Of a DNA stretch of 64,000 nucleotides, positions 1-64,000 are shown one piece after another (within the stretch, counting starts at the first letter, position 1; each line of letters begins with the position of its first letter). Both the position numbers and the translations under genes were made by a program. Below the pieces are notes generated by a model. It saw only the letters and a list, made by a program, of their open reading frames with translations, was not told the origin of the DNA and made no database searches. The stretch spans positions 64,001 through 128,000 of the forward strand of contig JBGAON010000003.1 in the NCBI GenBank assembly GCA_044221725.1. Direction: 5' to 3'. The stretch is from Elusimicrobiota bacterium. Its GTDB lineage: Bacteria; Elusimicrobiota; Elusimicrobia; F11.

Positions 1-696
1 TTGCAGACGCTGATAAAGGAAAAATCGCTGCGGGTCATGCTGCAGCCGATTATGAATCTCGAAAACAATCAACCGATGGGGTATGAATTTCTGTGCCAAT
101 CGCTGGTTCCTTCCTGTGAAAAGCCCGAAGATTTTTTCCGGATGGCGCAGGACACGAACGTGGTGTCTCAGATTGATCAGTTGTGTCTGGCGAGCTGCAT
201 CGAAGTGGCGGAGACCATACCACCAAAACTACAGCGGCACATTAATATTGCCACAACGACGCTCAGTGAATTCTCAATTCCAACGTTGATTGATCTTTTC
301 CGAGATGCCCACCAGGGGGAAACCTATTGTTTGGAAATTAATCAGCATCAGGTTGTCGGAGACCCGTCGTATTTAATTCGCCCGCTTGAGCTTTTGAAAC
401 AGGAAGAGTTTCTTATCGCGCTCGAAAACGTAAGTTTTGGCCAAAACAGCCTGGAAACGGTGATTCTGCTCGAACCCGATTATTTAAAGATCAGCCAGCA
501 TTACATCACCGGTATTTCAAAAGATCCGGCCCGGTTACGATCGCTGAACCGTTTCTTGAAAGTGGCCGAAAGTCTCGGAACCGCGGTGATTGCGGTTGGT
601 ATTGAGTCGCAAGAGGACATGAACGTTCTTAAATCAATGGGCGTGAAATTTGGACAAGGTTTTCACTGGGGCAAACCATTTTTGAATTTTCCTTAA
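1..696 (+). CDS. EAL-domain protein, degenerate, probably 5'-truncated by the window edge
   Basis: EAL-fold motifs LQPI, GYEFL, PDYLKI, GIES and GQGF are present. The catalytic DDFGTG reads ENVSFG and EITE reads EINQ. Confidence 0.8.
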   Translation: MQTLIKEKSLRVMLQPIMNLENNQPMGYEFLCQSLVPSCEKPEDFFRMAQDTNVVSQIDQLCLASCIEVAETIPPKLQRHINIATTTLSEFSIPTLIDLFRDAHQGETYCLEINQHQVVGDPSYLIRPLELLKQEEFLIALENVSFGQNSLETVILLEPDYLKISQHYITGISKDPARLRSLNRFLKVAESLGTAVIAVGIESQEDMNVLKSMGVKFGQGFHWGKPFLNFP

Positions 697-706
697 GGAG
701 GCCATC

Positions 707-1273
707 ATGGCAAGCGATTCATTTGTGATCGATGTAAAAGCAATTCGGGACCGGGCCCGCAAACACATAGAAGATGGAGCGGTTACCGAGGGTTATCAAG
801 GAAACCGTGACGTGGTACGAAGACTTTTGAACGAGGCGCTCGCCACGGAACTCGTGTGCGTGCTGCGCTACAAACGACATTACTTTATGGCCAAAGGCAT
901 TCACGCGGAGGCAGTGGCGTCGGAATTTCAGGAGCACGCGGCCGAAGAACAGGCGCACGCCGACATGATTGCCGAACGCATCACCCAGTTGGACGGCGAG
1001 CCGGATTTCAATCCCGAGGGTCTTACCGCGCGCAGCCACTCGGAATACAAAGAGGGCACATCATTGACCGACATGCTCAAGGAAGATCTCGTGGCCGAAC
1101 GCATCGCGATCGATTCGTATCGCGAGATGATCAATTACATCGGCGCGAAAGATGCCACGACGCGGCGCATGCTTGAGGAAATTCTTGCCACCGAAGAAGA
1201 ACACGCGGATGACCTTGCGAAGCTTCTCCCGGCATCGGACAGCACGAACGGCAAGTCACCGGCCGAACTTTAA
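707..1273 (+). CDS. Bacterioferritin-related ferritin-like diiron protein
   Basis: LNEALATE, EEQAHAD, EDLVAERIAI and EEEHADD ExxH motifs; strong RBS taaggagg. Confidence 0.88.
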   Translation: MASDSFVIDVKAIRDRARKHIEDGAVTEGYQGNRDVVRRLLNEALATELVCVLRYKRHYFMAKGIHAEAVASEFQEHAAEEQAHADMIAERITQLDGEPDFNPEGLTARSHSEYKEGTSLTDMLKEDLVAERIAIDSYREMINYIGAKDATTRRMLEEILATEEEHADDLAKLLPASDSTNGKSPAEL

Positions 1274-1288
1274 CTTCTAAGGTTCGTA
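1265..1288 (+). promoter_or_regulatory. Putative ECF-sigma promoter GAAC-N16-CGTA
   Basis: gaac 1265-1268 and cgta 1285-1288; the same spacing recurs upstream of other stress genes. Confidence 0.55.
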
Positions 1289-1320
1289 AAAAAATTAGAT
1301 TACTCTCATAGGAGGCGTGT

Positions 1321-1668
1321 ATGGAAGACATTGCAAAAGGGGCAGAAAAGAAAATCAACGAAGGCGCCGGGCGGGTGCATGAAGGCATCGAAAAGGCGCG
1401 GCGAAACACCGTTGATATGATCGAAAAGAACACCTCGGCCGATACCGATGAAATCATTCGTTCCGTTCGCGAGAGAGGGCAAGAATATCTTAATCAGGCG
1501 AAGCAAAAAGGCGAAGACCTTTTGAATGCGGTGAGCACCGGCGGTCGCGCCAGCATGAAAAACTTGGCCAATTATATTGAGAGCCGTCCGGCCCAAGCGG
1601 TCGCCATTGCTGCGTGCGTGGGACTCGTGGCCGGGTTGCTTCTCGCGTCGTCCAGCAAAGAGGACTAG
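1321..1668 (+). CDS. ElaB/YqjD (DUF883)-like tail-anchored protein
   Basis: Charged helical N-terminus, then YIESRPAQAVAIAACVGLVAGLLL C-terminal TM; RBS aggagg. Confidence 0.8.
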   Translation: MEDIAKGAEKKINEGAGRVHEGIEKARRNTVDMIEKNTSADTDEIIRSVRERGQEYLNQAKQKGEDLLNAVSTGGRASMKNLANYIESRPAQAVAIAACVGLVAGLLLASSSKED

Positions 1669-2048
1669 TGAACAATTCCCAAACACAAAAGCCTCCCAAC
1701 TTCGCCAAAGCGTTGCTCGGTCTCATCAAAGACCACGTTGAACTGGCGACGTTGGAATGTGTTTATGAGAAAGAAGCAGGGCAGCGCCGCGCTGTCGGAT
1801 TGGCAGCGGGTGTTGCTCTGCTCTTCTTTTCGTTTCTTTTCCTGCAGCTGTGCATCGTGGGGCTGTTGCACCGAATGGGACTCGGATTTGCTTCGATTGG
1901 GTTGATGGGCTGCTTGTTTTATGGGGGGATCGCTTATTACCTTCTAAAAAGGGCGTTGGCGCGTGACCCAGGCGTTGGGAAACCTTTTCAGTCGTCAATT
2001 CAACAGGTCAAACGGAGTTTTGAATGGATCGAGAGTCGTTTCTCTTAA
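1668..2048 (+). CDS. YqjE-like (phage holin family) two-TM membrane protein
   Basis: GTG start overlaps the upstream stop; HVELATLE followed by two TM helices; synteny with DUF883. Confidence 0.7.
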   Translation: MNNSQTQKPPNFAKALLGLIKDHVELATLECVYEKEAGQRRAVGLAAGVALLFFSFLFLQLCIVGLLHRMGLGFASIGLMGCLFYGGIAYYLLKRALARDPGVGKPFQSSIQQVKRSFEWIESRFS

Positions 2049-2239
2049 AACGCGACTTGATTGTACGGCGGATGGACGATGATCGCCTGCTCCTGTCGCA
2101 ACATCAATTCGGATTGTTGCGTGCGCTAAAGCCGTTGGCTGTTCCTTACCTTCTAAAAAGCGTCGCCACTGTCGCCGGCATTCCGCTGGTGCAATATTTG
2201 TTGCGCAAGAAAGGTTTCTTCAACCACCGAAACAACTGA
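2024..2239 (+). CDS. Small YqjK-like hypothetical protein
   Basis: Third gene of an ElaB-YqjE-type operon, overlapping the previous stop. Confidence 0.5.
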   Translation: MDRESFLLKRDLIVRRMDDDRLLLSQHQFGLLRALKPLAVPYLLKSVATVAGIPLVQYLLRKKGFFNHRNN

Positions 2240-2255
2240 CGATTGGATTTATTGG

Positions 2256-3263
2256 CTAACGAAAGTCGCGCGAGATGTCCTGCAGCAACGGTTCCGGAAC
2301 ATCGCCCATCAGCGTAAAGTAATTTTTACCTTTTTCCCAATGATAGACATTCCCCGAACCGGTCGCTTGAAGCGGGGATCCGTGTGCGGATAGTGCATTG
2401 CCGGTAGTGTTGGATGGAATCTTAACGGGCACCGGTGTCTGAAACAACGACAATGGTAGAACGCCGTCGGTGTACCGTACGTGTTTCACGGTTTTGCCGG
2501 TGATGTCCAAATAACTGATGCTTTCAAACGAAAAACCACCGGCCAATTTTTTCGAAAAGAGTTGCGCATCCTTTGCGCGCTGCGCATCGGCGGGGGAAAT
2601 CGTGTGCGTGGTATCAAGCGCTGCGTTGGTTTCAACTTCGGTAAGAAATAAATTGTTCGATGCCGACGTGTTCGGCACAAAGTCGGTGAAACGCGTTAAC
2701 GAGCCGCTTTGTGAATCATCGGTCGAATACTGCTTCGTTTCCAATACCACGTGCGTCTGCTGGTCCACGCGCATCTGATGGTGCGGTTTGCCAGGGATGA
2801 CCGGTGCCCAGTCCACAAGCCAGGTCGAGCGGCCCAACAACTTTTCTCCGGGTTTTACCGAGACCTTGTAGTTTTCAAGCAACAAACTTTTCTGATCTCT
2901 TGATTGCAGCGATTTTTGTGGGAACGTCGTGAAATAATTCTGAACAACCTGATCGTTTTTCAATAGTTGGGTCTCTTCTTTCACGCTGTTCGATAGCACC
3001 ACACGGTCGACAGATCCATCCGGACGCAAGAACTCCATGCGGTATTTGTCCGGAGGCTGGAAAAAAATGTTCACGTCTTCGGCCTTTGCTCCTTTGTCGG
3101 TCCACATACTGATCATAAGGTGACCTTTGAACGGCTTTTGCGGACCGCTGAGAATCATGTCGACCGTTTGAGCAGCGTCGGGCGCATCGCCGGCCGAAAC
3201 GAAAGCCAGCGTGGCAGAGACAAAACAGAAAGCAGCGGTGATCGTTTTGCGGATTTTAGACAT
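2256..3263 (-). CDS. MucB/RseB-like periplasmic sigma-E regulatory protein
   Basis: Signal peptide; LLLENY, LLGRST, VDQQTHVVL and YTDGVLPLSLFQ motifs; lies downstream of sigma and anti-sigma. Confidence 0.8.
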   Translation of the reverse strand: MSKIRKTITAAFCFVSATLAFVSAGDAPDAAQTVDMILSGPQKPFKGHLMISMWTDKGAKAEDVNIFFQPPDKYRMEFLRPDGSVDRVVLSNSVKEETQLLKNDQVVQNYFTTFPQKSLQSRDQKSLLLENYKVSVKPGEKLLGRSTWLVDWAPVIPGKPHHQMRVDQQTHVVLETKQYSTDDSQSGSLTRFTDFVPNTSASNNLFLTEVETNAALDTTHTISPADAQRAKDAQLFSKKLAGGFSFESISYLDITGKTVKHVRYTDGVLPLSLFQTPVPVKIPSNTTGNALSAHGSPLQATGSGNVYHWEKGKNYFTLMGDVPEPLLQDISRDFR

Positions 3264-3732
3264 GGCTCTTTACGTGCGCCGTCTGTTCCGACGCCGCGAG
3301 CACACGTTGGTGAAGAAGGGGGCTGGTTTGTCCCATGTTGTGAGCCGAGATAAGCGAGTCCATTGGAATAAACTCCGCGTGTTGGACCTGATAGAGGTGG
3401 AAAACGCCCGCGAAAACGGCGGCCGTGGCCAACGCGCCACCCAACGCAAACTGTTGGGATAACTTGGACCACGACGACCACTGGAAGAAATGAAAACGTT
3501 GGGCGTCTTGTTGCTCGAGAAGTCGGCGTTCCAGAGATTCAAGGAAGTACGTGGGCGCGGCAACCTGAGGAAGATCGGCCACCAAATCTTTCGATTTCTT
3601 GATCCTTTCAAGCTCTTCGCGCCATTCGCTGGAGGTTGCCAACTGTTGTTGGACCATTCGAAGTTCCGAGCCGTTCAGCTCACGGTCCAAAAAGGCCGAC
3701 AATAATTCCGATTCTTTTGTGCCTACCACCAT
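3256..3732 (-). CDS. RseA-like transmembrane anti-sigma factor
   Basis: ELLSAFLDREL N-terminus, single TM, directly after the ECF sigma. Confidence 0.8.
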   Translation of the reverse strand: MVVGTKESELLSAFLDRELNGSELRMVQQQLATSSEWREELERIKKSKDLVADLPQVAAPTYFLESLERRLLEQQDAQRFHFFQWSSWSKLSQQFALGGALATAAVFAGVFHLYQVQHAEFIPMDSLISAHNMGQTSPLLHQRVLAASEQTAHVKSHV

Positions 3733-3749
3733 ACTCCTATCCCTCCAGA

Positions 3750-4307
3750 TTAAGTTGCAACACCCAGTTGCATTTTTTCAAAAGCTTTTCGTAACAAAAC
3801 ACGTCCTTGGAAGATTCGCGACCGCACGGTTCCAATGGGACAATCCAATATTTCTGCGATCTGTTCATACGAATAACGCTCAACATCGCACAACACAACG
3901 ACCGAACGGTACAGCATGGGCAGAGATTCGAGCGCCTTCTGAATTAGCGTGTTGGCCTCTTTCTGGTCCAATTCTTCGGCGGGCGAAGGATCGTTCCCCG
4001 GAATAATGTTTTCCCAGGACACATCCTCGACAGGAGACGGCCCATCCATCGACACCGTATGCTTTCGGTCGTACTTCCGCATACTGTCAATGAAGATATT
4101 TTTGAGAATTCGGTTCAACCACGGCTGAAAAGGACGCGAAGGATCAAACTTATCAATGTGCCTTAAAACGTGCGTAAAAGCCTCCTGTACGAGGTCACGT
4201 GCGTCTTGATCATTGCCACTCAATCGATAAGCGAAACTGTAAGCCTTATCAGCGTGCCGTCGAACCAATTCCCCTATTTCGGGAGTCTTGGCGTCAAAGG
4301 CGCCCAT
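3750..4307 (-). CDS. ECF RNA polymerase sigma factor (RpoE-like)
   Basis: DARDLVQEAF, WLNRILKN (region 2) and SYEQIAEILDCPIGTVRSRIFQGR (region 4). Confidence 0.93.
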   Translation of the reverse strand: MGAFDAKTPEIGELVRRHADKAYSFAYRLSGNDQDARDLVQEAFTHVLRHIDKFDPSRPFQPWLNRILKNIFIDSMRKYDRKHTVSMDGPSPVEDVSWENIIPGNDPSPAEELDQKEANTLIQKALESLPMLYRSVVVLCDVERYSYEQIAEILDCPIGTVRSRIFQGRVLLRKAFEKMQLGVAT

Positions 4308-4334
4308 GTTTACCTCTCATGGTGTCGATGTGAA

Positions 4335-4358
4335 TACGGACAGGTCGCAAAAAAGTTC
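4335..4358 (-). promoter_or_regulatory. Putative autoregulatory ECF promoter TGAACTT...CGTA
   Basis: The minus strand reads gaac-N16-cgta, ending 27 nt upstream of the sigma ATG. Confidence 0.6.
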
Positions 4359-4446
4359 ACCTCAGCTAATTTATTCTTCTGTGGGCCAATTTGGTGGGTT
4401 TTCCGTCGAGGAACAGCAAAACCAATTGAATTCTAACAAAAGGTTG

Positions 4447-4470
4447 CAACTAACCGTCAAGCGCCACGTA
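4447..4470 (+). promoter_or_regulatory. Putative ECF promoter CAAC-N16-CGTA of the SOD gene
   Basis: caac 4447-4450 and cgta 4467-4470. Confidence 0.45.
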
Positions 4471-4498
4471 GGAATATTGAAAACCCCAAGGAGGTTGT

Positions 4499-5155
4499 AT
4501 GCCCGTAAAAGAACACCCATCGCCCCATCAAAAGCCGGTCGGATCGGAAGCCACTTATCGCGCCCAAGACTATTCTCGCCTGTTCGGAATGTCGGGATTC
4601 AGCGACAAATTGCTGCAAACACATTTTAAGTTGTACGAAGGCTACGTCGCTCAGGCCAACCAGCTGAATGAAAAACTGCGACAGTTAATCGAACAAGGTC
4701 AGGGAAAGACCCCGGAATTTGCCGAAATGAAGCGGCGCTGGGGCTGGGAATGGAACGGCATGCGCCTCCACGAATGTTATTTCGGAAATCTCGTGGCGAG
4801 AAAGGGCGGGGAAAGTTCGGACATTCCGGCGGCGCTAAAAAGCCGGATAGCCGAACAGTTCGGCTCATTGGACAATTGGAAGAACGATTTCTTGGCCAGC
4901 GGTGCGATGCGCGGGATCGGTTGGGTCATTTTGTACGAAGACACCAATCAAGGCTGGTTGTTCAATTCATGGATTGAAGAACACGCTACGAATCATTTGG
5001 CCGGCGGCTATCCTCTTTTGGTGATGGATGTGTTTGAGCACGCTTATATGCCCGATTACGGCACGGATCGCGCGAACTATATTGAAAGCTTTTTCAAAAA
5101 TATTGATTGGGACGTCGTTGCGTATCGAACAACAAATCGCCGAACTCAACAGTAA
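4499..5155 (+). CDS. sod: Fe/Mn-family superoxide dismutase
   Basis: THFKLYEGYV, LHECYF and MDVFEHAY metal-ligand motifs. Confidence 0.9.
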   Translation: MPVKEHPSPHQKPVGSEATYRAQDYSRLFGMSGFSDKLLQTHFKLYEGYVAQANQLNEKLRQLIEQGQGKTPEFAEMKRRWGWEWNGMRLHECYFGNLVARKGGESSDIPAALKSRIAEQFGSLDNWKNDFLASGAMRGIGWVILYEDTNQGWLFNSWIEEHATNHLAGGYPLLVMDVFEHAYMPDYGTDRANYIESFFKNIDWDVVAYRTTNRRTQQ

Positions 5156-5169
5156 TATAGAATACCGGC

Positions 5170-6060
5170 ATGACATTGGACGGCCGGCCCCTTCGCGTAT
5201 TGATGATTGACGATGACGAGGAAGAATTTGTCCTCGCGAAAGCGCATTTGGAACAGCCCGATTCGGCGGTGGATCTTGAATGGGCAGAATCCTTAACCGC
5301 CGGCATGGAAACCCTTTCCCAAAAGAAATTTGATGTCGTTCTTCTGGACCTTTTTATGTCCGATAGCCGCGGTCTCGAAACGTTCACAAAGCTTCGCGCG
5401 AAATTTCCGAATGTCCCTATCGTGATTATGTCCGGTTTGGATGACGAAAAGCTCGCCCTCGAAGCGGTGCGCGGCGGCGCGCAGGATTATCTCGTCAAAG
5501 GCCACGGCGACCGGAGCCGGCTGTTCCGCGTATTGAATTATGCAATCAATCGGCACGAGCGGCAGAAAGATTCGGCCGATGAAGCGTTAATCGACAGCTT
5601 AACGAAGCTCTACAATCGCCGCGGGTTCTTGGCGATGGCCGAGCAACACATGAAAATTGCCAGACGCGATCAAAAAACATTTTTCGTTTTCTTTGCGGTG
5701 TTAAACGGGTTTGAGCAAATCGTCGAAGAATACGGTGAAGACGAAGGACAGCACGCGCTGCTCACGACGGCCGACATTCTCGGCGAAAGCTTCCGCACCG
5801 GCGATATTCTCGCCCGAATCGGTCAGAACGAGTTCGCTATTATTACAACCGTGGAAGGTCATTTTGACCCCAAACTTATTTCCGCGCGCATCGCTAAAAG
5901 TCAAAAATTTTACGAATCGCAGTTTAACTCGGTGCGCTTCTCGTTGAGCTTGTGCTCGAGCTACATTGATCTTTCTCAGGACGAGCCGATGAGCGAGTTC
6001 GAAGCGCATGTCGACCGTATTTTTCAGGAATACCACCGGCGCCAGCCGGCCGTTTCTTGA
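5170..6060 (+). CDS. Response regulator with degenerate GGDEF domain
   Basis: Intact receiver (IDDD, LLDL, DYLVK); DSLTKLYNRR; A-site GQNEF; I-site RTGD. Confidence 0.88.
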   Translation: MTLDGRPLRVLMIDDDEEEFVLAKAHLEQPDSAVDLEWAESLTAGMETLSQKKFDVVLLDLFMSDSRGLETFTKLRAKFPNVPIVIMSGLDDEKLALEAVRGGAQDYLVKGHGDRSRLFRVLNYAINRHERQKDSADEALIDSLTKLYNRRGFLAMAEQHMKIARRDQKTFFVFFAVLNGFEQIVEEYGEDEGQHALLTTADILGESFRTGDILARIGQNEFAIITTVEGHFDPKLISARIAKSQKFYESQFNSVRFSLSLCSSYIDLSQDEPMSEFEAHVDRIFQEYHRRQPAVS

Positions 6061-6061
6061 T

Positions 6062-6868
6062 GTGGACTTTGTAAGAAAATTTCGAATTCTCAGCCAAGAC
6101 AAGTTTCGGCTAAAAGATTTTGATCCCTCCGATACGCATGGGTTTGAGAAAGAAGACGCATTGGCCCGCATCGAAAAGAATGTCGAACGCCTGTTCGAAC
6201 TCCAATATCTGCTGTACGCGGACAACCGTCAATCGCTGCTCATTATTTTGCAGGGGATGGATTCGTCCGGCAAAGACGGCGTTATCCGTCATGTGATGCG
6301 CGGACTCAACCCGCAAGGTTGCACCGTGGCATCGTTCAAGGCGCCGACGACCGAAGAATCGGAACACGATTTTTTGTGGCGTATTCACAAAATGACGCCG
6401 GCCAAAGGCGATATCACGATATTTAATCGATCGCATTACGAAGATGTCCTCGTTCCGCGCGTGCACCACCTTGTTCCCAAGAAGGCGTGGAAGGCACGGT
6501 ACGACCAAATTAATGACTTTGAGTGGATGTTGTCCGAAAACGGAACCCGGATTTTGAAGTTCTTTCTATATATAAGCAAGGACGAACAGAAGGAACGGCT
6601 CGAAGAGCGGCTGCAAAAGCCCGAGAAGAATTGGAAGTTTAATACGAACGATCTGAAAGAGCGCGAAAGATGGGGGGAATACATGGACGCCTACGAGGAT
6701 CTCATCTCGCGCTGCTCAAAAAAATGGGCGCCTTGGTATGTTATTCCCGCCGACAAAAAATGGTTTCGCAATCTCGCGATTTCAAAGATCGTGAACGACG
6801 AACTTCAGCGCATGAAACTCAAAATGCCGCCGCCGTTGCCGGGGGCGTCCCAGATTCGGATTAAGTAA
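6062..6868 (+). CDS. ppk2: Polyphosphate kinase 2 (probably class III)
   Basis: QGMDSSGKDG Walker A, FNRSHYEDVL, APWYVIPADKKW; GTG start at 6062 is inferred. Confidence 0.92.
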   Translation: MDFVRKFRILSQDKFRLKDFDPSDTHGFEKEDALARIEKNVERLFELQYLLYADNRQSLLIILQGMDSSGKDGVIRHVMRGLNPQGCTVASFKAPTTEESEHDFLWRIHKMTPAKGDITIFNRSHYEDVLVPRVHHLVPKKAWKARYDQINDFEWMLSENGTRILKFFLYISKDEQKERLEERLQKPEKNWKFNTNDLKERERWGEYMDAYEDLISRCSKKWAPWYVIPADKKWFRNLAISKIVNDELQRMKLKMPPPLPGASQIRIK

Positions 6869-6923
6869 GTCCTTCAAACCGCGGCTGTCGCTCGCGCCCA
6901 CAAAGAACCTGTCCAACAACCGC

Positions 6924-7769
6924 TTACCGGGGGAGTGGGAAGTGAACTTGTCGAATGACGCCGTCGGTGATCCAGCGGGAAAACCAGTTTCGCACCAGAG
7001 AAGTGTCCAGCAACGGGTGCTTTTTCACTAACGAAGACAAAGCTTTGCCCAGCGTTTTTTGGTTGCTGAGATGCGACAGCAATTCGAATTGAATGGGCGT
7101 GATGCGCGGCACGCGCACCCACTTGTCGGCGGGCCGGTACACAAGCACACGAAGCGGTCCGCGTTTCATGCTTTTGATTCGGCGTTGGTCCCACTTGCCG
7201 TCGTCGCGCCAAAGAAGATCAACCGGCCAGAATAGCTTTAGCAACGTCACAGCAGGGTCCAGCGTGAACGTGGCACGCAGCCATTTGGATGGCGGAATAT
7301 TTTCAAACGTTGCCAGAGCAAGAGGCGCTACATCGTCCGCAAAGAACGCCTGATGGGCGGTCCACTCGAGGTGGGCCAACTCGGGCAAGAACGGAAATTT
7401 CTTCGAAAGCGGGTGCTTTTTTAAGAACGGTGACATAGGAGCGCCCACATCATCGATGCTCTTAAAGATCGACGGATATTTCACAAGGTAAGCGCGAGCG
7501 AGATCATAGAAATCATTTTCGCCCACGACATTTCTGATCGAGCTGTAATTCGATTCCAATACCTCGATGATGCGCTGGAAGTAACCGTTGCCGTAAATCG
7601 AAAGTCGTGTTTCGCGGTCGACTTGCGGAGTTTCGCCAATCACTTTCGTGCAGCGATCCAGCGCGTGCGAATGGTTGTTCAGCGCGCAACCGACGCCGTG
7701 CGGATGCGTGAGCACCCAGCGCATCCACGTTTGCAAATCAGATAAGGACGGCGCGCTTATTGTTGGCAT
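6924..7769 (-). CDS. DUF2063 (BufC/HvfC-like) MNIO partner protein
   Basis: RLSIYGNGYFQRIIEVLESNY, AYLVKYPS and ELAHLEW; overlaps the end of DUF692. Confidence 0.88.
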   Translation of the reverse strand: MPTISAPSLSDLQTWMRWVLTHPHGVGCALNNHSHALDRCTKVIGETPQVDRETRLSIYGNGYFQRIIEVLESNYSSIRNVVGENDFYDLARAYLVKYPSIFKSIDDVGAPMSPFLKKHPLSKKFPFLPELAHLEWTAHQAFFADDVAPLALATFENIPPSKWLRATFTLDPAVTLLKLFWPVDLLWRDDGKWDQRRIKSMKRGPLRVLVYRPADKWVRVPRITPIQFELLSHLSNQKTLGKALSSLVKKHPLLDTSLVRNWFSRWITDGVIRQVHFPLPR

Positions 7770-8637
7770 GGGTCAGAATCTTTTCCTGAATTTGTTCGGC
7801 GTGTTTTGCTTCTTTCCAAAGTCTCTGGAACGTCGGAATCTTGTCGTCCCATTCAATCATCGTCGGCACGCGGCCGAACCGCTCGACCGCTTTCTCATAA
7901 AGTTTCCACACGGGGTCCGACACCGGATGATCGTGCGTATCGATCAAATGGGTGCCCATGTCCGAATAGCCGGCCAAATGCATTTGTGCCACGCGGTCGA
8001 CCGGAATTCCGTTCAAATAATCCAGACCCGAAAAGTTGTGGTTAACCGCGCTCACATGAATATTGTTCACGTCCAAGAGAATCAGGCAATCGGCTTTTGT
8101 CGCAACCTCTGTTAGGCATTCCCATTCGGTCATCTCCGAATGTTCGTAGGTCACGTAACTCGAAACATTTTCGAGCAAAAATTGGCGGCCGAGAAAATCC
8201 TGAACTTGTTTGATGCGCTCGACCAAATGATTGATGGTTTCTTTCGTGTAGGGCAATGGCAGCAAGTCGTGCAAATTGTGTCCATTGACGCCGGTCCAGC
8301 ACAAATGGTCGGACATCCACATCGGCTCGATGCGGCTCGCGAGTTTTTTAAGCCGCTTCAAATAATCTTTATCGAGCGGATCTTTGGATCCAATCGAGAG
8401 CGAAACACCGTGCATGACGATCGGATAATCTTTCCGTAAGTTTTCGAGAATCATAATCCCGCGGCCGCCCGACCCGGAAAGCGTGCCCATGTAATTTTCC
8501 GAAATAACTTCAAACCACGGTACCTTCGGCCGATTTTTGAGAATGTAATCGTAGTGCACCGTTCTGAGGCCGAGACCGACACCCAGGGGAGGCGGTTTGT
8601 GAAAAAACCGACGGGTTTCACTACGATTACGCTGCAT
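7738..8637 (-). CDS. DUF692 multinuclear non-heme iron oxidative enzyme (MNIO, BufB/HvfB-like)
   Basis: GLGLR, HGVSLSIG, SDHLCW, LLENVSSY, LLDVNN, HLAG, IDTH and IEWD motifs. Confidence 0.95.
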   Translation of the reverse strand: MQRNRSETRRFFHKPPPLGVGLGLRTVHYDYILKNRPKVPWFEVISENYMGTLSGSGGRGIMILENLRKDYPIVMHGVSLSIGSKDPLDKDYLKRLKKLASRIEPMWMSDHLCWTGVNGHNLHDLLPLPYTKETINHLVERIKQVQDFLGRQFLLENVSSYVTYEHSEMTEWECLTEVATKADCLILLDVNNIHVSAVNHNFSGLDYLNGIPVDRVAQMHLAGYSDMGTHLIDTHDHPVSDPVWKLYEKAVERFGRVPTMIEWDDKIPTFQRLWKEAKHAEQIQEKILTHANNKRAVLI

Positions 8638-8661
8638 GACGTCCTCCGCTTTTACGTTAAT

Positions 8662-9141
8662 TTATTTGGACTTGCAGCCGCTCGCGCCTTTGCACGCGTT
8701 CGAGCTCTTGCATCCGTTGGAGTTGCCTTTGTGTTTTTCTTTTTTGCCCGCTTTCTCCTGATGATGCGCGGTGTTACACCCACCTTGGCCTTTGCACGCG
8801 TTTTCACCTTTGCAGCCGTTGGCGTTGCCTTTGCAACCGCCCTGACCTTTGCAATCGTTCTTTCCTTTGCACGAGTGATGAACCGTGGCGCATCCCCCTT
8901 TCCCTTGGCAAGAATTTTTCCCGGCGCAGCCTGCGTCGCCCGACTTGCAGCCGCCTTTTCCTTTGCAGCTGTTCATGCCTTTGCAAACGTGTTTATCCAC
9001 ACCGCTGGTAGCGGTCGCTTTTGCGTCGCCGCCCGTTGGGGCCGCGGTTTTTGTGTCGCCGGCGTGAACCAATGAGCCGGCCATTCGCGTGCTGAGGATT
9101 CCGGCAACCGCCGCCGTCAGCATTTTTGTCATTTTCTTCAT
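8662..9141 (-). CDS. Secreted Cys-rich MNIO RiPP precursor (bufferin BufA2-like, five repeats)
   Basis: Signal peptide ending near VHA; five CKGxNxCKGxGGC-type repeats (15 Cys); immediately upstream of DUF692. Confidence 0.88.
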   Translation of the reverse strand: MKKMTKMLTAAVAGILSTRMAGSLVHAGDTKTAAPTGGDAKATATSGVDKHVCKGMNSCKGKGGCKSGDAGCAGKNSCQGKGGCATVHHSCKGKNDCKGQGGCKGNANGCKGENACKGQGGCNTAHHQEKAGKKEKHKGNSNGCKSSNACKGASGCKSK

Positions 9142-9155
9142 GCGTGTCTCCTTTG

Positions 9156-10904
9156 TTATTTTATCTCAAGCGTCGTTTTCAGTTTATCGACGGTGAAAAT
9201 CGGTAACGAACAACGTTTGTTCGCGCACACAAACGCCGCGGGTGTTTCAAGCGGTGGATATTGGACGTCCGGATTCATCAACGGTTTCCTGGCCGGATCC
9301 CAAAATTCCAACCGACGGTACGTGACCGGAAACGCCAGTCGCGCGGTCCTGAAAAGTTCGGTTGTTTTTGGGTTGGACGTCTTTCCTATAACGGTGACGT
9401 GCACCGGATCTTCGGCCATTTCCATTCCGGCCAACAAAATTCCCGATGGGGGCAATTTTTCGGCAACCGTCGGATGCGACAAATATTTCATCGCGTGTTC
9501 GGCCGCCGCTCGATACGCGTTGTTGCCCGTGTAATGCGTGAGGAGGTTAAAGAACCGCACCGCCGAAATATTTTCATCGCGCTGCGGTCGTGCTGAAAGC
9601 CCGGCCGTTCCGAATTGTGACGACAGAAAGCCATTGCTGGGCTGTTTAAACCTCGCGATAATAAAATCGCCGGCATCGCGCGCGTGGACGAGCCAATCGC
9701 GGTCTCCGGTCACCGAGTAAAGTTGCACGAAAGCGCGCGCCATGGCGAGCGTGTCCGCCAAATACGGGCCCGCCGCGTCCTGTTCATCGTGACGAAAACC
9801 ACCATTGGGCAGCGAGCGGTTCTTCTCAATCCAAGCGGCGGCTTGCTTCGCTTGATTCAGTGCGGTTTCGTCGTTCGTCACGCAATAGTAAGCCACGATC
9901 GCTTCGATCGCCCAACCGTTCTCACGAGCGTAAATGTGCTTATCGGTTGCCGGCATTCCGATTTTACGGCGTTCTTTGTCGGACTTTTTGAAATACGCAC
10001 TGCTGTGTTCACCGCGCACAACATCAGCGTCCTGGCTTGTGTAAAACGCGCCCTCCGGACTCAGCAGAAATTTTGTGAGGAACCGATAGATGTCGGTCGC
10101 GGACTTTAAGTCCGCAGGCCGCTTCCATAGCAAATAAGCCAGCGCGTACATTTTTAGATCGTTCGCCTGGTAGTAGATGATCTTTTCGAAATGCGGCTCG
10201 TCCCACCGCCCGCCCGTCGAATATTGATACACGCCGCCCCAAACCGGGTCAATCAACGCGCGCGCGGCATCGAGGGTCTGGGTTGCCATTCCCATCGCTT
10301 TGCGGTCGCCCTTCCACGACAAAATGAGAGCGTGTTCCATCAGATCGGGATCCATAAATTTGTGGCCGGTGCCCCAGCCGCCAAATTTTTCGTCGTACGT
10401 ATCAAAAAAACTTTTTTCAAGGCGCGCGCGCAAATCGGACGACAGCGTTGAGGCGTTCGACGCTTCACTCGTCGGCTCGGTCGTAACGGAAGGTCCTGGC
10501 GTCGGGTCGTCCACAAACGCTTTTAACATCGAGCGCATCTCAGCCGGTTCGATATACCCGGCGCGCTTCGCGAGCTCTTCGCCTTTCGAATTAAAGATGA
10601 TCGTGGCGGGCCAACCATAATCTTCATATCGGTTCGACAGGTCCGGGCGGGAATCCTGATCAACGCGAACCGAAATGTAATTGGACGCGAGCAATTCGCG
10701 CACCTTTGGATCGCTGTAGGTTTTCTCGTCCATCACGTGGCACCAGTGACACCACACCGCTTCCAAATCCAGCAGCACGAGTTTGTTCTCTTTTTGCGCG
10801 ATCTCGAAAATATCGCCGGACCACGACTGCCACTTCACGGGCGCTGCGAAGGCCCCGGTGGCCATGAACATGAGCGCACAAACAATTAATTTTTTACGGT
10901 TCAT
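9156..10904 (-). CDS. Secreted DUF255/YyaL-like thioredoxin plus alpha/alpha-barrel protein
   Basis: WCHWCHVMD, DSRPDL, GWPAT, PHFEK and AFYTSQDAD; signal peptide if the start is ATG 10904. Confidence 0.88.
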   Translation of the reverse strand: MNRKKLIVCALMFMATGAFAAPVKWQSWSGDIFEIAQKENKLVLLDLEAVWCHWCHVMDEKTYSDPKVRELLASNYISVRVDQDSRPDLSNRYEDYGWPATIIFNSKGEELAKRAGYIEPAEMRSMLKAFVDDPTPGPSVTTEPTSEASNASTLSSDLRARLEKSFFDTYDEKFGGWGTGHKFMDPDLMEHALILSWKGDRKAMGMATQTLDAARALIDPVWGGVYQYSTGGRWDEPHFEKIIYYQANDLKMYALAYLLWKRPADLKSATDIYRFLTKFLLSPEGAFYTSQDADVVRGEHSSAYFKKSDKERRKIGMPATDKHIYARENGWAIEAIVAYYCVTNDETALNQAKQAAAWIEKNRSLPNGGFRHDEQDAAGPYLADTLAMARAFVQLYSVTGDRDWLVHARDAGDFIIARFKQPSNGFLSSQFGTAGLSARPQRDENISAVRFFNLLTHYTGNNAYRAAAEHAMKYLSHPTVAEKLPPSGILLAGMEMAEDPVHVTVIGKTSNPKTTELFRTARLAFPVTYRRLEFWDPARKPLMNPDVQYPPLETPAAFVCANKRCSLPIFTVDKLKTTLEIK

Positions 10905-10920
10905 TCGATTTCCTATAGCG

Positions 10921-10952
10921 TGATACGCCGAGGCGTTGGATTTGGATTCATT
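10921..10952 (-). promoter_or_regulatory. Putative ECF promoter AATGAATCC-N15-GCGTATCA, copy before the DUF255-precursor-MNIO operon
   Basis: Both boxes and their spacing are identical to the copy at 12336-12367. Confidence 0.7.
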
Positions 10953-11787
10953 TGAAATGACTCGCAAGCGCTGCAACTTCGTCGTCCGTGTGATCTTGCA
11001 GCGACCCCGCACGGGCGTTGATTTCGCTATTAACTTTTGTGGTCACGACCGCTTTGTGATGCGTCGCTTCAAGATCCTGCGAGAAATTTGCACCCGAGAG
11101 AACAATGTGGCCCGTGCAAATGCAAACGTAGGTTTCGTTCGGCTCGTCGGTCTCCACAAAAAATCCAGTGCCGAGCGCTTTTGTTTTAAGAATCGGTGTG
11201 ATGACCGCGTAACGCGTTCCGGTTTTGACCAAGCTAATCGCGCCGCCGCGGTCCAAGTGAACGTCGAAGCCGTTCGGTGTGGACCGCACAAACAAATTGG
11301 AGTTGGGTTTCACCTTGATGAGCACGCGATCGGACAGCCACACTTCCGTTGTCCCCGTCGCGTTCGTAGTGAGGTGTTGCCCCTCGCGCAACAATCCGTT
11401 TGCCGCGGTGCTCCTATTATTAATGCGCACGTCTCCGTTTAACTCAGAAATATGACCAACGGCCGCCGGCTTAATGAGCGTGGGCAGAAGGATCGCGAGC
11501 AACGCGCACGCGGCCAGCGCGAACAGGAATTGGCTCTGCCACCAAAAACGTTTTGGTGCGGACGGTTTCTCAATGGCCGCAAAGATTCGTCCCTTGATGT
11601 GGGGCGGCGGTTGAACCGGTTCGGCCGTGCCGGCCATTTGAGTGGCCACACTGGCAAACAGTTCTTTCGTTGAGCGGCAGGCGTTGCATCCCGCAGCCAA
11701 GTGCGATTGCAGCGCCACGCGATCGGCGGGGGACAACGCACCCAGCGCGTCGGCGGCCAAAAGTTCTTCGATCTGTTCGTGACTCAT
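10948..11787 (-). CDS. Anti-sigma factor: RskA-like zinc-finger N-terminus, TM, FecR-like periplasmic domain
   Basis: ELLAADALGAL...HLAAGCNAC, PPPHIK, TM, then VITPILKTKALGTGFFV; overlaps the sigma stop. Confidence 0.8.
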   Translation of the reverse strand: MSHEQIEELLAADALGALSPADRVALQSHLAAGCNACRSTKELFASVATQMAGTAEPVQPPPHIKGRIFAAIEKPSAPKRFWWQSQFLFALAACALLAILLPTLIKPAAVGHISELNGDVRINNRSTAANGLLREGQHLTTNATGTTEVWLSDRVLIKVKPNSNLFVRSTPNGFDVHLDRGGAISLVKTGTRYAVITPILKTKALGTGFFVETDEPNETYVCICTGHIVLSGANFSQDLEATHHKAVVTTKVNSEINARAGSLQDHTDDEVAALASHFK

Positions 11788-12320
11788 GCCACTTCGACCT
11801 CCTTTTTCAGGAGTTCCGCGAGTTTCAGCATGCCAAGGCGCATGCGCGTTTTAACGGTTCCAAGAGGTTCATTAAATTGGTCGGCGATTTCCTGCTGTGT
11901 GAGGCCGGCGAAATAAGCGGCATCAATGACTTTGCGTTGCGCTTCCGGCAAACGGGCGAGCGCCTCGCGAACACGTTGGGACGACAATTTCGCGTCAACT
12001 TGCGCATCGATTGCGAGCAAGCCGTCCCCAACATCGTGCCCGGCGTCATCATCGCTGCCCGTGAGTGTAACAGGCACATGATTTTTACGGCGACGCAACA
12101 CGTCAATGCACCGGTTTCGCACAAACACATAGAGCCACGTCGAAATGCGACCGATGCTCGCGTCGAACTCTTCCGCGTGATTCCATAACGACACAAACGC
12201 GTGTTGCACCACGTCTTCGGCCTCCGTGCGATTGCCCAGCATTCGGCACGCCAGACCGTACGCGGTCGGCGCGCACTGGTCGTAGATGTCCGCGAATTTT
12301 TCCTTGTCGATGTTAGGCAA
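11784..12320 (-). CDS. ECF sigma factor (SigK-like)
   Basis: AEDVVQHAFVSLW and YFAGLTQQEIA...PLGTVKTRMRLG; TTG start with RBS aggag. Confidence 0.92.
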   Translation of the reverse strand: MPNIDKEKFADIYDQCAPTAYGLACRMLGNRTEAEDVVQHAFVSLWNHAEEFDASIGRISTWLYVFVRNRCIDVLRRRKNHVPVTLTGSDDDAGHDVGDGLLAIDAQVDAKLSSQRVREALARLPEAQRKVIDAAYFAGLTQQEIADQFNEPLGTVKTRMRLGMLKLAELLKKEVEVA

Positions 12321-12335
12321 ACGCTCTCCTGAAAA

Positions 12336-12367
12336 TGATACGCGGCATTAGAATTTTCGGATTCATT
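12336..12367 (-). promoter_or_regulatory. Putative autoregulatory ECF promoter AATGAATCC-N15-GCGTATCA
   Basis: Duplicate of the motif at 10921-10952, directly upstream of the sigma RBS. Confidence 0.7.
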
Positions 12368-13430
12368 CAGGCCTGGCGTCGAGCATCTGGCGGCGAACGA
12401 GTTCCATTCGCAAATACGTGAAGAATGTGTCAATCGGAACGCGCGCGAAGAAAAGAAACGGCAGGAACACGATTAAACCCAGGACGAGCATCAAACCAAT
12501 GACCAGCGCCTTGTGGCTGGCCAGCGCCGCCACAAGGACCGCCATTAAACCCCCGACGAGCACGAACGGAAGGATGAGCGCCAACATTAATAGCGCCATT
12601 CCCGTTTCGAGCACGACGGCCGCAAACGCATAAAAGCCGGTGAACAAGATAGCGCGTCCGATGTGACCGAACGCCCAATTCATCACGGAACCGAGCGCGG
12701 CCGGCGCCGACTGTGATCGGAGGAACATAACCACCGGCACGAATCGAAGCAGCAAGAATAACACCGTGGACATCGCGATCAAAAACAGAAATCCGACGAT
12801 CCCGCTTAACACTGTTGCGATCGGGTGAAGTTTGATAAGAGCCGCGAACTCATGAAAACGAGAAACGGCCAGGAAAACGGTTGACGCGAACGCCAGCAGC
12901 GACACGGCGGCGAGGCCCAGATGGAGCCAAAACAAAGATTCGCCCGATTCTCGGTCGGTGTTCCAACGCGACCGAATAGAAACTCGATTTTCCTCAAGGG
13001 ATCTTAGCAGCACAAACTGCAAGCGACACGTGAGCCACAAGAACATCGCGGACAACAATAGGATGATGCTGAGCACAAGCGCCGCTAACGTCAAGATCAA
13101 ACGCCGATTTTCGTTCCAAAGTGTGCGTACCCAGGCGAGCGATTGATTCACTCGTACTCGGATCGCTTCGCGGGGGTTGGCGTTTGTCGACGTCGGTGTC
13201 GAAGCGGACACGTTTGTGGTTTGGATATTCGATTTTGACGCCGCGGTTCGACCGGCGCCGAAGTTCGAAGCTGGAGCGCGGAAATTGAAAGCGGAGAAGG
13301 AGCCGGTCACCAGAAACAGAAGTGCGAGGCGCGCCCAAATTCCGAAATGGAAAGGCCACAATAAATTTTTGGAGCGCTGAAATGCCTGTGTGCAGAGATC
13401 ACTGAACAGATCAATCACGCGGCGGAGCAT
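12363..13430 (-). CDS. Multi-pass membrane protein of unknown function
   Basis: 355 aa with about six hydrophobic segments. Confidence 0.7.
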   Translation of the reverse strand: MLRRVIDLFSDLCTQAFQRSKNLLWPFHFGIWARLALLFLVTGSFSAFNFRAPASNFGAGRTAASKSNIQTTNVSASTPTSTNANPREAIRVRVNQSLAWVRTLWNENRRLILTLAALVLSIILLLSAMFLWLTCRLQFVLLRSLEENRVSIRSRWNTDRESGESLFWLHLGLAAVSLLAFASTVFLAVSRFHEFAALIKLHPIATVLSGIVGFLFLIAMSTVLFLLLRFVPVVMFLRSQSAPAALGSVMNWAFGHIGRAILFTGFYAFAAVVLETGMALLMLALILPFVLVGGLMAVLVAALASHKALVIGLMLVLGLIVFLPFLFFARVPIDTFFTYLRMELVRRQMLDARPE

Positions 13431-13499
13431 ATAAAAATCCCGCTGCGTTTAACGCAGATTTAAATCGAATCCTTGCGTGGAATTACCCCGATCTGCTAA

Positions 13500-14603
13500 A
13501 TGGAATTAACACCCCATATTCTTCGTACGAGGAGACCCTATCTGGGCAAGAAATCAGTTCTCATCACCGGCGGAGCCGGATTTATCGGTAGCAATTGCGC
13601 GGTTGGATTTTTAAAAAAAGGTTGGAACGTTACGGTGTTCGACAACTTGTCCCGCAAGGGCGCATCGAACAATCTCGAATGGGCGCGTACGTTTGGTGAC
13701 ATTGATTTTGTCTTCGGCGATGTTCGCAGCGAAGAGGCGATGGCCGAAGCCTTCCAGAACAAAAAATACGATTTGGTGTTGCACTTGGCCGCTCAAGTGG
13801 CGGTTACCACCTCTGTTGAAAAACCGCGCGAAGACTTCGAAATCAATGCGCTTGGCACATTTAATCTTCTCGAGCATGTTCGTCTCAACAATCCGGAAGC
13901 GTTTGTTATTTATTCTTCGACAAACAAGGTCTACGGCAAGATGGACGGCGTTGGTGTGAAAGAGAACGCCACGCGCTATGAATACAAAGATCAGCCGCTG
14001 GGTATTCCGGAGACCGCACCCCTTGATTTCTACTCACCGTACGGCTGTTCGAAAGGGTCGGCCGATCAATATGTTTTGGATTACGGCCGAATCTATGGAC
14101 TTAAAACCTGCGCGATGCGCCAGTCGTGCATTTACGGTTACCGTCAGTTTGGCACCGAAGATCAGGGCTGGGTGGCGTGGTTTATTATCGCGACCAATTT
14201 GAAACGGCCCGTCACCATCTACGGCGATGGCAAACAGGTGCGCGACGTTTTGTTTGTCGATGATTTGGCGGACGCGTACGAAGCGGCGTATTTGAATCAG
14301 TCAAAGGCCGCGGGCCAGTCGTACAACATCGGCGGCGGGCCGGCCAACACGTTGTCGTTATTGGAGTTGATTGCGAATTTGGAAAAGAATCAGGGTCAAA
14401 AAATCGCCACCTCGTTCGGTGGCTGGCGGCCCGGCGATCAGAAGGTCTACATCTCTGATATTCGCAAAGCGAAGAAAGATTTTGGTTGGGAACCGAAGAT
14501 CAATGTCGAAAGTGGTCTTAAAAAACTGAACGCCTGGGTTCTTGAAAACAAAGGTCTTTTCGAGACAAAAACCGATGCTGTACATACTACTTCCAGTATT
14601 TAA
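13500..14603 (+). CDS. NAD-dependent epimerase, CDP-paratose/tyvelose 2-epimerase (RfbE)-like
   Basis: ITGGAGFIGS, SSTNKVYG, YGCSK, DQGWVAWF and WRPGDQ; start uncertain. Confidence 0.88.
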   Translation: MELTPHILRTRRPYLGKKSVLITGGAGFIGSNCAVGFLKKGWNVTVFDNLSRKGASNNLEWARTFGDIDFVFGDVRSEEAMAEAFQNKKYDLVLHLAAQVAVTTSVEKPREDFEINALGTFNLLEHVRLNNPEAFVIYSSTNKVYGKMDGVGVKENATRYEYKDQPLGIPETAPLDFYSPYGCSKGSADQYVLDYGRIYGLKTCAMRQSCIYGYRQFGTEDQGWVAWFIIATNLKRPVTIYGDGKQVRDVLFVDDLADAYEAAYLNQSKAAGQSYNIGGGPANTLSLLELIANLEKNQGQKIATSFGGWRPGDQKVYISDIRKAKKDFGWEPKINVESGLKKLNAWVLENKGLFETKTDAVHTTSSI

Positions 14604-15390
14604 CGAAGAAGCGCACATTCGTCAGCTGATCGCGGACATCGACGGTGTCCTCGGCAATCAGCCGCACGAAATTGTGGTTGTAAACGATGGGAGTCTCGAC
14701 CAGACCGCGCAAATTATCGAACGGCTGGAAAATCCGCATGTCACCGTGCTTTCTCACAACATCAACCTGTCGATTGGCGCTGTTTATTCGACCGGAATCA
14801 ATTACATCACGCAGAAAAGCGCCGACGACGACGTGATGGTGCTCATGGAATCCGATCTTACGAGCCCAGCGTCCATGATTAAAAATCTTGCGGGCGGCAT
14901 TTCGGAAAATGGTCACGATATTGCGATCGCCAGCCGGTACTTGGACAAAGGTGGGTACGAAAGTTTTCCCGTGCTGCGCACCAGTCTCAGCCTCGGCGCC
15001 AATTCTTTGATGCGTTACTTCTTTCCTATCAATAACGTGCGCGATTACACAATTTTCTTGCGCGGCTATCGCGTGGGACTTCTTAAAAAGGTTTCGGCGT
15101 TTTTCGGGGCGACCAATTTGCTGCAAAGCAAAGGGTTCGTGAGCAACGCCGAACTGCTGATCAAATGCGCTCTTTTCACAAATAAGATTCAAGAAATTCC
15201 GTTCCTGTACAACTACGCGAAAAAGAAAAACCCGAGCAAGTTGCGCATCATCGGCACCGTTCTCGAGTATTTCAGTTTCATTTTTTACATGCGCGAAATC
15301 ATCAATAAAGTGAAACTGCGTCGTTCCCGCGCGCTCGCCAACGAAGCGCTGCAGACGAAGAAAGAAATTCCGACCGAATTCGTTCGCTAA
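14575..15390 (+). CDS. GT2 polyprenol-phosphate glycosyltransferase
   Basis: LLPVFNEE, VNDGSLD, IASRY and VRDYT. Confidence 0.88.
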   Translation: MLYILLPVFNEEAHIRQLIADIDGVLGNQPHEIVVVNDGSLDQTAQIIERLENPHVTVLSHNINLSIGAVYSTGINYITQKSADDDVMVLMESDLTSPASMIKNLAGGISENGHDIAIASRYLDKGGYESFPVLRTSLSLGANSLMRYFFPINNVRDYTIFLRGYRVGLLKKVSAFFGATNLLQSKGFVSNAELLIKCALFTNKIQEIPFLYNYAKKKNPSKLRIIGTVLEYFSFIFYMREIINKVKLRRSRALANEALQTKKEIPTEFVR

Positions 15391-15402
15391 TTTAGCGATC
15401 CA

Positions 15403-17325
15403 ATGAACCTCACCGAATCAAGAACCTTTCGACAAACATTTGCGCAGCCGCGTGCGGAGCTGCCCTGGTGGAATCGCTACGGCCAGTGGATTCTGTTCGG
15501 CGTGTTTTTTGTCGCCTACGAAGTGGCGGCGGCGAAAATTCCATTAACGCCTCGCTTCGCGACATTTCCGGATTGGAGTCCATATCTGCGAAACACACTT
15601 CACCTGATGCACTTCGAGGCGCCGGAAATGTTTTGGCCTTTTGGTTACAGCCTCTTCCTCGGACCTTTCCTAGGTCCGGCGTCCCAAAATTATGAATTGA
15701 ACCTGCGCGGACTTTTAATTTTTCAAAGCATCTCGATTCCATGTTGTATCGCGTCCGTCGGTTATGCAATTCGATCGTCGATGCCGTTGTCCTGGAGCAA
15801 TTCGTCCAAACTCATTTTTTCTGCGGTTTTCTACACGTTCTTTGTTTTTTACGAATCCTCGTATTTGTACGCGCACAATGTGGGCATTGATACCGGCTAC
15901 TTGATCATGTCGTGCGCCGCGATTTTCTGTTTCGTGAAATTGTTGGAAACCGAACAAGTGAGATGGGCCGTTGGACTTTGCGTAACTTCAATTGTCGCCT
16001 ATTACATTCGTCACATCATCATGCCGGTGTTGTTCGTGTGGTTGCTGGGTTTTTATTTTTTGCACCGCACCCAGCGTAGGTTTAGAATCGCCGCCGCAAC
16101 TTTCGTTTTGTTTGCGCTCGCGGCACCGTTTGTTATCGGACTGATTAACCTGCATGAGTTTGGGCGTTTCCACGCTTCCTTTCTCACCGGATGGTTTGAC
16201 CTCGCGGAATACAACAGCGATAAAGCGGGCGGATATTTTTACGATCCGGAGAACACGTACAGCCACGACACGTTTTTGCAGGGTTTTCAATACGCGACGG
16301 CCGATGTGGCGGGCTTCGAACAATTTAATGATTTCGAGAAGGCGGAGGTATTTAAGAGTTGGGCCGTGCCTTGGATTAAGTCGCATCCGAAGAAATACGC
16401 GGTGCTTTGTGTAAAGCGGCTTTACAACGTCATGCTGAGCACGAACAACAACGACGCATCGCGGCCGCTCAAAGAGTTGATTCAATATCGCACCGTTTCG
16501 TTTATCGAGCTCCGGTATTACGTTCTGGCCCTCCTTATTGTGTTTGCGTTGGTCCACGGAAAGCGATCATGGCCGCTCGCCGTTTTTATCGGCATGCATC
16601 TATTGTTCTTTGCCGCTATATTTTCACGGCCGCGGCACCGGTGGGGATTCGAATACGCGCTCATCGGTGTTTGTCTGTATGCGATGGTTGACCTCGCTAG
16701 AGCGGCGTGGAATGTTGTTCGACGGTCCGAAAAGCCGACGTTCGCTCGCGTTGGTGCCGTCGTTTTTGCGGCGTTGGCGGTGGGGGGCATTCGTTTGTGG
16801 GCAGACCCGCTTCACAAGTTTCAGCGCATGCTGCGCGCAACGGAATTCCAGGAAATTCCGCACGCGGTCACGAACGGTTCGTTCGAAGATGCGTTGGCCG
16901 ATTGGACGTCTCCCGGAAATTGTTCCGGTACCGAACGGCCTGACGATCTTGGATCGACCGTGACCATTGTGTCAGATGCGAGCGACGGAAAATCGGCCGT
17001 TCAATTAAGTGCGGTGAAACACATCTTGTGTATGGCTTCGGTTGTAAAGAATCTTGAGCCCAATCATCTCTATGAGCTGACGTACCGAACGAAAACTATT
17101 CAGGGGACCGAACCCGTCGTGTATTTGGACGGCGCCAGCGGGGGACTTACGCAGCGAAAGGGCCGCGACTCTGATCTGGAAAATGGCTGGAAGCAGAAAC
17201 AAGTTTTTTTCGTGACGCTCGCCGACGACAATTACGTAACGATCCACATTTATGCGGACGCCAAGCCGGATGGTTACACGACTGTCCTGTACGACAAGTT
17301 CACAATTTCAAAAGCAGTCTATTAA
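15403..17325 (+). CDS. Multi-TM GT-C-like protein with C-terminal carbohydrate-binding-like domain
   Basis: Many TMs, WPFGYSLFL and RPRHR; soluble tail starting VTNGSFE; follows a GT2 gene. Confidence 0.65.
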   Translation: MNLTESRTFRQTFAQPRAELPWWNRYGQWILFGVFFVAYEVAAAKIPLTPRFATFPDWSPYLRNTLHLMHFEAPEMFWPFGYSLFLGPFLGPASQNYELNLRGLLIFQSISIPCCIASVGYAIRSSMPLSWSNSSKLIFSAVFYTFFVFYESSYLYAHNVGIDTGYLIMSCAAIFCFVKLLETEQVRWAVGLCVTSIVAYYIRHIIMPVLFVWLLGFYFLHRTQRRFRIAAATFVLFALAAPFVIGLINLHEFGRFHASFLTGWFDLAEYNSDKAGGYFYDPENTYSHDTFLQGFQYATADVAGFEQFNDFEKAEVFKSWAVPWIKSHPKKYAVLCVKRLYNVMLSTNNNDASRPLKELIQYRTVSFIELRYYVLALLIVFALVHGKRSWPLAVFIGMHLLFFAAIFSRPRHRWGFEYALIGVCLYAMVDLARAAWNVVRRSEKPTFARVGAVVFAALAVGGIRLWADPLHKFQRMLRATEFQEIPHAVTNGSFEDALADWTSPGNCSGTERPDDLGSTVTIVSDASDGKSAVQLSAVKHILCMASVVKNLEPNHLYELTYRTKTIQGTEPVVYLDGASGGLTQRKGRDSDLENGWKQKQVFFVTLADDNYVTIHIYADAKPDGYTTVLYDKFTISKAVY

Positions 17326-17335
17326 CGAAGACCCG

Positions 17336-17677
17336 TTATTCGCGTTCGTTTAGGTTGGCATTCTCTTTCGCCCAGTAGGGGATTTCGAGAATGCACGAGC
17401 GCTTGAAGCGGAGCACGGCACCATTCGGAACCTCAGGCCAGTCCGACGCAACGGTTGACCGCGAAAGTGGAAGAACAGTTCCCGAAACCGTTCCATCTTC
17501 GTGAACCTGCGAAATTTTCATATTGATGAGCTCGCTATAACCCGTATCGTCGGATTTTACGTTAACACTGACCAAATTTCCGACGTTAACATCCGAGCGT
17601 AAAACCGAACCTTTCCATCCCGTGGTTTCGCCGGGCTTCGGTTCGTACACGTAAAAGTTAGACATCGATATTCCCAA
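17336..17677 (-). CDS. Hypothetical protein
   Basis: 113-aa ORF filling the gap, convergent on the GT-C gene; start uncertain. Confidence 0.5.
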   Translation of the reverse strand: MGISMSNFYVYEPKPGETTGWKGSVLRSDVNVGNLVSVNVKSDDTGYSELINMKISQVHEDGTVSGTVLPLSRSTVASDWPEVPNGAVLRFKRSCILEIPYWAKENANLNERE

Positions 17678-17971
17678 ACCGCTCTGGCCGCTTTGTCATC
17701 CGTTAGCTCCTTCATAAAAACGAATCGTTACGAGGGTGAAAAGAGTTGGTGAAAAATGACGTTTAATCACATTCCTCAATGAACGCATGCGATTAGAATG
17801 GCGTGATCCACTGAAATATTCAATGCGATTTTTCAAAAGCATTTGAATATTACCGAGATTTGTGGGCCGCAAAAACGATATTTTGCAACAGCCGGCGAAT
17901 ATTCGCCGTACAATCCAACAAGTTCTTATCGCAGGGCCCTTCACAATTTCAAATGCAATTTACTAGGATCC

Positions 17972-18142
17972 GGCCACACGCTTAATCGACGGCAACTTTG
18001 CCCGAGAGCGGGGAACCCAGGATGAAACATTCGTTGAGAATGCGCGAGTGTTGGGGTGAATGATCAAAGCGTCTTGCGAACTCGGATGCCACGAACTAGG
18101 GCCCTCCAGCCCGAACCCGACAGCTAACCCCGTCAGCCAACA
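17972..18142 (+). ncRNA. c-di-AMP (ydaO/yuaA) riboswitch
   Basis: Conserved blocks cgcttaatc, agcggggaaccca, ggggtgaat and agggc...gcccgaacccgacagctaaccccg, upstream of a KimA/YdaO-like gene. Confidence 0.9.
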
Positions 18143-18157
18143 AAGGAAGAGCCAATG

Positions 18158-18184
18158 CCAAAGAGCCTGCTCTTTGGTTTTTTT
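18158..18184 (+). terminator. Riboswitch expression-platform terminator
   Basis: ccaaagag-cctg-ctctttgg followed by T7. Confidence 0.85.
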
Positions 18185-18216
18185 GTGCCCATCCAATTCG
18201 TCAAAAGGAGAGTTGT

Positions 18217-20166
18217 ATGTTTCAGAAGTTGCGGAATTTGGTGTTTGGCAAGCCTCGGGATTTAAACGATCCCCACATTTTCCACCACACGTCGCTTATT
18301 GCGTTTCTCGCCTGGGTGGGCCTGGGCGCTGATGGTCTTTCCTCCTCCGCCTACGGCCCCGATGAAGCGTACCGCGCGCTCGGATCACACACGCACCTGG
18401 CCATCTTTCTCGTTGCCATGACGGCCATCACAATTCTGGTCATCTCGTTTGCTTATTCGAATCTCATCGAATATTTTCCCGGGGGCGGCGGAGGATATCT
18501 TGTCGCGTCGAAATTGCTCGGCCCGAAAGCCGGTGTGACATCCGGATGCGCACTCTTGATCGATTATGTGCTCACAATTTCGGTGTCGGTTGCGTCCGGT
18601 TGCGATGCGTTGTGGTCGTTTCTTCCGGCGCATTGGGCGCCTTACAAATTGACCGTCGAGTTTGGCGTGCTCGTCTTCCTTATTATTCTCAACATGCGCG
18701 GCGTAAAAGAGTCGGTGACATTCCTAGCGCCAATTTTCATGCTTTTTATTCTCGCCCATCTTTTCATGATTCTTTACGCGGTGGGCAGTCATTTTTCGGG
18801 ACTTCCGGCTGTTTTTCACGACGCGCATGTCGATTTCCATGCATCCGTCTCCACGCTGGGGTTGGCGCCCGTCGCGTTTATTTTGTTGCGGGCTTACTCG
18901 ATGGGCGGTGGAACCTATACCGGTATTGAAGCGGTTTCAAACGGTGTCGCGATGCTGCGCGAACCGCGTGTCCAAACCGGCAAGCGCACGATGTTCCTTA
19001 TGGCCACCTCTTTGGCATTCACGGCGGCCGGCATTTTGTTTGGTTATTTGCTCACGAACGCGATGCCGATCGAAGGCAAGACGATGAACGCGGTGCTTCT
19101 CGAAAATCTCTACGGTGGATGGGGCATCGGAAAATATTTGATTATTGGGACGCTCATTACCGAAGCGGCGCTTCTGTTCGTTGCCGCGCAAGCCGGATTT
19201 TTGGACGGCCCTCGTGTGCTCTCAAACATGGCGCTCGATTCGTGGATGCCGCACCGCTTTTCGCAGCTGTCGGATCGGCTCGTTACGAAAAACGGCATTG
19301 TGCTGATGGGCTTGGCCGCGATGGGCACGCTCATGTACACACGCGGAAATATTTCGCTTTTGGTCGTCATGTACTCGATCAACGTGTTCCTCACGTTCAC
19401 GTTGACCGAGCTCGGCATGGTGCGCCATTGGATCCTCGAGAGAGGTCGTGAGCCAAAGTGGAAAACGCTGCTCACGATTCACGGGGCCGGGCTCGTCATA
19501 TGTGCGAGCATTCTGTGCATTACGCTGTACGAAAAATTTTCCGAGGGCGGCTGGGTGACAACCGCGATTACGGCGCTCACGATTGTTATTTGTTTCCTGA
19601 TCAAAGCGCATTACCGGCATGTTCAGCAGGGCTTTAAGCATCTCGATGATGTTTTAAAAGATGTTGAGTTGCCGGAGCTCCCCGATATCAAAAAGCACCC
19701 GCTAAACAAGGCCGCGCGCACGGCGGTGTTGCCGGTTCAGTCGTTTTCAGGGTTTGGTATGCATCATTTGCTGGCCATTCTCAAATGGTTTCCGGGCGAC
19801 TTTGAAAACGTGATCTTTGTTTCGGTGGGCGTGATTGATTCCGGAAGTTTTAAAGGTGTGGATGAAATCAAAGCGCTCGAAGCGCGCGTGCGCGGCGATT
19901 TGGAAAAATACGTGCGCTCCGCCGCCCAATACGGGATCAAAGCGGACTATCGAATGGAAATGGCCACCGAAGCCGTCCCGACCGTGGAAAAAATCTGTCG
20001 CAGTGTTGCGAAGGAGTTCCCGCGCGCCATGGTTTTCACCGGAAAACTCATTTTCCGTAAAGAACATTGGTACCAACGAATTCTCCACAACGAAACCGCT
20101 TTGTCGTTGCAGCGCCGGTTGCATTTGGACGGAATTCCGACGATGGTGCTGCCGATTCGCGCTTAA
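18217..20166 (+). CDS. APC-superfamily transporter, KimA/YdaO-like (probable K+ uptake)
   Basis: DGLSSSAYGPDE, LLIDYVLTISVS, TGIEAVSNG and C-terminal RILHNET; preceded by the c-di-AMP riboswitch. Confidence 0.85.
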   Translation: MFQKLRNLVFGKPRDLNDPHIFHHTSLIAFLAWVGLGADGLSSSAYGPDEAYRALGSHTHLAIFLVAMTAITILVISFAYSNLIEYFPGGGGGYLVASKLLGPKAGVTSGCALLIDYVLTISVSVASGCDALWSFLPAHWAPYKLTVEFGVLVFLIILNMRGVKESVTFLAPIFMLFILAHLFMILYAVGSHFSGLPAVFHDAHVDFHASVSTLGLAPVAFILLRAYSMGGGTYTGIEAVSNGVAMLREPRVQTGKRTMFLMATSLAFTAAGILFGYLLTNAMPIEGKTMNAVLLENLYGGWGIGKYLIIGTLITEAALLFVAAQAGFLDGPRVLSNMALDSWMPHRFSQLSDRLVTKNGIVLMGLAAMGTLMYTRGNISLLVVMYSINVFLTFTLTELGMVRHWILERGREPKWKTLLTIHGAGLVICASILCITLYEKFSEGGWVTTAITALTIVICFLIKAHYRHVQQGFKHLDDVLKDVELPELPDIKKHPLNKAARTAVLPVQSFSGFGMHHLLAILKWFPGDFENVIFVSVGVIDSGSFKGVDEIKALEARVRGDLEKYVRSAAQYGIKADYRMEMATEAVPTVEKICRSVAKEFPRAMVFTGKLIFRKEHWYQRILHNETALSLQRRLHLDGIPTMVLPIRA

Positions 20167-20195
20167 GTCGTCATCCCGACAAGCACCAAGCGATC

Positions 20196-22166
20196 TTATT
20201 TAACGTTGTAGCGCTGTTGCGTGTAGAGTTCGTCGGCCACCTGAAAGATGGCCATCGCGTCTTTTTTAACTTCTTCTTCGGCGGGCCCGACGCGGGAAAG
20301 AGGTTCCAAATTGTTGCGATCGGCCGATAGTTCATAAAAATCGATCGTTTTGTTGATGCCGAGCACAGCAAGTCGATTGTTCTTGAACAGCCCAACGTCG
20401 CGATTGTGGTGCATAACCGCCCAGGCTGTCATCGGGTCTTTTTTCAGAATGTCCTGTCCAAAAAAAGCGGATTTGTAACTTTTCCCAAGCATACCGAGCA
20501 GCGTCGGGCCCACATCCAGCGATCCGCCCAGCGTATCAATGCGTCTAGCAGAAATTCCGGGGCCAACGATCAACAGCGGTATCCGGTACGACGGAATTGG
20601 AATTTTCTGGCTTCCGTACACGCGCGCGCCGTGGTCCGCCACCACCGCAAACACGGTGTCTTTGTAAAAACTTTCTTCCTTTGCGTTCTTAATAAATTGG
20701 CCAATCGCCCAGTCGGTATATTTCACGGCGTGTGAGCGGCTGTGCTCATCCGGATTTTCAGCGATGCGCCCTTTTGGATAGGTGTACGGCTTGTGGTTTG
20801 AGACCGTGAGAAACGTTACGAAGAACGGTTTTCCGGAATCATGCAGCGTTTTTAATTCATCGATTCCTTTATTGAACAAATCTTCATCGCAAACACCCCA
20901 GATGGTTTTGAACGTGGGACTTGGAAAATCTTTTTGCTCGATAAACCGGTCGTAACCGTTCCGTGTTGTGAACGAGCGCATGCCGTCAAACACGCCTCGC
21001 CCGCCGTACATAAACAGTGTTTGGTAGCCCTGGCTGGCAAGCGTGCGGGCGATCGTGGAAACGTTATCCGATAGCGATCGCTTAACAATCGAATCACCGG
21101 GAAGCGGGGGAAATGAGGCCAACACGCCTTCCATTCCGCGTACCGTTCGGTTTCCGCTCGCGTACATGTTCGTGAACAGCCAGCCTTCGTGCGCGAGCGC
21201 GTCCATTTCGGGTGTCAGCGTCGGCTCTTTGCGCCCGAGAGAGCCCCAGAACTCCGATCCAAAACTTTCCACGAGAATGAGCACGAGATTTTTTGGATGG
21301 GGGCGATTGTCTCCCTTAATAATTCGCTCGGTGGAATATCCGTTCGACGTGAAGGTTCCGGATTTCGCTAACAGTGTGCGGCAGCGTTGGTACGCTTCCT
21401 CGCGCGGCAATGTCAAATAAAAATAGGGGTAATGCAGTTCGTGCGTGATCGCGGCATCAAAAAACGACTCAATGCCATTTAATGTCACTTCGTACACGAT
21501 CCGGTCCTGCGTAAAATTTCCGGGTTCGTGCACTTGAAGAAGTAAAAACACCGCGATCGTTGCGGTGTAGGTGATCATTCCCGTGAGGCGTCGTTGGACC
21601 GACGTCCTTGTTTCAACACGCCGCCGGTAGATCCTGTTTAAAATGAACGAAATTGTTACGCCAACGGCAACGACGGCCGTCAAAATTTTGATCACCGGAT
21701 AGCTTTGCCAAATGTTGACGAAGACTTCTTGCGGGTAGATCAGATAATCCACAGCAACCGTATTGAACCGCGAATTGAATTCGTCAAAGAACGCGTATTC
21801 GACGACGAACATAAACAGTTGTTCGATGAAATACAGAACCGTGACCGACTTGATAAGGAATTGGAACCAGCCCGAATTAAAAACTTTGTCCGAGACCATT
21901 TGCAGAACGAAGAACAATGGAGCCAAAACAATCAATCCGACCGCCGCGTCGCAGCGAAGGCCGGTGCCAAAGATGTGGACGAGAAGCCGCGGGTGATGAA
22001 ACTCCGACGGAACGAAATGCTTCAATAAAACAACGCGAAGTAACAGCCCGCCGATGAGATAAAAACCGAAGCACGCAAAGAAATACCAGTTGCGCCGAGT
22101 CACAATGCGCTCGTAGAAGCTGTAACGCGGTTGGGAAGAAATTGGGTTGGATGGATGTTGAATCAC
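20196..22166 (-). CDS. LTA synthase/sulfatase-family membrane protein
   Basis: N-terminal TMs; ILVES, GNRT, TVSNHKPY and VADHG. Confidence 0.88.
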   Translation of the reverse strand: MIQHPSNPISSQPRYSFYERIVTRRNWYFFACFGFYLIGGLLLRVVLLKHFVPSEFHHPRLLVHIFGTGLRCDAAVGLIVLAPLFFVLQMVSDKVFNSGWFQFLIKSVTVLYFIEQLFMFVVEYAFFDEFNSRFNTVAVDYLIYPQEVFVNIWQSYPVIKILTAVVAVGVTISFILNRIYRRRVETRTSVQRRLTGMITYTATIAVFLLLQVHEPGNFTQDRIVYEVTLNGIESFFDAAITHELHYPYFYLTLPREEAYQRCRTLLAKSGTFTSNGYSTERIIKGDNRPHPKNLVLILVESFGSEFWGSLGRKEPTLTPEMDALAHEGWLFTNMYASGNRTVRGMEGVLASFPPLPGDSIVKRSLSDNVSTIARTLASQGYQTLFMYGGRGVFDGMRSFTTRNGYDRFIEQKDFPSPTFKTIWGVCDEDLFNKGIDELKTLHDSGKPFFVTFLTVSNHKPYTYPKGRIAENPDEHSRSHAVKYTDWAIGQFIKNAKEESFYKDTVFAVVADHGARVYGSQKIPIPSYRIPLLIVGPGISARRIDTLGGSLDVGPTLLGMLGKSYKSAFFGQDILKKDPMTAWAVMHHNRDVGLFKNNRLAVLGINKTIDFYELSADRNNLEPLSRVGPAEEEVKKDAMAIFQVADELYTQQRYNVK

Positions 22167-22187
22167 GGGCCGATGCTACATTATGGT

Positions 22188-22217
22188 TTGACAGAGCGGC
22201 GTGACATCTGGTAGGTT
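22188..22217 (+). promoter_or_regulatory. Sigma-70-type promoter of the leu leader
   Basis: ttgaca 22188-22193 and extended -10 tg-g-taggtt ending at 22217. Confidence 0.55.
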
Positions 22218-22224
22218 ACTTTCA

Positions 22225-22311
22225 ATGTTTTACGCCAGCTGTCTTCAAGCGAACCTAATTCTTACCCTCGGCCTTATTGGTCATCGGGGCGGGTTCGTTG
22301 CGGTCGCGTAA
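22225..22311 (+). CDS. Leu/Ile-rich attenuator leader peptide MFYASCLQANLILTLGLIGHRGGFVAVA
   Basis: 28-codon ORF with five Leu codons (including CTA), upstream of a terminator and leuA. Confidence 0.7.
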   Translation: MFYASCLQANLILTLGLIGHRGGFVAVA

Positions 22312-22340
22312 AGCATAAACATCAGAGAAGACTGAACAAC

Positions 22341-22376
22341 AGAACCCATCCCGACGCGGATGGGTTTTTTGTTTTA
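22341..22376 (+). terminator. Attenuator terminator
   Basis: aacccatcc-cgacgc-ggatgggtt plus a T-tract; the 5' arm can alternatively pair with leader ggggcgggttcgttg. Confidence 0.8.
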
Positions 22377-22381
22377 GGGCA

Positions 22382-22416
22382 GCCCATTCGCGATTATCGG
22401 AATGGGTTTTTTGTTG
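22382..22416 (+). terminator. Second terminator-like hairpin before leuA
   Basis: cccattc-N10-gaatggg followed by T6. Confidence 0.55.
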
Positions 22417-22432
22417 TCCAAAGGAGACTATC

Positions 22433-23608
22433 ATGGACACAAATTCCCAAACAGAAAAAGTCGTCATCGCGGACACGACGTTGCGCGACGGCGAGCAGGC
22501 GCCCGGATATCACTTCACGCCGCAACAGAAAATCGACATCGCGCGGCAATTGCGCGAGCTGAACGTCGATGTTATCGAGGCCGGCTTTCCGATCTCAAGT
22601 CCGGCCGAATTCGAAACGGTAAAAACCATCGCGCGCGAGGTCGGTTCGGCAAGCGACGCGCCGGTGATCGGAGCGTTTGGCCGCAGCCGTCTGGAAGACA
22701 TCGAGCAGTGTTGGCAGGCCGTCAGGCACGCGGCGCGGCCGCGCATCCACACGTTCATGCCCGCGTCCGACATTCACTTGCAGCACAAAATGAGAATGTC
22801 GCGCGCCGAAGCGCTCAAGGCTGCCGTGCAGGGGGTGCGTTGGGCCAAGGAGCGCACGGGGGATGTTCAATTCACTCCCGAAGACGCGACGCGCGCCGAT
22901 CGCATTTATTTGGCCGAAGTGGTTGAGGCCGTGATCGACGCGGGCGTCACGACCGTAAACGTGGCGGACACGGTGGGTTACACCACGCCCGAGGAGTTTC
23001 GCGACCTGATCGGTTTCTTGAAACGAAATGTTCGCAACCTGCCGCGCGCGGCGATCTCCGTGCATTGTCACGATGATCTCGGAATGGCCGTCGCCAATTC
23101 GTTGACCGCAGTGTCCGCCGGCGCGCGTCAGGTCGAAGGAACCATCAATGGTATCGGTGAGCGCGCTGGCAATTGCGCGCTGGAGGAAGTCATCATGGCG
23201 CTGCGCACGCGGTCGGAGTTTTTTCGCTGTCGCACGAACGTGGCGTCGCCGCAGATCTACGCGACGAGTCGCTTGGTTTCGAACTACACGAGCGTTGCCG
23301 TTCCACCGAACAAAGCAATTGTTGGAGCAAACGCATTCGCCCACGCGTCGGGCATTCATCAAGACGGAATGTTAAAAAATCGAAGCACCTACGAAATTAT
23401 GACACCCGAAGAGATCGGCGCGCCGGCGTCGACGCTGCCGCTCACCAACCGCAGTGGACGTCGCGCAGTGGAACACCGCGCACGTTTCTTGGGTCTCGAT
23501 GTATCGCGCGAAGCGGTCGATAAACTGTTCGTGCGATTCAAAGCCTTTGCGGACACAACACGAACCGTCGGTGACGAAGATCTCGTAAAATTATTTCGAG
23601 AAATTTAA
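22433..23608 (+). CDS. leuA: 2-isopropylmalate synthase, short form lacking the C-terminal regulatory domain
   Basis: DTTLRDGEQ, HCHDDLG, GIGERAGN and HASGIHQDG; only 391 aa. Confidence 0.85.
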   Translation: MDTNSQTEKVVIADTTLRDGEQAPGYHFTPQQKIDIARQLRELNVDVIEAGFPISSPAEFETVKTIAREVGSASDAPVIGAFGRSRLEDIEQCWQAVRHAARPRIHTFMPASDIHLQHKMRMSRAEALKAAVQGVRWAKERTGDVQFTPEDATRADRIYLAEVVEAVIDAGVTTVNVADTVGYTTPEEFRDLIGFLKRNVRNLPRAAISVHCHDDLGMAVANSLTAVSAGARQVEGTINGIGERAGNCALEEVIMALRTRSEFFRCRTNVASPQIYATSRLVSNYTSVAVPPNKAIVGANAFAHASGIHQDGMLKNRSTYEIMTPEEIGAPASTLPLTNRSGRRAVEHRARFLGLDVSREAVDKLFVRFKAFADTTRTVGDEDLVKLFREI

Positions 23609-23687
23609 GGAGGTCTTCCATGGTGAAGCTGCGGGCGGAACTAATTTTTGGATTTGGGGCTTTATAATAATAAGGAGGAACACCATC

Positions 23688-24425
23688 ATGAGCCCAACAA
23701 CCGAACCAATTATTGATATTCGCCGCGCCAATGAACGTTTTTCGACGGACATTCCGTGGTTGGATTCGAAGCACAGCTTTAGTTTCGGTCCGCACTACGA
23801 TCCGAACAACACGCATCACGGTCTCCTGCTCGTGAGCAACGACGACGTGATTCGCGCCGGCACGGGTTTCTCCACGCACCCGCATCAAGATATGGAAATT
23901 GTGACGTGGGTGCTTTCGGGAGAACTTGAGCACAAGGATTCGCAGGGCAACAAAGGAATAATTTATCCGGGTTTGGCGCAGCGCATGAGCGCGGGGCGCG
24001 GCATCTGGCATTCGGAAATGAATCCGAGCAAAAACACGGATGTTCATCTCGTGCAGATGTGGGTGTTGCCCGACACGGAATCAATCAACCCGAGCTACGA
24101 GCAAATGGATATTACGAAAGAACTTGGAAAGGGCGGCTTGGTTCCGATTGCCTCCGGTCGCGGTCACAACGCGGCCATTGCGATCCGGCAAAAAGGGGCC
24201 GTGCTCTGGGGAGGGCGGTTAAAAGCTGGAGAGAAAGTAAAAATTCCGGACGCACGATTTGTGCACGTGTTTGTCGCAACAGGTTCCGCGGCTTTGGATG
24301 GTGCCGGCGTTTTGAATCAAGGCGATGCGGTTCGCTTAACGGCGGCGGGCGCTCCAATCTTAACGGCAGACGCGAAAACGGGCGCCGAAGTTCTTATTTG
24401 GGAGATGGCTTCCGATCAATGGTGA
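23688..24425 (+). CDS. Pirin family protein (YhhW-like)
   Basis: HSFSFG, GFSTHPHQDMEI and GIWHSE. Confidence 0.92.
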   Translation: MSPTTEPIIDIRRANERFSTDIPWLDSKHSFSFGPHYDPNNTHHGLLLVSNDDVIRAGTGFSTHPHQDMEIVTWVLSGELEHKDSQGNKGIIYPGLAQRMSAGRGIWHSEMNPSKNTDVHLVQMWVLPDTESINPSYEQMDITKELGKGGLVPIASGRGHNAAIAIRQKGAVLWGGRLKAGEKVKIPDARFVHVFVATGSAALDGAGVLNQGDAVRLTAAGAPILTADAKTGAEVLIWEMASDQW

Positions 24426-25116
24426 TGCCGCGAACAATATCGTCGAGCTTGTCCAAATTCGGCGAGAAGTTCTCGGATGAAAGCTGATCCATAAACAGCG
24501 CGGCCATGCTGGCATCTTCGCTCACCGGCAAATTGTGCGCGGCGATTGGATGGACAAACACAATAAGCGATTGCCCGTCTTTCGATAGCCCTTGGAACGT
24601 GTAGAAAATGTTTTCATTGGTGGTCGGTGACTTGTCGACGGCGTAGCGTGTAACGAAGCGCACGCCGGATCCTTTCTCAAAACGCAAATAATTGACCTTG
24701 GCCCGAAACAATTGTGCGCCCTTGGCCGGCGGGAAAATCGGAATCTCGGAAGCCGCCTCGCCAATGTGGTCGTTGATCACGCGACTCAAGAATTGAATGC
24801 GCCGATCGAATTCCTTTCGCTCCTTTCCGACAAAAAGCGTACGGTATTCGGCAACAGGGAAAATCAGCAGTTGGCGGTCTCGGAAGCGAATCGTCTCCGG
24901 CAGTTTATCTTCGTCAAAACTGTAGCGCAGATGCGACGGCAAATTACCACCCGCGGGCATGTCCAAGCCGACGATGGTTTCCGCAATTCGGCCGGGCCCC
25001 ACCGACACATCCGTGAGTCTCAGTTTCTGTGGTGGTTTCGCTTGCGTGGGAACGCCGAGGAAAAAAAGCGTCACCGCCAAAAAAAGATGTTGCCACATGA
25101 TTGTTCTAGTACGCAT
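24394..25116 (-). CDS. Secreted hypothetical protein
   Basis: Signal peptide ending TQA; coupled to the upstream ABC ATPase gene. Confidence 0.65.
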   Translation of the reverse strand: MRTRTIMWQHLFLAVTLFFLGVPTQAKPPQKLRLTDVSVGPGRIAETIVGLDMPAGGNLPSHLRYSFDEDKLPETIRFRDRQLLIFPVAEYRTLFVGKERKEFDRRIQFLSRVINDHIGEAASEIPIFPPAKGAQLFRAKVNYLRFEKGSGVRFVTRYAVDKSPTTNENIFYTFQGLSKDGQSLIVFVHPIAAHNLPVSEDASMAALFMDQLSSENFSPNLDKLDDIVRGITIDRKPSPK

Positions 25117-25882
25117 GGTACATTCCCGCCTGTTTTACCAAACGCAACGGAACGTGAAAGAGCTCCGTGAGATTCGTTTCGGTAAGAATTTCTTTTTTGG
25201 GGCCATCCGCGAAGATTCTTCCATTTTTTAGCAACACGATGCGCTCGATTTCCGGAATGATATCCGATAAGTGATGCGTGACAAGCACGATGCCAATTCC
25301 GGCACGCGCCAGTTTTCGCAGCGTCTTTTTAACCAAAACCTGGCCTTGCAGGTCCAAACTGTTCATCGGTTCATCGAAAACAATAAGCCGCGGCGTGTGA
25401 ATGAGGGCTCGCGCGATGAGAACACGGCGCGCCTCGCCGGAGGAAATGTGAGCGAAGGTTTCGTTCTCGAGATGCGTGAGCCCCAACCACGTCAAGATTT
25501 GTTTTGCTTGTTTTAGCATCGCGGGCGTCACACGATTGTTTTTCCAAAGGCCAACGCTTGAGAAAAAACCAGAAAGAACCGCTTCGAGCGCCGTTACGTT
25601 TTTCGGAAAAAGCGCCTGCCAGTCGTACGAAACAATGCCAAGCTGCGAGCGCAACGCGAAAACGTCCCACGTTTTTGAACCAAACAGCGTCACGCTACCG
25701 CCCGTCGGATAAAGTTCACGCGTCATTGCCTTGATCAATGTGGATTTGCCGCTGCCGTTCGCACCCACGATGGCCACCTGCTCCCGCATCCCAATTTTTA
25801 GAGTGACGTCGGTCAAAACATCGCGTTCGCCGCGATGAACGGTGACGTTTTGGAACCAAACCGCAAATTTCTTTGTTGGCAT
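25106..25882 (-). CDS. ABC ATP-binding protein (ModF/YlmA-like)
   Basis: GANGSGKS, ISSGE, FDEP and LVTHH. Confidence 0.88.
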   Translation of the reverse strand: MPTKKFAVWFQNVTVHRGERDVLTDVTLKIGMREQVAIVGANGSGKSTLIKAMTRELYPTGGSVTLFGSKTWDVFALRSQLGIVSYDWQALFPKNVTALEAVLSGFFSSVGLWKNNRVTPAMLKQAKQILTWLGLTHLENETFAHISSGEARRVLIARALIHTPRLIVFDEPMNSLDLQGQVLVKKTLRKLARAGIGIVLVTHHLSDIIPEIERIVLLKNGRIFADGPKKEILTETNLTELFHVPLRLVKQAGMYHAY

Positions 25883-25934
25883 CGTTAACGATCATCGCAT
25901 TTTCCGAAAAAAATTTTTTACCATAGTGATTCCA

Positions 25935-27050
25935 ATGAAAAATAAGAAAAGAATTTCGACGCCGTATTATCTGATCGACGAATCACGACTTCTGAAAAAT
26001 CTAAAAAAGATTGAGCTGCTGCGGGAGCGCTCCGGTGCCAAATGTGTTTTGGCGCTCAAATGTTTCTCGACGTGGGCCGTTTTTGATCTCATGCGAAAAT
26101 ACATGGACGGAACAACATCGAGCTCGCTGTACGAGGCGAAGCTCGGGGCTGAAAAATTCGGAAAGGAAGTTCACGCGTACAGTGTTGCGTGGTCGGCAAA
26201 CGAAATAGAATCCGTTCGTAAATTCGCCACGAAAGTTATTTTTAATTCGACGTCGCAGCTGCGTCAGTTCCTGCCGCGCGTGAAGCATTTGCCGATCGGT
26301 ATGCGCGTAAATCCGGGTGTCAGTCATTCGGGTTTTGATTTGGCGGATCCATCTCGAAAATTTTGCCGTCTTGGCGCGACAGAAATGAAAGATATTCAAT
26401 CCGTCATTTCGAATTTGTCCGGACTCATGTTTCACTGCAACTGTGAAAACGACAGTTTTGAGAGTTTTTCGCGGATCCTCGACACAATCGAGCGAAAATT
26501 CGGAAGTTTGCTTAAGAATTTAAGCTGGGTTAGTCTCGGTGGAGGAATCTATTTCACGAAAGAGAACTTTTTTTTTGATAAGTTCTGCTCGCGAATTTTA
26601 GAGTTTTCTCGACGGTACAACGTGCAAGTGTATTTCGAACCCGGCGAAGCGTCGATCACGCAGTCGGGTTTTCTTGTGACCAGCGTTTTGGATATCGTGA
26701 AGAACAAAAAAGATATCGCGATCGTGGACGCGGCTGTTGAAACGCACATGTTGGATTTGCTGATTTACAACGCGAACGCGAAAGTTGAGTTGCCGAAAAA
26801 TGGTCGGTACGCATACATGATTGCGGGAAGAACGTGTTTGGCCGGTGATGTGTTCGGCACCTACAATTTTCCAGAGAAACTGAAGGTGGGCGACCGCGTG
26901 ACGTTTTCAGACGCAGCGGGTTACACCATGGTGAAAAAGAATTGGTTCAACGGTGTTGCGATGCCATCGATTGTGGTGCGGCGCCTGAATGGTCGAGTCG
27001 AGCTGATTCGAGAATTTACGTACAGCGATTTCTTGCATAACTTGTCGTGA
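25935..27050 (+). CDS. nspC: Carboxynorspermidine decarboxylase
   Basis: TPYYLIDE, LALKCFS, SLGGG, TCLAGD and YTMVKKNWFNG. Confidence 0.93.
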   Translation: MKNKKRISTPYYLIDESRLLKNLKKIELLRERSGAKCVLALKCFSTWAVFDLMRKYMDGTTSSSLYEAKLGAEKFGKEVHAYSVAWSANEIESVRKFATKVIFNSTSQLRQFLPRVKHLPIGMRVNPGVSHSGFDLADPSRKFCRLGATEMKDIQSVISNLSGLMFHCNCENDSFESFSRILDTIERKFGSLLKNLSWVSLGGGIYFTKENFFFDKFCSRILEFSRRYNVQVYFEPGEASITQSGFLVTSVLDIVKNKKDIAIVDAAVETHMLDLLIYNANAKVELPKNGRYAYMIAGRTCLAGDVFGTYNFPEKLKVGDRVTFSDAAGYTMVKKNWFNGVAMPSIVVRRLNGRVELIREFTYSDFLHNLS

Positions 27051-27066
27051 TTGGGAGGAAGGTGAA

Positions 27067-28317
27067 ATGAAAAAGAATGTTCTGATTATTGGGGCGGGCG
27101 GCGTTGCCCATGTGACAGCGCACAAGTGCGCTCAGAATAACGATATTCTTGGCGACATTTGCATCGCTTCGCGTACGATCGAGAAGTGCGACAGAATTAT
27201 TGAGAGCATCAAACGCAAGAAGAACCTAAAAGATAAATCGAAAAAACTTTACTCCCGCAAGATCGACGCAATGAATGTGTCGGCCACCGTTGAGCTCATC
27301 AAAGAAACGAAATCCGAAATCGTCATTAATCTTGGGACCGCCTTCTTGAACATGTCCGTGCTCGAGGCTTGCATCGAAGCCGGCGTTGCGTACATGGACA
27401 CGGCCATTCATGAGGATCCGGACAAAGTTTGTGAGGATCCGCCATGGTACGCGAACCACGAGTGGAAGCGCGCCGCGCGCTGCAAAGCCAAAGGAGTTGC
27501 CGCAATTCTTGGTGTTGGATTTGACCCCGGCGTCGTGAACGCTTACGCGGCGTACGCTCAGAAAAATCATTTCGACAAAATTGACACGATCGATATCTTG
27601 GACGTAAACGCCGGTTCGCACGGTCGCTACTTTGCGACGAACTTTGATCCGGAAATAAACTTTCGGGAATTTAAGAAAGTGTGGTCGTACATCGATCGGC
27701 AATGGGTGGAAGACGCCGTTCACTCGAAAAAATGGATTTATGATTTTCCGGTCGTTGGAAAACAACCGGTGTATCTCACCGGGCATGACGAGCTGCATTC
27801 GCTGTCGAAAAACATCGATGCAAACAGCATTCGTTTCTGGATGGGATTCGGCGATCATTACATCAATGTATTCAATGTGCTGAAAAATGTTGGCATGCTC
27901 TCCGAGATTCCGGTAAAGCTCAGCGACGGCACCGAAGTCGTGCCGCTCAAGATAATGAAAGCGATTTTGCCCGATCCGGGTTCGCTGGCGCCGGGCTACA
28001 AAGGCTACACGTGTATTGGGGACCTCGTGAAAGGAACCAAAGACGGAAAATACCGTGAAGTGTTTTATTACAACACGTGCGATCACGCCGCTTGTTACAA
28101 AGAAGTGGAATCACAAGCGATCTCGTACACCGCCGGTGTTCCGCCTGTTGCTGCAGCTATTTTGCTCGCGCAAGGTGTTTGGGATCCAAAGAAAATGGTG
28201 AATGTGGAGGAATTGGATCCGGAACCATTCTTGAAGCTGCTCGATAACATGGGACTTCCGATGGTGATCGAAGACAAAACGGAGCCGAAAAAATCGACGG
28301 CGAAGGTGCTTGCGTAA
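27067..28317 (+). CDS. Carboxynorspermidine dehydrogenase (saccharopine dehydrogenase family)
   Basis: IIGAGGV, GFDPG, FATNFDPEIN and SQAISYTAGVP; adjacent to nspC. Confidence 0.92.
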   Translation: MKKNVLIIGAGGVAHVTAHKCAQNNDILGDICIASRTIEKCDRIIESIKRKKNLKDKSKKLYSRKIDAMNVSATVELIKETKSEIVINLGTAFLNMSVLEACIEAGVAYMDTAIHEDPDKVCEDPPWYANHEWKRAARCKAKGVAAILGVGFDPGVVNAYAAYAQKNHFDKIDTIDILDVNAGSHGRYFATNFDPEINFREFKKVWSYIDRQWVEDAVHSKKWIYDFPVVGKQPVYLTGHDELHSLSKNIDANSIRFWMGFGDHYINVFNVLKNVGMLSEIPVKLSDGTEVVPLKIMKAILPDPGSLAPGYKGYTCIGDLVKGTKDGKYREVFYYNTCDHAACYKEVESQAISYTAGVPPVAAAILLAQGVWDPKKMVNVEELDPEPFLKLLDNMGLPMVIEDKTEPKKSTAKVLA

Positions 28318-28378
28318 CAGGCCCCAAGAAATTATTTCTTGACAGTCTAAAGAAGTTCGTGTAACTAAGCGGTGTTCT

Positions 28379-28440
28379 TCGGCGGAATTTGTGTCAACTT
28401 GCCCAGCCGATCTCCAAGGAGAAAATGGGGCTAAAGCGAC
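28379..28440 (+). ncRNA. SAM-II/SAM-V-like riboswitch aptamer 1 (transcriptional)
   Basis: P1 tcggc/gccga, AUUU loop, UUGCCC pairing with GGGC-U-AA, P2a gtc/gac; upstream of the sulfate uptake operon. Confidence 0.72.
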
Positions 28441-28452
28441 GATGAGATTTTT

Positions 28453-28493
28453 AACCCGTGTCAGCTTATGTGTTGACACGGGTTTTGTTTTTT
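28453..28493 (+). terminator. Intrinsic terminator between the two aptamers
   Basis: Perfect 11-bp stem aacccgtgtca/tgacacgggtt plus a T-rich tail. Confidence 0.82.
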
Positions 28494-28509
28494 CCGGCAA
28501 CAAAAAACA

Positions 28510-28572
28510 TGGCGGGAATTTAGATTCCAAATTGCCCCAGCCAGCGAAAGCGAATAGGGAGCTAAATAGGAG
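28510..28572 (+). ncRNA. SAM-II/SAM-V-like riboswitch aptamer 2 (translational)
   Basis: P1 tggc/gcca, AUUU, UUGC...GCUAAA; P2a ttcc pairs with the RBS ggag, 6 nt before ATG 28579. Confidence 0.72.
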
Positions 28573-28578
28573 ACGTAT

Positions 28579-29961
28579 ATGAAGAAGGGCGTTCTATTGG
28601 TCCTGCTTGGGGCCGCCGCGATTCCGCGCGGTGCTGTTTTCGCGGAAGATGCCCCAGCCTCCGCCACCGTTCAAACCATTGAGCAGCGTTTATCGATTCT
28701 CGAACGCAAATACGAAATCGATAAAGAAGACGCCGCCAACAAAGCGAAAGACGCTTCGTTCGTTACAAGCGGAAATGATGGTTTCCAAATTAAATCTACC
28801 GACGGCAACTCGTATCTGCGAATTTCGGGGTTGTTCCAAGCCGATTACCGAGACTATCTCGCGGACCATGGTTCCACGCAGCTCAATGATCAGTTTTTTC
28901 TTCGTCGCGTGCGCCCGACGTTCGAAGGTATCGTGAACAAATATATTGGGTTTCGAATCACGCCGGACTTTGCGAATGGTGGAGGAACCACCTCCGGTCC
29001 GACGTCAACCTTGTTGCCCGACGCTTACGTGGATTTGTTGTACGTGAACGGCGCGAAGGCGCGTGTGGGAAAGTTCAAACCGCCGGTGGGATTGGAAAAT
29101 CTGCAGTCGGATCCGGTCATGCCGTTTGTCGAGCGTTCGCTGGTTACGAATCTCGTGCCGATTCGCGATACCGGCGTTCAGTTGAGCGGTGATTTCGTGG
29201 GCGGTGCGATTAGTTATCAGGCGGCGGTTGTAAACGGCGTAGCGGATGCCGCGTACAGTGAGAGTGACACGAACGATGCAAAAGATTATGAAGGGCGCCT
29301 CTTCTTGCAGCCGTTCAAGCAATCGGCCTCCGAGTGGATCAATGGCTTAGGGTTTGGTGTCGCCGGGAGTGTGGGAGATCAATTTGGGAATGCGACCACG
29401 TCCGGATTAACCGCGGGGTACCGCACGGAAGGTCAACAAAACTTCTTCACGTATCAGACGGGCGCGTTTGCGAGCGGACAAAGAAAACGGTTCTCGCCCC
29501 AGGGGCACTGGTATTTCTCCCATGTGGGACTTTTGGCGGAATACGTAGCGTCGTCCCAAGAGGTAACGCGCGTGACCACATCAACGGCGACCGCATCGAT
29601 TACGAACCACGCGTGGCAAGTAACCGGTTCGTACGTGCTGACCGGAGAACGCCGGTCGTACGGTGGTGTGAAACCGCGGAAGAACTTCGATCCAAAAACG
29701 CACGGATGGGGTGCCTTTGAAGTCGTCGGTCGCTACGCGGTTTTTAAAGTTGACGATGAAGCGTTCACGAAAGGGTTCGCGTCCGTAGCGACGTCTGCCA
29801 AGAAAGCAAAATCTTGGGGAGCCGGCCTCAACTGGTATGTGAATAACAACCTGCGGCTGGCGTCGAATTACGTGGTCACTTCGTTCGATGGCGGGGCCGC
29901 GAGCGGAAACGATCGTCCCGCAGAAAAAGTCGTGTTAAGTCGTGTTCAAGTGACATTCTAA
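28579..29961 (+). CDS. OprO/OprP-family anion-selective porin (probably sulfate)
   Basis: Signal peptide; FFLRRVRP, GKFKPPVGLE, ERS and GLNWY; terminal Phe; first gene of the sulfate operon. Confidence 0.88.
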   Translation: MKKGVLLVLLGAAAIPRGAVFAEDAPASATVQTIEQRLSILERKYEIDKEDAANKAKDASFVTSGNDGFQIKSTDGNSYLRISGLFQADYRDYLADHGSTQLNDQFFLRRVRPTFEGIVNKYIGFRITPDFANGGGTTSGPTSTLLPDAYVDLLYVNGAKARVGKFKPPVGLENLQSDPVMPFVERSLVTNLVPIRDTGVQLSGDFVGGAISYQAAVVNGVADAAYSESDTNDAKDYEGRLFLQPFKQSASEWINGLGFGVAGSVGDQFGNATTSGLTAGYRTEGQQNFFTYQTGAFASGQRKRFSPQGHWYFSHVGLLAEYVASSQEVTRVTTSTATASITNHAWQVTGSYVLTGERRSYGGVKPRKNFDPKTHGWGAFEVVGRYAVFKVDDEAFTKGFASVATSAKKAKSWGAGLNWYVNNNLRLASNYVVTSFDGGAASGNDRPAEKVVLSRVQVTF

Positions 29962-29988
29962 ATCTCGCTTCGAGAAAGGGAAAATATC

Positions 29989-30993
29989 ATGAAGATCAGA
30001 AAAATTTTTTTAGTAACGGTTGCCTCGCTGTTCGTGTCGGTTTCGGTATTCCCAAAAGACGTGACGTTGTTAAATGTGTCGTACGATCCGACGCGGGAGC
30101 TGTATCAAGATTTTAATAAGGCGTTCGCGGATTATTGGAAAACAAAAACCAGTGACAATGTCACTGTTAATCAGTCGCACGGTGGGTCGGGCAAGCAAGC
30201 GCGCGCCGTGATCGATGGGCTCGATGCCGACGTGGTGACGCTTGCGCTCGCGTACGACATCGATGCGATCGCCGAGAAAGGGCAGTTGCTTGCGAAAGAT
30301 TGGCAGACGCGTCTTCCGGCCAACAGTTCTCCGTACACGTCAACGATCGTGTTTCTTGTTCGCAAAGGAAATCCAAAACGGATTAAAGATTGGGATGATT
30401 TGGTGAAACCCGGTGTGGACGTGATCACGCCAAATCCCAAGACTTCCGGTGGCGCGCGTTGGAATTATTTGGCGGCGTGGGGGTACGCGCTAAAAAAATG
30501 GAACAACGACGAAGCGAAAGCCAAAGAGTTCGTAACGAATCTTTATAAGAACGTGCCCGTTCTCGACTCGGGCGCTCGCGGTGCGACCGTGACATTTATC
30601 GAGCGCGGAATTGGCGACGTGGCAATTTCTTGGGAAAACGAAGCGTTTCTTGCGACGAACCAGTTTGGAAAAGGCGATTTCCAGATTGTGGTGCCGTCCG
30701 TTTCAATTCTAGCGGAGCCGCCCGTTGCTGTTGTTGAAAAAGTCACCGCACGTCGCGGGACAACCGCTGTTGCGCAGGCGTATGTTCAATATCTTTACAC
30801 CGATGAAGGGCAAGAGATCGCGGCGAAGAATTATTATCGCCCGCGTAACGAAAAGGTGGCGGCGAAGTACGCGGCGACGTTTCCAAAATTAACCTTGTTT
30901 GATATCTCGTTGTTCGGCGGTTGGAAAAAAGCGCAGAAGACGCATTTCGCCGATGGAGGCGTGTTTGACCAGATTTATCAACCCGGAAAATAA
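29989..30993 (+). CDS. sbp: Sulfate ABC transporter periplasmic binding protein
   Basis: [22 protein letters not shown] and [11 protein letters not shown]. Confidence 0.96.
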
Positions 30994-31826
30994 TGTTTTC
31001 GCGTAAAGACCGCGGCGTTTTGCCAGGTTTTGGTGTGACGATGGGCACCACGCTGACTCTGTTGAGTCTGGTTGTGCTCCTTCCGCTTTCCACGTTGTTC
31101 GTAAAAGCGGCAACGTTGAGCCGCACCGAAATCATCGCGCTCGTGACATCGCCGCGCGTGGTTGCGTCGCTGCGTTTGACTTTCGGAATTTCACTGATGG
31201 GAGCGTGTATCAATGCTCTGTTCGGTGTTGTTGTCGCATGGGTGCTCGTGCGTTATTCGTTTCCCGGACGAAAAATTGTGGACGGCATCGTCGATCTGCC
31301 ATTCGCATTGCCCACCGCGGTGGCCGGTATCACGCTAACAACGCTTTATTCGCCGCACGGTTGGATCGGAAAACCATTGGCGGATCTCGGCATAAAAGTC
31401 GCTTACACGCCACTCGGAATCCTCGTCGCGATGACATTCATTGGGCTTCCGTTTGTGGTGCGCACGGTTCAACCCGTCCTCGAAGACTTGGATCGGGATA
31501 TGGAAGAAGCGGCGGCCACGCTTGGTGCGTCGCGTTGGCACACGATTCACGCGGTCATATTGCCGACGCTTTATCCGTCGATCCTCACGGGATTTACGCT
31601 CGCGTTTGCGCGGGCGCTGGGCGAATACGGATCCGTGGTTTTTATTTCGGGCAATATGCCGCTCAAAACGGAGGTTACACCGCTCCTCATCATGACGAAA
31701 CTGGAGCAGTTTGATTACGTGGGAGCTTCTACGATTGCCGTGCTTATGCTTTTGATTTCTTTTTCACTTATTCTTGTGATCAACGTTCTGCAGTGGTGGA
31801 CGCGAAAACGTCAGGGGATGGCCTAA
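30993..31826 (+). CDS. cysT: Sulfate ABC permease CysT
   Basis: VLPGFG, DLPFALPTAVAG and EEAAATLGA. Confidence 0.95.
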   Translation: MFSRKDRGVLPGFGVTMGTTLTLLSLVVLLPLSTLFVKAATLSRTEIIALVTSPRVVASLRLTFGISLMGACINALFGVVVAWVLVRYSFPGRKIVDGIVDLPFALPTAVAGITLTTLYSPHGWIGKPLADLGIKVAYTPLGILVAMTFIGLPFVVRTVQPVLEDLDRDMEEAAATLGASRWHTIHAVILPTLYPSILTGFTLAFARALGEYGSVVFISGNMPLKTEVTPLLIMTKLEQFDYVGASTIAVLMLLISFSLILVINVLQWWTRKRQGMA

Positions 31827-31827
31827 C

Positions 31828-32688
31828 GTGGCGGGCGCGGTTTCACGTCTACAAACAAAATCTTTCGCCGGCGCGTCCAAAGGGATGTCGGAGCCGGCGT
31901 GGGTCAGACGAACGCTGGTCGGGTTGGCGCTCGGGTTTCTCGCGTTTTTCCTATTTATTCCTCTCGCAGCGGTTTTTTACGAAGCGTTGCAGAAGGGGAT
32001 TGGTCTTTATTTCGAAGCGATCAAAGAGCCGGTAGCGCTCGCAGCGATTCGCTTGACGCTGCTCGTGTCATTGATCGTGTTGCCGCTCAATATTATTTTC
32101 GGAGTAGCGTCGGCATGGGCGGTCTCGCGATTTCAATTTCGAGGCAAGGCGCTTCTCATCACCCTCATTGATTTGCCGTTCTCGGTTTCGCCGGTCATCT
32201 CAGGAATGATTTTCGTTCTGTTGTTCGGTTCGCGCGGATGGTTCGGGCCGTGGCTGCTTAATTACGGTGTAAAGATTATTTTCGCGGTGCCCGGTATTGT
32301 TCTTGCGACGTGGTTTGTCACGTTTCCGTTTGTGGCGCGCGAACTCATCCCTTTGATGCAGGCACAGGGACAAGATGAGGAATTGGCCGCGTTTGTGCTC
32401 GGTGCGAACGGATGGCAGATTTTTCGACGCGTGACGCTACCGAACATTAAGTGGGGACTTCTGTACGGTATTATTCTCTGCAACGCGCGGGCGATGGGAG
32501 AATTTGGGGCCGTGTCGGTGGTGTCCGGTCACATTCGCGGTCTCACGAACACAATTCCGCTGCACGTGGAAATTCTCTACAACGAATACAATTTCGTCGC
32601 TTCGTTCGCTGTTGCGTCGTTGCTCGCGCTTTTATCGGTGGTGACGCTTGTGGTAAAAGCGATTATCGAACACCGATCAAACACATGA
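31828..32688 (+). CDS. cysW: Sulfate ABC permease CysW
   Basis: [12 protein letters not shown] and [19 protein letters not shown]. Confidence 0.95.
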
Positions 32689-33722
32689 GTATCTCCGTAA
32701 AAAATCTAAACAAACGCTTTGGAAAATTGGCGGCCGTGGACGATGTCAGTTTTGACGTCGGCAGCGGATCGTTGGTCGCTTTGCTGGGGCCGAGCGGTTC
32801 CGGTAAAAGCACGCTGTTGCGAATGATTGCGGGCCTTGAGATTCCGGATTCCGGCGAGGTGCGCGTGATCGGCGAAGAAACAACCGCTCGCAGCGCGCGC
32901 GACCGAAATATTGGTTTTGTTTTTCAGCACTACGCTCTTTTCAAACACATGACCGTTTCCGAAAACATAGCGTTCGGATTGAAAGTGCGAAAAGTGCCGG
33001 CCGCGGAACAGAAAGCGCGCGTCGATGAATTAATTGGGCTTGTTTCGCTCGATGGTCTCGGTGGACGTTATCCGAATCAATTATCGGGCGGGCAACGTCA
33101 ACGTGTGGCGCTGGCGCGGGCGCTTGCGCCGAATCCAAAAGTCTTGTTGCTCGACGAGCCGTTTGGTGCGCTCGATGCGAAGGTGCGCGAAGAATTGCGC
33201 AGCTGGATCGTGCGTCTTCACGAACAAACGCACGTAACCACCATTTTCGTTACGCACGATCAGCACGAAGCGCTTGAGATTGCGAGCAAAGTGCTCGTGA
33301 TGAACCGCGGACGCGTCGAACAGAGCGGTACGCCGCTCGAGATATTTGACCAGCCGGCCACGCAATTTGTGGCGGAGTTTGTCGGCGAATCAAATTTTAT
33401 CGAGTCCACGGTGACCGAGCCGGAACTCGTGACATGGGGGCCGTTCCGTTTTACGGTGGTTGGTTACAAACTTGGCCAGCGCGTTCGAATATATTTTCGA
33501 CCGCACGACGTGTATGTGAGCTCGGTTCCAGAAACGTTGCAAGTAAAAGGCCGAATTGTGAAGATGCGTTTTCGCGGCCCGCAGATTGAGGTGTTGCTCG
33601 ACATTGGCGGCGAGAAACACATCATCGCCCACGTGCCGAAAGGTATCGTTCTTGCGAGCGGATTCGAAGTGGGGAAAGAAGTTCATATCGGTATTACCGC
33701 GTTTCAAGTTTTTGCTGTTTAG
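32685..33722 (+). CDS. cysA: Sulfate ABC ATP-binding protein CysA
   Basis: [24 protein letters not shown] and [16 protein letters not shown] overlap with cysW. Confidence 0.95.
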
Positions 33723-33725
33723 AGA

Positions 33726-34577
33726 ATGAATCTTGTCCTGAGTCTCGTTTTCTGGGGCTCCGCCTTCCCCGGCATTCGCGCCGCGCTGCAAGGATACACA
33801 CCGGTAAAAATGGCCGTGTTTCGCTTCTTGATCGCGTCGGCCACGCTCGCCATCATCGCCATCTTTAAAGGCGTGCGCGTTCCCGCACGTCGGTTTCTTT
33901 GGCTCATTGCCATGGCCGCATTTTTTTCCATCCCCGGTTACCATGTGTGCCTGAATTTTGGAGAGAGCCACGTGACCGCAAGTTCGGCCAGCCTCATTCT
34001 TAGCACGATGCCGATTCTCACTATTTTTTGGTCGCGGCTTTTTCTTGGCGAGTCGTTTCACCCGGTCGCTTGGATTGGCGTGTTGCTCAGTTTCGTGGGG
34101 GCGGCGGTGATCGCGCTCGGTGAAGGCGGTGGCTTTCATTTTAATCCGTACGTCGGCTTTGTGTTTCTTTCCTCGGTCTGCGGAAGCGTCTACTCAACAA
34201 TGCAAAAGAAATTGCTCGAGAGCGTGCCGCTGTTCGATTTTAATTGCTTCGTAATTTGGTTGGGCACGCTATTTCTTTTGCCTTTCTCATCCGGATTGCT
34301 TAACCAAATAAGCGCTGCTTCGCCCGCGGCGACCGGCGCTGTGATTTACCTTGGAATATTCCCGGCCGCACTCACTTTTCTTCTGTGGGCGTCGGTGGTC
34401 AAAAGTATGCCGGTGTCACGCGCCGTAACGTTCTTGTATCTGATTCCGGTCGTGGCCACGGGGATCGGATGGTTTTGGATAAACGAGTTGCCGTCGTTGC
34501 TTTCGTTAGTCGGTGGAGCGCTCATTCTGTTGGGACTTGCGATCAGCCAGTTCATCATCAAGAAAGCCGTTTCCTAG
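33726..34577 (+). CDS. EamA/DMT family transporter
   Basis: Ten-TM duplicated EamA pattern, WGSAF. Confidence 0.88.
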   Translation: MNLVLSLVFWGSAFPGIRAALQGYTPVKMAVFRFLIASATLAIIAIFKGVRVPARRFLWLIAMAAFFSIPGYHVCLNFGESHVTASSASLILSTMPILTIFWSRLFLGESFHPVAWIGVLLSFVGAAVIALGEGGGFHFNPYVGFVFLSSVCGSVYSTMQKKLLESVPLFDFNCFVIWLGTLFLLPFSSGLLNQISAASPAATGAVIYLGIFPAALTFLLWASVVKSMPVSRAVTFLYLIPVVATGIGWFWINELPSLLSLVGGALILLGLAISQFIIKKAVS

Positions 34578-34578
34578 C

Positions 34579-34602
34579 GAATCTTTCGATTCGCGAGTCG
34601 TA
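34579..34602 (+). promoter_or_regulatory. Putative ECF promoter GAAT-N16-CGTA
   Basis: Fills the intergenic gap ahead of the small lipoprotein. Confidence 0.5.
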
Positions 34603-34629
34603 GTTGAATCAAACAAGGAGGAAACCTTT

Positions 34630-34800
34630 ATGAATCAACTTAAAACAGTTGCTTTGGTTCTGCTCGCGACCGCGGGAATGTTTGCATGCCAACCAAAGAC
34701 CACCGGGGAAAAAATCAAAGACAAAGCAGAAGACGCCCAACACGAAACCGGCCAAGCCATTGAACGCGCCGGCGATCGCGTCAAAGACGCTGGCAATTAA
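34630..34800 (+). CDS. Small stress-type lipoprotein
   Basis: RBS aaggagg; lipobox MFAC; KTTGEKIKDKAEDA amphipathic helix. Confidence 0.75.
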   Translation: MNQLKTVALVLLATAGMFACQPKTTGEKIKDKAEDAQHETGQAIERAGDRVKDAGN

Positions 34801-34804
34801 TACG

Positions 34805-37800
34805 CTAAAGCTGTTTGTGAAACGGGTCGGCACCGATGGTGCCGACCAATTTCTTTAAATAGTCCGCCTTTTCGGTTTCGGAGAGTTTGGATTTCGCGAT
34901 AGCCAAGCGATCGGCGAGGCTGAGTTGATTGACCGTTTCACTGTTGCCCGGTCGCGCACTAAATTCCTCGATGTAGGCGATGTGCTTTTTCCAAAGTTGA
35001 ATGTCGCGCTGTTGTTTGGTTTTTAGCCGTTCTTTGTACCAATCGCTCTTAAGCACCGCGTCGCGGCTGAACATTTTGCGGATCTCCGGATGATTGATGT
35101 CTTTGCCCTCGAATTTCCCTTTGGCCATGATGTGCAACAGCGCCCGCAGCGGCGGGCAGGCCGCATCAACGCTGCCGTCCTTAAAATAATTTTCGGCGAC
35201 CGATTTTTGCGTCGATACAATTTCGTGAACGCCGTCGGCGTACATGTCGATGTTTTGCTTTTCCGGTTTCAGCATTTCATCAGAGAAGACGGTATTCGGG
35301 CTTTCAAATAATCTGCCCAAGAAAATATCGACGAATCGAGACGTAATGCGGTACCCGAGGCGGCTCGCCTCTACCTTTTGGCCTTTGTGCTCAAAGTCTT
35401 CAATCTTCTCAAGAAATAAATTCTTGATAAGGAACTGCGGATCGCGTTCGGACACTTTCATGCGGGACCAAATTTCCGGAATCAGCATGCTGATATCATG
35501 ATCCACGCGGATGTTGGGACCGATATGACCCGCAGCGGTCGTAAATCCGGCGTATCCGGTAAAAATATAAGAGATAAGAGCGTTGTTCAGGTCCACCACT
35601 GGCCAAAGCGCGTTGAACGGACCCTTGGTTAGCGCTCCTTCGGATCCAAATCCGGTCGTCGACGGCGATTTACCGGTGAGACTCGAAATGAAGTCCATGA
35701 ACAATTCTGGAAGTTCCTGAAAATGGATGGGGTTGTACACGGCGAGCGGAGGAATTCCGAGCTTCAGATCGGGCGGATTGTTGCGGCGACCGGCGAGCAC
35801 CGAGTTCACAGGAAAATACACGGGCTTGTCCGCGGCGATTCCGCGCGACAAGCGCACACCGATTTCAGCCAGATAGGCGTCACGCGCGTTTACGCGGTCC
35901 GGGCGTTTCTGCAAGTAACGCGGATTTTTCGACGGCTTTCCGTCCACCAACCGAGCGTGCGCGGACGACACGACGTAGGCCGGTTTGTCGTCCTGAAGGA
36001 AACCGAGTAAGAGCTTTTTCATCGGTTCGCTGTAATCGTCGAAGTCCACAATGTTTTCAACAAGATCAATTACGTCCGGTCGGGTGAGCGGCTGCCAGTT
36101 CGATAAAAACGTGTTCGGATCGGACAAATCCGCTTCCGCTTGTTTGTCGTAGCCGCGGAACCTGGCGTCATCCGGGCGCTGAAACAAATAGGATTCGCAA
36201 TTCGTGACCAGTTTTACGCTCGGGTAATTTTCCTCCGGATAAAGATCGCTGAGCGCTTCTCGCGGCACGACGATGGACGCCGTGATATCGTCTTCGACTT
36301 GCACCTTTTCGGCGGGATTGAAATCGGGGCGGACTTTGTAGATACGCCAAGAGCCGTCCTTGTCGTGGCCCACCCGCAAATAGTTGGCCACGAGTTTTTG
36401 ATTTTCGTACTTGAGCTCGTGCCCAAGGAAACCATTAATACGGTCGACGCTAAAGTGTTCGCGCCAGTCGTTGGCCCATTCCACCTTGTAGTATCGCTTC
36501 ACGACAAAGATCAGTTGGCGAATGGTCTGTGGAATGGAGGCAAGCCACGTGTTGTACTCGTCTGTAAAATCCACCGATGGGGTAAAAAGTTTCACGACGG
36601 ATCCGAGCGAACGCTCCGGGCTCAGGATCGGGCGGTGACGGTAATTTTCCGGTGGATTTTTAAAACGGTGCGTGAAATCTTTTTTCAAAATCTCAGCGAC
36701 TTCGTCAAAGTCTTTCTGAAAATCGCGGACGAAAACAGGTCCCTGCAACATCGAATACGAAATGGATTTGGAAATCTCGGATTTACCGCCGCCCGAGACC
36801 GTGCAGGGTTTGTGGCAAAGCGTTCCCTCGGCAACGGTTCCAACGAGTCGCCAATATTGACCGCCAATCTGTCGCGCAATGTGAACCTTGTACCCCGACG
36901 GTAACACGTAGATTTCACCGGCCAACAGCTTACGTTTGCGCGTTTTGCCCGCTTGGTCCCACGTGAGCGTTCGCTGGCGAACATTGAACTTTGTGTTCTC
37001 AGGAACATAGACAATGCTCGGATATTTTCTGTCCGTGGCGTAACCGGTGGCTTTCAGATCAACACGGTCCTTCAGTAGTTGCATGGCGCCGTCAAACGAA
37101 CGTTTGTTTTGCGTCCAATTGATATCGGAATGAAATTCGCGTCCCAGAATGTAACTCGGAAACGCAATTGCGCCTCCCGAGTGCTCCTCTTCGGCCAGAC
37201 CAAACAAGTTCGCTGCAAAACTGATCTGCGTTTTCACCTCTTTTTTACAGTAACCGAAATAATTGTCCGCGATGAGTGTCACCATGACACCGCGCGCGTC
37301 CCGGCAAGTGGCCTTGAACGCCTCGCCACCGTTGTAAAGTTCATCTTCGGTTTTCCAGCACATGCCGTCGCGTTTCTGGCGTTCCGTGGCTTTTTCAAAC
37401 GGCGGAAGGCCAAGGTCTTTCTTTTTCAATTTGATGAGATGCGGCGCCAAAATCACGCAGCCGGTGTGCCCGGTCCATCCATCCACATCGAGTGCGGCAT
37501 CATTCTCAGGGAGGAATGGGTCGCCGCCGTTTCCAAAAATAGTTTCGACAAAATCAAGATTTCCAACGAGGTTGCCTGGAACGAAGAAGCGGATTTCCAT
37601 TGTTTTGTTGGTGGTGCCAGGGCCTGCGGCGGGGCAAACGAGCGGACGCATCAGGAGCGACACGAACAATTCGGCCTTTTGCTTCTGGGTGGCCGTGAAC
37701 GGCAGTTGCATGAGTTCGCTCGGAGGTTTAACGGCCGCCGCGAACAAATTCGCAAACACGTATTTGGGAAGCGCCAGTTTATCTTCCGGAATCGGGAATC

Positions 37801-38260
37801 CGCCTTCGGCAATATGGAACACGCCCTGCGTGGTTCGGCGATCGTGCTTGGGATTGTGAAGCACGCCCTGTTTCACACGGTAGGTTTTAACAATGTCGGA
37901 TTCGAAAATATCTTGGTCGGGTGGCAACGACAATGTGCGCGCCAAGCCCGGGCGATCAAGGATAAATGCGGCGGGAAGTCTGAGAGACGATGCGGCTGCC
38001 ACATCCTTTAAATAATCGTTCAGAAAGTCTTGGATACGGCGATCGACGGGGGGGGCGTAGTTGAGCAGCAGCCGATTTTTTTCTTGGTAATTGCGAAGGA
38101 ATGGTTTTGCAAGCTCGACAAAACCCGGATCGTCCTGCGCGCCGAACGTGGGTTGGCCCAACGCCGCAAGTTTTAAATTAATGTAGCGAACGAGACTGTC
38201 GTCGTTTAAATGAGAGGTGCCATTTTGAGAAAGTCCCTCGGCAACCGTTTGGGAATTCAT
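34805..38260 (-). CDS. PPi-dependent phosphoenolpyruvate carboxykinase
   Basis: About 1150 aa; DRRTTQGVFH, NYFGYCKKEVKTQI, HKPCTVSGGGKSEISK and GKSPSTTG match the PPi-PEPCK family as I recall it. Confidence 0.88.
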   Translation of the reverse strand: MNSQTVAEGLSQNGTSHLNDDSLVRYINLKLAALGQPTFGAQDDPGFVELAKPFLRNYQEKNRLLLNYAPPVDRRIQDFLNDYLKDVAAASSLRLPAAFILDRPGLARTLSLPPDQDIFESDIVKTYRVKQGVLHNPKHDRRTTQGVFHIAEGGFPIPEDKLALPKYVFANLFAAAVKPPSELMQLPFTATQKQKAELFVSLLMRPLVCPAAGPGTTNKTMEIRFFVPGNLVGNLDFVETIFGNGGDPFLPENDAALDVDGWTGHTGCVILAPHLIKLKKKDLGLPPFEKATERQKRDGMCWKTEDELYNGGEAFKATCRDARGVMVTLIADNYFGYCKKEVKTQISFAANLFGLAEEEHSGGAIAFPSYILGREFHSDINWTQNKRSFDGAMQLLKDRVDLKATGYATDRKYPSIVYVPENTKFNVRQRTLTWDQAGKTRKRKLLAGEIYVLPSGYKVHIARQIGGQYWRLVGTVAEGTLCHKPCTVSGGGKSEISKSISYSMLQGPVFVRDFQKDFDEVAEILKKDFTHRFKNPPENYRHRPILSPERSLGSVVKLFTPSVDFTDEYNTWLASIPQTIRQLIFVVKRYYKVEWANDWREHFSVDRINGFLGHELKYENQKLVANYLRVGHDKDGSWRIYKVRPDFNPAEKVQVEDDITASIVVPREALSDLYPEENYPSVKLVTNCESYLFQRPDDARFRGYDKQAEADLSDPNTFLSNWQPLTRPDVIDLVENIVDFDDYSEPMKKLLLGFLQDDKPAYVVSSAHARLVDGKPSKNPRYLQKRPDRVNARDAYLAEIGVRLSRGIAADKPVYFPVNSVLAGRRNNPPDLKLGIPPLAVYNPIHFQELPELFMDFISSLTGKSPSTTGFGSEGALTKGPFNALWPVVDLNNALISYIFTGYAGFTTAAGHIGPNIRVDHDISMLIPEIWSRMKVSERDPQFLIKNLFLEKIEDFEHKGQKVEASRLGYRITSRFVDIFLGRLFESPNTVFSDEMLKPEKQNIDMYADGVHEIVSTQKSVAENYFKDGSVDAACPPLRALLHIMAKGKFEGKDINHPEIRKMFSRDAVLKSDWYKERLKTKQQRDIQLWKKHIAYIEEFSARPGNSETVNQLSLADRLAIAKSKLSETEKADYLKKLVGTIGADPFHKQL

Positions 38261-38328
38261 ATCTGCTCCAGAAGTTTTTTGTTCCGCCGGGCGCCGTTGC
38301 TCGTGGAAGGAAGTGAATTGTACTTTTT

Positions 38329-39441
38329 TTATTTCGTGTTTTCGCGGGCGAGATCCCACCGGTACTGTAGGAACTTGTTCCATTCCTTGTACGTATCGAA
38401 CAAGTCGCCCGGAGGAAATGTCTCGATCATGCCGAAAACCATTTCGCTTTGATTGGGATCGATGCATTCAAGCGCAAACCGATAACCTGCCGCCGACTCT
38501 TGAATCTTTGTTCGCACGGTTAGAATGCCGGGGCCCGGATGATTCGTGAGAAATTCAGGATCTTCGATAATGCTGTACGCCTCATCGCGCAGTTTAAGTT
38601 CCAGTTCTTTGCGCTCGCCCGCCGTCAAGTGGGGGCGGCCTTCCAATAGCGGGCGCGCCAAATAAAAATGTTTGTAATTCGTGACCCGAAATTGCGGGGC
38701 CCGGTAAACGAGCACATTTTTGTTTTCGGAATCCACGGCATAGGAGCTCGTGGACGGACGAAATGAGAACCGATCCTCTTGAGCGGCTTCGGCGTTGCTC
38801 TTCTTGGCGCGGTCCAAGAGCCCACTGAGAAAAGTGGACCAATCGGTAAAAGCGGATTCGATGTTGGGGATCAGGTCGGAATTCTCATACGCCTTGTAAA
38901 TATCTCCGGGATAGAGCGTGGTGATCGCAAAAATTCGTTCGTCCGATTGCGCGTCGTGGCAGTCCAATTCAAATTTGGATCCTTTCAGCAGTGTGTCGGC
39001 TCGAAATGTTCGGTTGCCTTGTTTGTTCGTGTACCAGACATACGGTTTGATATCGATCACGGCGTACTCCATTCGCAGCACGCCGGGGCCCGGTTCGTCC
39101 ACAATCTGATAATGCTTTGAAACAACCGAGACGAGCTTCTGGCGTAGATTTTCCGACAGCGCGTCGTATTTCGGTCGATCCTCATCGCGTATCTTTTTCT
39201 GAGGGTTGTCATAGATCGACACAGGCATGATCAGGAATTTGTCGTAATCGATGACCCGTGTCGTCGGGTGCCGGAAAACCAGGGTCTCGGCTTTGAAATC
39301 GACTTTCTGAAAGTCTGTGTAATCGCCGAAGAAGCGGGAGTTCCTTGGCTGTTCGTGCAGCACGCAACTTGAAAGTGCCAGTGCCGAAATAAAACTCAAT
39401 TTGGTTAGTAGATTTCTTTTCAGCGGTTGTCGGATTCCCAT
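38329..39441 (-). CDS. DUF3313-like lipoprotein with a partial second domain copy
   Basis: Lipobox LSSC; SRFFGDY; PGPGVLR and PGPGILT duplicated. Confidence 0.65.
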   Translation of the reverse strand: MGIRQPLKRNLLTKLSFISALALSSCVLHEQPRNSRFFGDYTDFQKVDFKAETLVFRHPTTRVIDYDKFLIMPVSIYDNPQKKIRDEDRPKYDALSENLRQKLVSVVSKHYQIVDEPGPGVLRMEYAVIDIKPYVWYTNKQGNRTFRADTLLKGSKFELDCHDAQSDERIFAITTLYPGDIYKAYENSDLIPNIESAFTDWSTFLSGLLDRAKKSNAEAAQEDRFSFRPSTSSYAVDSENKNVLVYRAPQFRVTNYKHFYLARPLLEGRPHLTAGERKELELKLRDEAYSIIEDPEFLTNHPGPGILTVRTKIQESAAGYRFALECIDPNQSEMVFGMIETFPPGDLFDTYKEWNKFLQYRWDLARENTK

Positions 39442-39482
39442 GCCCTGAAGTCTAAGGAAAAATATGTACAATCGCCACCCTT

Positions 39483-39899
39483 ATGGACCGATTCCTCCGT
39501 GCTCTCGTTAAATATTCCGCCATTGTCGTGATCTTCGCGATCATTGGGTTTGGCTTGTGGTTTTGGGGAGCGCTGAAATACATTTACTCTTCTGGTGAAC
39601 GTGCGGGTTACGTCCAAAAATTCTCGAAACGCGGTTGGATGTTTAAGACCTGGGAAGGCGAGTTGGCCATGGTCAATTTGCCCGGCGCCATGCCCGAAAA
39701 ATTTGATTTTAGTGTCGTTGATGAAACCGTCGCAGAACGTTTGTCCGGTACGATGGGTCAGCGCGTTGTCTTAAAATACGAGCAGCATCGTTACATCCCC
39801 TTGCCAATATTCGCCGAAACCGAATATTTTGTAACCGACATTTTGCCTGTTCAGGAGGCTGCGGCCCCTCAGCCGTTGCCGGTTGCAACAGAGAAGTAA
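39483..39899 (+). CDS. Conserved single-TM hypothetical protein
   Basis: YSSGERAGYVQKFSKRGWMFKTWEGEL. Confidence 0.8.
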   Translation: MDRFLRALVKYSAIVVIFAIIGFGLWFWGALKYIYSSGERAGYVQKFSKRGWMFKTWEGELAMVNLPGAMPEKFDFSVVDETVAERLSGTMGQRVVLKYEQHRYIPLPIFAETEYFVTDILPVQEAAAPQPLPVATEK

Positions 39900-39945
39900 T
39901 TTACCTGTTCCTTTTCCTTGCCTGACCTAATCTTCGGAGGTATTC

Positions 39946-40353
39946 ATGTTTAAAGAATTCAAGCAGTTCGTTATGCGCGGCAATGTTGTTGATTTGGCCG
40001 TCGGTGTGATTATTGGAAGCGCCTTTGGGAAAATAGTGACGTCGTTGGTAAACGACATTCTTATGCCGCCGATAGGTGCGTTGCTAGGAAGCGTTGATTT
40101 CACTGATTTGAAAGTCGTTATCAAGCAGGCTTCCGATGGAGCCAAGCCTGTCACGATAAATTACGGGATCTTCATTAACACGGTTCTTGATTTTCTAATT
40201 GTTGCTTTTTGTGTGTTTATGGTCATCAAATTCCTGCAGGGCCTCAAAAAGAAGGAGCAGCCGGCTGCTGCCACCACGAAGCAGTGTCCTGAATGTTTTT
40301 CGAACATCGCCATCGCTGCAAAGCGTTGCGCGTTTTGCACGTCGCAGCTGTAA
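39946..40353 (+). CDS. mscL: Large-conductance mechanosensitive channel with C-terminal Cys4 motif
   Basis: [23 protein letters not shown]; tail CPEC...CAFC. Confidence 0.95.
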
Positions 40354-40385
40354 GCGGTTACTCATATAAATAATAAGGAGTTGTT

Positions 40386-41120
40386 ATGAAGTCTCGGTTA
40401 GTGATTGGATTTACATTGATTTCGATGGTTGCGCCCGTCTTGCGCGCCGAAGATGCGCCAGCGGCGCCCAAAAAGCCGTGGAAAAGTGTAACGGAATTGT
40501 CCGTCGTGAGCTCGAACGGAAACACGAAATCCCAAAGTGCTGCTGGAAAAGAAACATTCACCTACGATTGGTCAAAAACGACCATGGAGTTGATTGGCGC
40601 GGGTTACAGTGCCAAGGACAAGGGTTCAAATACGGCGGAGCGTTACTTGGCGAGCGAAAAGCTTTCTTACAAATTGAGCGATCGCAATTATGCGTTTGAA
40701 AAATTCGAATGGAGCAAGGACCGGTTTTCGGGAATTCAGAATCGATACGACAGTACGGCCGGCTTCGGGCGAGATTTGGTGAAATCGAAGAAAAATTTGT
40801 TGCTCGCCGAGTTGGGTGGCGGTTATTTAAAAGAAGAGAGGATTTCGGAGGAAGACAAAGGATTCGCGACGGGGCGTGCCTATTCAAAGTATGTGCGCAC
40901 GTTATCTGAGACGTCCAATTTCAGCCAGGATGCCGAGTATGTTCAGAGCTTTGATGACTCCGAGGATTTTCGTGTGAAGACCGAGTCGTCGGTTACGGCC
41001 GCGATTGATTCTCATTTTGCATTGAAGTTGAGCTACATTTGGCGGCATTCGCAGAAGCCTCCAACCGGGTTTGGGCGCAACGACACGATTCTCACGGTTG
41101 CCTTGGTGGGCACCTACTAA
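40386..41120 (+). CDS. DUF481/YdiY-like outer-membrane beta-barrel
   Basis: Signal peptide; SNGNT and KDRFSG; terminal Tyr. Confidence 0.82.
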   Translation: MKSRLVIGFTLISMVAPVLRAEDAPAAPKKPWKSVTELSVVSSNGNTKSQSAAGKETFTYDWSKTTMELIGAGYSAKDKGSNTAERYLASEKLSYKLSDRNYAFEKFEWSKDRFSGIQNRYDSTAGFGRDLVKSKKNLLLAELGGGYLKEERISEEDKGFATGRAYSKYVRTLSETSNFSQDAEYVQSFDDSEDFRVKTESSVTAAIDSHFALKLSYIWRHSQKPPTGFGRNDTILTVALVGTY

Positions 41121-41144
41121 AGCTGTCTTAATTGCACCGAATTG

Positions 41145-41177
41145 AAAAAGGGTCTCGGGCGCCCGAGGCCCTTTTTA
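41145..41177. terminator. Intrinsic terminator, potentially bidirectional
   Basis: aaaaagggtctcgggc/gcccgaggcccttttt inverted repeat. Confidence 0.88.
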
Positions 41178-41187
41178 TTGCCTTTTA

Positions 41188-41206
41188 ATTGAAATAGTAT
41201 TTCAAT
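41188..41206. promoter_or_regulatory. Fur-family-like operator (perfect 9-1-9 palindrome)
   Basis: attgaaata-g-tatttcaat, just upstream of ttgaca (41213-41218) and a metal-uptake operon. Confidence 0.65.
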
Positions 41207-41359
41207 AAGTTATTGACACGTGGTGGCCACATTTTCTATATGGCATGCGGCCGTGAGCAGCGCATGGATATTTTCTCCTGTGTTGATCGCCCGCTGCCGG
41301 AGGGGAACAGCCACCCCTCCGGTTATAATTTGAAAAATTAAATCATTAAGGAGATATTA

Positions 41360-42193
41360 ATGTTTGGAAAGTTGAGAAGTAAGAAGTTGTTGATGAGCGG
41401 CGCGCTCATCGGATCGTTGTTTGGACTTGGAAGTTCGGTGGATGCAAACACGCGCCATTTCACGTACACGTATGAGAGTGCGGTGCTCGCCCCAGGCGCA
41501 CGGGAATTTGAATTATGGAACACCTATCGGACCGGACGTCATGAGTTTTACACGCAATTTGATCACCGCGCCGAGTTTGAATTTGGCCTCACTAAGAAGT
41601 TGCAAACCTCGTTGTATTTAAATTGGCAAACGATTTCTCAAATCGATCACACAACGACACCGGAAAGTATCGCGACAGCATCCGAATTCAAGGGTATTTC
41701 TTCAGAATGGAAATATCAGATGACCGACCCGGTGGCGGATAAAATCGGATCCGCCCTCTACGGCGAGGTGTCGCTGGGCACCGATGAGATGGAACTTGAG
41801 TCGAAACTCATTCTCGATAAACGGCTTGGAAGAAACTTGTTTGCTTACAACTTGGTGTTGGCCGGAGCATGGGAGCGCGAGCCCGTCGAGTGGGAATACG
41901 AGGAGACCGAACTTGAAAACAATCTCGGTTGGACGCATTTCTTCAAAGAAAATTTCGGTGCGGGCCTTGAGCTCCGCAACCACACCGAATTCACGAGCGA
42001 AAACCATCCGGAACATTCTTCTTTGTTCTTGGGGCCCGTTGTTTCGTATTCTGCGGACAGCTGGTGGTTGGCGTTCACATCGATGTGGCAACTGCCGGCA
42101 ATCAAGCGATCGGTGAGCGATCCGAATTCGGCTCTCGTTTTGGACGAGCACGAACGGTTCAACGCCCGGTTGCTATTGGGGTTCCATTTCTAA
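41360..42193 (+). CDS. Putative outer-membrane beta-barrel protein (DUF6662-like)
   Basis: Signal peptide; FTYTYES; terminal GFHF. Confidence 0.7.
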   Translation: MFGKLRSKKLLMSGALIGSLFGLGSSVDANTRHFTYTYESAVLAPGAREFELWNTYRTGRHEFYTQFDHRAEFEFGLTKKLQTSLYLNWQTISQIDHTTTPESIATASEFKGISSEWKYQMTDPVADKIGSALYGEVSLGTDEMELESKLILDKRLGRNLFAYNLVLAGAWEREPVEWEYEETELENNLGWTHFFKENFGAGLELRNHTEFTSENHPEHSSLFLGPVVSYSADSWWLAFTSMWQLPAIKRSVSDPNSALVLDEHERFNARLLLGFHF

Positions 42194-42194
42194 T

Positions 42195-42536
42195 TTGAAA
42201 ATTCGTAGTTTCACTATCTCGTTTGTTGTTATTGGTTTGATTGCCGGGTGTGCCACGATGCTTCCGCACGTCACACCCGGCCAAGCAAGCCAGTTGGCCG
42301 GCAAATGGCCGGATATGACGGTCGAAAAATACGAGGAAGCCAGGACTCTTTACACAAACCGCTGTTCCGGCTGTCACAATTTGATCCTTCCAAAGAAATT
42401 AACATTAGCGAAATGGCAGCCCATGCTCGACAAAATGGCGCCGAAGGCACGAATAAACGCCGAACAGAAAGAACTTTTGTGGCGTTACATAGCGGCCGCA
42501 AAAGAAGTGGTTCCCGAAGCCACAAAGCAGAATTAA
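42195..42536 (+). CDS. Monoheme c-type cytochrome lipoprotein
   Basis: Lipobox IAGC; CSGCH; distal KM; TTG start. Confidence 0.75.
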   Translation: MKIRSFTISFVVIGLIAGCATMLPHVTPGQASQLAGKWPDMTVEKYEEARTLYTNRCSGCHNLILPKKLTLAKWQPMLDKMAPKARINAEQKELLWRYIAAAKEVVPEATKQN

Positions 42537-42551
42537 GATTTGCAGGTTAAG

Positions 42552-42929
42552 ATGAAGACTCTATTCCAAATTTTCCTCCTGACGGCCATCATTGTTGGGT
42601 CAAGCCCAGTTTCAATGATTGTGGGTCCAGCAAATCAGGAATGTTCGATGTGCGGGCACGCTTGTTGTTGTCCGGAGATTTGCGCGTTGAAGCGTGCCGC
42701 GCTTCGCGCTCGCTGCAAACGGGATTTGTGCAGGATCGGAGCCTCTCATTCATTCGGAATGGGCGCGACCGACCAACCGTCAACGCGTGTGGACTCCCCG
42801 CTCGCCGTTTTGAACGCTGCGGCGTTAAAACCATCCATGGAATTTGCGCGCGCAACTTATCAATCGAATTCCTTCGGTTCACTTACTCCCGAAAATATTC
42901 TCACTCCTCCGCCAAGAGTTCTTCTTTAA
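42552..42929 (+). CDS. Cys-rich exported leader-like protein ending TPPPR (CutF/DUF2946-like)
   Basis: Signal-like N-terminus, CSMCGHACCCPEIC, C-terminal PPP. Confidence 0.6.
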   Translation: MKTLFQIFLLTAIIVGSSPVSMIVGPANQECSMCGHACCCPEICALKRAALRARCKRDLCRIGASHSFGMGATDQPSTRVDSPLAVLNAAALKPSMEFARATYQSNSFGSLTPENILTPPPRVLL

Positions 42930-43013
42930 CTCCAATCTATCGTTAACGTCATTTAAATTCGTTCGATCGTCTTTGGATCAAACGATTGGTTTATTTTTTT
43001 TTCTGGAGGATTT

Positions 43014-43994
43014 ATGAAAAGGTTCATTTCTGTTTTAGCCGTATTTTTATCGATCACCGCGCCGCTATTCGCGAGCTGTGGATCGGCGTCATGCCCAATT
43101 GATATTTATTCGATGGATCGCACCGAGAAGGGATTCGTGCGGGTCGACTATTCCTATGAGTATATCGACCAGAATCAACCGCGCATCGGACGGCAAGCGG
43201 CCGCGGTCGGTGAAATTCGCGGTCACCATGACGAAGTTTACACGCTGAACCAAACGCAACGACTTGGAATTGATGTGGGGCTTGCGTCGCGTTGGAATTT
43301 GCAGTTGGTGCTGCCGTTTGTTCACCGGGAGCACGATCACATTCATCATCACATGGGAGCGAATGTGAACGAGAGTTGGAATTTTAATGGCATGGGCGAC
43401 CTGACTCTGTTGAATCGCATCGGCTTGAACACGCCAGCGAGTCCGGCATCGCCGTATCTTGCGGCGATCATCGGCGGCGTGTTGCCAACGGGGCGTGAGC
43501 AAGCCCAAAATGCCGATGGCGATGACGCCGAGATCGGGATTCTGCCAGGCAAAGGTGCGTATTCTCTTATTTTGGGCGTGTCCGAGTCTCAGTCTTTCAA
43601 AGCCAAGACGTTAAACGGGCTGTACGCGCGCGTGCCGATTTTTGTGAGCTCGACATACCAGTGGAACGGCAAAGGCACCGATGATTATCGTGTCGGAGAT
43701 ATTTGGCTCGCAAACATCGGCGTCACGTATCCGTTGCTGCCCAGGCTCGGTTTTATAAACCAGTTGAACTTTCGTGTAAATCTGCGGGATGACAAAGGGA
43801 ACACGCGGGAAGAAGTCGAAAAGACTGGCGGCAGCTATTTGTATTTCAGCCCAGGAATTCAATTGACGTTTGCCGAAAACCTCTGGTCTTATATGATTGT
43901 GCAGCTGCCGTTGTACCAACGCGTGAACGGAATTCAGCTGACGTCCGATTCAAATTTCTTGCTGGGCATGTCGTACAAATTCAGCGCATTGTAA
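43014..43994 (+). CDS. Outer-membrane transporter-like protein with N-terminal CxxxxC and His-rich loop
   Basis: Signal, SCGSASCP, HREHDHIHHH, GMGD and LPTG beta-barrel motifs. Confidence 0.7.
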   Translation: MKRFISVLAVFLSITAPLFASCGSASCPIDIYSMDRTEKGFVRVDYSYEYIDQNQPRIGRQAAAVGEIRGHHDEVYTLNQTQRLGIDVGLASRWNLQLVLPFVHREHDHIHHHMGANVNESWNFNGMGDLTLLNRIGLNTPASPASPYLAAIIGGVLPTGREQAQNADGDDAEIGILPGKGAYSLILGVSESQSFKAKTLNGLYARVPIFVSSTYQWNGKGTDDYRVGDIWLANIGVTYPLLPRLGFINQLNFRVNLRDDKGNTREEVEKTGGSYLYFSPGIQLTFAENLWSYMIVQLPLYQRVNGIQLTSDSNFLLGMSYKFSAL

Positions 43995-44008
43995 TTAAGG
44001 AGACAGAC

Positions 44009-44485
44009 ATGAAGACGAACATTGGAATTGGCGAAAAAGAGCGGATGGAAGTTGTGAAGATTCTGAACCGGAATTTGAGTGACTTGTATGTTCTTCTGAC
44101 GAAGACTCGCAACTACCACTGGAATGTGGTGGGGCCTCGCTTCAATGACTTGCACAAGTTTTTCGATGAACAGTATGAACAATTAAACGAAGCCATTGAT
44201 GAGGTGGCGGAGCGTGTAAGAAGCCTTGGCGGAAAAACGGTCGCGACACTTAAAGAATTCTCGCGGCTGACACGGTTAGAGGAACAGCCGGGCAAATATC
44301 CGCCGGCGGATCGTATGCTGGCACGCTTACTGGAGGATCACGAGCAGGTTATCCGAACTTTGCGCCAAGATGTGGATGACACCAACGAAAAATATCATGA
44401 TGTCGGCACGAGTGATTTTTTAACCGGGCTAATGGAGTCTCATGAGAAAATGGCATGGATGCTAAGGTCCTTTCTCGAAAAATAA
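44009..44485 (+). CDS. dps: Dps DNA-binding ferritin-like protein
   Basis: KTRNYHWNVVGPRFNDLHKFF, DEVAER and HEKMAWML. Confidence 0.95.
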   Translation: MKTNIGIGEKERMEVVKILNRNLSDLYVLLTKTRNYHWNVVGPRFNDLHKFFDEQYEQLNEAIDEVAERVRSLGGKTVATLKEFSRLTRLEEQPGKYPPADRMLARLLEDHEQVIRTLRQDVDDTNEKYHDVGTSDFLTGLMESHEKMAWMLRSFLEK

Positions 44486-44742
44486 AAACGCTTCGCTTAG
44501 TATTAGCGCTGCTTGCTTGTGCGTCCATTGTCACCCATCTGGGGCATGCGGACGCCAAGCACGCGCGTCTTACCGATAACGACTGCACAATTTGTCACGC
44601 ACTTACCTCGTCGGATATCTCGCACGATGTTGGTTTGGGTCCGCGGATGGTTTCCTGGGAAACGGCATTTTTTGATGTTCCATTCGTTTCTTTTTCCGCG
44701 TCTTTATCGCTAACCTTTCCTCGCGCGCCTCCCACCGTTTAA
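44455..44742 (+). CDS. DUF2946/CruR-like leader protein with CxxC and RAPP
   Basis: Hydrophobic N-region, HLGH, DCTICH, C-terminal PRAPP. Confidence 0.72.
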   Translation: MDAKVLSRKIKTLRLVLALLACASIVTHLGHADAKHARLTDNDCTICHALTSSDISHDVGLGPRMVSWETAFFDVPFVSFSASLSLTFPRAPPTV

Positions 44743-44799
44743 CGATCAAAAGCTGTGACTCGAGCTCCCGCTCGGGTATTCGATCTTTAGGAGGCCGTT

Positions 44800-45978
44800 A
44801 TGCGTCTCAATATCTCAAAATTTTTTGCCGTGTTTATTTTTGCAGCAGGCTCTTTCTCGGTTGGTTCCGCGGACGTTACTATGGAAGAGGTGCGTGCAGA
44901 AATTCAAAAGCAGATTGAAGCTGTATCAAGACCCGCCAGTAATCCGAGTGTGTTCAATCCCGCGATGGGACTGACCCTCGATGCGGTGGCCTCAAACACC
45001 ACGTTGAACCAAGGAAATTTTGACTTTCGGTCGGCCGAATTGAATGTTCAAGCGGCGATCGATCCGTTTGCAAAATTGTTTGCCGTGTTTAATGGAACTC
45101 CCGATGGATTTGAAGTAGAGGAAGCGTTTTTCATGACCACTTCCTTGCCCGCGGTGACCGTTCGCGGCGGCCGGATGTTTGCGAATGTTGGCAGGCTGCC
45201 CCATTGGCATGATCACGAATTACCGTTTGTGAACCGACCCGCGTCCGTTGATCGTTTCGTGGGTGGCGAGTCGCGGGCAGACGGCGTTGAAGTGATGCAC
45301 TTGTTTCGAACGCCATTTTTTCTGCAAGGAACCCTGGGCGCTTACAACAAAATCGGGTCGGACAACGATCGTCTTGAGTCAAACACCGGCAACGATCATC
45401 GCTCCGGTCGGCCGTGGGATGCGTTTACCTATCTTGGTCGCCTGTTTTCGTACGTGCCGTTTGGGGACAATTTTGGTGTGGATGTTGGCATCAGCGAAGC
45501 GTGGACACCGAGACAATATTTTATCAACGGAAACGAAGTGAGTCTTGGAAATGCATCCCGGTCTTTAACGGCCGCTGATTTCACGTTTCGATTCGAACCA
45601 CTGGAGAACAATGTTTTCCGGAAACTGTTGTGGGGAACGGAAATTTTCCGCAACAGTGAATTGCGCGAAAAGAACGACGCGACCGCCGGACTTATATATC
45701 CCCGGCAAACATCAGCGGGGGGGTATTCGTACATCGATTGGCGATTCGCTCGTCTGTGGAGTGCGGGACCCTTCTATGATCACGCCGAAGATATTGATGA
45801 TCCTCACATTCAAACCGATAGCGGCGGCGCGATGTTGAATTTTCTTCCGTCGGAGTTTCAGCGAATTCGTTTGCAAATCAGTCGCGTAAAGACCGAAGGG
45901 ATGCGCGAAGATAATCAAGTTTATGTGCAGTACTTCGCGACAATTGGTTCGCACGTGCACGTGTTTAAAGACCGTTAA
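44800..45978 (+). CDS. Outer-membrane protein of the metal (Zn-type) uptake-associated family
   Basis: FNPAMG, AELNVQAAIDP, HWHDHELPFV, PSEFQRIRLQ and C-terminal IGSHVHVF. Confidence 0.78.
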   Translation: MRLNISKFFAVFIFAAGSFSVGSADVTMEEVRAEIQKQIEAVSRPASNPSVFNPAMGLTLDAVASNTTLNQGNFDFRSAELNVQAAIDPFAKLFAVFNGTPDGFEVEEAFFMTTSLPAVTVRGGRMFANVGRLPHWHDHELPFVNRPASVDRFVGGESRADGVEVMHLFRTPFFLQGTLGAYNKIGSDNDRLESNTGNDHRSGRPWDAFTYLGRLFSYVPFGDNFGVDVGISEAWTPRQYFINGNEVSLGNASRSLTAADFTFRFEPLENNVFRKLLWGTEIFRNSELREKNDATAGLIYPRQTSAGGYSYIDWRFARLWSAGPFYDHAEDIDDPHIQTDSGGAMLNFLPSEFQRIRLQISRVKTEGMREDNQVYVQYFATIGSHVHVFKDR

Positions 45979-45997
45979 CCTTTTTAGGAGAAAAAAT

Positions 45998-46909
45998 ATG
46001 AAACGAATAATTTGTTTTTTTATCGCGATCATTTCATTAACAGTATTGCCGAATCTATCGTGGGCCAAACTCCGGATTGTTGCGACGACACCGGATTTGG
46101 CCGATATCGCCAAGCAGATTGGAGGGGAGCAGGTGGATGTGGAAAGTTTGGCGAAAGGTACCGAAGACATTCACACGGTGCCGCAGCGGCCAAGCTTTGT
46201 TCCAAAACTCAACCGCGCCGATGCTGTTGTGTTGCTGGGTTTCGATGCCGAGCACGCGTTTTTGCCGGCGCTTCTTGATGTGGCTCAAAACCCGGCCCTT
46301 ATGCCCGGCAAGAACGGCTACATCGACTGCAGTGTTGGTATCAAGCCATTGGACGTGCCCGCCATCATTTCGCGTGCCGAAGGCGAACAACATCCGCTCG
46401 GCAATCCGCATTACAATATCGATCCACGGAATGGAGCTGTCATCGCAAAAACAATTTCGTCGGCATTGGCGCGATTGGATCCGTCGCACGGAGACGTTTT
46501 TGTAAAAAATGAAAATGCGTTTGAGTCGAAGCTCAAGGGCCGTTTGGAGGAATGGAACAATGAGCGGAAAACCCTCATCGGAACAAAAGCCGTCTCGTAC
46601 CACCCGTCGATGGCGTATCTGGCCGATTACCTGGGGATCAAAATGGTTGGTACGCTTGAGCCCAAGCCTGGTATCGCCCCCACGCCCAAGCATCTCGAAG
46701 AGCTTGTGCAGAGAATGAAATTGGAAAATGCCACGTTGATCTTGCGAGAAGTGCAATACAGCGATCAGACGGCCAGTTGGCTGGCGGCGCAAACAGGCGC
46801 AAAAGTCGCTACAGTGGCAACAATGGGCGGCGCTTTTCCGGATTCAGGGTCCTATATCGGAATGATCGCTCACAATATTCGCGCGATCGTCGCCACGCAA
46901 TCGAAATGA
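45998..46909 (+). CDS. Zn/Mn ABC substrate-binding protein (ZnuA/TroA-like)
   Basis: EDIH, HPLGNPHY, YH and EPKPGIAPT. Confidence 0.9.
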   Translation: MKRIICFFIAIISLTVLPNLSWAKLRIVATTPDLADIAKQIGGEQVDVESLAKGTEDIHTVPQRPSFVPKLNRADAVVLLGFDAEHAFLPALLDVAQNPALMPGKNGYIDCSVGIKPLDVPAIISRAEGEQHPLGNPHYNIDPRNGAVIAKTISSALARLDPSHGDVFVKNENAFESKLKGRLEEWNNERKTLIGTKAVSYHPSMAYLADYLGIKMVGTLEPKPGIAPTPKHLEELVQRMKLENATLILREVQYSDQTASWLAAQTGAKVATVATMGGAFPDSGSYIGMIAHNIRAIVATQSK

Positions 46910-47616
46910 ACAGCGAAAAGGAATACCCGTTGATTCGCGTCGAGCAAGCGTCGTTTGGCTACAACGGATCCGCTATTGTTGAAAACGTAACGCTGGATAT
47001 TAACGCAGCGGATTTTATTGGGCTTGTTGGTCCGAATGGGGCCGGAAAGAGCACGTTGTTCAAGGGCCTGCTGGGTTTGATCAAGCCTCTGCGAGGGAAT
47101 GTTTGGCACGCGCCGAGGATCAAGCGGCGCATCGGTTATGTGCCACAGCGCGATCAGTTGGACGCCGTTTATCCTCTTACGGCATTTGATGTGGCCTGCA
47201 TGGGGATTACGGGCGGGTTACCGTGGTACCGCTTTTCTTCGGAAGAGACCGACAATTTGGTGCGAGCGACGCTTAAAAGGGTGGCCATGGATGACAAATC
47301 GGAACATCTCTTTGCCGAAATGTCGGGCGGGCAGCGCCAACGGGTACTGATTGCTCGGGCGCTTGCGATTAAACCGGAAATTCTTGTTCTCGATGAGCCA
47401 ACAGCCGGGATTGACCCGGTCGCGGAGGAAAATATTCTGAATCTTCTGCACGAACTAAACCAAAATGAACGGTTGACGATTCTTATGGTTTCTCATCACA
47501 TCCATTCGTTGCGACAACATGCGAACCGCGCGGTGCTCATCAAAAATTCGGCGGTGATTAGTGGCAACGCCGAACAACTGTTGCATCCGCAGAAAATTGT
47601 TGAGCTTTTGAGTTGA
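46906..47616 (+). CDS. Metal ABC ATP-binding protein (ZnuC-like)
   Basis: GPNGAGKS, IGYVPQ and MSGGQRQR. Confidence 0.9.
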   Translation: MNSEKEYPLIRVEQASFGYNGSAIVENVTLDINAADFIGLVGPNGAGKSTLFKGLLGLIKPLRGNVWHAPRIKRRIGYVPQRDQLDAVYPLTAFDVACMGITGGLPWYRFSSEETDNLVRATLKRVAMDDKSEHLFAEMSGGQRQRVLIARALAIKPEILVLDEPTAGIDPVAEENILNLLHELNQNERLTILMVSHHIHSLRQHANRAVLIKNSAVISGNAEQLLHPQKIVELLS

Positions 47617-47618
47617 TC

Positions 47619-48491
47619 ATGAAAGATATTATTTTGATTTTTCAACCAAGTTTCCTGCTGCACAACGCATTATGGGGGTGTATCGCGGTCGGGTTTTTCT
47701 GCCCGGTGATCGGGGTTTATTTTATGCTGCGACGAATGGTCTTGCTCGGCGTCGCGTTGCCGCAAATTTCCGCCAGCGGTATTTCGCTCGCATTTTTTTT
47801 ACAGGGTCTCGGGGTTGCGTGGACATTCCACGCGGGAGAACCAAACGACCGATTGCTGGCGCTGATGGGTTCGAGCGTGTTGACCGTGCTCGCTATTCTG
47901 GCGCTCGCATCGCTCGAGCGTCGCGGAGAGGGAACAACCGACAGCCGCATCGGTGCGACGTATGCGTTTGCTTATGCGGCCGCGATATTGTTTGTGTCTT
48001 CCAATGCCTCCGGCAAATCCGAGATGTTGAGCATGTTGCAGGGGGAGGTGGTGTCGGTCAACCATGAGGATTTGCAGATTCTCATTGTTGTTTATGCGGT
48101 GCTGGCCGCTTTGCTGCTTTTCTTTAATCGGCAATTCGTTCTCGTTTCGTATGACCGTCAGTCGGCCAAAGTGATGGGCAAGAACGTGATGTTTTGGGAC
48201 GTCTTTCTTTATCTCATTATTGGTTTTGCAATTTCGATCGGCGTGCTGATCGTGGGGCCGATGCTCACGTTTGCGTTCCTCGTGGTACCACCGCTTGCGG
48301 CACGTCGGTTCTGTCGCTCGATGCGATCTTTTTTTGTGATTTCATCTTTGCTGGGAGGAATTTCGGCCGCGATCGGATTTTATTTGTCGTACCATCTCGA
48401 CTGGCCGTTGAGCCCGACAGCGATCGCCGTCACGGCCATCGCCTTGGTTTCGGCATTTTTATTTAAGCGAATTCATAATATTATTGCCTAA
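47619..48491 (+). CDS. Metal ABC permease (ZnuB-like)
   Basis: IGVYFMLRRM, SYDRQSA and PPLAAR; multi-TM. Confidence 0.9.
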   Translation: MKDIILIFQPSFLLHNALWGCIAVGFFCPVIGVYFMLRRMVLLGVALPQISASGISLAFFLQGLGVAWTFHAGEPNDRLLALMGSSVLTVLAILALASLERRGEGTTDSRIGATYAFAYAAAILFVSSNASGKSEMLSMLQGEVVSVNHEDLQILIVVYAVLAALLLFFNRQFVLVSYDRQSAKVMGKNVMFWDVFLYLIIGFAISIGVLIVGPMLTFAFLVVPPLAARRFCRSMRSFFVISSLLGGISAAIGFYLSYHLDWPLSPTAIAVTAIALVSAFLFKRIHNIIA

Positions 48492-48493
48492 CA

Positions 48494-49207
48494 ATGACCC
48501 CGTCGCTTACGATGAAACGTTTTGCGGTTGCAACACTGTTTGTGGTCTTGCCGATTTGCGTGCGCGCCCACGAAATCCCGATTTTTCCCGTGGACGTTGA
48601 GATGAAGATCGAATCGCACGAAATTCATGTGACGATCGAATCCAAAGCGGGGATCTGGTTGGATGAGATCCTTTCGGTCCCTTACACAAAGCCGTTGCCC
48701 GCCACCCATTGGGACCCTGTCTACGAACAGAAAGCGCGAGAGGAAGTGAAAAAATCTTTGCACATTGGAATGGATGGTCGCGAACTGGATTTCACCAAGT
48801 TTGAGTGCCGGTTTGTCCAAGAACCCTTGAACGAACAGTCGGCCAAAGTTGTGTTCGACGTGCATTATCCGATTGTCGCTGTTGGAAAAGAGATAGCGGG
48901 GATTTCTCAGTTCTTCGTGCCTCATTGGATTGAGCAACAAAAGTCAAAAGATCCCGATCGCAAAGCGGATGTATTTGAAACGCGGCTCCGCGTCATCGGC
49001 AGCAAAACGTTGCAGCTCTCTTTGCCCATCAATAAGCCGGCGTTTCGTTTCTCTACAAACGGCCTTTTATTTACGGAACAACAAAAACGTTTTGAAAAAA
49101 TCCGAGCGATCGGTGTGCGTTTGATGAGCAGCGCATTTTTTTGGATTGCGCTTATTGCGATCGTCGCGCACATCGTCAAACGGGCAAAACGGAGGAGAGA
49201 AGAGTGA
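48494..49207 (+). CDS. Exported membrane-anchored hypothetical protein with mature N-terminal His
   Basis: Signal ending VRA-HE; C-terminal TM and basic tail. Confidence 0.65.
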   Translation: MTPSLTMKRFAVATLFVVLPICVRAHEIPIFPVDVEMKIESHEIHVTIESKAGIWLDEILSVPYTKPLPATHWDPVYEQKAREEVKKSLHIGMDGRELDFTKFECRFVQEPLNEQSAKVVFDVHYPIVAVGKEIAGISQFFVPHWIEQQKSKDPDRKADVFETRLRVIGSKTLQLSLPINKPAFRFSTNGLLFTEQQKRFEKIRAIGVRLMSSAFFWIALIAIVAHIVKRAKRRREE

Positions 49208-49980
49208 GCGTTATTTCGTTCCACAATCTAACGAAAATCTACGAACGATCCCATCTGGGTCGCGTGAAAAAATCATTGGGACTCTCCGGACTAACGCTGG
49301 AGATTCAGAAAGGAGAGGTTTTCGGATTGCTCGGCTTAAATGGGTCCGGCAAGACAACCACGATCAAGCTTTTGTTGGGCCTTTTGTCGCCGACGAAAGG
49401 CAAGGTGGAAGTGATGGGCCGGCGCATGCCGAACCTCGAGTCGCTCAAGCACATCGGCTATTTGCCCGAAGCGGCCTACGTGAACAAGTATTTAACAGGC
49501 CGCGAGGCGGTGCGGATTTTTGCAAAGCTTTCGAAGATGCCCGTTAACGGGCGCGAAAAGGCGGTGAACGAAATCCTCGATAAAGTGGGCCTTTTGAACA
49601 GCGCGGACCGCCGCATTTCGGATTATTCAAAAGGAATGATGCAGCGCGTAAGTATGGCGCAGGCTCTCATACACGACCCCGATATTCTCATTATGGACGA
49701 GCCCGTCACCGGTCTCGATCCGCTCGCGATTCAGGAGTTGCGCCAATTGATTCTTTGGCTCAAGTCGCGCGGGAAAACCGTTTTTCTTTCGTCGCATAAC
49801 ATTTCAGAAGTGGAGCGTGTTTGTGATCGAATCGGTATTTTGGCGGCCGGCAAACTCGAACTCTTGATGGCGGCGTCCGAATGGCGCGGCCAAGAAGGAA
49901 AATTGGAACATGTGTTTGCTTCGTCAGTGAAGCGATCCGAAAGTATTGGGGCACTCAAATTTATCGAGGGGGCGAACTAA
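49204..49980 (+). CDS. ABC-2 ATP-binding protein (PilH-like)
   Basis: GLNGSGKT, YSKGMMQR and DEPVTGLDP. Confidence 0.88.
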   Translation: MSVISFHNLTKIYERSHLGRVKKSLGLSGLTLEIQKGEVFGLLGLNGSGKTTTIKLLLGLLSPTKGKVEVMGRRMPNLESLKHIGYLPEAAYVNKYLTGREAVRIFAKLSKMPVNGREKAVNEILDKVGLLNSADRRISDYSKGMMQRVSMAQALIHDPDILIMDEPVTGLDPLAIQELRQLILWLKSRGKTVFLSSHNISEVERVCDRIGILAAGKLELLMAASEWRGQEGKLEHVFASSVKRSESIGALKFIEGAN

Positions 49981-50747
49981 TGGAAACGTTGTTGGCGGTC
50001 GCCAATTACACGCTGAAGCAACACGTGCGGAACCGCGTATTTTTGTCGGTGGTTTTGTTCGGATTGGTACTTGTGTTTGGAGGCGTCGTCATTTCCGCGT
50101 TGGCGGTGGAAGAACAGCTGCGCATGATGATCGATTTGGGCCTGTCGGGAATTGAATTTCTCGCACTGGTGACGGTGCTGTTTGTGACCGTGAATCTTGT
50201 GCTCGAAGAAATGGAATCACGAAGCATTTATCTCATTTTGAGTCATCCGATTGAGCGTTGGCAATACATCGTCGGTCGATTCCTCGGAACGGTGACAGCG
50301 CTAACCGTGGGGATTCTCGTCATGGCGCTGCTTCATCTTGGAAGTCTTTATCTGTACGGATGGCGGCTGGAAGCTTTTTATCCGATAGCGATCGTGTGCT
50401 CCATTTTTAAAATTGCGGTCGTCAGTGCGCTCGCGCTCTTGATTTCGCTGATCACCACGTCGACCGCCTCCTCGATGACGCTTACCGGATTTCTCTGGGT
50501 GCTGGGTCATTTCTCCTCTGAAATTCGGTTCATGGCCGAAAAATCCGCAAATCCCTTGGTTAAGGCATTGAGTCAGTTTTTGGAGTACGTGACGCCGAAC
50601 TTCAATTACTTCAACTACCGCGACTTTTGGAACGCAGCGGCAATTCCGCCGCCGGCGTGGTTTGGTTGGATGGCCACTTATTCGTTTTCTTATCTCGGTA
50701 TCGCGCTCTTTCTAACCAGTTGGATTTTTTCAAACAAGGAATTTTGA
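49980..50747 (+). CDS. ABC-2 permease (PilI-like)
   Basis: IDLGL, EMESRSIYLILSHPIER, GRFLG and C-terminal FSNKEF. Confidence 0.85.
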   Translation: METLLAVANYTLKQHVRNRVFLSVVLFGLVLVFGGVVISALAVEEQLRMMIDLGLSGIEFLALVTVLFVTVNLVLEEMESRSIYLILSHPIERWQYIVGRFLGTVTALTVGILVMALLHLGSLYLYGWRLEAFYPIAIVCSIFKIAVVSALALLISLITTSTASSMTLTGFLWVLGHFSSEIRFMAEKSANPLVKALSQFLEYVTPNFNYFNYRDFWNAAAIPPPAWFGWMATYSFSYLGIALFLTSWIFSNKEF

Positions 50748-51448
50748 TGTCGCGAATCGATCTGCGCAAAGGACTGTTGTTGCTTGCGTTTGGGTTTGTG
50801 TTCGTGGTTTCACAAATACAATTGCAGCGGACATACCGGTTGCCGTTCCCGCCTTTAAGCGCACTGGAGACGGGTCCGAATACCCTGCAGGACGTTTCGT
50901 TTATTTTGACCGGATTTCGTCGGCTGGCCGCCGATGCGGCGTGGGTGCAACTGCTCCAAGGGATGGGCGATTACGGAAACGACGAGGTGCGATCCACGAA
51001 AAGTTATCCTCATCTTAAGCGTGACACGCTGCGAGTCACGCGTATCGACCCCTATTTCCAGAAAGCCTACTTGTTCGGCGCGGCCACCTTGGCGTGGCTG
51101 AAAAGCACGAACCGCCCGGACGAAGCGATTGAACTGATTTCAGAGGGTGTCCGGTACAACCCGACATTTTGGCCGCTACGCACGTACGCCGCCGGAATTG
51201 GCTACATGAAGAAAAATCAGCTCGGCAGTATGGTTCGCATACTTGAAGATGCGACGTCGGATCCCGATTGTCCAACGATTGTGAAATCAATTTTGGCGAA
51301 CTCTTACAAATTGCAAAAACGGTACGCTGACGCGTTGGCCATCTGGCGTGAGATTCTGTCGTCAGAAAAAGGCCGGGATTATCACGATCGCGCGCGGGAA
51401 GAAATCGCTAAGTTGGAAGTTCTTTTAAGTGAAACGCCCGCGCGTTAA
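50747..51448 (+). CDS. TPR-like membrane-anchored protein (PilG-like)
   Basis: LAADAAWVQLLQ, RIDPYF and EGVRYNPTFW. Confidence 0.7.
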   Translation: MSRIDLRKGLLLLAFGFVFVVSQIQLQRTYRLPFPPLSALETGPNTLQDVSFILTGFRRLAADAAWVQLLQGMGDYGNDEVRSTKSYPHLKRDTLRVTRIDPYFQKAYLFGAATLAWLKSTNRPDEAIELISEGVRYNPTFWPLRTYAAGIGYMKKNQLGSMVRILEDATSDPDCPTIVKSILANSYKLQKRYADALAIWREILSSEKGRDYHDRAREEIAKLEVLLSETPAR

Positions 51449-52431
51449 TTCATCCAAAATTCTTTTTGCCGAATCGCTATGTCGGCCAGCGCTTCGATAA
51501 AAACCGGATAATTGTTTAGCCCCGGTACCCGACGGAATTCTTTGATTCCAGCCTCCCTCGCCTCCTCTGCTAATTCCTGATCCAGCTCGTACAGGGTTTC
51601 AATGTGATCGGTCACGAACGCGATCGGAGCGACCAGAACCTGCTTCGCTCCTTGCTGACCAAGTTCGAGGATCACTTTTTCGGTGGACGGTCCGAGCCAT
51701 TTCACGGGGCCGAGTTTTGATTGCCATCCCAATGTCCATGGTCCATTCCAGTTGGCTTTTTCGAGAATACTTTTTACGGTTTGTTCGACTTGATCGCGGT
51801 AAGGATCTCCCATTTTTGTGACGAGGTTTTCCGGAATTGAATGAGCCGAGAACACCAAATGAATATTCTTGTGTGACGGATCTGAAAAACTGTGCGCAAT
51901 CGAACGAATGAGATCAGCATGCGCTTGTATAAATTTTGGGTGCGTCGCCCACGAACGAACTTCAAACAACGAGGCCTGCGGCGCCCATTTTTTGACAGCG
52001 ACCGATGTGCGGTCGAGCGCGCCTTTCGTTGTTGTCAGCGAAAATTGCGGATAGAGTGGGAAAGCCAAAATCTTTTTTACGCCGTTTCTGCTGAGGTCTT
52101 TCACAACGTCTTCCACAAGCGGATCCGAACAAGTGAAAGCAGTCCGCACGTCGGCTTGTAGGCCGCTAGCAGACAGCGCTGCGCGTGTGGCGTTTGCTTG
52201 TTCGTCTGTGAGCCGGCGAATCGGAGAGCCGCCGCCAATCTTCTCGTACATGAGACGGGACTCTTTTTCGCGCATGGTCGAGATGGCCCACGCCACAAAT
52301 TTTCGCAATGGCGTGAATTTGATTCGAATAATTTCCGGATCGCTGAACAATCGATAAAGAAAAGGCCGAACGTCTTTTTGCTTTTCGGGACCACCGAGAT
52401 TTAGGAAAAGAATTGCACGTTTGAGTTCCAT
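51445..52431 (-). CDS. hemH: Ferrochelatase
   Basis: NLGGP, GGGSP, PLYPQFS, FSAHS, QSKLGPVKWL and DHIETLYE. Confidence 0.95.
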   Translation of the reverse strand: MELKRAILFLNLGGPEKQKDVRPFLYRLFSDPEIIRIKFTPLRKFVAWAISTMREKESRLMYEKIGGGSPIRRLTDEQANATRAALSASGLQADVRTAFTCSDPLVEDVVKDLSRNGVKKILAFPLYPQFSLTTTKGALDRTSVAVKKWAPQASLFEVRSWATHPKFIQAHADLIRSIAHSFSDPSHKNIHLVFSAHSIPENLVTKMGDPYRDQVEQTVKSILEKANWNGPWTLGWQSKLGPVKWLGPSTEKVILELGQQGAKQVLVAPIAFVTDHIETLYELDQELAEEAREAGIKEFRRVPGLNNYPVFIEALADIAIRQKEFWMN

Positions 52432-52496
52432 TGGCTTGGTGATACAAAAATTGTATGCCACCAGTTCATAAATTCAAATTCAGGAGTTTAATTTTC

Positions 52497-52649
52497 ATGA
52501 GTCATCGCACAAAAAGCGGCCAGAAGCGCAAACGTCACGCCAACGATCAACGTTGGAAACGGCGTTTGAAACGCAAAAAAGCCGCGCTGATTGCGGAAGG
52601 CAAGATTAAGAAAGGTGTTGCCCCCGTTTCCAGCCAACCCAATTCTTAA
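52497..52649 (+). CDS. Small highly basic protein
   Basis: RBS aggag; MSHRTKSGQKRKRHANDQRWKRRLKRKK. Confidence 0.6.
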   Translation: MSHRTKSGQKRKRHANDQRWKRRLKRKKAALIAEGKIKKGVAPVSSQPNS

Positions 52650-52795
52650 TAAGCGGATTGAATTTCCGCCTCAAACCCCTTACGCTTGGAATCAAATCGA
52701 CAGTCTAAGCCGCACGCCAAAAAGTGGCGGAGCAGCGCGGATTGTTCGGTTTCGATTCTATGCGTCGCTCGGAGCAGAAAAATAACATCTCTTTA

Positions 52796-54241
52796 ATGCC
52801 GCGCCGGTCATTCGACGGGCGTTCCGGCGTTATTAAGCTCACCTCTCCTCGACCCATCTGGAAAAAGAATCCACACCGATGGCTTCCGGCGCTGTTATTC
52901 GCGTTGCTGCTGGTGTTGGTCCTTGCGTTGTTCGGACACGCGTCGCCACCATCGAGCCGCGGTGCACGTCCCATTGCCCTTGGCAATGGATACACGGCTG
53001 AATCCGGGGATATCTACTCGCTTTTCTACAACCCGGCGGGTCTCTACGAAATTAATCAACAAGAATTCACTTCCGATTATGGACGTTCTTACAGTGAAGG
53101 TGAATCGGCGCGATCCGATTTTAATTTCATGTACGCGACCCCGTACCGGTTCAAAGACCAAAATTATCCTATTGGCGTTGGGCTTTACGAAGAAAGTCCC
53201 GCTCCGGGAGCCCACATTATTGATCTCACCGCCGGCACCGCAGGCGATGCCCCGCTCGAACAGTGGACGAAGGGCATTCTTAAATTTCCGGCCAAAGTCG
53301 GGCTTGCCGCAACGTTGCGTCAACAACACGGAAGCGATGTGTCCGATCGCGTGGGAAAGTCTTCTTTGGGACTTGGCTTGACGGGTGGATTTCTTTTCCC
53401 AATCAATCGCAAATTGCAGGCCGGTCTCGCGATTCGTCGTCTTTTTAATCCGGGCGCCGATTCCGAGGGACCTTCGCTGAACGGCGGAGTTCGTTTTCGG
53501 TACGCCGATTATCTTCATATGTACGGTGATATCGAATTTTCGAGCGGTGGTATTTGGAGCATTCATCCAGGTTTTGAATGGTTGCTTGCGCGCGGCGTCT
53601 TGCGTCCACGGCTGGGATGGGGTTTTCATGACACGGGCGGAATCGATCTTTTGGCCACCGGTATCGGGTTTTATGTGTCGCCGATGCAAATCGACGTTAG
53701 CTACCTGATCCCGTTAAAGACGGTAAACGATAACGCCGGGCAGTTCCGCGCCTCGTTCAGTTATCGGTTTGGTCGACCTCAGTTTTCCGAAATTTATTAC
53801 GACCGGGCACTTGAACAGGCCAGTCAATTGGATCAGAGCGTCGTCATCATGACGTCGAAAGAAGCGGAGCTCAAAGCATCATTGGCCGAGCTCGAACAGA
53901 AAAAACGGATTGCCAAAGAAGAGCTCGATAACGCGAAAGCGCGAATCGAAGCGTTGAAGAATCAAGATTTGCTGGGCGAACGCGATGCGGTAATTCGCGA
54001 CTTGAAGGTACGCATTCGGGATTTGGAGTCAAACCTGTCGTCGGAGCGAGGAACGTTAAAAGCGATCCGTCAAAAACAAGCAACGGTGCGCACGCACAAA
54101 GTGTCGGCCGGCGAAACGCTGCAGAGCATCGCGCGCGATTACTACGGCGATCCGAACCAATGGAAGAAAATCTACACGGCGAACTCCGACAAGATCGAAC
54201 GTGGGTTGCCGAAAACCGGTTCAACACTGGTTATTCCATGA
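52796..54241 (+). CDS. PorP/PorV-like beta-barrel with coiled coil and C-terminal LysM
   Basis: GARPIALG, FYNPAGL, SFSYRFG and HKVSAGETLQSIARDYYGD; start uncertain. Confidence 0.75.
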   Translation: MPRRSFDGRSGVIKLTSPRPIWKKNPHRWLPALLFALLLVLVLALFGHASPPSSRGARPIALGNGYTAESGDIYSLFYNPAGLYEINQQEFTSDYGRSYSEGESARSDFNFMYATPYRFKDQNYPIGVGLYEESPAPGAHIIDLTAGTAGDAPLEQWTKGILKFPAKVGLAATLRQQHGSDVSDRVGKSSLGLGLTGGFLFPINRKLQAGLAIRRLFNPGADSEGPSLNGGVRFRYADYLHMYGDIEFSSGGIWSIHPGFEWLLARGVLRPRLGWGFHDTGGIDLLATGIGFYVSPMQIDVSYLIPLKTVNDNAGQFRASFSYRFGRPQFSEIYYDRALEQASQLDQSVVIMTSKEAELKASLAELEQKKRIAKEELDNAKARIEALKNQDLLGERDAVIRDLKVRIRDLESNLSSERGTLKAIRQKQATVRTHKVSAGETLQSIARDYYGDPNQWKKIYTANSDKIERGLPKTGSTLVIP

Positions 54242-55632
54242 TCAAAATCTCCGGTGATTGGCAGGCGGAGCTGCGAAAGTTTAAGGAGTCGCTTGCCAAA
54301 CGGTTGTGGGCGCTTCCGACGGTAACCGAAACCGAAAAAGAGATGGTATTTAAAGAATATCTTTCCGATCTCGATGCGTTTGAAAAAGCCATGAACGCGT
54401 TCACGGAGGCAAATCAATCGCAACAGAAAGTATGGAAAGATGAAAATGATCTTCTTCGTTCGTTGCTTGGCGTCAGTGAGGACGAACTCAAAATGCAGGC
54501 GCTTACGCTGGCGCAAGATAAAAAGAATCTCGAGAGAGAAAAGACCGACGCATCCGAAGAATCTGTGGAATTGCGACGTCGCAACGACGAACTTAACACC
54601 GAAAACGAACATCTGAGAAAACGGTTGCACGAGTTTGAAGAACAGGCCGATCACTTTCGAGTTCAACAGCTGCGTATGCGAGAGAATGATATTCGATTCT
54701 TTGCCGAGGGCCAGGACGCGTTAAAAAGCCAAGTAAAAGATTTGGAAAGTCGCATTGGGAATCTACGCACGCTGTTCGCGGATGCGAGTGAAAAATATGT
54801 TTCAGAAAAACAAGAAGAGATCGGCCTTCTTCAGAAAAAACTTCTCGACGAAATGCAGGAAACATTGAAACGCAAGCAGCAGCTCTCGTGGAGCGAAGAA
54901 GACATGTTTGCGAAAGGAGTGGCGCAGCGCGTCCGCACGACGCTCGTTTCGGCCCAAGGACAGCTGTTTCTCACGCTCGAGCGATTGGGGCTGCTGGATC
55001 CGCAAAACAAGAGCGAAAGTTTTTGGAAAGCACGCCTACGCTTGCTTATGGAAGGTGCGCAGGAACTGAGCGCCAACTTCCGTGCGATTCAAACTCAAAT
55101 ACAAGACGTCACGTCAGCGCTTGATGACTATTTGCATCTCACGAATCGACGCGAAATCGTGTCTCATCCGGTGTCTCTAAGAGACATCGTTCAGAAGGAG
55201 ATGGCCGAGATATTTATGGATCGGCGTCCGACAACGTCCGTGGAATTGTTGTCCGACGATCCGATGCCCGATGTTCCCGGCGACGAAGCGCTGCTTAAGT
55301 TTGTCGTACACGAATTGCTGAAGAATGCGTTCGAAGCACTGCCAAATCAGTCGGGTCAAATTACGATTTCGCTTAAGAACCGCAGCGATCGTGGCAAGGT
55401 CCAATTCATTGTGCGAGATTCGGGATCTGGTGTTCCGGAACATCTTACTCCGAGGTTGTTTCAACCTTTTTTTTCTACGAAGCAGCATCGGCAGGGATTA
55501 AGCCTTAGTCGTGCGCGGCGGTATGTGGAGTTCCACGGCGGAACATTGACGTTTTTACCCTCTGAAAATTCGGGGGCAATGTTTCAGGTCGAACTGCCAC
55601 TGGAAGGAAGGAAATTGCCTTGGGTCGCGTAA
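54238..55632 (+). CDS. Coiled-coil histidine-kinase-like ATPase lacking the H-box His
   Basis: ELLKNAFEA, RDSGSG and FQPFFSTK; the H-box region reads VAQRVRTTL. Confidence 0.8.
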   Translation: MIKISGDWQAELRKFKESLAKRLWALPTVTETEKEMVFKEYLSDLDAFEKAMNAFTEANQSQQKVWKDENDLLRSLLGVSEDELKMQALTLAQDKKNLEREKTDASEESVELRRRNDELNTENEHLRKRLHEFEEQADHFRVQQLRMRENDIRFFAEGQDALKSQVKDLESRIGNLRTLFADASEKYVSEKQEEIGLLQKKLLDEMQETLKRKQQLSWSEEDMFAKGVAQRVRTTLVSAQGQLFLTLERLGLLDPQNKSESFWKARLRLLMEGAQELSANFRAIQTQIQDVTSALDDYLHLTNRREIVSHPVSLRDIVQKEMAEIFMDRRPTTSVELLSDDPMPDVPGDEALLKFVVHELLKNAFEALPNQSGQITISLKNRSDRGKVQFIVRDSGSGVPEHLTPRLFQPFFSTKQHRQGLSLSRARRYVEFHGGTLTFLPSENSGAMFQVELPLEGRKLPWVA

Positions 55633-56780
55633 TGCTCGTGGGGTTTTCGAACCGCGAAGAAAAAAATGTTGTCACGTATTTTAGAACGGTCGGTGTCGAA
55701 TGCGAAACCTTGCCAAAAATTGAGAACGCCATCGAACGGTTGTCTGCAAATCCTCCCACGTTAATCATTACGAAAAAGCCCGATCAAATTGAAAGTTTGT
55801 ACGGACTCAAATCCGTGTTGCAAACGAGTTCGCCAACCACCCCGTTTCTCGTCGTGCTGCCAGAAGCAAAAGCGTCGGAAGGTCTCGCGAGCATGAACGC
55901 GGGAGCATACGATTGTCTTTCAAATTCACTCGATCGGTTTCATGTTCTCGCCGCAGCGAAACGAGCGACGGCCGCGTCCGGACGAACGTTGTTCGGGGCC
56001 AAAGTAAAACGCGACAAAATGCCATGGACAAAAATGGTGTTCTGTGTGCTCGTGAGTTTTGTTGTGTGTCAAGGATTGATGGTCCGTTGGAATGGCGAAC
56101 CGGCAAAATCATTGAACCTTGCCTCGGCAACATTGTCCGGAATCCAGTGGGAAGACCGTTCGTTGTGGGTGGGAAATTGGTTCGAATCGACGATCACGCA
56201 TTATGTTTTGCAAAAGGGTCTGTTAGCACGTCAACGCACGCTTGTGGCCGAAGAAATTTTTCGCATGCAAGACAGCCAACCCATCCTTGTTTGCGACACG
56301 CCGGACGCGCTCGTGACGGTCGGATTCGATTTGAAAATGCGCACGCACCAGCGTGCCGTGGGTTTGCCCACTATTCAGACGGCGTCGGCCCCGGGACCAA
56401 ATCCGACCGGCATTGCCTGGGACGGCGAATATCTTTGGTCTTCCGATGGCCAGACCGGACTTCTTTATAAGCACGGCAGTGATCTGCGCGTGCTCGGGGC
56501 TGTCAAGTCCCTCATCGGCTCACCGGCCGGCCTTACATGTGATGGGCACGCTCTCTGGGTAATGGGGGGGGCACCGCTTTCGGTCGCCAAGCTTGAACGA
56601 ATTCGCGGCAATTACGTTTGGCGAGGTCCTTTTCGGCTCTCGCAGTTTTTGCCACCCGACGTTCCGCCGGCTGGAATGGCCATCGGATTTGATCGATTGT
56701 GGGTGGTCACCGGAGGAACGCCTCACATGATTTCGCGTCCACTCAAGGACATTGTTTCACAGATCGAAGGGTGGAAGTAA
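55620..56780 (+). CDS. Pseudo-receiver, TM and beta-propeller protein
   Basis: AGAYDCL receiver remnant; one TM; PTGIAWDGEYLW-type repeats. Confidence 0.7.
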   Translation: MGRVMLVGFSNREEKNVVTYFRTVGVECETLPKIENAIERLSANPPTLIITKKPDQIESLYGLKSVLQTSSPTTPFLVVLPEAKASEGLASMNAGAYDCLSNSLDRFHVLAAAKRATAASGRTLFGAKVKRDKMPWTKMVFCVLVSFVVCQGLMVRWNGEPAKSLNLASATLSGIQWEDRSLWVGNWFESTITHYVLQKGLLARQRTLVAEEIFRMQDSQPILVCDTPDALVTVGFDLKMRTHQRAVGLPTIQTASAPGPNPTGIAWDGEYLWSSDGQTGLLYKHGSDLRVLGAVKSLIGSPAGLTCDGHALWVMGGAPLSVAKLERIRGNYVWRGPFRLSQFLPPDVPPAGMAIGFDRLWVVTGGTPHMISRPLKDIVSQIEGWK

Positions 56781-57127
56781 TGCAAATCGAACGTCGCAAG
56801 ATAACTCGATTCACCACCAGCATTCCGGTCGGGCTTCGATTTCCCGTCGGCTCTCTCAAAGAAGGTTGGGGACGAATCTTAAACTTGAGCCCGGAGGGAC
56901 TTTATCTTGAAACACAATTTCCATTAAAAGTTGCCAGCGTTCTTTATGTAAGTTTCACGCTAAAAGACGGAGCAAAGTTTGAAAATCTTCGGACCCGCGT
57001 GATTCGTGTTTCCTATTCCGAAGGCTATTTTATGGCCGGAATTGCGTTCGATGACGTTGTCGACCAGGAGACTTTGCGCGATGTGGTGGCCGCTCTGGCC
57101 TATGAAGGAGGGTTGCAAATCACATGA
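56780..57127 (+). CDS. PilZ domain protein
   Basis: RRKITR (RxxxR) and NLSPEG (NxSxxG). Confidence 0.88.
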   Translation: MQIERRKITRFTTSIPVGLRFPVGSLKEGWGRILNLSPEGLYLETQFPLKVASVLYVSFTLKDGAKFENLRTRVIRVSYSEGYFMAGIAFDDVVDQETLRDVVAALAYEGGLQIT

Positions 57128-57172
57128 AACGGATTTACGCTTATTGCACGTTGACTAGGGAGGAAAAGCTTT

Positions 57173-57778
57173 ATGGAACACGTTGAACGCGCCGTTGCTG
57201 GAATGAACGATGAACGCCGCAGTCGTTTTTTCGGCACCCGATTAATCAATACGCATTTTCAATTCAAATTTGGACTCGTGGTTTTCTTATTCCTGGCCGC
57301 CGTTGCACTTTTGGTCTGGATTCAAGGAAGCATTATTATTCAAAGCATGGTGTCATCGGGAGCGACCACCGACGCAATCTATTCCGCGCAGTTACGGTTC
57401 CTCAATAATATGATCGCGAAAACCTTCCTTCTCGGTATTGCATTGACCTTCGGACTTTCGCTGTTCTTCTCGCACTTTGTTGCCGGTCCCATCTACCGTT
57501 TTCAAAAGATTCTCGGAGAAATGAAAGAGGGTAAGCTAAATCTGCATGTGCAACTGCGAAAACACGATGAGCTGAAAGAGGTCGCTGATGCATTTAACCT
57601 AGCACTTTCGGGGTTGCGGAATAAGCTTCGAGAAGAACGAAACAACGCAAGTGCAATCGCGAACCAGATTGAACCGATGATTCAAAAGCTTCGGAAAGCG
57701 GGCCGAACCGCGGAAGCCAGCGAATTGGATCGAATTTACACCGAAATAAAGAATCTCCCTCCCCAAATCCAAATCTGA
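57173..57778 (+). CDS. Two-TM HAMP domain protein
   Basis: FQFKF and SHFVAGPIYR...LRKHDEL. Confidence 0.78.
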   Translation: MEHVERAVAGMNDERRSRFFGTRLINTHFQFKFGLVVFLFLAAVALLVWIQGSIIIQSMVSSGATTDAIYSAQLRFLNNMIAKTFLLGIALTFGLSLFFSHFVAGPIYRFQKILGEMKEGKLNLHVQLRKHDELKEVADAFNLALSGLRNKLREERNNASAIANQIEPMIQKLRKAGRTAEASELDRIYTEIKNLPPQIQI

Positions 57779-57827
57779 CCCGAGTTGCTTTTTGTCCGGT
57801 GCGGATTCATGCTACCATGAGTTCCTT

Positions 57828-58214
57828 ATGTTACGACGCATGTGCCGCGCGAAAATTCATCGCGCAACCATCACCGCTAGCCGCCTCGATTACGAAGGAA
57901 GCATCGAAGTAGATGAATCCCTCATGAAAGCCGCCGGCATTTTCGAACACGAAATGGTTCTCGTTGCGAATTTGGCCAATGGACATCGATTTGAGACTTA
58001 TGTCATCAAAGGCCCGGCCGGTTCCGGAGTGATCGGGCTTAACGGAGCGGCAGCGAGACTCGGTTCGCCCGGAGAGAAAGTCATCATTATGTCGGTGGCG
58101 TGGATGGAACAATCGGAAGCCAAGAAACTAAAACCCCAATTTGTGAAAGTTGATCAGCATAATCGTCTGACCGCTGTAAAAAATGAGGTCACGCGTGGCC
58201 GACCAGTCGCTTAG
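57828..58214 (+). CDS. panD: Aspartate 1-decarboxylase
   Basis: KIHRATIT, YEGSI, NGHRFETY and NGAAAR. Confidence 0.96.
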   Translation: MLRRMCRAKIHRATITASRLDYEGSIEVDESLMKAAGIFEHEMVLVANLANGHRFETYVIKGPAGSGVIGLNGAAARLGSPGEKVIIMSVAWMEQSEAKKLKPQFVKVDQHNRLTAVKNEVTRGRPVA

Positions 58215-58671
58215 TTCGAAGGCAAACCCGTCCGATAAAAAAGTTCTCATCGTGGACGACGATGAGGCCATCGTTACGATGATGAAAATTGCTTTCTCGG
58301 TAGAAGGCTTTGATGTGGCAACCGCGCGCGACGGCCGGAACATTCTAAAGAAAGCCCTCGAGTACAGCCCGGACCTGATTATTTGCGATCTTATGATGCC
58401 CGGAGATGGCGGCTACGAAGTGCTGCGATCGCTTCAGGGGGATCCTGCGACGATGAAGGTGCCGGTGCTCATCATGACCGGTTCGAGTATGGCAGCCTCG
58501 ACCAAAAGTGTGATGCTGCAAGAATCCAACCTCGCCGGATATTTCGAGAAGCCGGTCCGTCCCGAAACTCTCATCAAAGAAACCCACAAATTATTGAATA
58601 CACTCTCTAGCCAAGAAGCGCGCGCGCAGAAGCGAGAAGAGCCGCCGAACCAACTCTGGGAAAAATTCTGA
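58195..58671 (+). CDS. Single-domain response regulator
   Basis: IVDDD, DLMMP and EKP; start uncertain (58183 or 58195). Confidence 0.88.
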   Translation: MADQSLSSKANPSDKKVLIVDDDEAIVTMMKIAFSVEGFDVATARDGRNILKKALEYSPDLIICDLMMPGDGGYEVLRSLQGDPATMKVPVLIMTGSSMAASTKSVMLQESNLAGYFEKPVRPETLIKETHKLLNTLSSQEARAQKREEPPNQLWEKF

Positions 58672-59145
58672 ATGATGACGTGGCTCCGCTCACGCTGGGC
58701 TCAAAATCTACTCGTGGTGCTGATGGGTGTCATCGGGGTCTATTCGTTGGTTCTCATCGACGTGGTTTCGCGAGCGAAAGAATCGTATGCCCAGGCCGAA
58801 ACCTACATGGAATGGTCCCGAAATCCGGAAAAAAAGAAACAGTTTTTTGAAAAAAAGTTTGAAACCTCCAAAGCAAAACTCGACAAAATGCTTTCCGAAA
58901 AGAAGATTCCTGACGATGCGTACAAAGAAAAACTTGAGTCATTAGTATTTGATCGAGATTTTTCGATAAACGAATCTTCGCTAAAGTACGCCTACCAGTA
59001 TTACAAAGACACCTACGAGTTGTTCAGCCCTCCCGAATCGAAGTGGGTGAAGCTGGCCCGCGTAAAAACTCCTGAAACATTGGAGTTGTGGAAACAAGAG
59101 CTGCGTGCGCAAAATATTCCGTTCGAAGACACGATGTTCGAATAA
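58672..59145 (+). CDS. Single-TM hypothetical protein
   Basis: Tightly packed ORF with an N-terminal TM. Confidence 0.7.
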   Translation: MMTWLRSRWAQNLLVVLMGVIGVYSLVLIDVVSRAKESYAQAETYMEWSRNPEKKKQFFEKKFETSKAKLDKMLSEKKIPDDAYKEKLESLVFDRDFSINESSLKYAYQYYKDTYELFSPPESKWVKLARVKTPETLELWKQELRAQNIPFEDTMFE

Positions 59146-59896
59146 GCCAAAGCGCTTTCGCTTCGTCACCGTAAAAAAAGCCGCGAAAAAAATCTCGTAT
59201 TGGTTTTTTGCATTGGCTCTTTTACCGACGTTGTGCGGGGCCGTGCATCAAACGGGCCGAATGGTGCCAATGGTTATGCAGGAGGGGTGGCGCGCGTGGG
59301 GACTGTATGCGGCCGGCATGCTCACGTACGTATTGATCGAGCGATTTGTAGCGAAACCGATGTGGCTTTATGTTTTCGGCCATGAGCTGACACACGTTGT
59401 TTCTGGCGTGCTTTCCGGCGCAAAAATCCATTCGTTTAAAGCCAAGTCGACTGGAGGGGAAGTGCGTTTGTCGAAATCCAATGCATTTATCGCATTGTCA
59501 CCCTATATATTTCCGCTTTACGCGCTCATCATGCTCGGTGTGTACGCGATTACGCACCATTGGTGGAATCCGCCGCAGTTGTTCCCGGTGTTTCAATATT
59601 TGCTCGGCGTCGCCATTGCGTTTCATATTTCATTGACGATATCGGCGATTCACAAGCACCAACCGGATTTAAAAGTGCTGGGGCATTTTTTATCGGGTGT
59701 ATTGATCGCACTGGGGAACGTACTGATATTGGCTATGCTGGGCATGAGCCTCTTTTCGCGGACACCGACCGTGCGTACGTTTTCAACGGCGGTGGGAAGC
59801 GATACGATTCATGTGTGGCAATGGACCGCCCACCACGTGTATCGTGGTTCGCTGGCGGGATACAGCTTTATAAAGGAGCAACAATGGACCCGTTGA
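59105..59896 (+). CDS. M50-like membrane zinc metallopeptidase
   Basis: GHELTH and IALSPY; multi-TM; true start probably further downstream. Confidence 0.72.
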   Translation: MRKIFRSKTRCSNKPKRFRFVTVKKAAKKISYWFFALALLPTLCGAVHQTGRMVPMVMQEGWRAWGLYAAGMLTYVLIERFVAKPMWLYVFGHELTHVVSGVLSGAKIHSFKAKSTGGEVRLSKSNAFIALSPYIFPLYALIMLGVYAITHHWWNPPQLFPVFQYLLGVAIAFHISLTISAIHKHQPDLKVLGHFLSGVLIALGNVLILAMLGMSLFSRTPTVRTFSTAVGSDTIHVWQWTAHHVYRGSLAGYSFIKEQQWTR

Positions 59897-60807
59897 CCCA
59901 CTGTCTTGTTGGTGGAACAGTTTCAAAAACTTTGAAGAATTCACGCGCGCGCTTTTGGATCATGATGTTTTTGGGCGAGGCGCCCGATCTTGACGTCTTC
60001 TTCGGGCATTTCGGGCCATGGGCGTTTTGGTTGCAACATCGAGGAATTACACATTCGTTTTTTGGTGTAACCGTGCAGGCGCTTTTCTACGCCTGGTTAT
60101 TTCAAAAGGTGGACGCCGATCGATATTTAACGCGCGTGTGGCAATATTCAATTCCGCTTTTTCTTCATTCGTTGTGTGATTTTCTCACAAGCTATGGCGT
60201 TCCTCTGTTTTCGCCGGTTACGTTTATCGAGTATTCGGGCAATCTGGTGCCAGCGGTAACGATTGTGCCCATGGTTTTTATGTTGGCGGGACTCATTTTC
60301 GTCTCTCGTCGCCGATTGGAAGGATGGTCAGGCACCAAGCCAATTTGGATCGCTTGGATTTTTTATTTGATGTTTTCGTTGGGCGGGCGATCGTATGCGT
60401 CCCATTTGGTAGGACCCACGACCGAGAAAAAGAGTGTGGTGTCGGGCCTCGCCAATCCATTTCACTGGATGGCCGTTATTCAGCCCAACGATTGTTGCAG
60501 TTATCATTCAATTCTCGTGAACGTGTTAAACGGTGATCGTACCCCTGGCATTGTGCTTGCCACGGATATGTCAAACCCGGTCGTTCAGGCGAGTCTTAAG
60601 TCTCCGGATATTAAACGTTTTGTTAAAACGACACGTTGGCCGATTGCGCGTTTCTCGTCGACAGTGGATGGTGGGTGGAAAGTGGATTGGGGAAAAGTTA
60701 TTTTTTCATCGCGTGGATTTGTGCGGGGGCTGTGGTCCGTGAACATCGACCGCAATGGAAATGTTGGGCCGGCGCAGCACGCTTTTATTTTCTGGAATCC
60801 GGACTAA
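59884..60807 (+). CDS. Membrane metal-dependent hydrolase (YdjM-like)
   Basis: MDPLTH, PDLD, HRGITHS and HSLCDFLTSYG. Confidence 0.88.
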   Translation: MDPLTHCLVGGTVSKTLKNSRARFWIMMFLGEAPDLDVFFGHFGPWAFWLQHRGITHSFFGVTVQALFYAWLFQKVDADRYLTRVWQYSIPLFLHSLCDFLTSYGVPLFSPVTFIEYSGNLVPAVTIVPMVFMLAGLIFVSRRRLEGWSGTKPIWIAWIFYLMFSLGGRSYASHLVGPTTEKKSVVSGLANPFHWMAVIQPNDCCSYHSILVNVLNGDRTPGIVLATDMSNPVVQASLKSPDIKRFVKTTRWPIARFSSTVDGGWKVDWGKVIFSSRGFVRGLWSVNIDRNGNVGPAQHAFIFWNPD

Positions 60808-60808
60808 T

Positions 60809-61534
60809 ATGAAAAAGCAATTTATTGCATCTTTAATTCTCACGTTTTCCGTGCCGCTGCACGCGAATCCGATGCCGGGTGATTTTTATACCGAAGGGTC
60901 GCACAAAGAAAAGAAAATAGCGCTGACGTTTGACGACGGCCCCGGGCCGAACACCGAGAAATTTCTCGCGTTGTTAAAGCGCTATCAGGTCAAAGCGACG
61001 TTCTTTGTTTTGGGCGAGCAAGTGCGCCTTCGGCCCAAAGTGGTGAAAGAAATTGTGGATGGCGGTCATGAAATCGGCAGCCACACGATGACGCATATCA
61101 ATTACAACAAGCGTTACAAATACCGAATGAGTCAAGGCAACGACGCGTCCCGGGCGGCCCAATTAGCAAAAGACGATCTCGTGAAAGATATGAAAGAGGC
61201 GCGCGCGATCATCGAAAAGAACAGCGGAACGAAGCTGAAAATTTTGCGAATGCCGCACGGTGTCGATAAACCATGGATCAAAACAGCCGCCAAAGAAGCG
61301 GGATTCGTGCTCGTGAATTGGACTTATGGGGCGGACTGGACGTCCGCGCCGGCCGAAAAATTAATTTCTGGCTACGCGAATGCGGTCAGGCCGGGCGCGA
61401 TTATTCTTCTGCACGACGGATGGCCAAAGAGCGACAAGTCGCTTCAAGTCGCTGAAGCCGTTATCAAAGCCGCCAAAGAAAAAGGTCTCGAAATTGTAAC
61501 GGTGGGCGAACTCCTCGGCGTTACTTCGTTTTAA
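60809..61534 (+). CDS. Polysaccharide deacetylase (CE4/NodB)
   Basis: LTFDDGP, HTMTH, RMPHG and ILLHDG; signal peptide. Confidence 0.92.
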   Translation: MKKQFIASLILTFSVPLHANPMPGDFYTEGSHKEKKIALTFDDGPGPNTEKFLALLKRYQVKATFFVLGEQVRLRPKVVKEIVDGGHEIGSHTMTHINYNKRYKYRMSQGNDASRAAQLAKDDLVKDMKEARAIIEKNSGTKLKILRMPHGVDKPWIKTAAKEAGFVLVNWTYGADWTSAPAEKLISGYANAVRPGAIILLHDGWPKSDKSLQVAEAVIKAAKEKGLEIVTVGELLGVTSF

Positions 61535-62051
61535 ACCGCTCGACGGACCTTTTTACTTCTTCGATTGCCTGTTCCGCTTTTCCCCAGCCCTGAACTTCGA
61601 TCGGGACACCTTCCAATTGTTTGTAGGTACCAAAGAAATGTTCCACTTCCCGTAAGTAGTGGCTCGGCACATCTTTTAGTTCGTGGTATTCGGCGAACAA
61701 CGGATCCGTATGGGGGACGCCGAGAACTTTGAAATCATTCTTTCCGTCGTCTTTCATTTTAAACAGCCCGACAACGCGCGCTTCAATTAAGCAACCGCTA
61801 AACGTTGGTTCGTTCACCATCACCAGCACGTCGAGTGGATCGCCATCTTCGGCCAGGGTCTGCGGAATAAATCCGTAATCGCCCGGATAATGGCTCGACG
61901 CGAACAAATACCTGTCGAGTCGAATAAGTCCGGTTTTTTTGTCCACTTCAAACTTGTTTCGTCGGCCTTTGGGAATTTCAATGATCGCGTTGATTACGCG
62001 CGGGATGTCGTTGCCCGGCGGGACCAGCATAAACGGATTTGTTTTGGACAT
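61521..62051 (-). CDS. ppa: Family I inorganic pyrophosphatase
   Basis: IEIPKG, YPGDYG, DGDPLD and HFFGTYK. Confidence 0.95.
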   Translation of the reverse strand: MSKTNPFMLVPPGNDIPRVINAIIEIPKGRRNKFEVDKKTGLIRLDRYLFASSHYPGDYGFIPQTLAEDGDPLDVLVMVNEPTFSGCLIEARVVGLFKMKDDGKNDFKVLGVPHTDPLFAEYHELKDVPSHYLREVEHFFGTYKQLEGVPIEVQGWGKAEQAIEEVKRSVERFKTK

Positions 62052-62129
62052 TGATATGTGTTCCTTTTGCGAGCCGGAGACGGACACTCGGGCTCGCGGG
62101 TAATGAGAAGGACACATTATTCCAAAATA

Positions 62130-63143
62130 TTACGGACACACGAGCATGGAGACGCGATTGACACCCAAAACGGACGCACCCGCCGCGTTCGTTGTCCAGC
62201 GGACATCGTCGATATCGAATGTCATTGCGGCGCTACCGGCCGGAGCGTTAAACGCCACGGCGAACGGAACGGTGATTTGACGCAGATCAATGCCAGAGAA
62301 ATCCGACACAGCAATCACAATATCTTGCCACTGACCGGATACATCGCCCGAGCACGCTGGATTGCGTCCCACCGGAACAGAAACGGTTCGTCCGGACCTG
62401 TCGGAAAGATTGATATTGAATGTTTCGGTCGGCGCGAGATTGCGACCCAGTCGGATGGCGAACCGAATCGCGCCACCCGCCAACGAAGAGGCATCGGCGC
62501 TCAAACCTTTGTTGTTTTTCTCGAGCGAGATTCCCCAAAATCCGCCGGCGCCCGTGTTGGACCTCAAGAACTTTGATCCTTCAAACGCGCCGCCAGATTC
62601 TTCGTTAATCGTCAAGCCTCCGCCGGTAAATAACAGCACATCGGGATGTCCGAGAATTCCGCCGGCGTCGTTATAAAGGTTCAAATTTGCCGGAAACGTT
62701 CGTATCGGCGTCGGGGTCGGGGTTGGCGTGGGGGTAGGCGTTGGTGTTGGCGTCGGTGTTTCACCAGGTTTTAACACGATGATCTGACAGCTGGCCTGTT
62801 GGCCGTTGACGCTGGCCGTAACGGTCGCCGTGCCCGCTTGTTTGGACGTGAACGTGACACTGGTTCCCTGCGTTGCGCTGAGCACACCCACACTGGAATT
62901 GGAAACGGTCCAGTTCGCATTGACTGGCGCGCCATTGAGCATAGCGGTCAGGATCTCGTTGCCGGTGAGAGTCACACTTGCCGACGGTGGATTCACGATA
63001 AGCCCCCCTGGGTTCGGTGCCGGAGCTGGGGTCGGGGCCGTCGCGGGTGCGTTTCCGCCTCCGCTATCGGAGCTTTTCTTGTGGCAGGCCGTTACGCCAA
63101 CGATGGTAGCGAGTCCAAAAACCAAGATAATTTTTCTCAACAT
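62130..63143 (-). CDS. Lipoprotein with Ig-like domain, Pro-Thr linker and carbohydrate-binding-like domain
   Basis: Lipobox VTAC; WTVSNSSVG...GTATVTA; (TP)n; WQDIVIAVSDF...IDDVRW. Confidence 0.78.
   Translation of the reverse strand: MLRKIILVFGLATIVGVTACHKKSSDSGGGNAPATAPTPAPAPNPGGLIVNPPSASVTLTGNEILTAMLNGAPVNANWTVSNSSVGVLSATQGTSVTFTSKQAGTATVTASVNGQQASCQIIVLKPGETPTPTPTPTPTPTPTPTPIRTFPANLNLYNDAGGILGHPDVLLFTGGGLTINEESGGAFEGSKFLRSNTGAGGFWGISLEKNNKGLSADASSLAGGAIRFAIRLGRNLAPTETFNINLSDRSGRTVSVPVGRNPACSGDVSGQWQDIVIAVSDFSGIDLRQITVPFAVAFNAPAGSAAMTFDIDDVRWTTNAAGASVLGVNRVSMLVCP
62706..62759 (-). repeat. Degenerate hexanucleotide repeat encoding the (Thr-Pro)9 linker
   Basis: ACN-CCN codon repeats inside the lipoprotein. 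Confidence 0.8.
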
Positions 63144-63159
63144 AACCTCTCCGTATTAA

Positions 63160-63570
63160 TCAGCATGCCACAGAAAATTGTGCGACACCGATATTTTGTT
63201 CATCAAAAAAAACGGCTGCCTTCCACTCGCCTATAAACTGCTGGTAGCCGCGTTCGGGAGCGAAAATTTTTGAAAAAGTTGAACCCAAGCCGCCGCTGAG
63301 TTCAAGCCAAGCAAAGGTGGAACTGTCTTTAATTGGTACTTCCGTGGTTTGCTCATGTTCGCCTTGGGGATTGGTCCATAAGACGAGCAGTCGATGGTCG
63401 CCTTTGGGAACCGCGTTCCAGTCCACCACGATGTAAATTCGGTCACGACATCCGAATTCGTGCACCGCCTGCCTTTTCGTGGGATCGTTCGTGGTCATAA
63501 TGTTCGTCGCCTTCGCAGCTCCACTAACCAGAAGACCGAAGATCGCCAAGCAAAGTTTTGAACACTTCAT
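63160..63570 (-). CDS. Secreted hypothetical protein
   Basis: Signal peptide; WTNPQG and GEWKAAV. Confidence 0.7.
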   Translation of the reverse strand: MKCSKLCLAIFGLLVSGAAKATNIMTTNDPTKRQAVHEFGCRDRIYIVVDWNAVPKGDHRLLVLWTNPQGEHEQTTEVPIKDSSTFAWLELSGGLGSTFSKIFAPERGYQQFIGEWKAAVFFDEQNIGVAQFSVAC

Positions 63571-63633
63571 GTTTTTGTTACGGAGTAACGGGGGAAGCGG
63601 TTCTAGAAATTTATTCGTTAGGAAATGGAGTGC

Positions 63634-63657
63634 GAACCGCCGTCACTGCGAGACGTA
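63634..63657 (+). promoter_or_regulatory. Putative ECF promoter GAAC-N16-CGTA
   Basis: gaac 63634-63637 and cgta 63654-63657. Confidence 0.55.
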
Positions 63658-63699
63658 GCAAATGAAGGGACACTAGAGAGACAAATAAAGGAGGTTCCT

Positions 63700-64000
63700 A
63701 TGGTTGCAACAACAATAGAGAGTACCGTTGAGCGTCGCGCGTTTACTACCCCGCTTACGATGGGGATGTTTGGGCGTCGTGTATCGTGGGCGGCGATCTT
63801 CAGCGGCGTGATCGCAACGACATTTGTTCAGGTTTTGCTGAGTTCGCTCGGTGCTGGCATCGGCGCGAATGCCGTCGATGCGAACAACGGCGTATCGACG
63901 GGAATTGGCGTTGGCGCGGGCCTTTGGATGTTTATCAGCACAATTGTTTCCTTATTCATTGGAGGGTGGATGGCCGGACGACTTTCGGGTATTCCTCGAA
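63700..64000 (+). CDS. Membrane protein, 3'-truncated by the window edge (not in the ORF track)
   Basis: RBS aaggagg; MVATTIES...RVSWAAIFSG...GGWMAGRL, open to the window end. Confidence 0.8.
   Translation, partial: MVATTIESTVERRAFTTPLTMGMFGRRVSWAAIFSGVIATTFVQVLLSSLGAGIGANAVDANNGVSTGIGVGAGLWMFISTIVSLFIGGWMAGRLSGIPR

Follow-up and report, generated by a model that had tools for sequence, protein, structure and literature searches.

The window, by which we mean the whole 64,000-nt stretch of Elusimicrobiota DNA analysed here, carries a porin-sbp-cysT-cysW-cysA operon downstream of two pseudoknot aptamers, with an intrinsic terminator positioned between these aptamers. From their sequence, conservation and context, both switches very probably sense SAM, since 60 of 63 homologous copies have the full pocket core (UUU, UUG and CUAAA), the P1 stem covaries, and most arrays of copies precede methionine, cysteine, sulfate or porin genes. 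The explanation as a whole, i.e., a double OFF switch in which SAM would act through the terminator and the ribosome-binding site (RBS), is likely, with its ligand, switching, promoter and order of events read from the same kinds of evidence.

The leader, its operon and strand exchange at the terminator

The intergenic region spans positions 28318-28578 and is flanked by a carboxynorspermidine decarboxylase/synthase pair and by the porin operon. The features of the window referred to in this study are as follows.

17969-18153, + strand: c-di-AMP riboswitch (RF00379, 61 bits)
25842-28317, + strand: carboxynorspermidine decarboxylase and synthase, directly upstream of the leader
28339-28367, + strand: putative sigma-70 promoter, with a perfect -35 hexamer (28339-28344) and a weak -10 about 17 nt later
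28379-28440, + strand: aptamer 1 (short form), composed of P1, third strand GGAA-UUU, P2a, P2 and an optional P3 hairpin
28384-28398, + strand: L1 strand of aptamer 1, antiterminator half A, pairing with the terminator 3' arm (28472-28486)
28433-28445, + strand: 3' tail of aptamer 1, antiterminator half B, pairing with the terminator 5' arm and loop (28454-28470)
28453-28493, + strand: intrinsic terminator, a 13-bp stem (28453-28484) plus U-tract
28510-28572, + strand: aptamer 2 (long form), with four C-G extension pairs and one bulge
28579-29961, + strand: outer-membrane porin of the OprO/OprP family (PF07396, E 2e-40)
29989-30993, + strand: sulfate-binding protein Sbp (NF008022 and TIGR00971 above cut-off)
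30993-31826, + strand: CysT permease (TIGR02139 above cut-off)
31828-32688, + strand: CysW permease (TIGR02140 above cut-off; start uncertain, 31867-32685 scanned)
32688-33722, + strand: CysA ATPase (TIGR00968 above cut-off)
33726-34577, + strand: EamA/DMT transporter (PF00892), with a 3-nt gap to cysA
34805-38467, - strand: 1220-aa ORF without a Pfam or NCBIfam match

The first-pass annotation had described two copies of one pseudoknot pattern, and every element that it named is found at its place. In aptamer 1, P1 is formed by 28379-28383 and 28406-28410, AUUU is located at 28387-28390 and UUGCCC at 28399-28404, P2a pairs GUC (28393-28395) with GAC (28438-28440), P2 has three C-G extension pairs, a hairpin occupies 28411-28422, and GGGCUAAA lies at 28428-28435. 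The corresponding elements of aptamer 2 are P1 (28510-28513 with 28540-28543), AUUU (28518-28521), P2a (UUCC 28525-28528 with GGAG 28569-28572), UUGCCCC (28532-28538) and a GNRA-capped hairpin (28544-28551). The motif UUGCCC, previously assigned to both copies, is correct for copy 1, but copy 2 has four rather than three C residues after UUG. The proposal that the 3' strand of P2a in copy 2 doubles as the porin RBS holds, as the GGAG that pairs with UUCC is the porin Shine-Dalgarno, 6 nt before the ATG at 28579. A layout like that of aptamer 2 is present in G003 (L333/L024).

Both copies match a single covariance model, at 68.7 and 58.9 bits (both belong to its training set), and this model finds only these two copies in the genome of the window. 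A descriptor composed of the core, a 4-bp P1 and the CC/GG extension likewise matched only the two window copies in the 2.82-Mb genome and returned no match in the reversed genome or in any of five block shuffles; having been built from these two copies, it shows specificity rather than independence. The bare core pattern is unspecific, with 8 strict and 38 loose matches.

Regarding transcription of the leader, a promoter consensus scan reported none, while the homologous locus L130 has a canonical -35/17/-10 arrangement immediately upstream of P1. No terminator was called between the polyamine genes and the leader, and read-through into the riboswitches is therefore possible. A 7-bp inverted repeat, identified by eye at 28325-28341, overlaps the -35 hexamer and is not evident in G003; it might serve as an operator or as a weak stop for the polyamine genes upstream. 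RNA runs cover the leader only with contigs of depth 2-3.5 from a single study. Judging from the spacing, the EamA/DMT transporter gene is probably co-transcribed as the final gene of the operon. The genome of the window also possesses metK, two genes of the PF01507 family and, upstream of a thrC-like gene, a SAM-I riboswitch. Elsewhere in the window, the c-di-AMP riboswitch is followed by a gene for a 649-aa membrane protein (18217-20166) without an NCBIfam match at 1e-10, which we take to resemble a KimA-type potassium transporter, while the 1220-aa ORF presumably resembles PPi-dependent PEP carboxykinases.

The terminator stem (z = -5.65) was not equalled in stability by any of 200 shuffled sequences. 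Copy 1 had been proposed to form an antiterminator through 28391-28398, and this segment is indeed the exact reverse complement of 28472-28479, in a run that reaches 14 pairs when G-U pairs are included. This L1:3'-arm pairing (half A) is the stronger one in window copy 1, at -12.9 kcal/mol (about 1% of 200 shuffles are as strong) versus -7.7 kcal/mol (p = 0.07) for half B, yet it represents only half of a double exchange: forcing either pairing yields one double-exchange fold without the terminator. Moreover, it does not dominate family-wide, as the tail:5'-arm pairing is stronger in 48 of the 55 scored terminator copies and the L1:3'-arm pairing in seven, among which are window copy 1 and several copies in its family. 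Between genera the sequence changes, but complementarity to the terminator persists. Weak Rfam matches to wcaG, anti-hemB and snoZ182, all below cut-off and centred on the terminator, were rejected.

With the pseudoknot left out of the fold, the ligand-free terminator fold (-38.9 kcal/mol) is more stable than the antiterminated fold (-33.2 kcal/mol) by 5.7 kcal/mol, so that the ON state, i.e., read-through, must probably be kinetic. The half B helix is already part of the MFE structure when the transcript stops at 28470 and the 3' arm is yet to be made. At low SAM, aptamer 1 would be unlocked and its 3' tail would capture the terminator 5' arm as this is made, after which the L1 strand would take the 3' arm and RNA polymerase would read through, with aptamer 2 leaving the porin Shine-Dalgarno free. 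At high SAM, the triple-helix pocket would be bound and both L1 and the tail locked in the pseudoknot, allowing the terminator to form after aptamer 1, and in escaped or existing transcripts P2a of aptamer 2 would mask the RBS. The OFF logic previously suggested for porin-sbp-cysTWA, acting through terminator and RBS, agrees with the sequence anatomy and with the pairing potential, from which we infer the switching.

The equilibrium preference for the terminator fold would also suit a leader with one working switch, in which either a low ceiling is set by a largely constitutive terminator, leaving regulation to copy 2, or neighbouring sequence masks one of the aptamers. We consider this improbable: both copies have a full pocket, the terminator complementarity is kept across genera, and the tail:5'-arm helix precedes synthesis of the 3' arm, even though the terminator of G003 lies 98 nt from aptamer 1 and linker-mediated silencing of a SAM-II domain is described for a Pelagibacter tandem (PMC11508383).

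Homologous copies, covariation and the binding pocket

A DNA search of 41 related genomes returned three loci, in G003 and G004. A model built from two sequences (R1) aligned 19 matches, which served as the basis of R2, whose training rows include one false and two partial sequences. Applied at E <= 0.01 to 150 genomes of the window's class, R2 gave matches in 60; copies were drawn from its stronger matches, most of those under approximately 27 bits being left out. Re-scanning of 48 loci gave 68 matches, of which five were dropped (four without the core and one cut by a contig end), and the final set comprises 63 distinct copies that make up 49 arrays. They come from 32 genomes of the window's class and four metagenome contigs, and about a quarter of them were part of the model's training set. 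Of the 11 other genomes in the window's family, ten have a real copy, the match in G005 being among those dropped. According to source names, neighbour proteins in two same-class genomes are assigned to Elusimicrobiota and one metagenome neighbour to Ca. Desantisbacteria.

R3 matched eight of 150 genomes of the window's phylum, all from the window's class and one of them false (L359, in coding sequence); it found no copy outside this class among the 150 genomes, and none at E <= 1e-5 in the phyla of G358 and G357 (150 genomes searched from each). A strict pattern scan of GTDB contigs returned 22 loci, several of them inside ORFs, and none was accepted; when six of these loci were tested, R2 scored none of five and gave the sixth 9.3 bits, and R3 detected nothing in five of those genomes. 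A loose pattern matched 250 of 301 genomes of the phylum and a control gave similar results, which rendered it uninformative. Among 120 stretches of viral contigs, no copy of the window subtype, which is distinguished by its C-run/G-run P2, occurred among the rows listed with a P1 score of at least 12; a few copies in these stretches belong to a sister family described below. Two loci have unusual arrangements: L130 (580-2915) carries six window-subtype copies within 3 kb, arranged as three doublets that lie before non-methionine genes, with a separate promoter-like site and two terminators per doublet, and L092 (1166-1572) carries a triple tandem, with a terminator for each copy, before a gene for a 422-aa protein without a Pfam match.

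A lack of covariation among homologues had been named as one result that would refute the first-pass annotation; P1 does covary, with both-sided changes in three of its four pairs. When the 43 long-form copies were aligned without structure, 98.0% of cells were paired versus 94.3% in shuffled alignments, and 19 cells had both-sided changes, all in P1, versus 3.8 after shuffling. P2 and P2a (98.7% and 96.5% of cells paired in the same 43 rows) contain no both-sided change and, being nearly invariant, contribute little covariation. Pair 22:45 is C-G in 57 of the 63 copies, G-C in three and unpaired in three. Two of five whole-structure measures did not rise above shuffles (120/500 and 152/500), and the sequences are related. 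The high conservation of primary sequence, with most P2 pairs never varying, might also be expected of an RNA or DNA element bound by a protein instead of a metabolite riboswitch, a reading that we regard as very remote given the one-to-one match to a solved SAM pocket, the strand-specific placement in 5' leaders, the tolerance of loop inserts of 3-87 nt and the coupling of the expression platforms to aptamer strands.

The binding pocket was mapped on 12 SAM-V contacts as listed in Table S4 of PMC6061858, a source that gives as contacts G5, A7, U8-U10, A18, U19, U20, G21, C46, U47 and A48-A50. Copy 2 keeps every listed pocket or triplex base. The one deviation in copy 1 is a C at position 18, which the SAM_alpha consensus and 56 of the 63 copies also have. 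The SAM-II/SAM-V type of fold and pocket previously recognized is thus upheld by a complete core in both copies together with the covariation of P1. In an anchored parse, the equivalents of U47, A50, U9 and U20, which contact SAM directly, are invariant in all 63 copies. The A7-equivalent is C in 38 copies, A in 22 (including both window copies), U in two and G in one; A7 of SAM-V forms a triple with G21-C46 beside the SAM adenine (PMC6061858). Copies with C7 and with A7 occur in common arrays and before common target genes.

Copy 1 has four P2 pairs below the ligand site, as in SAM-V, while the long form has five P2 pairs, a variable bulge and usually one extra third-strand base. The L3 hairpin, with loops of 3-87 nt, is found in 51 of 63 copies and its absence from the other 12 indicates that it is optional. 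In the copies at L322, L326 and L347, a G-C pair is swapped and an additional base sits beside the pocket; two of these three precede metH.

Target genes, expression platforms and the ligand

SAM OFF switches are expected on methionine and sulfur genes. Named methionine, cysteine or sulfate genes are next to 31 of the 49 arrays (metY 15, metH 5, cysT 3, sbp 3, cysA 3, cysK 1 and metX 1, with one of the three sbp genes being a 57-aa fragment called by eye), and a PF07396 porin, i.e., the family of the window's porin, is next in nine. In three of these nine porin arrays, the three cases looked at (the window, L338 and L340), the porin is followed by sbp. The other nine arrays precede a DsrE-like gene, a peroxiredoxin gene before a cysT-like gene, a DUF3034 gene, an epimerase-like gene and three genes without a family, while of the remaining two one has no clear ORF and one is cut off. 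Such targets are what a SAM OFF switch would be expected to control (PMC1273637, PMC6061858).

The expression platform is a terminator in 56 of the 63 copies (55 called by script and one mis-called row corrected by eye), an RBS within P2a in three, and unclear in four. Thirteen arrays are tandem (12 doublets and one triplet): ten have a terminator after each copy, two combine terminator and RBS, and one is unclear. The two mixed arrays are those of the window and G003, which belong to one genus.

With respect to the SAM double OFF switch, a pattern derived from the window RNA also retrieves the SAM_alpha member L075 (47 bits, cut-off 36), while the weak -10, the combination of terminator and RBS in only two of 13 tandem arrays, the porin-sbp linkage in only three of nine porin arrays and the nine of 49 arrays without a clear methionine or sulfate next gene count against it. 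Some of the variation described above would be compatible with the same fold binding another sulfur-status nucleotide (such as APS/PAPS, SAH or a derivative of SAM), or SAM with strongly shifted affinity: most copies (38 of 63) have C as the A7-equivalent, additional C-G pairs lengthen P2 and are accompanied by a G-rich third strand, sulfate-uptake or porin genes follow 18 of the 49 arrays, and the sister family is found mostly before non-methionine genes. Such a ligand change is nevertheless quite improbable, as A7 is preserved in the two window copies, the direct SAM contacts show no change in any of the 63 copies, C7 and A7 copies share arrays and targets, and 21 arrays precede metY, metH or metX, which are typical SAM-II targets (PMC1273637, PMC4239095). 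For the C-run/G-run subtype as such, it is unlikely, if somewhat less so, that it represents a retuned class reading another sulfur-status ligand or SAM range; in that case it would, together with the sister family, represent redeployment of the SAM-II fold far beyond methionine synthesis, by RNAs largely invisible to current models.

The sister SAM-II-like family is much larger than the window subtype and is unmodelled. A metagenome pattern scan gave at least 120 stretches (loci L057-L176), and among the 123 pattern matches listed four belong to the window subtype and 119 do not, nearly all of the latter representing the sister family. One of 12 tested sister loci (L075) passes the SAM_alpha cut-off. 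Seventy automatically chosen next ORFs of sister loci, many of which start approximately 65 nt downstream, include 11 methionine/SAM genes, five AAA_5 ATPases, two others and 52 without a Pfam family. These RNAs may be SAM-OFF switches on uncharacterised genes. A link to anti-phage functions found no support, with two weak partial PADLOC matches in 45 proteins and mixed neighbours.

Relation to known SAM-II and SAM-V systems

It had been anticipated that standard models may miss the two copies, and this proved to be so: in Rfam 15 neither copy was found at gathering score or at E <= 10, which applies to RF00521 SAM_alpha (cut-off 36 bits), RF01826 SAM_V (41 bits) and RF01726 SAM-II long loops (44 bits). 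These three models also returned no copies in G000, G003 and G004, with up to 150 candidates scored per genome. The subtype is thus missed by Rfam, and part of a little-studied phylum probably governs its sulfur intake and methionine synthesis by this means. The family furthermore constitutes a test set for tandem logic, with single, double and triple copies and terminator-terminator versus terminator-RBS layouts, and it spans short and long triplex forms as well as A versus C at the pocket-flanking triple. The subtype, its lineage and SAM-II control of sulfate uptake were not found in the open-licence literature.

The window subtype resembles SAM-V (RF01826; PDB 6FZ0, PMC6061858) in its H-type pseudoknot, pocket nucleotides, P3 hairpin after P1, four P2 pairs below the SAM site (as in copy 1) and masking of the Shine-Dalgarno by P2a (as in copy 2); it differs in that its P2 consists of C-G runs instead of U-A/A-U/C-G pairs, its control is mostly transcriptional (56/63) rather than translational, and its position 18 is mostly C. 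With SAM-II/SAM_alpha (RF00521; PMC1273637) it shares P1 plus pseudoknot, the core words, C before UUG, a promoter just upstream, a terminator downstream and methionine gene targets, while it is set apart by a longer 5' L1 (4-6 nt), the extension of P2, long L3 inserts that are optional, targets that include sulfate ABC and porin genes, and a different phylum. SAM-II long loops (RF01726; PMC2864571) have in common with it a purine-rich segment of 4-5 nt between P1 and the U-run and optional L3 hairpin inserts, whereas theirs is a short P2, with almost always A before UUU in the portion of the alignment compared, in Bacteroidetes and marine sequences.

The suggestion of a new variant class defined by its loop hairpin was discarded, because SAM-V has a P3 hairpin after P1 (PMC6061858), SAM-II long loops carry comparable inserts, and 12 of the 63 homologues lack it. 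In PMC5473149, SAM-II and SAM-V count as types within a single class, and the window does not contain one of each, as both copies fit one model and have common subtype features; this distinguishes it from the Pelagibacter-type tandem of SAM-II followed by SAM-V. A total of 149 SAM-II/V tandems and 44 SAM-II doublets have been reported, some doublets combining terminator and RBS (PMC9481103). As in these, the first aptamer of the window precedes a terminator and the second covers an RBS, but its two copies belong to one unmodelled subtype, in which the mixed layout is exceptional (2/13 tandems). The loop hairpin and the transcription-plus-translation tandem have already been described for SAM-V and SAM-II, and neither the fold, the mechanism nor the two-level logic is new; what appears to be new is an unmodelled subtype whose P2 carries a C-run/G-run extension and whose A7-equivalent is C in 38 of 63 copies, the lineage in which it occurs, and its sulfate-uptake targets.
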